Assembly: GCA_041576165.1 (NCBI GenBank)
Contig: JBFGLM010000047.1
Location: forward strand, 1 to 33,625
Reading direction: 5' to 3'
Length of the DNA: 33,625 nucleotides
Origin: Acidimicrobiia bacterium
GTDB taxonomy: Bacteria; Actinomycetota; Acidimicrobiia; Spongiisociales; Spongiisociaceae
Under the pieces are notes generated by a model. It saw nothing but the letters and a program-made list of their open reading frames with translations. It was not told the origin of the DNA and made no database searches. Made by a program: the position numbers and the translations under genes. Below, piece after piece: positions 1-33,625 of the stretch. Positions within the stretch are counted from its first letter, which is position 1. Every line of letters starts with the position of its first letter.

Positions 1-1
1 G

Positions 2-409
2 CCCATCGTCAGCCGCGACGAGAACACCCCGGTCCGGATCATCGTTGACGCCAGCTACCGGCGCCTCCACCTCTTGCAGGGCTACGACGAGCAGGACATC
101 GCCGAGCGGATGCGCTGGGAGAACGACATCGAGGCGTACCGGGAGTTCCTGGCCGCGCTGGACTTTGAAGGGTTCGCCCGCTGTCGGGGGGTGCCCGAAT
201 CGATGAATCCCGACGGGGTCGGCGTGTGCCCCAAGAACGGCCGGCTGGTGGCCGAAGTGTTCGAGAACGGTCTGCCGGTCATGCGCCTCTGGTGGGCGGA
301 TTGTGACGGCGGAACGGGCACCCTGGCCGGTAAGGCGAGGACGATCGAGGAACTGTTCCAGGCCCAGATACCCGACTACGAGACCCTGACCGCCGAGGTC
401 GAGCTTTAG
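2..409 (+). CDS. Hypothetical protein, 5'-truncated by the window edge
   Basis: Frame is open from position 2 (PIVSRDENTPVRIIVDASYRRLHLLQGY...LFQAQIPDYETLTAEVEL) to TAG at 407-409; GC3-rich codons. Confidence 0.8.
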   Translation, partial: PIVSRDENTPVRIIVDASYRRLHLLQGYDEQDIAERMRWENDIEAYREFLAALDFEGFARCRGVPESMNPDGVGVCPKNGRLVAEVFENGLPVMRLWWADCDGGTGTLAGKARTIEELFQAQIPDYETLTAEVEL

Positions 410-483
410 CACCGCGGGCCGGCCGTGACGGGCCGGCACCTTCAGACCTCAGGTTGGCGGCTCAGCGGGCCAGACGGGCGACG

Positions 484-723
484 CTACCGGCGAAGAAGGA
501 TGTGGCGACGGCGTAGGGGTCGGCGGCTTTCCAGCAGTCGCTCGTAGGGCAGCGACGCTCCCGTAAAGAATTCACTGTTCCAGAAGGGGTCGGCGGGGTC
601 GACCGCATCCCAGGCGGAGACGTACAGGTATGGCCCGGGATGGTTCTCGTCGCCGGGTGATGCGCCGTAGGTGGCTCGGCGGCCGTCAGGCATCCGAAAG
701 CCGGTGATGCTGGTAGTGGTCAT
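484..723 (-). pseudogene. Probable C-terminal fragment of a conserved actinobacterial hypothetical protein (DUF5996-like tail)
   Basis: Segment RATYGASPGDENHPGPYLYVSAW...DPFWN...GASLPY matches a C-terminal motif that normally ends longer proteins; flanks look unrelated. Confidence 0.45.
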
Positions 724-812
724 TTATCGGTCGTCTCGGCGGTAGCCGTGACCGATACAACCGGTCCCTGACGGCCGGGCCGGACTCTTGCTGATCGGGA
801 GGTGCGGCCGGC

Positions 813-1382
813 TCAGCGACCGAGGGCGCCCATCACCGCGTCAACCAGGTGGCGGGTCACGTTGGCGACGGCCTGGCCGCCTAGCTGATTGCGGGCGACC
901 GGGATTCCCTCGGTCGTCGCGACGATGAACTCTCTCAATGCGCCGATGTCGACGTTGCGACCCGAATCCGCCGCGGCAGCCCGCAGAAACTCCTCGAGGT
1001 ACGTCATCCAGCCGGCGAAGTAGCCGGACACCTGGGTGCGGATGCCCGGGTTGGTCGCCCCGAGCTCCTGGGCGAGCATCGGGACCAGGCGGCCGGTGTC
1101 ACACACCCACTCGGTCATGAAGGTGATGTGCTCCGCCAGGCGGGCGCCCGGGTCCGAAACTTGTTCGATTTCCGCATGGACATCGAGGACCGGTTGCCAG
1201 GTGAAGGCCAGCACCTGGGACGCGAAATCATCCTTGGATCTGAAATAGTGGAAGAAGGCGCCCTTGGTGACCCCGGCCCCGTCGCAGATCGTGTCAACGC
1301 TGGTGGCTGTGTATCCCTGGGCCAGGAAGAGACGCTGACCCTCGACCAGCATATTGTGTCTGCGGTTGGGCGCTCCGGTCAC
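813..1382 (-). CDS. TetR/AcrR family transcriptional regulator
   Basis: HTH LFLAQGYTATSVDTICDGAGVTKGAFFHYFRSKDD; TACGAT -10 lies 7 nt before the GTG (leaderless). Confidence 0.93.
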   Translation of the reverse strand: MTGAPNRRHNMLVEGQRLFLAQGYTATSVDTICDGAGVTKGAFFHYFRSKDDFASQVLAFTWQPVLDVHAEIEQVSDPGARLAEHITFMTEWVCDTGRLVPMLAQELGATNPGIRTQVSGYFAGWMTYLEEFLRAAAADSGRNVDIGALREFIVATTEGIPVARNQLGGQAVANVTRHLVDAVMGALGR

Positions 1383-1440
1383 ACGGGCGATCGTACCGCC
1401 GGGTGCCCCGTCTCACAGGGCATCCGGGCGGCGGACTAGC

Positions 1441-1740
1441 TCAGGCCGGCGACCACTCGAGTAGCGGCGTCGCGTTGACGGTGCCGCCGCTGATACGCTC
1501 CATGCCCGCGTTGAACTCTTTGAAGAAGTCGGTCTCGAATAGACGCTGTTGGGTGTCGGGGGAGTCGAGCCACGCCAGATGGACGAACGAGGTGCCTTCC
1601 GGGCCGCGCCGCATCACCCGGTAGGTGAACTTGTCGGGCTCCCAGCGGGAGACGGCGTCCAGGAACGCCGCCCGGACCTTGTCGGCCTCCTTCTCCATGC
1701 CGTCTTGGACCGTGTACTCGACCATGACTTCGACCGCCAT
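1441..1740 (-). CDS. Small dimeric alpha-beta barrel (ABM-like) protein
   Basis: 99 aa with VMVEYTV...YRVMR...SFVHLAW...FFKEF pattern; AAGGAGG RBS at 1747-1753. Confidence 0.7.
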   Translation of the reverse strand: MAVEVMVEYTVQDGMEKEADKVRAAFLDAVSRWEPDKFTYRVMRRGPEGTSFVHLAWLDSPDTQQRLFETDFFKEFNAGMERISGGTVNATPLLEWSPA

Positions 1741-1758
1741 GCCGTGCCTCCTTGCCGT

Positions 1759-1789
1759 ACTACATACCGACTGGTCGGTATGTAGTCTA
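1759..1789 (-). promoter_or_regulatory. Palindromic TetR-type operator overlapping an extended -10 (TGnTAGACT)
   Basis: ACTACATACCGAC-TG-GTCGGTATGTAGT: perfect 13-bp arms at 1759-1771 and 1774-1786; -10 at 1784-1789 on the minus strand. Confidence 0.8.
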
Positions 1790-1869
1790 CCATGACTTTG
1801 GGAGGGCGGGATCCGGCTGCGGTGGCGGGCCCTAATCTGCGGTGCGGTGCCCGCGTGCGGGCGCCGACC

Positions 1870-1956
1870 GGAGGGATGGCCGAGCGGTCGAAGGCGCTGG
1901 TCTTGAAAACCAGTGGGCCCCTTGGGGTCTCGTGGGTTCGAATCCCACTCCCTCCG
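1870..1956 (+). tRNA. tRNA-Ser(TGA)
   Basis: GGAGGGA/TCCCTCC acceptor stem, anticodon loop CTTGAAA, long variable arm, GGTTCGAATCC T-arm; CCA not encoded. Confidence 0.97.
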
Positions 1957-2041
1957 CGAGCTTCGAAGAAGCTCGCCATCAATAGGGTTCGTCCGGCGAT
2001 GGCGGGTTCGAACTTAGTCCCAGGAGGCCCGCGAAACCCGA

Positions 2042-2087
2042 GCCTTAGGCTCGGGGGTGCCCTGAGGGACCACGAGCGCCGAAAGTT
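2042..2087. repeat. Dispersed 46-bp repeat (paired CCTNAGG), copy 1
   Basis: 37/46 ungapped identity to 23621-23666 by manual alignment. Confidence 0.7.
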
Positions 2088-2216
2088 CGGCCGGGCGGGG
2101 CCCGGGCGCCTCCGGCTTCAGTGGGTTGAGTCCCAATTCCTTGCGCTCCAATCCGTTTGAACCCGGATCATTCCGCTCAACAGCAAGTGACGCGTCCGTC
2201 AGCGGTGACAAGCCCG

Positions 2217-2840
2217 TCAGATCTCCAGCCAGCAGGCTTCGTAGGGGACTCCCTCCAGCACTTGGCCACCGAGGAGCGGGCACATCTCGGCGGCCGGGGG
2301 GATGTCTTCGATCGGCGTCGGCGGCCCGTTGTAGCGCAGCCTCACGGCGGCGAGTCGCGCCTGGTCGCAGTCATAGACCGTGTAGCCGTCCCATTTGGCC
2401 GGGTCCGCTCCGGCGGCGTGCCGCACCAGGCTGAGGTTCAGCTGGTACCCGTGGTAGGAGACGTCGCCGACGACGATCATCGTCAGCAGATCGATACGCT
2501 CTACCACCGTGAACGGCCCCGCCAGGTAGGCGCCGAGGGTCTCCCGATCAAAAGCATCGTTCGAGAGCCGGGGGGCCAGGTCGTCGTCGATCTCGAAGAA
2601 ACCGAAGGCATCGTCTGCAACGATCTCCTCTGCGGCCGCCGGATCAGCCGTAAGCAATGTCAGGAACGAGGCCGTCGCCGAGGCAGCCGTCGCCGGGTCG
2701 CAAGCCGCCAGCTGTGTAGTGCTGACCGGCGGGTCGGTGGTCGCGACCGGGATGCTGTCGGTTGCGGCGTCTGGCGTACCGGTGCTGTTACAGGCGGCCA
2801 GCAGCACCGCCACGAGAGAGACAGCGCACAGGAGCTTCAT
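2217..2840 (-). CDS. Putative lipoprotein
   Basis: Start reassigned to ATG 2840: MKLLCAVSLVAVLLAAC lipobox, then a T/P-rich linker; TACGAT-like -10 (TACGCT) 5 nt upstream. Confidence 0.8.
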   Translation of the reverse strand: MKLLCAVSLVAVLLAACNSTGTPDAATDSIPVATTDPPVSTTQLAACDPATAASATASFLTLLTADPAAAEEIVADDAFGFFEIDDDLAPRLSNDAFDRETLGAYLAGPFTVVERIDLLTMIVVGDVSYHGYQLNLSLVRHAAGADPAKWDGYTVYDCDQARLAAVRLRYNGPPTPIEDIPPAAEMCPLLGGQVLEGVPYEACWLEI

Positions 2841-3079
2841 AGCGCAGCGTACCCGTCGCGCTCCCACGCCGAGTCCCGATGTCGGCCCTGCATGAGGTCC
2901 CCAATCGACGCCCGGCGTGGCGGCCGGGCCAGGATCTCGATGCGCCAACCGCCAAAGGCACGGGCAAGGGCTTGGATCTCGTCGACCTCATCGGTGATAC
3001 AGAGGCTGGCGGCCGGTAGCTATCGGCCGTTAGACCAATGATTCGCGTTCTGTCGAATCAGGCCGCCTAACCGGCGGAG

Positions 3080-3435
3080 TCAGGACTCGACGGCGGCCTT
3101 CAGTTGCGGGAGCAGTCGCCTGCCGACAATGCGGCGGGTGAGCCATCGAGCGAGGTGCGCGGATGGGGCAGTAATCCCTGCCGTCTCGTAGATGCCTCGG
3201 ATCGAGAAGGTGGTGCCCGGTCCTGATTCCTCGAGGATGCAATTCCCCTCTCTGGTCATGACTCGGTCTTTGTTGACTTGCTTCCACCCAGCCTGTTCGG
3301 CGGATCGATCACGGTGATCTCGTTGACCACCGTGATTGTCACTCCGATGAGCTTCACTTTGTTCTCATAGCGGGACCCCACTGTCAGCTCGCCATCGTTG
3401 AGCGCCGTGACCGATACCATCACCGTCTCCGCCAT
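3080..3435 (-). pseudogene. Frameshifted, N-truncated SRPBCC family gene
   Basis: MAETVMVSVTALNDGELTVGSRYENKVKLIGVTITVVNEITVIDPPNRL, then a 1-nt shift near 3288, continuing WKQVN...LARWLTRRIVGRRLLPQLKAAVES*. Confidence 0.7.
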
Positions 3436-3487
3436 TCATCACCCAGCCTGCGACCAGCGACCCGAGGCACCTCGCTCCGCTCGCTGG

Positions 3488-3916
3488 TCAGGACCCGGAG
3501 GCGAGTCCGGCGAGGTGTCTACGCATGGCCGGTACTGACACCAACCGGCCTCCCAACCATACGGCGACCCTGACGACCGGGCCGATGGCCCTCACCCATC
3601 CGGAGAACGTCAGGGCGCTGGACACGGCGATTTCGCTGCCGCCGGCTACGGGTCGCACCGTGATCGTGTCTCTACTGTGGCCCCGTCGAGTCCCGCCGGC
3701 GTACACAATTCGGTCGGGCGATGCGAGCTCAACGATCTCGTAGCGAAGTGTCATTCCACCCAACGAGTGCAGAACGTAGGTGGAACCAACGACCATGGGC
3801 GGTCCCTCAACCTCAACCCCTCGTACAAACGGATCCCATTCGGCGAGCCTCTTGAAGTCGGCGACGGTGTCGAAGGCAACCCGGGGCGGAACTGGCGCCT
3901 GAACTACGAAGTGCAT
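3488..3916 (-). CDS. SRPBCC (polyketide cyclase/dehydrase-like) family protein
   Basis: VPPRVAFDTVADFKRLAEWDP...VGSTY...YEIVELASPDRIVY pattern; leaderless TAGCGT-6-ATG. Confidence 0.88.
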   Translation of the reverse strand: MHFVVQAPVPPRVAFDTVADFKRLAEWDPFVRGVEVEGPPMVVGSTYVLHSLGGMTLRYEIVELASPDRIVYAGGTRRGHSRDTITVRPVAGGSEIAVSSALTFSGWVRAIGPVVRVAVWLGGRLVSVPAMRRHLAGLASGS

Positions 3917-4017
3917 GGAACCACGCTAGGCCGCAGACGCCGGGCCCAACTCTCACCCCCGACGCACCTCAGATTGGTTCGCACTAGGTGATCTCGTCGC
4001 CCTACTACGGTGCCTGC

Positions 4018-6444
4018 GTGGCGACTCCGATCGATCCCCGACCTGTGGCCAGCCGTCAACCTGCAGATGTGCCGTGCCGGGTGGTGGACAACGACCCGAT
4101 GATGCGACAGCTGGCGGCCGCACTCAAGAGTGCGGCCGGGTGCGCCATCGACACCGAGACGGTGTACACCACCGAACCGCTCGATGATGTCGGACCCGGC
4201 GCCCTGCGGGTTGTTTCGCTCGCCACGCGCGATCGTGACGGAGCCGAAACAACGTGGGTCGTCGACGTCGGTCGGGTCGACGCGATTCGCCTGGCTCGCA
4301 CGCTGTCCGGTGTTGACGCCGACGCGTGGAACGCCAACTTCGACGCAAGGGTTATCGACCGCGACCTGATGGCTCCGGCGATACGCGCAGGCCATGATGT
4401 ACGGCCCCTCCGTTGGTGGGACGCGCAGCTCGCCGACGCCTTGCTCTATCAGGGGTTGACTGGATTCGCCTACTTCCACGGTTTGGCCTGGGCGTGCGAG
4501 TGGTATCTCGGAATCAAGACGGATGGGAAGGGCACCACTCAACTGTCGTACCGCGCCGAGGGTGACCTGAGCGCCGAGCAGATCCGTTATGCAGCCGCCG
4601 ACGCGATCGAGACGCTGTGGGTGGCCGACGCGATCAGGCGCCGGATCGCCGACGCCGGACTTGACGTGGTGTGTGCCCTGGAGCAACGCGCCCGGCCGTT
4701 CCTCGATCAGATGGAGCGGGCCGGATTGCCGTTCGACTCCGACGGGTGGAGTGACGAGCTCGTTCGGATCGCCGAACGACGGCAAGCCGCCCTCGGACGG
4801 TTGGCCGATCTGACCGGCGGCGGGCAGGGCAGCTTGTTCTCAGAACATCTGGAACCATCTTGGAACCCGGGCAGTGAGTCGCAGACGAAGGCCATCTTGA
4901 ATGTCCACGCCCGCGACAGCGTCACTGCCTGGACCCGGCGGGTTCACGGAGTGGATCGCCTGCTCACCGAGTCGGATCCACTGCCGGCCGGCGTGTTGCG
5001 TGAGATTGGCGGCGAGTTGTGCGAGCGACTCCTCGAGTACCGCGACCTCACCAAGATTCTGACCACCTACGGAGAGACGTTTCGCGAGCAGGCGCATGCC
5101 GACGGCCGGGTGCATCCCGAGTACATTCAAGTGGTCGGAACCAGTACGGGACGGCTGGCAAGTCGCAATCCCAACGCCCAGAACCTCGCGCCGAGGATGA
5201 AGCGCTATTTCCGACCCTCCAACCCGGGCCGGGTATTTGTTCACGCTGACCTCAGCCAGGCGGAGTTGCGCTTCGTCGCGCAGGTCACCGGAGACGAGCA
5301 TCTGCGACAGGCGTTTCACGATGGTGTCGATGTTCACGTGGCGACCGCCACGCGCATGTTCCAGGTGGACATGGACGCCCTGAGAATCACCGATCCGGCG
5401 CGCCACGACGAGCTGCGGGCCAGAGCGAAGCGGATCAACTTCGGCATTGTCTATGGACAGCGCGGGGTCGGGCTGGCCCGCAGCCTCACGACGGCCGGGG
5501 TCGAAACATCCGGCCTGGAGGGTCGCGAGTTGTTGGATGCATATCTCGCCGTATATCCGGGGGTTGCCCGGTGGGTCGAAGAACGCGATCGGTTCATCGA
5601 GACCACCGCCGCATCGCGGCCGTCGATGGATTGGCCGCTGACGTTGCAGCTGCACCGCTGGTGGCCGGAGCTACGTGCGATCAGCCGGGAATTCCGGGAT
5701 GTCCACCGGCGCGCGCCCACGGTCGAGGAGGTGCATCTAGCCCTTGCCGGCGACCCCGGCCTGACTGTCGAGGAGACGGCGTGGGTATTGTCGTTCAATG
5801 CGCCGATCGCGCTGACCGCGACCGGTGATGCCTTCCGTTTTGTCTCGCACACGGCAGCGGGCCGCCGCCAGCAATTCACGATCCACACCGAGGGCATCCT
5901 GGCCGCCGCCGCCGAAGTGGTGCTGCGATCCACCAAGCCGGGTCCGGCGCAGGTGCGCCGGAATACGGTCACGCCCACAGGCCTGTCCGTGGAAGACCTG
6001 TGTGCGATGACGGGTGAAGGGGGCATTCCCAAGCTCGTCGAGGATCGGTCGTTACGCCGGGCGATCGTGGATCAGGTCAACGAGACCATGGGAGCGGACG
6101 CCACCAACGTGTTGCTCGGGGGCGCGCTAAGCCAGCGAATCGCACGGATGGCCAATGCGTATCGCAATGCGCCGATTCAGGGCGGTGTGGCCGATGTCAT
6201 GCTCGACGCCTTTGGAATGTTGCACGATCGGCTGGGCGATCACCCCGGCGCGTTGCCGGTCCAGACGGTTCACGACAGTGTGGTGATCGAGTGCAGTCGC
6301 GCGGATGCACGTGAGGTGGCGGTCACCGTGAAGGCGACGCTGGAGGGGGCAATGCGTCGATGGTGTCCCGATGTTCCGGCAGCGGCCGACACAGACGTGC
6401 GAACGAGTCTTTCGGAAGCCGACGTCGAATACGTCGTGGATTGA
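4018..6444 (+). CDS. Family A DNA polymerase with 3'-5' exonuclease, no 5' nuclease, and large insertions
   Basis: ExoI AIDTET, ExoII WNANFD, ExoIII YAAADA; TGRLAS.NPNAQN; motif A DLSQAELR; motif B RAKRINFGIVYG; NAPIQG; motif C VHDS. Start probably GTG 4018 (TACGGT 6 nt upstream); ORF open from 3988. Confidence 0.93.
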   Translation: MATPIDPRPVASRQPADVPCRVVDNDPMMRQLAAALKSAAGCAIDTETVYTTEPLDDVGPGALRVVSLATRDRDGAETTWVVDVGRVDAIRLARTLSGVDADAWNANFDARVIDRDLMAPAIRAGHDVRPLRWWDAQLADALLYQGLTGFAYFHGLAWACEWYLGIKTDGKGTTQLSYRAEGDLSAEQIRYAAADAIETLWVADAIRRRIADAGLDVVCALEQRARPFLDQMERAGLPFDSDGWSDELVRIAERRQAALGRLADLTGGGQGSLFSEHLEPSWNPGSESQTKAILNVHARDSVTAWTRRVHGVDRLLTESDPLPAGVLREIGGELCERLLEYRDLTKILTTYGETFREQAHADGRVHPEYIQVVGTSTGRLASRNPNAQNLAPRMKRYFRPSNPGRVFVHADLSQAELRFVAQVTGDEHLRQAFHDGVDVHVATATRMFQVDMDALRITDPARHDELRARAKRINFGIVYGQRGVGLARSLTTAGVETSGLEGRELLDAYLAVYPGVARWVEERDRFIETTAASRPSMDWPLTLQLHRWWPELRAISREFRDVHRRAPTVEEVHLALAGDPGLTVEETAWVLSFNAPIALTATGDAFRFVSHTAAGRRQQFTIHTEGILAAAAEVVLRSTKPGPAQVRRNTVTPTGLSVEDLCAMTGEGGIPKLVEDRSLRRAIVDQVNETMGADATNVLLGGALSQRIARMANAYRNAPIQGGVADVMLDAFGMLHDRLGDHPGALPVQTVHDSVVIECSRADAREVAVTVKATLEGAMRRWCPDVPAAADTDVRTSLSEADVEYVVD

Positions 6445-6523
6445 ACCCCCTTTCGCCCAGTAGCCGATCCGGCCTGGCGCCCCAGGTGGCTGTCCAGCCT
6501 AAGGCTATGTCCAACCAGGCCGG

Positions 6524-7969
6524 TCAATCGGGCGGTTGATTCAGCTCGATCGCGGCAGCCTGGAACTTGGCGGCTCGTGCCAGGCTTCCGCCGATGGCGT
6601 CTCGGATCCGAGGCGTGGCGGCATGGGCTAGATCTCCGACGGTCCGCACCCCGGCCGCGGCCAGCTCGGCTGCCAGGTGCCGGCCAATGCCTTTTACGTC
6701 GCTGGTCGGCCGGCCGCTGGCGATCACCGCGAGCTGGACTTCCGGTTCTGCCGACGGGGTCCCGGCCGCAGGTTCTTGGCGGACCACGGTTGCGAAGGTT
6801 GACGAGTCTGAGCCGGCCCGGAATGCCTGCGTCGCTACGACCGTGGTCGCGAAATCCGCATCCCGCAACCGAGCTATGGCCGAACCAAGCGGCTGGCCCA
6901 CCACGTCGGGCACCGCAACGGCACGTCGCACCGGCGCCCGCGCCAGGACCACCGCCACGGTACTGCCACGTTGTACCCGATCGCCGGCGGCGGGCCGTTG
7001 GTCGATGATGGAGTCCGGCTGCTCCCCGCTGACTCGGTAACTCACCGTACCGAGCACCAGCTCCGCTCCTTTCAGCTTCTTCTTGGCGTCCGTCAACGCC
7101 AGGCCCAGCAATTTCGGTACCTCCCGCTCGGGTGGTGCCGCCAATTCGACGTCGACCTCCGAACCGACGGGTGCCTTTTCGTCCGCAGATGGTGTTTGGG
7201 CGATGACGGTGCCGGTCATAGCCTCACTCGGCGTCTGGGTCGGGTCGCCCGCCACCAGGCGCAGGGCGGCCAGTCGGTCCCGGGCTTGGGCGAGCGTCAG
7301 CCCGACTAGATCTGGGACCGCCACTTCGGCGGCCGCGACCACGAGGTCGATTGCGGTCCCGGGCTCCACGTACGTACCGCCGTCGGGATCCTGCTCGACG
7401 ACCGATCGCGGCGGCGCAAAAGCAGGCCGCTCGGACACCTCTCCGACCACGAGGTTCGCAGCCGCGAGGCGCGTCTCTGCCCCATCGGTGGTTGCGCCCA
7501 GCACGGTGGGCACGAGGACCAGGCCGGTGAGGTCGGGATCGGGCCGGCTGACCCGGCTGATATCGAGCTCGACCCGGGCGAGCAGACCCGGGTCGATCTT
7601 CTCGCCGAGGCCCGGGAGCCGAATCACCGCTTGCTCACCGTCGCTGTCGACGGCGACCTTCAGCGCGAAGCTGGCGGACTGTACTCCGTACGTCGGCCCG
7701 TCCTCCGGCCCTGCTGCCTCGACGGCCGCGAGTCCGGCCCGCAGTTGCGCACCCAGCTGATCGAAGCTCAACGCCGGCCGCTCGGCCTGGATCTGCTCCA
7801 GCTCGGACCTCACGGCGTCCAGTTCCTCGCTGAGCGCATCCCGAGCCCGCTGCAGCTCGGCCCGCTCGGCTCGAAGCCGCACCTTTTCGGCCGCAACGGC
7901 CTCGAGCTCGGCGGTGAGCTCGTCGACGCGTCGCTGGAGACGCTTGATCTCGTCCGGGTCGGTTGCCAT
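6524..7969 (-). CDS. Coiled-coil + small alpha/beta domain + 4 PASTA repeats + C-terminal HhH protein
   Basis: N-terminal heptads; four VPxxxG...A...L...Q.P repeats; VKGIGRHLAAELAAAGVRTVGDLA HhH; no signal peptide or TM segment. Confidence 0.88.
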   Translation of the reverse strand: MATDPDEIKRLQRRVDELTAELEAVAAEKVRLRAERAELQRARDALSEELDAVRSELEQIQAERPALSFDQLGAQLRAGLAAVEAAGPEDGPTYGVQSASFALKVAVDSDGEQAVIRLPGLGEKIDPGLLARVELDISRVSRPDPDLTGLVLVPTVLGATTDGAETRLAAANLVVGEVSERPAFAPPRSVVEQDPDGGTYVEPGTAIDLVVAAAEVAVPDLVGLTLAQARDRLAALRLVAGDPTQTPSEAMTGTVIAQTPSADEKAPVGSEVDVELAAPPEREVPKLLGLALTDAKKKLKGAELVLGTVSYRVSGEQPDSIIDQRPAAGDRVQRGSTVAVVLARAPVRRAVAVPDVVGQPLGSAIARLRDADFATTVVATQAFRAGSDSSTFATVVRQEPAAGTPSAEPEVQLAVIASGRPTSDVKGIGRHLAAELAAAGVRTVGDLAHAATPRIRDAIGGSLARAAKFQAAAIELNQPPD

Positions 7970-7987
7970 CGGCTCAGGTCTACTCCA

Positions 7988-8419
7988 TCAACCGGACCGC
8001 TGGGCGGGCGGCACGGACACAATCCTCGCTTTCACCGAACTGGTTCCGCTCGCCTCGAGCGTCGTCTCGCGACTCGTCCGGACGTTGTAGGGAACAGATC
8101 GCAACAGCGGTCGCAGCACCCGCCGGCCATCGGATCGAGTCTCCTCCTCCAGTTTCATCGTGAGCGCCATGCGTACGTCGATCTCGACTTCGGGGATGTG
8201 GTACCAGGTGGCATCGACCTGATAGCGGGCCAGCCCGCTCGGTTCGTCGCCGGCGTCAGCGATCGCGGCTGTGGTGAGCTCGTCGAGTTTGGCCTGGATC
8301 CGCATCGAGGTCTCGTCCATCGTTGCCTGCGCTTCGGCAACGGCCTGGGCCGTCTGGCTGAGCAGCACCCCGAATGGCACCTCCAGCAGCTCGTGGCTCG
8401 TGGTGACCAGATCAGCCAT
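7988..8419 (-). CDS. DUF2589-like protein, short paralog (143 aa)
   Basis: Start ATG 8419 overlaps the upstream stop (ATGGCTGA); ELLEVPFG...AVAEAQ..MD..S, WY.IPEVEIDVRM, GTSSVK...VPP. Confidence 0.8.
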   Translation of the reverse strand: MADLVTTSHELLEVPFGVLLSQTAQAVAEAQATMDETSMRIQAKLDELTTAAIADAGDEPSGLARYQVDATWYHIPEVEIDVRMALTMKLEEETRSDGRRVLRPLLRSVPYNVRTSRETTLEASGTSSVKARIVSVPPAQRSG

Positions 8420-9032
8420 TGCTTTCGACCGTGGTCCGGATCCGCGGAACCGAGCGCTCCGGGGGCGGCACCGGCAACAGCGTGGTCTTGAGCTGACTCG
8501 TCCCGTGTGCCTCCACACTGAACTTGTTCTTGTAGCGGGCGTTGATCGTCGTACTGAACGCGGTCGTGGTCGTGTTTTCGATCGACGACTTGGCCTTTCC
8601 GACGAGGAAGCTGGCCAGACCACCGGTCTGGAAGCCGCCTTTGACCGTGAGTTTGTTCCTCACGCTGAAGTTGGTGTTGGTTTCGAAGTCGAACTCGCGA
8701 CTCGAACGCATCGTGATCTCCATCTTGACGTCGATGATCGACTCGGAGAACTGATAGAAGGTCGGGTTCAACCCAAAGGCCAACAGCGACAGAGGTTGCG
8801 GATTGAGGACCGGGGTCGTCTCGATGACGTCGCCGTCATCATTCACCTTCTCCTCGATGGCGATGACGACCGTGTTCGCATCGAGTTCGGTCTGGGCCAG
8901 CGTCGTAGCCACCTGGATTGAATTGAGGTCCAGCTCCAGCTGCGCCTCGGCGATGGCGAGCGCCATCTCCTTGATCATCTCGCCAAATGGAACGTTCAGC
9001 AGCTCCTGGCCGACATCTACGGGTAATGCCAT
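8412..9032 (-). CDS. DUF2589-like protein, long paralog (206 aa)
   Basis: AAGGAG RBS 6 nt before ATG 9032; ELLNVPFG...AIAEAQ..LD..S, PTFYQFSESIIDVKM, Ser/Thr-rich beta region, GTSQLK...PVPPP. Confidence 0.85.
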   Translation of the reverse strand: MALPVDVGQELLNVPFGEMIKEMALAIAEAQLELDLNSIQVATTLAQTELDANTVVIAIEEKVNDDGDVIETTPVLNPQPLSLLAFGLNPTFYQFSESIIDVKMEITMRSSREFDFETNTNFSVRNKLTVKGGFQTGGLASFLVGKAKSSIENTTTTAFSTTINARYKNKFSVEAHGTSQLKTTLLPVPPPERSVPRIRTTVESNG

Positions 9033-9307
9033 CAACCGCTCCTTTCGTCGGGACCAGCGTCTGCGGCAGGCACGCGGATGCGCCGCGCTCGCTCAACACC
9101 CATCTGGACGCCACCGACAAGCGCCACCACGCCGTCAACCGCCACGGCGGATTTGAGACTGCGGTCGAGGAGAGCGATCCAGCCTCGCTCGAACGACAGC
9201 TGGATGGATGCACCCAGCTCGGCCAAGCGGCGCTCGACCCGGGCGCGATCCGATCGCTGCGCGTGTGAAGCGAGCGTCACGATTACCAACTCGGAACCGG
9301 CCTCCAC
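9032..9307 (-). CDS. Small hypothetical protein, first gene of the operon
   Basis: GGAGG before the GTG; its stop overlaps the next ATG (TGATG); beta-alpha-beta pattern ELVIVTL...RVERRLAELGASIQLSF..GWIALL...VALVGGV. Confidence 0.65.
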   Translation of the reverse strand: MEAGSELVIVTLASHAQRSDRARVERRLAELGASIQLSFERGWIALLDRSLKSAVAVDGVVALVGGVQMGVERARRIRVPAADAGPDERSG

Positions 9308-9431
9308 GACCCCTCCCTGGTCGAAGCCCGCCTGCCGAACACCTTCTCACGACCGGGCTGGCGGCGCAACCGGCCCAGCGTTGGTATGCGCCAAAGTGAG
9401 AGCGGCGTAGGTGGGCCGGAGACTCCAGGTG

Positions 9432-9962
9432 CTAGTGCCGCACCTCGGGGGAAGACCGATGCTGCGCGGGCCGCGGCACCCAGTAATAACCGGCCCAGGC
9501 GCCGAACAAAACTCCGATCAATGCGAACGGTATGGCGATGAACGCCAGCTGAGCTTCGTCCCCGGTTTCGGCCCACGCGGCGACGATCAGCGTGAATACC
9601 ACCGCGGGGCTGACGCCGATCAAGGCGCCCAGCACGGAACGCCCCAGCCGGATGGCGGTGGATTGCTGGCGTACGAGCAGATTCCCATCAGCATCCGTGG
9701 CTTTGCTCCGCACCCAGAACGAGTTCTCTCGCGGCGGGGGCAAAGCCAGTAGCACGCACACGACGGCGTAGATAGGGAAAGCGACCTGCACCAGCAGCAC
9801 CGTCCCAGTCGAGACCTCGGCAGCTGATGCGTCACCACGGGAGATGAAAAGGCCGACCAGACCGGCGCCGAGTCCGAGTGCGGCGAACCCGTTGCGCCAC
9901 CGATTCGTCAGGAACGCGACGACCGTCGCGCCCAATCCCACGATGAGTGACGGCAGAAGCAT
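9432..9962 (-). CDS. Hypothetical multi-pass membrane protein
   Basis: About five hydrophobic segments; GGAGG RBS upstream. Confidence 0.75.
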   Translation of the reverse strand: MLLPSLIVGLGATVVAFLTNRWRNGFAALGLGAGLVGLFISRGDASAAEVSTGTVLLVQVAFPIYAVVCVLLALPPPRENSFWVRSKATDADGNLLVRQQSTAIRLGRSVLGALIGVSPAVVFTLIVAAWAETGDEAQLAFIAIPFALIGVLFGAWAGYYWVPRPAQHRSSPEVRH

Positions 9963-10108
9963 GCCACACCTCCACCTCGGACTTCAGCATCTGCCTCATG
10001 GTGTGGGACCGGTAGGTGCCAAACGTACCTTTGTGCGCTGGCTTCCAGGGCGAGTTGAGGTTTGTTGACGCCGGCAGTCGGACAGGCCACGGGCCGGAGC
10101 GCGACGCG

Positions 10109-10139
10109 GACCGGGCCGGGTGAATCACCCGGCCCGGTC
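10109..10139. terminator. Strong hairpin downstream of the secreted-protein gene
   Basis: GACCGGGCCGGGTGA-A-TCACCCGGCCCGGTC, perfect 15-bp inverted repeat. Confidence 0.7.
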
Positions 10140-10160
10140 TACGTTCGTTACGTTTGCTCG

Positions 10161-11714
10161 TTACTCGTCACAGTGGCCGGGGCCGGTCACTCCTTCGTTG
10201 TAGTCGGCCAGGCTGCCCGCCAGGGCGATCGCGGCGTTGCGGTTGGGTCCTCGAGGGATCAGGTTGTCCCCGGGAGTTCCCGGACCGTCGGCATCCCACT
10301 GCTGCAGCATGGCTCCGGCGGCGGTCCAGTCGGCCAGCACTGCCGGCGGGATCGCGGCGCCGTTGAGCACGTTCAGTTCGGCGGCGATGTACTGGTGGGC
10401 CAGGATGTACCACGCATTACCACCCCGCGGCGTGGTCCACAGCACGTCGTAATAGCTCTGCCCGCTGCCGAAGAACGGCGTCGCCGACCCGTTCGGCAGG
10501 ATCAGATCCCACGTGTCGTCGAAGGGCGCCGGGCCCTGGTCGGAGTGGGTCTTCCAGTAGCCCTGGGTCAGGGTGCAGCCGCCGGTATCGGGGCAGTCGA
10601 CGAACACGTCCACAGTCCACGTGTCGCTCCCCTCGGTCCCGGTGTCGTTCGTGGTGAACGTGACGGTGTTCTTCATCTGCTGGTCGCCGCACTGCGTGTC
10701 GTCGAACGGGCCGACGTTGCGGACGTAGTGGAACGACGCCGGCACCAGGCTCGCGTCTACCGTGCCGAGGAAGCCGGCGAGGTCGTCGTTGACGTCGATC
10801 TCCTCGTCGATCTCGGTGGTCGGCGCCCCGAAGGCCACGTTGGCCGTGGCCTGGCCGCCGCCCACCTGGCCGGTTGTTGCAACCGTGGCCGTGTTGACCC
10901 GGTCGCTGCCGTCCGGCAGGTCGGCGCTGTAGGTGCAGTGCAGGCTGTCACCTGGCGCCAGCACGGCCGGCAGCGGCGGGCAGTGCAGCGTGGGCGCAAT
11001 GGGCCCCGAGATCACGTCGGTCACCGAGGTCACTGTGGCGGGGAGCGGGGTGTTGTTCTCCACCCAGATCTCGCCGCTCACCGCCCAGTCGCTGTCCTGG
11101 GAGGTGGCGTCGACGTCGATCCAGTAGGTCACCGGGAACTGCTGGCCGGGCGCCAGGTTGAGCGGGCCGGCGGTGTTGGCGGTCTTGTCGATCTCCCATG
11201 TCCAATTGCGGGTGAACTCGGTCTCGGCGGTCTTCTCGACGTCGACTTCCCAGTCGTAGCAGAACGAGATGTGGCTGATCGCGAACGGCTGGTTGTTGTT
11301 CGGGTTGACCGGGGCGTGGAGGCCGGTGTCCGACGTCTCCTCGGCGGGAGGGTCGTAGACGTACACGTTTGCGTTGGGACCGCCTTTGACGATCACTGCG
11401 TCGATGCCGATGGTCGACGTCCAGTCGAAGAAGGTGCCGTCGGACGTGATCGTCACCGACTCGGTCGTCAAGGCGTGCGGCGGCGTCGTAACCGGCCCGC
11501 CGAAGAAGTACGTCCCGCTCGGCGGCGGCTCTGGCTGCGGCTTGAACCCGAAGTCGTAGGCGAGGTCGACGCACTTCGGATTACCGGCCACAAAAACCGG
11601 ATTCACGTGATTCGCCGCCGCCCCTCTCGGGGTCAGGATGATGAGCGCCGCTGCCGCCACGATGGCGGCGATGACCGCAATGGCACCCCGACGGGATGCA
11701 TGGTCGTGATACAC
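10161..11714 (-). CDS. Secreted multidomain beta-rich protein of unknown function
   Basis: Start likely GTG 11714 (GAGGGG RBS); signal peptide ending ...PRGAAA; T/V/D-rich Ig-like repeats; C-terminal GCTLTQGYWKTH...LAHQYIAAELN...GPGHCDE. Confidence 0.85.
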   Translation of the reverse strand: MYHDHASRRGAIAVIAAIVAAAALIILTPRGAAANHVNPVFVAGNPKCVDLAYDFGFKPQPEPPPSGTYFFGGPVTTPPHALTTESVTITSDGTFFDWTSTIGIDAVIVKGGPNANVYVYDPPAEETSDTGLHAPVNPNNNQPFAISHISFCYDWEVDVEKTAETEFTRNWTWEIDKTANTAGPLNLAPGQQFPVTYWIDVDATSQDSDWAVSGEIWVENNTPLPATVTSVTDVISGPIAPTLHCPPLPAVLAPGDSLHCTYSADLPDGSDRVNTATVATTGQVGGGQATANVAFGAPTTEIDEEIDVNDDLAGFLGTVDASLVPASFHYVRNVGPFDDTQCGDQQMKNTVTFTTNDTGTEGSDTWTVDVFVDCPDTGGCTLTQGYWKTHSDQGPAPFDDTWDLILPNGSATPFFGSGQSYYDVLWTTPRGGNAWYILAHQYIAAELNVLNGAAIPPAVLADWTAAGAMLQQWDADGPGTPGDNLIPRGPNRNAAIALAGSLADYNEGVTGPGHCDE

Positions 11715-12173
11715 GAGGATCCCCTCTTTCTGCGCCCGCACAGAGGACGCGCCCACCGGAACCCGGGGAGATCGCGAATGCAGGCTCGAAAGTGGGTGGA
11801 TCCCCCAATTCGAAGCATCCGGAACCCGTCACCTGGGCCCCATGTCCCTTCAAGTCTCAGCGTGCCGATGGGGTGAGCGGCCCGCCAACCCCCCAAACTT
11901 AGCCCTCCGGCGCTGATCTGATAAGGGAGATTCTCGGGTTTCTTCAGCCGCCCTTGGGCTCCGACCTGCCCAGTGCCGAACCGGTCCCGGGATGCTGTTC
12001 GGACCAGCCGCCAGCAGCTTGGAGCCTGATCGCGCCGTAGCGGCGCAACCACAGATCAGCGCCCTGGTAAGCGCACCACCGACCACGGGAACGCGTGATC
12101 ATGACCTCGGCCTCTTGTCCGCAAACCGGCCGCGAGGTCAGATGGAGACAGACGTTATGCGTCGAGGAGTGTC

Positions 12174-12800
12174 ATGACAGATGCACGCGCCAATCCGGCG
12201 CCACTAGGTCTGATGGGTTTCGGCATGACGACCATTCTGCTGAATTTGCACAACATCGGTTTCTTCGAAATGGACCAACTCATCCTCGCCATGGGCATCT
12301 TCTATGGGGGATTGGCTCAGGTGATCGCAGGCACGATGGAGTACCGCAACGGCAACACCTTCGGAACGACCGCATTCACCAGCTACGGCCTCTTCTGGCT
12401 GTCTCTGGCATGGATAATCGCCGCTCGCGGCGACAGCGTGTTCGGGATTGGAAACGATCCGGGCTACATGGGGTGGTATCTGATCATGTGGGGTCTGTTC
12501 ACGGCCTACATGTTCGTCGCGACGTTCACCAAGAACCGGGCGCTCCAGGTGGTCTTCGGATCACTCACCTTGCTGTTCATTCTTCTGGCAATTGGTGACT
12601 GGACGGGCAGCACCGCCATCACTCAGATCGCCGGCTGGGAGGGTGTGTTCTGCGGCGCCTCGGCCGTCTATCTGGCCGCTGCCGAAGTGCTGAATGAGGA
12701 CTTTGGCCGGCGCGTTCTGCCGGTCGGGGATCGGAAGACGGTCCCGCTGAAAGCCATGCCACCGCTCGAACCGACGGTACCGCACCCACACGACCTGTGA
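12174..12800 (+). CDS. satP: Acetate uptake transporter (GPR1/FUN34/YaaH family)
   Basis: Signature ANPAPLGLMGFGMTTILLNLHN, GNTFGTTAFTSYG; GAGGAG RBS. Confidence 0.95.
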   Translation: MTDARANPAPLGLMGFGMTTILLNLHNIGFFEMDQLILAMGIFYGGLAQVIAGTMEYRNGNTFGTTAFTSYGLFWLSLAWIIAARGDSVFGIGNDPGYMGWYLIMWGLFTAYMFVATFTKNRALQVVFGSLTLLFILLAIGDWTGSTAITQIAGWEGVFCGASAVYLAAAEVLNEDFGRRVLPVGDRKTVPLKAMPPLEPTVPHPHDL

Positions 12801-13012
12801 AGCAGACGTCCCGGCGAGCCGGGCGCAACGGGCATGCCGTATGCGGCTCGCCTTGAGAGTTCGGGACAGGCAAACGACCGGGTGGTGAAGCCGGTGACCG
12901 GCATATCCGTCGGCGCCTGCGCCGGTGGGCCCGAAAGCGACGGCGTTGGAAGGTCCGGCAGGTGCGGGTCTTCTACGCTCGCCTGCCATGCACGAGTTGT
13001 CGCTCCGAGTAT

Positions 13013-14380
13013 GTGCTCACGGTGGCTGATCTGGTCGGCGGTTTCCCGGCCGATTTCACCTGGGGGGCCGCAACGAGCAGCTACCAGATTGAGGGAGCCG
13101 CCACTGCCGACGGCCGCACCCCGTCGATCTGGGACGTGTTCTGCCACACCCCCGGCAAGACCGCCGGTGGCGACACCGGTGACGTTGCGTGTGGTCACTA
13201 CCGGCGCCGGCGCGAAGACGTATCACTTATGCGCGAGATTGGGATCACCGGCTATCGCTTCTCCATTGCCTGGCCGCGAGTGATTCCGGGACCAGGCGGT
13301 GGCGTCAATCACGCCGGCCTCGATTTCTACGATGAGCTGGTTGACGGACTCCTGGCAGCGGGTATCGAACCGTGGCCCACGCTATACCACTGGGACTTGC
13401 CGCAATGGCTGGAGGACGCCGGCGGCTGGCCGGCCCGGATGATCACTTCTGCCTTTGCGGAGTATGTCGATGCGGTGACCAGTCGGCTCGGCGACCGGGT
13501 GACCCGCTGGACCACGCTCAATGAGCCGTGGTCGGCGTCGATCCTCGCTTACGGGCTCGGTCGCCACGCCCCCGGCCGCACCGAACCTGTTGCCGCCTTG
13601 CAGGCTGCGCACCACCTGCTACTGGCCCATGGCGTTGCCGTAGGGGTGATACGTCACAACGTTGCAGGCGCGCGTGTCGGGATCGCCATGAACACCCAGG
13701 CAGTACGGGCGGCCACCGCGGCACCTGCAGACGTCTCTGCTGCCCGCGCCCACGACGGGTATGTCAACAGGTGGTTCTTCGACCCACTCCACGGCCTCGG
13801 CTACCCGGAGGACATGGTCGTTCGATATAGAGGGATCACACCACATGTTGAACCTGGCGACCTCGACCAGATCGCGACGCCAATAGATTTCGTTGGCGTC
13901 AATTACTACAACGCCGCCGTCGTCCGGGCGCCCGGCAGGCCGCAGCCAGGAGCTTTTCCCGGGCTAGACAACGTCGAGGAGGTGCCCCAGCCCGGACCTA
14001 GGACGGCCATGAACTGGCCCATCAATCCCGACGGTCTGGGGGATGTGCTATGGCGTATCCACCAGGACTATCACCCCACGGCAATTGCCGTCACGGAAAA
14101 CGGTTACGCCGCTGAGGGCGAGCAGGTCACGGGCCGGCAGGTTGCGGATCCGCAACGGACCTCCTTCATCCGCAAGCATTTGCACGAGGTGGCCAAAGCG
14201 ATCAGCCACGGCGTCCCGGTCGAGGGCTACTTCGTGTGGTCGCTGTTCGACAACTTCGAGTGGGCGCATGGTTACCGGCCCCGGTTCGGATTGGTGTATG
14301 TCGACTTCGTGACCGGGCGGCGAACCGTCAAAGACAGTGGGCGCTGGTACGCGCGGCAGATCGCATCCATTGTGGGCTAA
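13013..14380 (+). CDS. GH1 beta-glucosidase
   Basis: FTWGAATSSYQIEG, TLNEP acid/base, VTENG nucleophile, DNFEWAHGY; start uncertain (GTG 13013 or 13022). Confidence 0.95.
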   Translation: MLTVADLVGGFPADFTWGAATSSYQIEGAATADGRTPSIWDVFCHTPGKTAGGDTGDVACGHYRRRREDVSLMREIGITGYRFSIAWPRVIPGPGGGVNHAGLDFYDELVDGLLAAGIEPWPTLYHWDLPQWLEDAGGWPARMITSAFAEYVDAVTSRLGDRVTRWTTLNEPWSASILAYGLGRHAPGRTEPVAALQAAHHLLLAHGVAVGVIRHNVAGARVGIAMNTQAVRAATAAPADVSAARAHDGYVNRWFFDPLHGLGYPEDMVVRYRGITPHVEPGDLDQIATPIDFVGVNYYNAAVVRAPGRPQPGAFPGLDNVEEVPQPGPRTAMNWPINPDGLGDVLWRIHQDYHPTAIAVTENGYAAEGEQVTGRQVADPQRTSFIRKHLHEVAKAISHGVPVEGYFVWSLFDNFEWAHGYRPRFGLVYVDFVTGRRTVKDSGRWYARQIASIVG

Positions 14381-14601
14381 CACGAGCCCGGCATCGCACG
14401 GGACCGGCACGAGTGGACCGATCACCGGTCGGGCAACAACGAGCGTTCGTCCGTTCGTCAACCAGCTCCGCGGTGCACGGCAACACCGGGCCATCCCAAG
14501 GTGTCCCGGTGCCGCCTTCGTCAAGGCCGCCGGAGAGGGCAAGGCGGACCTTGGCTAGATACGGTGATGTTGCACCGGCAACAACCAGAATGTGATCCCG
14601 T

Positions 14602-15135
14602 ATGGCCGCCTTGCCACCGTATGTCACCGAGCAGGAGATCCAGGAGCGCGTCGCCGAGCTGGCCGCTCAAATCAACCGCGATTACTCGGACTCCGCGCCG
14701 CTCGTGCTGATCGGTGTGCTGAAAGGATCGTTCATCTTCCTGGCCGACCTCGCCCGCCGTCTCACCGTACCTCACCGAGTCGAATTCCTGGCCGTGTCGT
14801 CGTATGGCGAGCGGGAAAGCGAGGACCCGGGTGCGGTGCGGCTGCTGATGGACGTTCGCCACGACATCGGGGGCGAGCAGGTGTTGCTGGTCGAGGACAT
14901 CGTCGACACCGGCCACACCATCGGCTATTTGCAGCGTTTGCTCGCGGCGCGGCGCCCTGCGTCCCTGCGGACCTGTGCGCTGCTCCACAAACCTGACCGA
15001 ACCGAAGAGGACGTTCCCCTCGATTACCTAGGCTTCACGATCCCGGACGTATGGGTGGTGGGCTACGGCCTCGACTATGCCGAGCGATTCCGCACCCTCC
15101 CCTACATCGCCCAGCTCCCGCCCGACCAGCGGTAG
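14602..15135 (+). CDS. hpt: Hypoxanthine phosphoribosyltransferase
   Basis: GVLKGSFIFLADL, VLLVEDIVDTGHT PRPP motif, VVGYGLDYAERFR. Confidence 0.96.
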   Translation: MAALPPYVTEQEIQERVAELAAQINRDYSDSAPLVLIGVLKGSFIFLADLARRLTVPHRVEFLAVSSYGERESEDPGAVRLLMDVRHDIGGEQVLLVEDIVDTGHTIGYLQRLLAARRPASLRTCALLHKPDRTEEDVPLDYLGFTIPDVWVVGYGLDYAERFRTLPYIAQLPPDQR

Positions 15136-15167
15136 GGGACGACGCGGCTGAGCGGCACCCGGGCCGA

Positions 15168-15611
15168 TTACCCGCCGAAAACGTCGTGGTAGTCGGGGAT
15201 GTCTTCGTTGACCACCCACAGCCACATGTAGATGCCCGATGGGCCCATGAACTTGAACTCGTCCCGGATGGCTTTGACCAGCTCGTCGTAGTCGCCGAAG
15301 CTGCGCAGCCATTTCTGGAAGCCCTCAACAGTTCCCCCGCTGAGCCGCAGCAAGGTGTCGGCGTTGTGGGTCGTTGCTTCGATCTTGCGCCGGTTGCGGA
15401 TGATCCGGGTGTCCTGGGCCAACTGCTCGAAATCGTGATCGTCCAGCCCGGCGATGTGTTCGACGTCAAAGCCGTTGAAGGCCTCTTTGAACCCATCCCA
15501 TTTCGATTCGACCACCTTCCAGCTCATGCCCGACTGGAAGACGGCCTTTGTCATGACTTCGAGATAGTCGTTCAGGCTGGTCGGGTTGATCCGATCCGGC
15601 TCGGTCGGCAT
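15168..15611 (-). CDS. DNA-3-methyladenine glycosylase I (Tag)-like protein, short form
   Basis: FQSGMSWKVVESKWDGFKEAFNGFD...IIRNRRKIEATTHNA...FKFMGP; AAGGAGG RBS. Confidence 0.85.
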   Translation of the reverse strand: MPTEPDRINPTSLNDYLEVMTKAVFQSGMSWKVVESKWDGFKEAFNGFDVEHIAGLDDHDFEQLAQDTRIIRNRRKIEATTHNADTLLRLSGGTVEGFQKWLRSFGDYDELVKAIRDEFKFMGPSGIYMWLWVVNEDIPDYHDVFGG

Positions 15612-15722
15612 GCTCGGCGCCTCCTTGTGCTGCGGTCACTCAACCTACTCCCGGGCGAGAGCCCGCGGTCGACGGGCAGGTTGACATATTCACCTGATAG
15701 GGCTCGACCGGGGCCGGTGCCG

Positions 15723-16289
15723 TCAGGCCCCGAGGCAGCGCTCGCCTGCCCGCAGCCAGTCCTTGCGGGTCGTCCCGCTGAACGGTCGGATGAACAGCCA
15801 GTAGGCGCCGAAGACTCGCCGGGTACGGTCATCGGTGGCCAGGATCCGGGTTTGCGTGCTGACGAACGCACCATCGCCGAGCGGCGTGGCGGCGAAGTTA
15901 GCCGCGATCTTCACGAAGCCCGGCCGGTCGAACGCGATGAAGCCAACCGGGTCTTCGACTGCAATCCGTTCGCCGCCGTCGAGCCGCCACGACTGGTCGA
16001 TGAGCCCGAATGTGAACTCCCGCCCCGGAACCTCGCCCAGCCGGCAAAACCCGAATGCGAGCATCGCGTCAATCAGTGGGCTGTCTGGGCGCGGTCCGTC
16101 GAATCTGGGGCTGCGTTTGATGATCCGGCTGGGCAAGTCACGCAGGGCCATCAACCGACGGGTGAACGGCATGTCTGCGGCCCGCACGCCGAGCATCGCT
16201 TCCAGCGAGGTTTCCGCTGGGGCAGGGAATCGACGCCCGTACGTCTCGCACCAGTGCCACTCCGGCATCACGTCGTTGAGGACGGTCAT
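15723..16289 (-). CDS. Conserved hypothetical protein (DUF2867-related)
   Basis: Start ATG 16289 with GGGGAG RBS; F..FDRPGFVKIAANF...TQTRILATD...FGAYWLFIRPFSG. Confidence 0.75.
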   Translation of the reverse strand: MTVLNDVMPEWHWCETYGRRFPAPAETSLEAMLGVRAADMPFTRRLMALRDLPSRIIKRSPRFDGPRPDSPLIDAMLAFGFCRLGEVPGREFTFGLIDQSWRLDGGERIAVEDPVGFIAFDRPGFVKIAANFAATPLGDGAFVSTQTRILATDDRTRRVFGAYWLFIRPFSGTTRKDWLRAGERCLGA

Positions 16290-16374
16290 AGCGGCTCCCC
16301 CGCAGTAGTCCAGTGCCAAGGATGCATGTCGAGTGCGAGCCGGTGCAACCAATCCGAGGGATAGCGGCTGCCGT

Positions 16375-16443
16375 GGCACCGCAGACAACATCGAGGCGTT
16401 CCTCGATGCCGGGACGAGGGCGGTTGGGCCGGGCGGCCGGCTC
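16375..16443 (+). pseudogene. Possible KDPG/KHG aldolase C-terminal remnant
   Basis: GTADNIEAFLDAGTRAVGPGGRL resembles the Eda C-terminal GGV..DN...FL.AGA.AVG.G..L motif; no intact ORF. Confidence 0.35.
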
Positions 16444-16518
16444 CCGCCGAGCCGTCCATCATTCGCGACCGCGCCCGGCGGGGCCATGGCTGTGGCCGCG
16501 CCGAGCCGACGCCGACAT

Positions 16519-16556
16519 GTGCTCGACCGCGGCCTGGGCGAGCCGCGGTCGAGCAC
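16519..16556. terminator. Hairpin closing the small-ORF operon
   Basis: GTGCTCGACCGCGGC-N8-GCCGCGGTCGAGCAC, perfect 15-bp stem. Confidence 0.65.
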
Positions 16557-16600
16557 GTCGGTGGGGAGCTAGCTGGAGGCCACGTGAGGGTTGAGAGATA

Positions 16601-16753
16601 TCACGCCGCCCGGCCGAGGTGCGTGCGACCTGATCCTCCGCACAGGCACGTGTAGCTGATTCTGAACCCGTCGGGCGTTCGTTCGATCCGGTCAATCGCA
16701 GATAGATTCATCAGTATCCGTCTGCCATGCACCGGGCAGTGAGCGGCGAACAT
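16601..16753 (-). CDS. 50-aa putative zinc-ribbon microprotein (not in ORF track)
   Basis: MFAAHCPVHGRRILMNLSAIDRIERTPDGFRISYTCLCGGSGRTHLGRAA; CxxH...CxC; ATG 1 nt after the previous stop. Confidence 0.75.
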   Translation of the reverse strand: MFAAHCPVHGRRILMNLSAIDRIERTPDGFRISYTCLCGGSGRTHLGRAA

Positions 16754-16754
16754 G

Positions 16755-16856
16755 TCACCGCCGGCGCTGGCGCCGGTTCTCCCGGAGCACCTGCCGCCGC
16801 CGGTGCTGACGCATGAGCTCCATATCGACGTACCGCCAGTTGAAGTGTGCAGACAT
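16755..16856 (-). CDS. 33-aa Arg-rich microprotein (not in ORF track)
   Basis: MSAHFNWRYVDMELMRQHRRRQVLRENRRQRRR; perfect AAGGAGG RBS overlapping the upstream TAA. Confidence 0.6.
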   Translation of the reverse strand: MSAHFNWRYVDMELMRQHRRRQVLRENRRQRRR

Positions 16857-16867
16857 AGGGTTCCTCC

Positions 16868-17041
16868 TTAGACGAGCGGCCCGAGCTGGGCCCGCAGCTG
16901 GGCGAGCTCGGCACGCAGGGTTTGCAGCTCGCTGGTGAGAGCCACTCGTTCGGCCAGGTTTCCATTTTTCGCCCGCAGATCGGCCAGGCGGGCGGATCCG
17001 ACAGCCAAACGATCGAGTTTCTGTTCGAACTCGTGGTGCAT
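16868..17041 (-). CDS. 57-aa coiled-coil small protein
   Basis: Start ATG 17041 with AGGAGG RBS; MHHEFEQKLDRL...LQTLRAELAQLRAQL. Confidence 0.7.
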   Translation of the reverse strand: MHHEFEQKLDRLAVGSARLADLRAKNGNLAERVALTSELQTLRAELAQLRAQLGPLV

Positions 17042-17076
17042 GAGATGCCTCCTGGAGGGGGTTGCCGCTGATGGCC

Positions 17077-17158
17077 GTAACGTGTATAAACTGAAATGAC
17101 TATTACAGAGTAACCTAGTGGAAGATATGTAAGGGTTCAAGTGGATTTCTCTACTTAC
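17077..17158. promoter_or_regulatory. Three 30-bp GTAA-N22-TTAC boxes in the divergent promoter
   Basis: 17077-17106 GTAAC..ATTAC; 17110-17139 GTAACC..GGTTCA (imperfect); 17129-17158 GTAAG..CTTAC; AT-rich island. Confidence 0.6.
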
Positions 17159-17707
17159 AATGATCGGGTCGTGGAGATGGCGGTCGACCTCGTGAACACC
17201 CACGAGAAGTACGCCGGAGACGACCAGCTGACAACCATCGAGGAGCTAGCCGAGTTCCTGGAGAAATACGAAGGCGAGTGGCACGACGAGCACTGGTGCG
17301 AGCCGGACGCGCTGCACCCCTCCGACCTGGCGGAGGTGCGGGCGCTGCGGGAGCGCCTGCGTACAGTGTGGGATTGTCAGGACATCGAAACCGCCACCGC
17401 CAGCCTCAACGACCTGCTGGCCCAGACCGCTGCTTCGCCCCGCATCTCTCTGCACGGCAAACCGCACATGCACTTCGAGCCGGGGCGGGGCCGGGTGGCG
17501 GATTGGCTGGGCGCAGCCGCGGCGATGGGTCTGTCGATGGTGTTGGTGCGCTATGGCTACGAGCGGCTCGGGATCTGTAAGTCGAGCACCTGCGACGACG
17601 TTTTTGTTGACACGTCCCGCAACCGCTCGCGCCGCAACTGTTCAACGACCTGCACGACGCGCGAGAACGTCGCCGCCCACCGCGAGCGGGCCCGTAGCGA
17701 GGCATAG
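17141..17707 (+). CDS. CGNR zinc finger / ABATE domain protein
   Basis: AVDLVNT N-terminus; RLGICKSSTCDDVFVDTSRNRSRRNCSTTCTTRENVAAHRER. Confidence 0.93.
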   Translation: MDFSTYNDRVVEMAVDLVNTHEKYAGDDQLTTIEELAEFLEKYEGEWHDEHWCEPDALHPSDLAEVRALRERLRTVWDCQDIETATASLNDLLAQTAASPRISLHGKPHMHFEPGRGRVADWLGAAAAMGLSMVLVRYGYERLGICKSSTCDDVFVDTSRNRSRRNCSTTCTTRENVAAHRERARSEA

Positions 17708-17717
17708 GCCCCCTTAT

Positions 17718-17984
17718 TCAGCCGCCCAACGCCGGCTGGCGTGCTCCCAAGAGATACACGGCCGCCCCTACAACCGGTACGGCCAGGATCACCACTACCC
17801 AGGCGAGCCTGGATATGGGAGAGCGGTTGCTGGTGAGAACGTCGAGGATCGCAAACGCATAGAGGATGAACACCACTAAGGAAACGATGCCCCAGAAAAC
17901 GCCGATCGCCGCTCTCACTACGAGTAATGCCAGCACGCCGATCACGACAATGCTGATGATGCGCCCGGTCCCTGAGTCGTTCAC
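17718..17984 (-). CDS. Small membrane protein with PLDc_N-like domain
   Basis: Start GTG 17984; AILDVLTS....RLAWVVVILAVPVVGAAVYLL. Confidence 0.75.
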   Translation of the reverse strand: MNDSGTGRIISIVVIGVLALLVVRAAIGVFWGIVSLVVFILYAFAILDVLTSNRSPISRLAWVVVILAVPVVGAAVYLLGARQPALGG

Positions 17985-18031
17985 CGCTCCCAGTCTATGG
18001 GCGCCGCTCGCCGCCGTGAACCCGGCCCCGG

Positions 18032-18328
18032 TCAGAATTGGTCCCGCAGTCGGGCCAGCCGCTCGTCCCAGTTCGAGCCGACCTGCATCATCCACTCCAC
18101 CGCCTCTTCGAGTGGATCCCGTGTGAGGACATATCGGACCTCCCGGCCCACGCGAGAAGGCGACACCAGGCCGGCGGCGTCCAATGCGCCCAGGTGTTTG
18201 ACGATTGCCTGGCGGGTCACCGGCAGTTCGCCCGCCAGTTCCGTGGCTGTAGCCGACCCCAACTCCGAGGTCTGTTGGAGCAGGTGGCGCCGGGTCGGCG
18301 GCGAACACTCGCAGGGTCGCTCAGTCAT
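18032..18328 (-). CDS. ArsR/SmtB family HTH regulator with a garbled N-terminus
   Basis: PTRRHLL...ATATELAGELPVTRQAIVKHLGALDAAGLV...GREVRY...WDERLARLR; the expected VFAA/DP start lies in another frame. Confidence 0.75.
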   Translation of the reverse strand: MTERPCECSPPTRRHLLQQTSELGSATATELAGELPVTRQAIVKHLGALDAAGLVSPSRVGREVRYVLTRDPLEEAVEWMMQVGSNWDERLARLRDQF

Positions 18329-18344
18329 GATCAGCCTGCCATAG

Positions 18345-18485
18345 CTAGTGGTTCGGGCCGGCCGGCGGCTGGGGGAGGTTGAAGCCGACACCGACCGCGA
18401 CAAATGGATGACTGCAGCCGACGCCCGCCGGTACGGCCTCGTGGACAGGGTGCTGAATCCGCGCGGATCGGAACTGGCCGGCTGA
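18345..18485 (+). pseudogene. clpP: ClpP protease C-terminal remnant
   Basis: GRRLGEVEADTDRDKWMTAADARRYGLVDRVL matches the ClpP tail (DTDRD..M.A..A..YGLVD.V); in-frame TAG immediately upstream. Confidence 0.8.
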
Positions 18486-18486
18486 G

Positions 18487-19200
18487 TCAGGGGATACGCC
18501 ACCACAGGTCGCGACGTTTGAAGTAGACGTAGAGCATCGCCACCATCCCGATCATCATCTCGATCAGCTCGGAGCTGCGGAGCAGGAAATCCTGAAGGTC
18601 GCCGCTGAAGCGCACCACATCTCCGACCAGATCGATTCCGCTGACGATCGCGATGACGACCAGCCACGGCAACAGTTGCACCGGGACGGCCAAAATCTGC
18701 AGCCGGCGCCACCGGTCGAGGAAGGCTCCCAGGATGCCCAGCACGGCGAACGTGAACCGGAAGATCTCGGTGCGATCGCGCAGCCCGGTGAGGTTCACGG
18801 CCGCCGGCTCGGCGCCGCGAGCGCTGAGGCCGCCTTCGAACATCGTCACGAACACCCTGCCCCAGGCGACCTCGTCCAATGCCACCACCAGCGCACCTAG
18901 GCCCAGGAACACGAAGAGGAGGGCAAGCCAAAGTGGCTGCCCGAGGCGGTAGAGACGGGCGGCGAGACCCCACGCCATGAAGCCCGTGATGAGCATGAAT
19001 ACGAACGTCAGCAGCTCGACCGGGTTGGCTTCATGTCGCCCGGTGGCGAGCTCACGCGTGGCAGGGATCGCCCACAGGATGGTGAAAATCACCACAAGCG
19101 CGATAGGTACGATTGCCAGCAGCCTCCGGGCGGCGGCCGTACGCCGTTCCTGCTCGTGAAGCTGCCGTTCGCGCTCGGTCGTCCCGAGCTCGTCCGCCAT
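18487..19200 (-). CDS. Hypothetical multi-pass membrane protein
   Basis: About six TM segments, E.NPVELLT and ALDEVAWG motifs; leaderless TAGCAT-6-ATG. Confidence 0.8.
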   Translation of the reverse strand: MADELGTTERERQLHEQERRTAAARRLLAIVPIALVVIFTILWAIPATRELATGRHEANPVELLTFVFMLITGFMAWGLAARLYRLGQPLWLALLFVFLGLGALVVALDEVAWGRVFVTMFEGGLSARGAEPAAVNLTGLRDRTEIFRFTFAVLGILGAFLDRWRRLQILAVPVQLLPWLVVIAIVSGIDLVGDVVRFSGDLQDFLLRSSELIEMMIGMVAMLYVYFKRRDLWWRIP

Positions 19201-19254
19201 CACTTCATGCTAATACCACCGAGAGTGGCGTGAGGTCCAGGGGGCGGTCAAGCC

Positions 19255-19305
19255 GAACCTGATGCTTGGGGCGGCCTGCATCGTCCCGGTCCCAGCATCA
19301 GGTTC
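19255..19305. terminator. Hairpin downstream of tRNA-Ser(GCT)
   Basis: GAACCTGATGCT...AGCATCAGGTTC inverted repeat. Confidence 0.55.
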
Positions 19306-19311
19306 GCTTCG

Positions 19312-19401
19312 CGGAGAGGGAGGGATTTGAACCCTCGAGGAGGCTTAACACCCCCTACTCGCTTAGCAGGCGAGCGCCTTCGACCGCTCGGCCACCTCTC
19401 C
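19312..19401 (-). tRNA. tRNA-Ser(GCT)
   Basis: GGAGAGG/CCTCTCC acceptor, CTCGC-CTGCTAA-GCGAG anticodon arm, long variable arm, GGTTCAAATCC; TACACT -10 upstream. Confidence 0.97.
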
Positions 19402-19496
19402 CGGGTACCGAGTGTAGCTTGCCCGCCCCGCCGCCATTTCGGGGTGTTCGTAGGTCCGCCGGGCTCTGGAGCGGCTGCGGGGCCTACGATCCCCGC

Positions 19497-20138
19497 ATGC
19501 GTCCCCTTGTGATCATGAAGGCGGCGATGACCATTGACGGCCAGCTGGCCGCGGCCGATGGCACGTCGCGGTGGATCACCTCCCCCGAGGCGCGCCGCGA
19601 CGCCCACCAGGTCCGAACTACGGTCGATGCGGTGATGGTGGGAGCCGGAACGGTCCTGGCCGACGACCCTCGCCTCGACGTGCGCCTGGACGGCTACCAC
19701 GGTCCCCACCCGGTCCCGGTGGTGGTTGTCGGGCGCCGCCCGCTCCCTCCGACGTCCAAGGTCATGTCTCGAAGCCCGGTCGTGGTGGCTCCCGGACCGG
19801 TCGACCTGCCCGGCCGGGTTCTGGTGGCGCCGTCGGCGGACGGCGAACGGGTCGACCTGGTCGACGGCCTGGCTCTCCTGGCGGACGCGGGCATCGAGCG
19901 GGTGCTGGTCGAGGGCGGCGGGGGGCTGTTTTCGGCCCTGCTCGCCGCCGATCTCATCGACCGCGGGATCGTCTATTACGGGTCCAAGCTGGCCGGCGGC
20001 ACCGGCCGGCCGGCCTTTGCCGGACCGTGGTCGACGCTGGCCCACGCCCGGCAGGTCCAGATCGTCGAGGTGCGGATGGTCGGTGGAGACGTTCGGCTGG
20101 ACTTTCGTATCGACCGGGGCCGAGCCTCAACCGGCTAG
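19497..20138 (+). CDS. RibD C-terminal reductase domain protein (stand-alone)
   Basis: KAAMTIDGQLA..DGTSRWITS, DAVMVGAGTVLADDPRL, VLVEGGG; no deaminase domain; leaderless TACGAT-6-ATG. Confidence 0.9.
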   Translation: MRPLVIMKAAMTIDGQLAAADGTSRWITSPEARRDAHQVRTTVDAVMVGAGTVLADDPRLDVRLDGYHGPHPVPVVVVGRRPLPPTSKVMSRSPVVVAPGPVDLPGRVLVAPSADGERVDLVDGLALLADAGIERVLVEGGGGLFSALLAADLIDRGIVYYGSKLAGGTGRPAFAGPWSTLAHARQVQIVEVRMVGGDVRLDFRIDRGRASTG

Positions 20139-20638
20139 CTCAGCATTCGCCGACGAGCGACATCGATGGCCTGCTGGCTCGACGCGCGGAGGCGAGGATC
20201 GTCGCGCAGCAGTAATGCCCGCTCGAAGCAGTCGATGGCTTCCGCATATCGCTCTTGCTCGGCGATGCACTTCCCGAGGAGCTGCCAGGCGTAATGCAGG
20301 TAAGCGGCGTCGGAGCCCGCTTCGATGTCACTGATGACCTGCCGCAACTCGATCTCGGCGAACACATGCTCGCCCTGATAGAAGTGTGCGGTCGCCAGCC
20401 GGATGCGGTTGGCGATGATGCCCCGCTCGTCACCCAGCTCACGAGCGATCTTGAGCGCCTGTTTGATCATGGGACGCCCGTCGCCCCCGTTCAATCGAGT
20501 GAGCTCGCCAATCGCCCCGTAGATGCGCATGAGCTCAGGCTGATCAGCCGCCACGAACGCCCGGTCGAACTGATCTTCGAGCTCTTCCAGATCAAGCTGA
20601 ACGGCGTCGGCGACGCTGTCGCGAAGGAAAGGTCTCAT
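20135..20638 (-). CDS. Tetratricopeptide repeat protein
   Basis: AWQLLGKCIAEQERYAEAIDCFERALLLR and other TPR-like helices. Confidence 0.85.
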   Translation of the reverse strand: MRPFLRDSVADAVQLDLEELEDQFDRAFVAADQPELMRIYGAIGELTRLNGGDGRPMIKQALKIARELGDERGIIANRIRLATAHFYQGEHVFAEIELRQVISDIEAGSDAAYLHYAWQLLGKCIAEQERYAEAIDCFERALLLRDDPRLRASSQQAIDVARRRMLS

Positions 20639-20790
20639 TGGAATGCAGCCCGGCGCGAGCTGGGGCGCCCGGCTCCTTCAGCCGTGATCCTGGGCCTGCG
20701 AACGCTCGAGTGACGCTTCATCGACCGTGGGATTCTCGCGAACCGACTCGGCCGGTGGGAGGCGTCTTTTCGCAAGCGCGGCCCCAGTCG

Positions 20791-21306
20791 TCACCCGGCG
20801 GCGCGGTAGTCGCCGGCCGCCCTCCGCAGCTGAGCCAGGGTCGTGTCGATCTCGGCGAGATGTTCCGCGCTGAGCGCTCCGACCCCGAAATCGACGTCGA
20901 TGAGCGCGGCGGTCGCCTGCTCCACCAGGACCCGGCCTTGCGGGGTGATCCGGGCGAGAGTGGTGCGCCGGTCCCGAGGATGGGCGACCCTTTCCACCAA
21001 TCCGTCCGCCTCGAGGCGGTCGATGGCGTTGGTGATCGACGTCGGGTGGACCATGAGGCGGGCGCCCATCTTGCCCAGAGGCAGTTCACCGGCCCGGGTG
21101 AACGACAGCAGGCGGAGAGCTTCGAACCGCGCAAAGGTCAGGTCGAACGGTCTGAGCGCCTGGTTGATCTTTCCGACCACGATCTGGTGCGCCCGGGTTA
21201 TCGAGGTGGCAGCCGACATGTGGGCAACTCCGTCGAGGCCGTGCTCGGCCCATTGCCGCCGAGCCTCGGCAATGGGATCAAACGAGAGCGGCGCGCGATC
21301 GGCCAT
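20791..21306 (-). CDS. MarR family transcriptional regulator
   Basis: LTFARFEAL.LL...HPTSITNAIDRLEADGLVER..HPRDRR; start ATG 21306 (TAATAT-7-ATG). Confidence 0.93.
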   Translation of the reverse strand: MADRAPLSFDPIAEARRQWAEHGLDGVAHMSAATSITRAHQIVVGKINQALRPFDLTFARFEALRLLSFTRAGELPLGKMGARLMVHPTSITNAIDRLEADGLVERVAHPRDRRTTLARITPQGRVLVEQATAALIDVDFGVGALSAEHLAEIDTTLAQLRRAAGDYRAAG

Positions 21307-21404
21307 TGCTCGTATATTAGGCCTTCCAACAATCGGACGTCCATGAAATAATGCAAAAGTGTCCGACTCACGGGCGCTCCGCATCAGCACGAAACGAGGC
21401 AGAC

Positions 21405-23033
21405 ATGAGCGACGACCAGCGAGCCGCGTGGGAAGAAGCGTACGAAGCTGCTCCGCTGCGGGACGTCCCCTTCGAGACCATGTCAGGCGTCCCGGTCGAC
21501 CCGATCTATGGCGATCCGCCATACCCCGGCCAGTACCCGTATACGCGCGGCGTGTACCCCTCCATGTACCGGTCGCGCCTCTGGACGATGCGCATGTTTG
21601 CCGGCTTCGGCACGGCCGAGGACACCAACGCGAGGTTCAAGAAGCTGCTCCGGTCCGGCGGAACCGGACTGTCGACCGCGTTCGACATGCCAACGCTGAT
21701 GGGACGCGATTCTGATCACGAGTGGTCCCTGGGGGAGGTTGGTAAGGCCGGAGTGGCCATCGACACGCTGGTCGACGTGCAGGCCCTGTTCGCGGACATC
21801 GATCTGGGCGGTGTCTCCACCTCGATGACGATCAACGGTCCGGCCAACGTCATCATGGCCATGTACATCGCCGTCGGGGAAGCGAACGACGTCGAGCGGC
21901 GGCGGTTGTCGGGGACGATCCAGAACGACATCCTCAAGGAATATCAGGCGCAGAAGGAGTACATCTTCCCGCCGCGACCCTCGATGCGGCTGATCACCGA
22001 CCTGATGCGCTTCACCTCCGCCGAGATGCCCCGCTGGCATCCGATCTCGATCTCGGGGTACCACATACGCGAGGCGGGCTCGACTGCGGCCCAGGAGCTG
22101 GCGTTCACACTGGCCAACGGTTTCGCCTACGTGGAGGCGGCCAGCGCCGCCGGGCTCGATGTGGACGACTTCGCCTCGCGCCTCTCCTTCTTCTTCAATG
22201 CCCACATCGACTTCTTCGAAGAGATCGGCAAGTACCGTGCGGCCCGCCGGATCTGGGCACGGTGGATGAAGGAACGGTACGGAGCCGAGAACGAGAAGAG
22301 CCTGCTGTGCCGGTTCCACACCCAGACCGCCGGTGTGTCGCTCACGGCACAGCAGCAGGAGATCAATATCGCCCGGGTGGCGATCCAGGCCCTGGCGGGA
22401 GTCTTGGGCGGCACCCAGAGCCTTCACACCGACGCCTACGACGAAGCGCTGGCGCTGCCCACGGAGGACGCGGCCAGAATCGCATTGCGCACCCAACAGA
22501 TCATCGCCCACGAGACCGGCGTGGCCCACGTTGCCGACCCACTCGGCGGGTCCGACTACGTCGATTGGATCACCGACGAGATGGAGCGCCAGGCCGAGGA
22601 AATCTTCGCGTACCTGGAGGAGCTGGGCGACGGTTCGATGCTGGAGGGTGTCTACCGGGGGATCGAAGGCGGGTGGTTCCAGGGCGAGATCGCCGATTCG
22701 GCCTACCGGTTCGAGCGGGAGGTGAATGCCGGCCGGCGGATCGTGGTGGGGGTGAACGCCTTCACCGAGGGCGACCGGGGCGAAGGCAACATCCTGCGGA
22801 TCGACGATGCGGTCGAGGAGCTCCAGCTCAAGCGGCTGGCTGAGGTGAAGCAGGCCCGCGACGACGACGCTGTGCGAGCCGTGTTGGACGCGCTGGTGGC
22901 GGCCGCCCGGGAGCCGGACGTGAACACGATGCCCGCCATGATCGAAGCCGTGAAGGCCCACGCCACCGAAGGCGAGATCGTGGCAGCGCTGGAAGGCGTC
23001 TTCGGCACCTACGTGGAAACCGAACGTATCTGA
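21405..23033 (+). CDS. icmA: Acyl-CoA mutase large subunit, isobutyryl-CoA mutase type
   Basis: [42 protein letters not shown]; substrate-binding domain only; GAGG RBS before ATG 21405. Confidence 0.88.
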
Positions 23034-23034
23034 C

Positions 23035-23439
23035 ATGGACCGCCCAATCCGGATCGTTCTCGCCAAGCTCGGCTTCGACGGCCACGACCGCGGCCTCAAA
23101 GTGGTCGCCCGTATGCTGCGCGACGCCGGGATGGAGGTGATCTACCTGGGGCTGCGGCAAACGACCGCCAGCGTCATCTCGGCGGTTGAGCAGGAGGACG
23201 CCGATGCTATCGGGATTTCGATGCTCAACGCGGGGCACAAAGTGTTGTCCCGACGGATGCTGGCGGCGTTGCGCGAAGCCGACCTCGACGTTCCCGTGAT
23301 CGTGGGCGGAATCATCCCCGAGGCCGACCGGGAAGAGCTGACGGAGATGGGGGTGGCAGCCATCCTCGGCCCCGGCGCGTCGGATGTCGAAGTCGCCGAA
23401 GCCGTGCGAGAGGCGGTGGGGTCGAAGTCCCGTTCCTGA
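23035..23439 (+). CDS. icmB: Cobalamin-binding small subunit of acyl-CoA mutase
   Basis: AKLGFDGHDRG (DxHxxG), GISML, VGGIIP; 1 nt after the large subunit. Confidence 0.9.
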   Translation: MDRPIRIVLAKLGFDGHDRGLKVVARMLRDAGMEVIYLGLRQTTASVISAVEQEDADAIGISMLNAGHKVLSRRMLAALREADLDVPVIVGGIIPEADREELTEMGVAAILGPGASDVEVAEAVREAVGSKSRS

Positions 23440-23460
23440 AGTCCGCCGCGTTCGCACAGC

Positions 23461-23604
23461 ATGGACACGAAGCTTGCACTCCCGATTGAGCTGTTCTTCG
23501 ATCTCGTCTTCGTGTTCGCCATCACCCAGATCGTCTCCCTGGTCGTCCATGACCTGACCGCCTGCGGCTCGTTCCACGGCGCACTGGTGCTGGCCTTGTT
23601 GTAG
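23461..23604 (+). pseudogene. LtrA (low temperature requirement A) N-terminal remnant
   Basis: ELFFDLVFVFAITQ signature; TAG where LLWW is expected; homology ends just before the inverted repeat at 23621. Confidence 0.8.
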
Positions 23605-23620
23605 TGGGGGTCGTCGGGGT

Positions 23621-23737
23621 TCCTAAGGCTGGAGGGTGCCCTCAGGGGCCGCGATAGCCGAAAGTTGGCCGCGGATGGTCGCCGGGTCAGGAACTTCCGG
23701 CTATGAGGTGCCCTCAGGGGACCCTGGAGCCTAAGGA
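23621..23737. repeat. Inverted pair of the 46-bp CCTNAGG repeat (REP/MITE-like, 117 bp)
   Basis: Arms 23621-23666 and 23692-23737, 35/46 complementary, 25-nt spacer. Confidence 0.7.
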
Positions 23738-23773
23738 TCGCCCGCGAACCCGCCCTGACCCACACCCGGTCCG

Positions 23774-25939
23774 TCACCCTCGGAAGGTGCCGTCCTGCGC
23801 TGCCAGGTCAACCAGGATCTGCGCCGGCGCGAACCGGGGCCCGTGACGCGACTCCAACATCCGCAGCTGCACGACGATCTCATCGACTCCGACCTGATCC
23901 ACGTACCAGAACGGGCCGCCGCGGAAGGGTGGGAATCCAATGCCCATCACCGCTCCAATGTCGCCGTCCCGGGCCGACCGTAGAATCCCTTCCTGCAAGC
24001 ACAGCGCCGCCTCATTGATCAGCGCCAGCGAGATTCGCTGCTGGATCTCGGTCTCGGGCAACTCCCGGCGAGGACCCAGGCCGAGCGCGGCGTACACCGA
24101 CTCGTCGACTCCGCCGCGCTTGCCGTTCTCGTCGTATTGATACCAGCCCCGGCCGTTCTTGCGCCCCTTGCGGCCGTCGGCGACCAATCGGCCCGGCAGG
24201 TCCGGGCCCAACATGCGCTCGCCGAATGCGTCCACCATGATTTGGCCGATGTGAGCCTGGGTGTCGATGCCCACCTCGTCCGACAGCAGCAGCGGACCCA
24301 CCGGGAATCCCCAGTCGATGATGGCCTCATCGATCGCCTCGACCGACGCTCCTTCTTCCAGCAGGAAGAACGCCTCGCGCCCGTAGGGCCCGAGGATCCG
24401 CGACGTATAGAAGCCCGTCCCGTCGTTGACGACGATGACCGTCTTGCCCTGCCGTCTTCCGAACTCGACGGCGGTGGCGGTCGCCCAGTCACCGGTCTGC
24501 TCGGTCACGACAACCTCGAGCAGGGGCATCTTCTCGACCGGCGAGAAGTAGTGCATGCCGATCACCGTCTCGGGCCGGGCCGAGGCAGCCGCAATGTCGC
24601 CGATCGGCAACGAGGACGTGTTGGAGGCGAACACCGTGTCGGGCCGCGTCAGGCCCTCGACCTGCTGGAGTATCGACCTCTTGAGATCGAGATCCTCGAA
24701 CACGGCCTCCACTACCAGGTCGCTGTTGGAGAACCCCGACCAGTCGACCGAGCCGGTCACCCGCAGCATCACCTGCTGGGCCTCGAAGTCCCGCATCCGG
24801 CGCCGTTTCACCCGGCCGCGTACATAGTCATGGACGTGCTTCAACGCCCGTCCCACACCGGCGTTGTCGACCTCTTTCACCCGTACTTCAACGCCGGCCC
24901 GGGCTGCGCTCACGGCGGCGATCCCGCCACCCATCAACCCGCCCCCGATGACCGCGAGATGCTCGACCGGGAGTGGTTGGGCCTCGACCCAGCGCTCGTT
25001 CTTCAGCTCGCGGGAGGCGAAGAAGATGGAGCGCAATGCCCTTGATTCCGGCGTCATGATCAGCTCGCCCAAGAATCGGGCCTCGGCTTCCAGGCCGGCG
25101 GCCATCCCTTCGTCGATCCCGATCTCGACTGCCTCGATGATCCTCGGCGGCGCCGGATAGTTGCCCCTGGTCTCCTTGGCGACCCGCTGCCGGGCCTGCC
25201 GGAAGAGGATCTCGCGGCCCAGCCGATTCCTTTCGAGGGCCAGTTTCTGGATCGCGTCGACCGACAGCTTGAATCCGTTGCCGGAACCGTCGTCGTCGGC
25301 GCCCGCGGCCTCCCGGGCCCGTTGTATGGCGATGTCGAGCAGCATCTGCTCGGGCACGACTTCGTCCACCAGGCCCAGTCGCCTGGCTTTGCGGGCATCG
25401 ATCGGCCGTCCCGTCAGCATCAGGTCCAGTGCGTTGGCAATGCCGATCAGCCCGGGGAGCCGCTGGGTGCCACCGACGGCGGGCAAGATACCGAGCTGCA
25501 CCTCCGGCTGGCCCAGCTGGGTTTTCGGACTGTCTGTCACGATCCGCGCTGAGGCGGTCAAGGCGTATTCGAGCCCGCCGCCCAGGGCGGGGCCGTGGAT
25601 GGCCGCCACGACCGGTTTGCCGTGTTTGGTGTGCAACTCCTCGATCCGGTTGAACACCGCCTGGCCCTCGCGCAGCAACGAGGTGGCCTCATCTGCCGAT
25701 CGCAGCGTTTCGAACCATCGGATGTTGGCCCCGGCCAGAAAGCCTTCGGGCTTGCGGGAGGCCAGCACCACGGCCCGGACGGCGTGGTCGTTCTCCAACT
25801 GGTCGATGATGCCGGTGACGTCCTCGAAGAGCGACGGATCGAGGGTGTTGAGCGCCTCGCCCTGTTTGTCCATCAGCACGAGCGCCACCCCGTCGTCGAC
25901 GGTCACGGTGAAGTGGGTGTAGCTGGTCAGCGTCGCCAT
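23774..25939 (-). CDS. fadJ: Fatty acid oxidation complex alpha subunit (enoyl-CoA hydratase / 3-hydroxyacyl-CoA dehydrogenase)
   Basis: FLAGANI, LGGGLE, GQPEVQLGILP, GGGLMGGGIA, ASNTSSLPI, GMHYFSPVEKMPLLE, GIGFPPFRGGPF. Confidence 0.93.
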   Translation of the reverse strand: MATLTSYTHFTVTVDDGVALVLMDKQGEALNTLDPSLFEDVTGIIDQLENDHAVRAVVLASRKPEGFLAGANIRWFETLRSADEATSLLREGQAVFNRIEELHTKHGKPVVAAIHGPALGGGLEYALTASARIVTDSPKTQLGQPEVQLGILPAVGGTQRLPGLIGIANALDLMLTGRPIDARKARRLGLVDEVVPEQMLLDIAIQRAREAAGADDDGSGNGFKLSVDAIQKLALERNRLGREILFRQARQRVAKETRGNYPAPPRIIEAVEIGIDEGMAAGLEAEARFLGELIMTPESRALRSIFFASRELKNERWVEAQPLPVEHLAVIGGGLMGGGIAAVSAARAGVEVRVKEVDNAGVGRALKHVHDYVRGRVKRRRMRDFEAQQVMLRVTGSVDWSGFSNSDLVVEAVFEDLDLKRSILQQVEGLTRPDTVFASNTSSLPIGDIAAASARPETVIGMHYFSPVEKMPLLEVVVTEQTGDWATATAVEFGRRQGKTVIVVNDGTGFYTSRILGPYGREAFFLLEEGASVEAIDEAIIDWGFPVGPLLLSDEVGIDTQAHIGQIMVDAFGERMLGPDLPGRLVADGRKGRKNGRGWYQYDENGKRGGVDESVYAALGLGPRRELPETEIQQRISLALINEAALCLQEGILRSARDGDIGAVMGIGFPPFRGGPFWYVDQVGVDEIVVQLRMLESRHGPRFAPAQILVDLAAQDGTFRG

Positions 25940-25942
25940 CGC

Positions 25943-27223
25943 TCAGCGCTCCAGGATCACGGTGGCGCCGAGCCCGCCGGCGGCGCACTGCGTGATGAGC
26001 GCGGTGCCGCTGTCGCGCCGGACCAGCTCGCTGGCCATCGTCAGGAGCTGGCGGGCCCCGGTCGCCGCGAACGGATGTCCCAGGCTGATCGAGCCGCCAT
26101 AGAGATTGAGTTTGTCGTCGGGCACCTCGCCGATGGCCCGGTCCCGGTGCAGGTAGGTCTGTGCGAACTCGTCGGACGCAAACGCTTGGAGCACCGACAG
26201 CACCTGAGCAGCGAACGCCTCGTGGATGTCGATCACGTCGATGTCGCTCAGCTGCAACCCGGCGCGGTCGAGGGCGATCGGGGTCGACAGGGCCGGGCCC
26301 ATCAGCAGCTGCCAGTTGGGATCGAGTGCGGCGAACCCGTAGGACCGCAGGAATGCCTTGGGTACGTAGCCGAGGCGGTGGGCCGTGTCCTCGTCCATCA
26401 GCAAGAGCGCACTCGCTCCATCGGTCAGGGGCGAGCTGTTCCCGGCGGTGACTGTCCCGAATCTGCGGTCGAACACGGGCCGCAGCTTGGCCAGCTTCTC
26501 GAGACTCGTGTCGGCCCGCGGGATCGTGTCCCGTTCCACCGTGGTCCTGTACTTCGGCGGGAGTGGCAACGGCATGACTTCGGCGTCGTACACGCCCTTT
26601 TCCCACGCCTCTACCGCCTTTTGATGGGAGCGAAGCGCATAGCGATCCTGGGCTTCGCGGCTGATGCCATTCAACTTGGCCATCCGCTCGGCCCCGTCAC
26701 CCATCGTTTCACCGGTCGAGCGGTCGGCGATGGCGGGCGGATTGGGAGCGAGATCCTTGGGGCGCAGCTTGGTGAAAGCCTTGATCCGCGAGCCGACCTC
26801 CCGGGCGGCTTGCGCCTCCATCATGATCTCGACGAACCGGTCGCTGAACGTGATCGGCGGTTTGGACAGCGAGTCCGCCCCGCCGGTGATGATGATGTCG
26901 GCGTCGCCCAGCATTATCGCCTGGGCGCCGTCGACAAAGGTCTGAGTGCTGGTCGAGCACGCTTTGGTCACCGAATAGGCGTCGGTGTCGTCTGGTAGCG
27001 GGCTGGCCAGGACGATCTCCCGCGCGATGTTGGGGCTGGCGATGTCCTGCACCACGCTGCCGTAGACGACCCGGTCGATCAGCCGGCCGTCGATACCGGA
27101 GCGGTTGACGAGTTCAGTGACAACCGCCGCACCCAGATCCAGCGTGGTCAGGTCTTTGAGGACGGTGCCGGACTTGGCAAAGGGGGTGCGAAGTCCGTCG
27201 ACGATCGCGACTCGGCGAGCCAT
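25943..27223 (-). CDS. fadI: 3-ketoacyl-CoA thiolase (FadI type)
   Basis: GLRTPFAK, ACSTS catalytic Cys, HEAFAAQ, GHPFAATG, CAAGGLG; AAGGAG RBS. Confidence 0.93.
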   Translation of the reverse strand: MARRVAIVDGLRTPFAKSGTVLKDLTTLDLGAAVVTELVNRSGIDGRLIDRVVYGSVVQDIASPNIAREIVLASPLPDDTDAYSVTKACSTSTQTFVDGAQAIMLGDADIIITGGADSLSKPPITFSDRFVEIMMEAQAAREVGSRIKAFTKLRPKDLAPNPPAIADRSTGETMGDGAERMAKLNGISREAQDRYALRSHQKAVEAWEKGVYDAEVMPLPLPPKYRTTVERDTIPRADTSLEKLAKLRPVFDRRFGTVTAGNSSPLTDGASALLLMDEDTAHRLGYVPKAFLRSYGFAALDPNWQLLMGPALSTPIALDRAGLQLSDIDVIDIHEAFAAQVLSVLQAFASDEFAQTYLHRDRAIGEVPDDKLNLYGGSISLGHPFAATGARQLLTMASELVRRDSGTALITQCAAGGLGATVILER

Positions 27224-27405
27224 GTTTGCTCCTTGATTTTTGAGCGTTCTTTCTAATTCTGGCAGGTCCCGAGCCTACGCAAGCTACGACATAGTCGCCG
27301 GGTGGCGGTTTGTCAGAACTTGCGGGCGCCGAAGCCCGATCGCCGCTAGGTCTAGCAGCCAACCCGCCCCGTAGGCTCCCGATCTGGTCGGGCGATTCGA
27401 ACCCG

Positions 27406-28518
27406 CTAGCCCGGGAATTCCTCTAAATCGATTGGGAGATCCAGCCGGGTGCGGCGGGCCGCAGCCAGGTCCATGGACATGGTCAGGATCAGGTTGCGGT
27501 GTGCCTCTCCGGCAGTGGCATGGGGCGTCTCGAGACCCATATGGATCCGTCCGAACCAGGACATGGTTTCTTCCCGCATCGGTCCCCACAGAGCGCCGTC
27601 GGTCACGTCGCCCGGTGGGTAGCTGGTCATGAAATCGACGAACCGCGGGTTGTCGGGGACGTACCCCTCGGGGTTGTAGCCGTGACCGACCGGACGTTCC
27701 GAAGCCACCACCAGATCTCGGTGGGTATCGTCGATGTCGATCACCCCTTCGGTGCCGACGATCCCGATCTCGATGCCATACACCGCCCCCGGCCACACCT
27801 CGGGCAGGCCCCAGGAGATGTTCATCGACCAGATCGTCCCGTCATCCATCGTGATGACCCCGAAAGTCGAGTCGGGAATCCCATGCGCGCCGAGAATCCG
27901 ATCGGACGACTCGGCATACACCGTCACCGGGGTCTTGCCGCCCATCAGCCACATGCAGAGGTCGAGAGAGTGGGTGCCGGATATCACCATCGGGGTGACG
28001 TTGGTGCGGACCGGATTCTTGGAGATAGTGGCCAGCGGAGCCATCCGGTTCATGAAGGCGCGAGTCACGACCGCGGTCACGTCGCCGATCTGACCGGCAT
28101 CGATCTTTCCTTTGACTGCCTGGAACCGGCGCCGGAACCGCTGGGTGTAGCCAACTACCGCGTCCACCCGAGATTCGTTGATGGCATCCAGTACCCGCTG
28201 CGAGTCGACCGCGTTGGTCGCCAGCGGCTTCTCGATGAACAGGTCATGGCCCGCTGCGACTGCCGCCAGGATCGGTTCGACGTGCTTGTTCTCATCGGTG
28301 GCCACGATCACCGCGCTCACCTCAGGCCGGGCGATCAAATCCCGGAAGTCGTCTGTGACGTAGTCGGCCTGGGTGTCCTCGCCCAATTTCAGGGCTGTAT
28401 CGTGTTTGATGTCGCACAGCCCGAGCCACCCCACTCCCGGGTACTCCCGCGCCAGCTCGGCCCGGATTCTTCCCACAGTGCCCGACCCCACGATGGCAAG
28501 ACCGACCGGCTCCCTCAT
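27406..28518 (-). CDS. Gfo/Idh/MocA family oxidoreductase
   Basis: IVGSGTVG, FIEKPLA, GYTQRF; start ATG 28518 with GGAGG RBS. Confidence 0.92.
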   Translation of the reverse strand: MREPVGLAIVGSGTVGRIRAELAREYPGVGWLGLCDIKHDTALKLGEDTQADYVTDDFRDLIARPEVSAVIVATDENKHVEPILAAVAAGHDLFIEKPLATNAVDSQRVLDAINESRVDAVVGYTQRFRRRFQAVKGKIDAGQIGDVTAVVTRAFMNRMAPLATISKNPVRTNVTPMVISGTHSLDLCMWLMGGKTPVTVYAESSDRILGAHGIPDSTFGVITMDDGTIWSMNISWGLPEVWPGAVYGIEIGIVGTEGVIDIDDTHRDLVVASERPVGHGYNPEGYVPDNPRFVDFMTSYPPGDVTDGALWGPMREETMSWFGRIHMGLETPHATAGEAHRNLILTMSMDLAAARRTRLDLPIDLEEFPG

Positions 28519-28592
28519 GTTGATTGCCTCCTGTAGCCCGGCGCCACCGTACCGGGCGGGAACGCTCCGGGCTGCAATAGCGTCAAACAACC

Positions 28593-29219
28593 ATGCACTG
28601 GAAGCTGGCCCTCCTAGGTTTGATAATGGTCGCGGCGTGTTCCGCGCTGCCGGACTCGTCCCCGAGCGCTACCAGCTCAACCACGGAGCCGGCGACCGCC
28701 GAGCCGGTTCCTCAACCGGGGGATCTCGATGTGAGCGAGGGCCCGGTGGTAGGCCATGGCAGCGCCCTGCCGTCGGTTTCGCCCGACGACTACACGATCG
28801 TCACGGGTGCCGACGGCGTACACCGGGTCGATTTCTCGGGAAGTCACCAGGTCGAGCTGCCGGCCGGCGTCTGTCTGCGGACTGCCGACGACTGGAACGA
28901 GGTCGAGCGACGAATCGGCGATCTCCTGGGTGGGCTGTTCGACTCTTACGGCGGACGGATCTCCGGCTGGCCCACAACGACGATCGCAGCTCCCGACCAG
29001 CCGGGTCTGGAGGTGGTCGATCCCGAGGTCCTGGTCATGATGTCGTTGGCTCTGCGCACCGAGGTCGCAGGCGATGTTCTGGCCGCGATCGAGCGGTGGG
29101 AAGAGCCCTACGGTGGTCAGGACTGGCCGCCGCCTCGGTTGTTGTCCGACGCCGCCCGCGGCTGGGGGGAGGCGGCGATGCCGCTGGTAACTGACATCTT
29201 GGCTCTCTGCGGCGGCTGA
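28593..29219 (+). CDS. Putative lipoprotein
   Basis: MHWKLALLGLIMVAAC lipobox followed by an S/T/P-rich linker. Confidence 0.75.
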   Translation: MHWKLALLGLIMVAACSALPDSSPSATSSTTEPATAEPVPQPGDLDVSEGPVVGHGSALPSVSPDDYTIVTGADGVHRVDFSGSHQVELPAGVCLRTADDWNEVERRIGDLLGGLFDSYGGRISGWPTTTIAAPDQPGLEVVDPEVLVMMSLALRTEVAGDVLAAIERWEEPYGGQDWPPPRLLSDAARGWGEAAMPLVTDILALCGG

Positions 29220-29246
29220 ATCCGCGCCACTGGCTACGGTGACGGT

Positions 29247-30242
29247 ATGACGGTCATAGATGTTCATGCCCACGCGGCCATCGGCTCCCACCTGGACGCA
29301 GTCCGGCGGATCGACCCATCGGCTCCCGTCCTCGTCCGCCGCGACGGCCGCTATTTCTTCGATTACCCCGACGGCCAGGTATTCGGGCCAATGCCGCCGG
29401 AGCTGGTCGAACCCGAACCACGCTGGGACGACATGAAACGAACCGGCGTCGATCATCAGGTGATCGCGCTGCGGCCCAAGGTATTCAGCCCCTCCACCCC
29501 GTCTCCGATTGCCGGTGATGTTGCGGGGCTGCAAAACGATGCCTTGCTCGAGTTCTGCCGGGCGAGCGACGGCCGGTCTTCGATGATGGCGGCTTTGCCG
29601 ATCCAGAACCCCGAAGCGGCGGTGGCCGAGGTGCAGCGTCTGGTCCCCCATCGGGAGGTGCGCGGCGTCAATCTGGAAGCAACCATCGGCACCAAGAACC
29701 TCGACGATCCGTCCTTCGAACCGGTGTGGGCCGCCCTGGAAACGGCTGGTCTGCCCGTCCTGGTGCATCCTTTCCAGGAGGACGAAACCCGGCTCCCGCG
29801 CCTCGATCGGTACTCATTGCACAACCTGATCGGCAACTTGGTCGACACCACGATCGCCATTGCCAGCATCATCTTCGGCGGGATCGTCGAGCGGTACCCG
29901 GACCTCCGTTGGTGTTTCGTGCATGCGGGCGGCGGCTCGGTGGCATATGTGCATCGCTGGGATCACGCCTGGCGCAACATGGGCCATCTGCGGGAGGCGA
30001 TCGACCAGCCGCCATCCGAGTACTACCGGCGCCTGTGGTTCGACACGTTGAGTCACAGCCCCGGTGGGTTGCGGTTCCTGGCAGACCTGGTCGGCTGGGA
30101 CCGGATCGTGGTCGGTACCGACTACCCCTGGAACATGGGTGACACGGACCCGGTGGCGACCGTTCACGCACTGGAACTTGCCGAAGCCACCGAACGCCGG
30201 GTGTTGGGTGAGAACGCCGGGGACTTTCTGCGCCCCCTCTAG
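29247..30242 (+). CDS. Amidohydrolase_2 family protein (ACMSD-like decarboxylase/hydratase)
   Basis: IDVHAH, VLVHP, VHAGG, VVGTDYPW; leaderless TACGGT-6-ATG. Confidence 0.92.
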   Translation: MTVIDVHAHAAIGSHLDAVRRIDPSAPVLVRRDGRYFFDYPDGQVFGPMPPELVEPEPRWDDMKRTGVDHQVIALRPKVFSPSTPSPIAGDVAGLQNDALLEFCRASDGRSSMMAALPIQNPEAAVAEVQRLVPHREVRGVNLEATIGTKNLDDPSFEPVWAALETAGLPVLVHPFQEDETRLPRLDRYSLHNLIGNLVDTTIAIASIIFGGIVERYPDLRWCFVHAGGGSVAYVHRWDHAWRNMGHLREAIDQPPSEYYRRLWFDTLSHSPGGLRFLADLVGWDRIVVGTDYPWNMGDTDPVATVHALELAEATERRVLGENAGDFLRPL

Positions 30243-30289
30243 CCGCCGCCCGGCATGTCTGGGAACCGGGCGAGGGTGAAGATGACATC

Positions 30290-30451
30290 GGCGGGCGGGC
30301 CAAGCTGGTGCGCCCAACCGCCGCCGGGCGGAAATCCATTTTACTGGCCCTGCGAAAATTCGAGTCACTGGAGGCCCGCCTAGCCGGGCAGATCGGCGCC
30401 CGCCGGACTGCAGCACTCAGGCAGGCACTGCAAGCTGACTGGGGCGATTGA
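30290..30451 (+). pseudogene. MarR family C-terminal remnant
   Basis: GGRAKLVRPTAAGRKS...FESLEARLAGQIGARRTAALRQALQADWGD*; no HTH and no start codon. Confidence 0.6.
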
Positions 30452-30524
30452 CGGACGACAGGCCAGGCGTACTTGCCTGATCTACGATCACGGACCACAA
30501 GCACCCGGAACCTGAAGGATTCTC

Positions 30525-32210
30525 ATGCTTGCGGTAGTCGAGTCCGTGGTCGTCGAGAGCAGCGGCAGCATCGATCTGTTTCTGCTACTCGTCGGCTTGT
30601 TCGGAGGGCTCGCCCTGTTCCTGCTGGGCATGGAACGAATGACCGAATCGCTCCGGCTGATCGCCGGAGACCGCATGCGAGTCGTCCTTTCCCGCCTGAC
30701 CGGTCGCCGGGTGGCCGGCTTGTTGACGGGAGCCGGCATCACCGCCCTCATCCAATCGTCCTCGGTCACCACCGTGCTCGTGGTTGGATTCATAAGTTCG
30801 GGACTGATGACGCTGCAGCAGTCGGTCGGTGTGATCATCGGCGCCAACATCGGCACGACGATCACCGCCCAAATCATCGCTTTCAATGTCTCCACCCTGG
30901 CGTTGTTGGCGATAGCCGTCGGTTTCGGCATCACCTTCTTTGCCAAAAGGGAGGTCCGGCGAACCGAGGGCACGGTCTTGATGGGCCTCGGCCTGGTGTT
31001 CTTCGGAATGACCGTGATGGGCGCGGCGATGTCGCCGCTGCGTTCGTCGGAGACGTTTATCGAGGTCATGGCGCGACTCGAGAACCCGCTTCTGGGTATT
31101 GCGGTTGCGGCGCTGTTCACTGCTCTTATCCAGTCGTCTTCGGCGACGACCGGCATCGTGATCGTGCTGGCCCAACAGGGTTTGATCGGACTCGACACCG
31201 GGGTCGCTCTCGTCCTGGGTGCCAACGTCGGAACGGCCATCACCGCGGTGCTGGCCGCGTTGGGAAAGCCGCGCGACGCGATGCGGGCTGCCGCGGCCCA
31301 CAGCGTCTTCAACGTCGGTGGCGTCCTGTTGTGGCTGCCTTTCCTGGGATTGCTGGCCGACGCTGTAGCGGATGTTGGCGGTGGGCTCGCGCGTCAGATC
31401 GCCAACGCGCACACCGTATTCAATGTTGCGAACGGCGTGCTGTTCATCGGATTCACACCCCAGCTGGCCGCGCTCGTACGGCGGCTGGTGCCGGCCCGCC
31501 CTGAAGAGGAAGAGGAGCTGGTCCGCGTCAAGTATCTCGATGAAGCATTGCTACGGACGCCGATCTTGGCACTTGACCGGGCCCGGCTCGAGATGCTGAG
31601 GATGGCCGATCGAGTACGAACGATGCTGGTCGAGGTGTTGCCCGCCCTGCTGCGTGGCACACGGTGGGAACTACTCGATATCGCGGAGCGCGACGAAGAG
31701 GTCGACAGTCTCCACGGTCAGGTCATCGCCTATCTCGGACAGATCGGCAGGAACCGCCTCAGCGATGCCGCGGCCGACGAGTTGTTCAGCTTGATGGAGG
31801 CGACCAACGACCTCGAGTCAATGGGCGATGTGATCGAGACGAATCTGGTGGCCCTGGGGCTCTCTCGCGTCGAGAACAACCTCAGGGTGAGTCCGGAGAC
31901 CGCCGCAGTGCTGACGGAGCTTCATCAGGCTGTGATCGAGGCGTTCGAGCTGTCGATTGTGGCATTGACCGAAAAGAGCCCGGAGCCGGCCCGGCGGGTA
32001 GGCAAGATGAAAAAGCACATCAACAGCCTGGAACGGGTTGCGAGCATTCACGAGGCCCGGCGGCTCGTGGCAGATGAACCGGATCGGGTGGCAACCTATC
32101 AGCTGGAAGTGGATGTGATCGCCAACCTGAAACGGATCTACTACTACACCAAGCGGATCGCGCGCATGGCCGTGCCCACCGGTGAGTTCGTAGAGCTGGG
32201 CGACGCCTGA
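30525..32210 (+). CDS. Na/Pi cotransporter family protein with PhoU-like C-terminus
   Basis: GGLALFLLGM, two QSSS and GAN(I/V)GT repeats, ANAHTVFN, helical C-terminal domain. Confidence 0.95.
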   Translation: MLAVVESVVVESSGSIDLFLLLVGLFGGLALFLLGMERMTESLRLIAGDRMRVVLSRLTGRRVAGLLTGAGITALIQSSSVTTVLVVGFISSGLMTLQQSVGVIIGANIGTTITAQIIAFNVSTLALLAIAVGFGITFFAKREVRRTEGTVLMGLGLVFFGMTVMGAAMSPLRSSETFIEVMARLENPLLGIAVAALFTALIQSSSATTGIVIVLAQQGLIGLDTGVALVLGANVGTAITAVLAALGKPRDAMRAAAAHSVFNVGGVLLWLPFLGLLADAVADVGGGLARQIANAHTVFNVANGVLFIGFTPQLAALVRRLVPARPEEEEELVRVKYLDEALLRTPILALDRARLEMLRMADRVRTMLVEVLPALLRGTRWELLDIAERDEEVDSLHGQVIAYLGQIGRNRLSDAAADELFSLMEATNDLESMGDVIETNLVALGLSRVENNLRVSPETAAVLTELHQAVIEAFELSIVALTEKSPEPARRVGKMKKHINSLERVASIHEARRLVADEPDRVATYQLEVDVIANLKRIYYYTKRIARMAVPTGEFVELGDA

Positions 32211-32243
32211 TCGCCTCCGTCGGGATGGCGGGTCCGGTAGTTG

Positions 32244-33056
32244 TTATCTCGGTCCTGAGCCGATCTTGCGACGCAGCTCCTCAATCGGTTCGCCCGGCGC
32301 GGGCCCGGCCACGAACCATGTTGCTCCGGCATCTGCATAGGCAGCGCCAAGTGAGCATCCAGCCTCAAAGGAACCGCCGATCGCGATGTCGAAGTCGTCA
32401 GCTGTTCGGCCGTGGTGGTCGACTCGCTGGACGAGGTCGGCGACTTCGGCTGGTGTCCATTCCGACATGTCCATCCTGACGGGGAAGAATCCCTCGAAGC
32501 CCGAGGCTCTTCGGAGTGGCGCTCGGTTGGGCCAAGCGCCGCCAACCCAGATTGGAATGCGTGGCTGCTGGAGCGGAGCTGGGGCGAAGGTGGTCTCGGC
32601 GACTGTGTAATGCGCGCCTGCGAAGCCAAAGGGCGCGCCACTCCACATGCCGAGCATGACCGCCAGGCCCTCGTCAAGCATGTCCGCCCGCCGGCGGGCA
32701 TCGGTCGGTTCTCCAAACGTGGCGAACTCCGGTTCCGGCGGCGACCCGATCCCTACGCCCAGCACGAGCCTGCCTCCGCTGAGATGATCGATCGTAGTGG
32801 ACTGGCGGGCCACCACCCAGGGACGCCGGCGGGGGAGCGGGGTGACCATCGGACCGATCAGAACTCGATCTGTGGCGGTGGCAACCGCCGCGAGTTGCGC
32901 CCAAGGATCGCCCACCGGTAGGCGATCCTCAACGACTATGTGATCCCAAACAAAGAACGCGTCCCAGCCTGACGTCTCGGTGAGCCGGGCGAGGTCCACC
33001 ATCAATCCGGGATCGGCGAACTCCCCAAAATTGGGAAACGAAACCGCCCACCGCAT
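32244..33056 (-). CDS. LLM class flavin-dependent oxidoreductase
   Basis: GWDAFFVWDH, DPW..LAAVA..T, DHLSGGRLVLGVGIG, PIWVGG; leaderless TAGGTT-6-ATG. Confidence 0.93.
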   Translation of the reverse strand: MRWAVSFPNFGEFADPGLMVDLARLTETSGWDAFFVWDHIVVEDRLPVGDPWAQLAAVATATDRVLIGPMVTPLPRRRPWVVARQSTTIDHLSGGRLVLGVGIGSPPEPEFATFGEPTDARRRADMLDEGLAVMLGMWSGAPFGFAGAHYTVAETTFAPAPLQQPRIPIWVGGAWPNRAPLRRASGFEGFFPVRMDMSEWTPAEVADLVQRVDHHGRTADDFDIAIGGSFEAGCSLGAAYADAGATWFVAGPAPGEPIEELRRKIGSGPR

Positions 33057-33158
33057 GCTCCGAACCTAATGCGGGGGCTCGAGCTTTGCAGAGAGTCAGC
33101 CACGGAATCCGGGTTTCTGATCGTTGGGGGGCGTAGTACCGTTACCCACTCACCACAT

Positions 33159-33232
<74 letters not shown>

Positions 33233-33293
33233 CTGCTGAGGCCATAGGCCACAAGGGGTTTTGGCGTTCTGCGCCAAGGGACCTTCTGACGTT

Positions 33294-33317
33294 TGGGAGC
33301 CATTCTGAGAGCCATTC
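33294..33317. repeat. Tandem 12-bp direct repeat, candidate integrase arm-type sites
   Basis: TGGGAGCCATTC TGAGAGCCATTC (11/12 identical), about 60 nt after the tRNA-Arg 3' end. Confidence 0.55.
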
Positions 33318-33452
33318 GCTCCTCCAGACGCCGCACATCGCGTCTAGCGACACCGGGTTCGACCCGCTCAGGAGGTGCCGTTCTCGTGCGCTTGGCGAAC
33401 TGGGCGATATGGCTCGGTATTTGGTGATCTGTGCGATCGATATCGCGCAGGC

Positions 33453-33623
33453 CTATAGCCAGCGCCTGACCCGTGATCGGTAGTCAACGTACACCTCGCC
33501 GAACCAGGACTTCAGATAGGACTCTTCGCGACGCACCTGCCGGTCAGCGAGAAGGAACTCGGCCGCGGTGAACCCCAGCAGCCAAACCGAGTTGAAGGCG
33601 ACGGCGGCACCCAGGAAGACAAC
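33453..33623 (-). CDS. Isoprenylcysteine carboxyl methyltransferase / PEMT family protein, C-terminal part (cut by the window)
   Basis: VRREESYLKSWFGEVYVDYRSRVRRWL* matches EE..L...FG..Y..Y...V.RW. Confidence 0.85.
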   Translation of the reverse strand, partial: VVFLGAAVAFNSVWLLGFTAAEFLLADRQVRREESYLKSWFGEVYVDYRSRVRRWL

Positions 33624-33625
33624 CA

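Follow-up and report, generated by a model that had tools for sequence, protein, structure and literature searches.

Several described systems come close to the locus reported here. In the beta-pore-forming toxins (aerolysin, lysenin, alpha-haemolysin, anthrax PA and the binary-toxin translocases), each subunit of a soluble precursor gives a long amphipathic, Ser/Thr-rich hairpin, as does the longer of the two paralogs described below. Gasdermins and holins perforate the membrane from the inside, and our comparison with them is one of function: cytoplasmic synthesis without export signals and a putative latent membrane element. Podovirus tail-knob, lower-collar and tube proteins (P68, Andhra, phi29) combine helices with a long tube-forming hairpin. 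PASTA repeats are carried by Ser/Thr kinases and penicillin-binding proteins, and DUF2589 (PF11655) is an uncharacterised family that likewise comes in tandem copies with a partner gene.

The locus lies in a stretch of 33,625 nucleotides from an Acidimicrobiia bacterium, which was analysed as a whole and is called the window here. The paralogs are the two central genes of an operon of four translationally coupled genes, in the order small alpha/beta protein, long paralog, short paralog and coiled-coil/PASTA protein, with the following features:

9032..9307, minus strand: gene 1 (ORF), 91 aa, predicted to follow an alpha/beta (ferredoxin-like) pattern, with LVGGV as a conserved motif
8412..9032, minus strand: gene 2, the long paralog, 206 aa (ORF and translation)
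8511..8705, minus strand: Ser/Thr-rich amphipathic hairpin insert of the long paralog, 65 aa, residues 110-174 (script count, AlphaFold2 and orthologs)
8598..8624, minus strand: hairpin tip GGLASFLVG, residues 137-145, with an aromatic residue and Lys on its flanks
7988..8419, minus strand: gene 3, the short paralog, 143 aa (ORF and translation)
8054..8152, minus strand: charged 33-aa segment of the short paralog, residues 90-122, the counterpart of the long insert
6524..7969, minus strand: gene 4, a 481-aa coiled-coil/PASTA/helix-hairpin-helix protein (Pfam)

Translational coupling is deduced from the gene junctions, since genes 1 and 2 overlap by 1 nt, genes 2 and 3 overlap by 8 nt (the ATG of gene 3 precedes the gene 2 stop by 8 nt), and the 18-nt gap between genes 3 and 4 contains GGAG. 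The long gene is likely to start at the ATG at 9032, which is preceded by GAAAGGAG, rather than at the alternative TTG at 9035.

The first-pass annotation of this DNA had described the two middle ORFs as a pair of paralogs that differ by a long hairpin of the pore-forming-toxin type. Both ORFs are present on the minus strand where it had placed them; it had overlooked that they share an operon with the small alpha/beta protein and the PASTA protein with its coiled coil. BLASTP aligned the long and short proteins at 60.8 bits (E 7e-17; 54 of 194 identities, 28%, with 27% gaps), and this alignment bears out the paralogy and all four shared motif blocks: ELLNVPFG in the long and ELLEVPFG in the short protein, AIAEAQ..D..S and AVAEAQ..D..S, FYQFSESIIDVKMEITM and WYHIPEVEIDVRMALTM, and GTSQLKTTLLPVPP and GTSSVKARIVSVPP, respectively. 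The segment lengths, 65 aa in the long and 33 aa in the short protein, were reproduced by script count.

For the long paralog, 380 homologs were found at E≤1e-3, together with 559 cluster representatives. The long/short pair was found again in 65 of 80 related loci, with the short ortholog directly 3' of the long gene, and chance falls far short of explaining such recurrence together with the pattern of insert length. All three of the long, short and PASTA genes are consecutive in 62 of the 80 loci, which extend over Methanosarcinales, other archaea and several bacterial phyla; identity between the Acidimicrobiia-like genome and Methanosarcina is 55-57%. The long, short and small proteins had no match in Pfam, NCBIfam, PADLOC or PHROG models. 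A weak pAdhesive_6 assignment, seen in 9 of the 30 scanned members of the long family with a best E of 0.0029 that stays below the cut-off, was rejected as compositional.

Gene 1 is homologous to small ORFs of loci L001 (E 2.8e-10) and L028 (E 4.4e-4), and the matching cluster of ~85-aa proteins occurs in 46 loci, either ahead of the long gene or behind the PASTA gene. Its ESM Atlas neighbours (NolW-like 0.90, Inhibitor_I9 0.86, and weak protease prodomains at 0.84-0.86) serve as leads only. Gene 4 consists of a coiled coil (~4-67), a central domain (~59-155), four PASTA repeats (~149-345) and a helix-hairpin-helix region (~424-460; Pfam HHH_5, E 2.7e-4). The PASTA repeats (PF03793) are above the Pfam threshold (E 3e-40; 136.4 bits against a cut-off of 23.2; 4 stretches) and number 1 to 5 in the orthologs. 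They are genuine repeats of the kind found in PASTA kinases and penicillin-binding proteins, with NCBIfam PknB_PASTA_kin matching over the PASTA part; NCBIfam and PADLOC matches are confined to that region. The protein differs from those kinases and penicillin-binding proteins in that it contains no kinase, transpeptidase, TM helix or signal peptide, in its coiled coil and family-specific central domain, and in having archaeal orthologs. The central domain is conserved (alignment A5). That it is a third diverged paralog is not established: hhalign of A5 gave 12% (E 0.0024) against alignment A2, with the expected motifs aligned, and a probability of 1% against alignment A4.

In the long paralog, the insert had been claimed as a membrane-inserting hairpin with a hydrophobic tip, a claim that depended on conservation of the segment in homologs. 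Length and tip are in fact strictly kept: of 68 unique close orthologs, 66 have an insert of exactly 65 residues, and archaeal and bacterial orthologs have (S/G)(Y/F)x(S/T)GGLAx(L/F)L(F/V)GK in common as the consensus of the tip. Ser and Thr account for 28% of the segment and for 18% of the entire long protein, while the share of charged residues (D/E/K/R) is 39% in the short-paralog segment and 22% in its long counterpart. The amphipathicity expected from the letters was seen as a strict hydrophobic/polar alternation in both strands, with Kyte-Doolittle means of +1.46 and +0.98 on the hydrophobic face and -2.57 and -2.16 on the polar face. The phase of the alternation matches the register in the AlphaFold2 model, with one face of the hairpin hydrophobic and the opposite face charged. 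The 9-residue hydropathy maximum of the tip (1.6) falls at residues 140-141.

Strict alternation and a hydrophobic tip are present, yet the apolar face spans the entire hairpin. It covers the full strands of ~35 residues and includes Asn and Thr, with Phe, Tyr and Thr abundant in it. At ~3.3 Å per residue a strand would measure near ~100 Å, by estimate well beyond the thickness of a bilayer. An apolar face of this extent, with Asn and Thr in it, suits a protein-protein interface as well as lipid. For the distant relatives, 150 representatives were taken, of which 58 could not be parsed and were dropped; among the 92 counted, 49 have a Gly-containing hydrophobic or aromatic tip, often Trp-rich, within the middle third of the insert, against 12 with one in the outer thirds.

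The AlphaFold2 model of the long paralog (alignment A1; mean pLDDT 59.9) has a long N-terminal helix (H16-47), a short hairpin (E56-63, E69-76) and a very long beta-hairpin (E98-132, E151-185). The segment is therefore predicted as beta, in line with the earlier supposition, and not as helix, though at pLDDT <50 over residues 110-174. The short paralog (alignment A2; pLDDT 75.3, pTM 0.58; H16-55, E77-94, E100-110, E127-134) is modelled as the same core with a short charged hairpin replacing the long one. Neither model gave a Foldseek row at E≤1e-3 against the PDB. In the wide fold search by VIA, the best Z was 3.7 for the long model and 4.9 for the short one, the latter covering the long helix only. 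The core fold, one long helix with a small sheet, has no PDB match and in this differs from the toxins. As a lead only, the short model was paired in BFVD with A0A516L4Y6, a viral protein of 148 aa (E 8.5e-3, probability 0.99, TM 0.45). A thiolase row from the sequence search of the PDB (E 0.0088) was spurious. The complex prediction for long and short proteins, each with its own alignment, scored 0.02 against a mark of 0.32, a value that speaks neither for binding nor against it.

The hydropathy scan, a heuristic rather than a trained predictor, gave no signal peptide or TM helix in the four operon proteins or the archaeal homologs. The best 19-residue Kyte-Doolittle mean of the long and short proteins and their archaeal orthologs is ≤1.14, and windows of ≥1.6 in the operon proteins occur only in Ala/Val-rich stretches of the high-GC set, which are missing from the archaeal orthologs. 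From their sequences, all four operon proteins appear to be made as soluble cytoplasmic proteins. Because none of the four has a TM helix or an N-terminal hydrophobic segment, the hairpin tip would be the only lipophilic element. Holins are helical membrane proteins with one to four TM helices, whereas no TM-helix-like window was seen in the four operon proteins. For gasdermins there was no match in Pfam or PADLOC and none among the rows of the fold search, and no protease is a constant neighbour.

We tentatively propose that the operon encodes a membrane-engaging, inside-out, hetero-oligomeric hairpin assembly linked to a wall-binding protein. Long and short subunits, which share the core of long helix and beta-meander, would co-assemble as a ring, in which the 65-residue amphipathic hairpins of the long subunits would align into a beta-barrel or tube. 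The Gly-rich hydrophobic tip of the barrel, with its aromatic and Lys flanks, would dip into or cross the cytoplasmic membrane from inside, while the short subunits, whose hairpin is short and charged, would stay out of the membrane and serve to fill the ring or as spacers in it. Docking of the coiled-coil protein would be through its central domain, and its PASTA repeats would bind an envelope polymer. The outcome would be a controlled perforation of the envelope, or a conduit, holin- or gasdermin-like in function and similar in shape to the stem of a beta-pore-forming toxin. We infer the oligomerisation, the barrel, the membrane contact and the physiological role from these features. In keeping with it, the only structural rows of the long model that have any probability are assemblies made of long hairpins, first the P68 and Andhra tail parts (probability 0.75-0.91, E 0.028) and next the anthrax PA, aerolysin and lysenin pores. 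It is fair to see in the long subunit, as the earlier view did, the one that inserts or forms the tube, although its apolar face, unlike that of a lipid-facing stem, is not confined to the tip region; the short subunit, in that view, may be a cap, adaptor or inhibitor.

Fusions and neighbouring genes, by their sequences, point to the cell envelope. A short-type paralog is fused to PASTA in L075:12073 and P0239, the C-terminal extensions of L069:11677 and L079:11013 look PASTA-like by eye, and the relative P0171 is fused to a ConA-like lectin domain. P0171 was the sole hit in a search for longer fused forms, which is weak evidence. Signal-less M15 peptidases lie immediately upstream of the cassette in L038 and L048; such cell-wall hydrolases would need a lesion of the holin or gasdermin kind. 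Besides, MltA follows the L049 cassette, and PG_binding_1/M74 proteins follow the L080 cluster. No wall hydrolase adjoins the operon within the window. In Methanosarcina and Methanolobus, the cassette occupies a single fixed site beside rpl3-rpl4-rpl23-rpl2-rps19. Of 201 Methanosarcinales genomes, 51 carry the cassette. A lytic or suicidal device would not usually be met in such a setting beside ribosomal genes. To our knowledge, the cell walls of these archaea are without peptidoglycan.

The flanks consist mostly of unrelated housekeeping genes, and the context in the window is ordinary metabolism.

A non-membrane structural assembly is unlikely, though the likeliest of the rivals. The paralogs would polymerise as a cytoplasmic tube, sheet, cage or filament, with the apolar face as subunit interface, the tip as packing element and the PASTA protein as spacer or tether. 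The hydrophobic face that spans the entire 35-residue strands, rich in Phe, Tyr and Thr, fits such an interface, and insert length and sequence are kept across domains of life with different lipids. The best Foldseek rows of the long model are phage tail and collar tubes, namely 6iac_B (E 0.028, probability 0.75), 8egr_I (E 0.028, probability 0.91) and 6qz9 (E 0.099), and 6iac_B was found again by VIA with Z 3.4 over the hairpin. Genes of the gp19-type tail tube adjoin the cassette in L001 and L038 only, the chromosomal site in Methanosarcinaceae is stable, and the distant relatives L069, L075 and L080 have several paralogs in one cluster. On the other side, the Foldseek rows are below any significance threshold, and the locus differs from podovirus tubes in having no phage context and no PHROG match. 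The gp19 (PF06841) and Phage_tube_2 HMMs had no match to the window proteins, the distant relative P0164 reached E 0.002 with Phage_tube_2, below the cut-off, and no gp19-like gene exists in the window's own genome. Tblastn found no relative among the 50,697 phage genomes searched. IMG/VR gave none either in two pattern scans, which used few peptide patterns and can miss distant relatives. The partners and fusions are wall- or glycan-binding modules, and the Trp/Gly/Phe-rich tips, typical of membrane-interface loops, recur in the superfamily; both speak against a purely cytoplasmic structure.

The same searches gave no support for a phage or plasmid origin of the cassette: besides the phage and IMG/VR results, tblastn gave 1 relative in 72,556 plasmids, on a Sphaerotilus megaplasmid at 36% identity.

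We regard as rather unlikely an envelope scaffold or sensor that does not perforate. Here the tip would anchor peripherally at the inner face of the membrane, the paralogs would be membrane adaptors, and the coiled-coil/PASTA protein would organise or sense envelope or division-related material. The constant partnership with PASTA and a long coiled coil agrees with this, as do the housekeeping-like synteny in Methanosarcinaceae and the reach of a 9-residue tip, which is one leaflet only. Just upstream of the cassette in L002 and L006 lies another protein, very large and strongly matched to PASTA-type models; the one in L002 has 11 PASTA stretches. However, a hairpin of 65 residues far exceeds the need of a peripheral anchor, and PASTA domains of characterised proteins act outside the membrane, whereas the PASTA protein here has no export signal. 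Among other genomes, 3 of 300 from the same order and 0 of 28 from the same family have the module, and such patchiness makes a core role in the bacterial envelope less likely.

The bacterial distribution, patchy as it is, looks horizontally transferred, and this would also suit an abortive-infection pore, in which an anti-phage or conflict system would use the assembly as its suicide effector, with the PASTA or small protein as trigger or inhibitor. By gasdermin analogy, soluble cytosolic precursors with a latent membrane element might serve such an effector, and the genes directly upstream in L040, in the same orientation, encode a TIR-domain protein and an nSTAND1-TPR NTPase. We nevertheless consider this very unlikely: L040 is the one locus with a conflict-type neighbour among the 31 with scanned flanks, PADLOC-DB 2.0 gives no match for the long, short or small protein and matches gene 4 (PD-T4-6) through the PASTA repeats only, and the locus has a fixed site next to ribosomal genes in Methanosarcinaceae and is set among ordinary metabolic genes in the window.

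A secreted binary beta-pore-forming toxin against other cells is highly improbable, although the Ser/Thr-rich amphipathic hairpin with its hydrophobic tip and weak Foldseek toxin rows (E 0.13-0.4) recall one, since the paralogs have no signal peptide, secretion-system neighbour, receptor-binding or cap domain, nor any significant fold or sequence likeness to toxin families, and their orthologs are strongly conserved at a housekeeping locus in free-living methanogens. The Foldseek rows with toxin pores (anthrax PA, aerolysin and lysenin; E 0.13-1.7) cover the hairpin only, where the model is of low confidence, and the hydropathy scan of the long and short proteins and archaeal orthologs gave no N-terminal hydrophobic segment of a secreted precursor. 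Toxin stems also differ in that here the apolar face takes up the whole hairpin and the insert is highly conserved, far above what is expected of a toxin stem. Of the toxin-like hairpin first proposed, a long amphipathic hairpin with a putative membrane-seeking tip is a reasonable reading, while toxin homology, a significant toxin fold match and a signal peptide are absent.

Coming back to the proposed inside-out assembly, its paralogs are probably linked distantly to DUF2589 as a superfamily. The two families are collinear, with an N-terminal helix carrying an A..AQ motif and a 'P.F....ET.I(D/E)' strand, followed by a Ser/Thr-rich hairpin with a Gly/aromatic centre, an '(A/S)SYS.K' strand and a Pro-containing C-terminus. 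By hhalign, 52 family members (A4) matched 5 true DUF2589 proteins (A3) at 84.3% (E 7.2e-6, 169 columns), and A1 matched a single DUF2589 protein with a probability of 64.7% (E 6.2e-5). In the closest clusters of the ESM Atlas, 31%, 46% and 94% of the members bear PF11655. We regard this sequence-based support as moderate and not conclusive, because the DUF2589 profile had 5 sequences. The PF11655 HMM, whose working was controlled on the L081 protein (102.9 bits), had no match at E≤1 on the long or short protein, where the Pfam threshold of 23 bits was not reached, nor on 30 A1 members (E≤1), 70 distant cluster representatives (E≤0.01) or, in a six-frame search at E≤10, the window's own genome. 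The families also differ at the C-terminus (PVPPP in the paralogs, ELP.G in DUF2589) and in the partner, which is here the coiled-coil/PASTA and small alpha/beta proteins and for true DUF2589 genes a protein of 233-272 aa. In the literature, DUF2589 is named in 2 papers, in passing in both, and PF11655 in none; a search on PASTA and coiled-coil proteins of archaea gave no report of the operon among the matches listed.

The operon is a compact, strongly conserved four-protein module that no curated family model sees, common to methanogenic archaea and several bacterial phyla at about 55% identity. If the hairpin engages or opens the membrane from inside, a beta-barrel device would join the short list of inside-out perforators, with holins and gasdermins, and the DUF2589 superfamily would gain its first function. 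A wider claim, which we hold to be decidedly unlikely, is that archaea and bacteria have an unrecognised class of membrane-perforating machine with the DUF2589-like pairs as its subunits, a cytoplasmic-side beta-barrel pore with fusion-loop-like tips that lets signal-less wall-binding proteins, among them the PASTA partner and the endolysin-like peptidases of neighbouring genes, reach the envelope; if true, it would be a non-holin, non-Sec route for export or programmed lysis. The module also raises the question of what ligand the PASTA repeats bind in a protein without export signal, in archaea whose walls have no peptidoglycan. The system is small enough for expression and imaging, and with the genetic tools of Methanosarcina it is directly testable.

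The operon is made up of four genes on the minus strand, two of which are paralogs:

6524-7969, minus strand: coiled-coil/PASTA protein gene, 481 aa, starting 18 nt past the short gene with GGAG ahead
7988-8419, minus strand: short paralog, 143 aa (ORF, translation)
8412-9032, minus strand: long paralog, 206 aa (ORF, translation)
8511-8705, minus strand: variable segment of the long paralog, residues 110-174 (65 residues, script count)
9032-9307, minus strand: small ORF, 91 aa, whose stop codon shares one base with the long gene ATG

The long gene most likely starts from the ATG at 9032, which has GAAAGGAG ahead of it, and the short gene ATG lies 8 nt ahead of the long gene stop. The paralogs align by BLASTP with 60.8 bits (E 7e-17, 28% identity), and the alignment contains all four common motif blocks that the first-pass annotation gave for the pair. 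The script count also agrees with its segment lengths of 65 and 33 residues, so that the observed pair and its length difference are confirmed; Ser and Thr make up 28% of the long segment, and charged residues 39% of the short one. The 481-aa protein has a coiled coil at its N-terminus, four PASTA repeats (Pfam E 3e-40) and a helix-hairpin-helix at its C-terminus (Pfam E 2.7e-4).

The wider window is ordinary chromosome, with genes for a TetR regulator, family-A DNA polymerase, SatP-type channel, GH1 glycosidase, methylmalonyl-CoA mutase and fatty-acid oxidation, and no mobile-element genes were seen in it. Operon GC3 is 0.73-0.83, in line with the neighbours (three of four genes, the short one being left out by the overlap filter). 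The polymerase gene (3988-6444, plus strand, 818 aa) is convergent with the operon and encodes a 3'-5' exonuclease domain without a 5' nuclease domain; its polymerase domain is split over two matches, suggestive of an insertion. Upstream on the operon strand, a 176-aa protein that crosses the membrane several times (9432-9962) has no family match, and a 531-aa one (10161-11756) has a hydrophobic segment at its N-terminus and matches DUF7507 weakly; both are probably unrelated, since neither recurs beside the cassette in other loci.

The differing segment had been proposed to form a Ser/Thr-rich beta-hairpin with a hydrophobic tip, and the prediction agrees at low confidence. AlphaFold2, run with a 30-sequence alignment, gave the long paralog (mean pLDDT 59.9) a long helix at 16-47, followed by a short hairpin at 56-76 and a very long hairpin (E98-132/E151-185), in which residues 110-174 fall below pLDDT 50. 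The short paralog was modelled with higher confidence (pLDDT 75.3, pTM 0.58), with a long helix at 16-55 and strands at 77-94, 100-110 and 127-134. Comparison of the two models thus suggests a common core of one long helix and a small sheet, the first hairpin being prolonged in the long paralog. Independently of the model, apolar/polar alternation is strict in both proposed strands; its phases match the modelled register, with mean Kyte-Doolittle values of +1.46 and +0.98 on the apolar face vs -2.57 and -2.16 on the polar, charged face. Of 68 unique close orthologs, 66 have an insert of exactly 65 residues, and the tip consensus (S/G)(Y/F)x(S/T)GGLAx(L/F)L(F/V)GK is common to archaeal and bacterial members. 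Among distant representatives (92 parsed out of 150; 58 dropped), a glycine-containing hydrophobic 7-mer, often Trp-rich, lies in the middle third of the insert in 49 and in the outer thirds in 12. The hairpin is among the most constrained parts of the long protein. By a hydropathy scan, the four operon proteins and the archaeal orthologs lack TM helices and hydrophobic N-terminal segments, which leaves the hairpin tip as the sole lipophilic element. Gly/aromatic tips with flanking Lys recall membrane-interface loops, e.g. viral class II fusion loops, as a likeness only.

Fold searches gave no solved structure matching either model. For the long model, only long-hairpin assemblies came up with some probability, namely the P68 and Andhra tail parts (weak match, E 0.028) and the PA, aerolysin and lysenin pores (weak match, E at least 0.13). 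The earlier comparison with toxin stems was reasonable as structural intuition, but homology to toxins is not supported. The only near-full-length structural neighbour of the short model is BFVD A0A516L4Y6, an unnamed 148-aa viral protein (E 8.5e-3, probability 0.99, TM 0.45), which may be a viral superfamily member.

The long, short and small proteins matched no Pfam, NCBIfam, PADLOC or PHROG model. A word-indexed search gave 380 homologs (E<=1e-3), and a precomputed Pfam domain was found for none of the 120 listed; an exhaustive search matched 559 cluster representatives at E<=1e-3, of which 205 reach E<=1e-10. In the ESM Atlas, the long protein adjoins clusters with Pfam DUF2589 on 31-94% of members. 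The DUF2589 model itself matched neither the window proteins nor the six-frame translation of the window's own genome, and none of 30 close and 70 distant relatives scanned. We fetched true DUF2589 genes, checked them by Pfam and compared profile with profile (probability 84.3%, E 7.2e-6, 169 collinear columns). Because of this match and the Atlas neighbours, the family is treated as a putative divergent branch of the DUF2589 superfamily. The literature searched mentions DUF2589 only in passing and describes no function; one mention reports a DUF2589-related gene cluster, AF0414-AF0417, up-regulated in Archaeoglobus fulgidus on lactate. No mention of PF11655 was found in the literature searched.

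In a one-genome-per-species collection, 427 stretches encode a relative, and the best 80 loci found among them were analysed. The closest is from an Acidimicrobiaceae MAG (82%), followed at 50-58% by Methanosarcina, Methanolobus, ANME-2, Syntrophoarchaeum, Methanoperedenaceae, Archaeoglobaceae and Bathyarchaeia, with Aquificales, Acetobacteraceae, Burkholderiales, Chitinophagales, Leptospirales and Syntrophaceae interleaved with the archaeal loci. Within the order of the window's genome the cassette is sporadic: 3 out of 300 other genomes have it, and none of the 28 from the same family. It is present in 51 of 201 sampled Methanosarcinales genomes.

All ORFs of these 80 loci were compared with the proteins of the window and grouped into clusters. 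It turned out that a short-type paralog directly follows the long one in 65 and a PASTA-protein homolog comes next in 62, while 46 have an ~85-aa homolog of the small ORF (E 2.8e-10 for the closest relative), either ahead of the long gene (mostly bacteria) or behind the PASTA gene (mostly archaea); many loci without the full cassette are short contigs. In the closest relative (L001:2377-4022) the PASTA gene is two overlapping ORFs of 337 and 221 aa, the second carrying PASTA, DUF4332 and HhH, reflecting either a frameshift or an assembly error. Three distant loci (L069, L075, L080) have bigger clusters with four to six paralogs and coiled-coil and PASTA-bearing proteins. Besides, two loci of the window's order (L093:7675-10289 in G397; L094 in G438) hold a divergent module: a small ORF, two long-paralog matches (35-46% identity, one called as a 245-aa ORF), a 156-aa ORF, short-type by eye, and a 231-aa coiled-coil protein without PASTA match.

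As the best fit we tentatively favour a hetero-oligomeric hairpin assembly, in which hairpins of the long subunits would come together as a barrel or tube whose tips seek the membrane, short subunits would sit in the same ring without the hairpin extension, and the coiled-coil/PASTA protein would tether the assembly to an envelope polymer. Several points weigh against it: the hairpin is modelled at low confidence, the apolar face is far longer than a bilayer is thick and has Asn and Thr in it, PASTA repeats are not known to bind any particular ligand in archaea, and the cassette position in methanogens is housekeeping-like. In Methanosarcina and Methanolobus it lies at one place, upstream of rpl3-rpl4-rpl23-rpl2-rps19 (Pfam check on L002). 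Just upstream of the cassette in this Methanosarcina sp. locus (L002:3405-7490) is a 1362-aa protein in which Pfam recognises 11 PASTA repeats (E 1e-102), and L006 has a 1526-aa counterpart that also matches the PASTA protein of the operon strongly by sequence; PASTA-rich proteins are unexpected in such archaea, which are not known to have peptidoglycan.

Flanking genes (143 ORFs, 31 loci) are mostly unrelated housekeeping genes. A structural polymer that works away from membranes is possible, if doubtful. In two MAGs from different phyla, one of Acidimicrobiaceae (L001:75-938) and one of Chitinophagales (L038:10605-11541), the cassette is flanked by a pair made of a conserved ~145-aa protein and a T4 gp19-type tail-tube protein (PF06841, E 3e-36 and 4.5e-33). 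No sheath or baseplate gene was seen in the stretches read there, and no gp19-type gene in the window's genome; tblastn against 50,697 phage genomes gave no family member, and neither did pattern scans of IMG/VR. Other fusions and neighbours point to the cell envelope. Two short-type paralogs carry a fused PASTA domain, L075:12073 (Pfam E 2.9e-5) and the distant relative P0239 (Pfam E 2.6e-7), and one relative, P0171, is fused to a ConA-like lectin domain; M15 peptidases without signal sit immediately ahead of the cassette in L038 and L048 (in L048 with PG_binding_1), MltA behind it in L049, and PG_binding_1/M74-like proteins behind the L080 cluster. A suicide effector of a conflict system seems improbable: such a context occurs at one locus, in a Burkholderiales MAG (L040:3063-7641), with a TIR-domain protein and a 1040-aa nSTAND1-TPR NTPase directly upstream in the same orientation. 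A peripheral envelope scaffold is unlikely, and a secreted toxin very improbable.

In conclusion, the paralogs appear from sequence to be a new branch of an uncharacterised superfamily that family models miss. We found no description, in the literature searched, of the four-gene operon that contains this branch.
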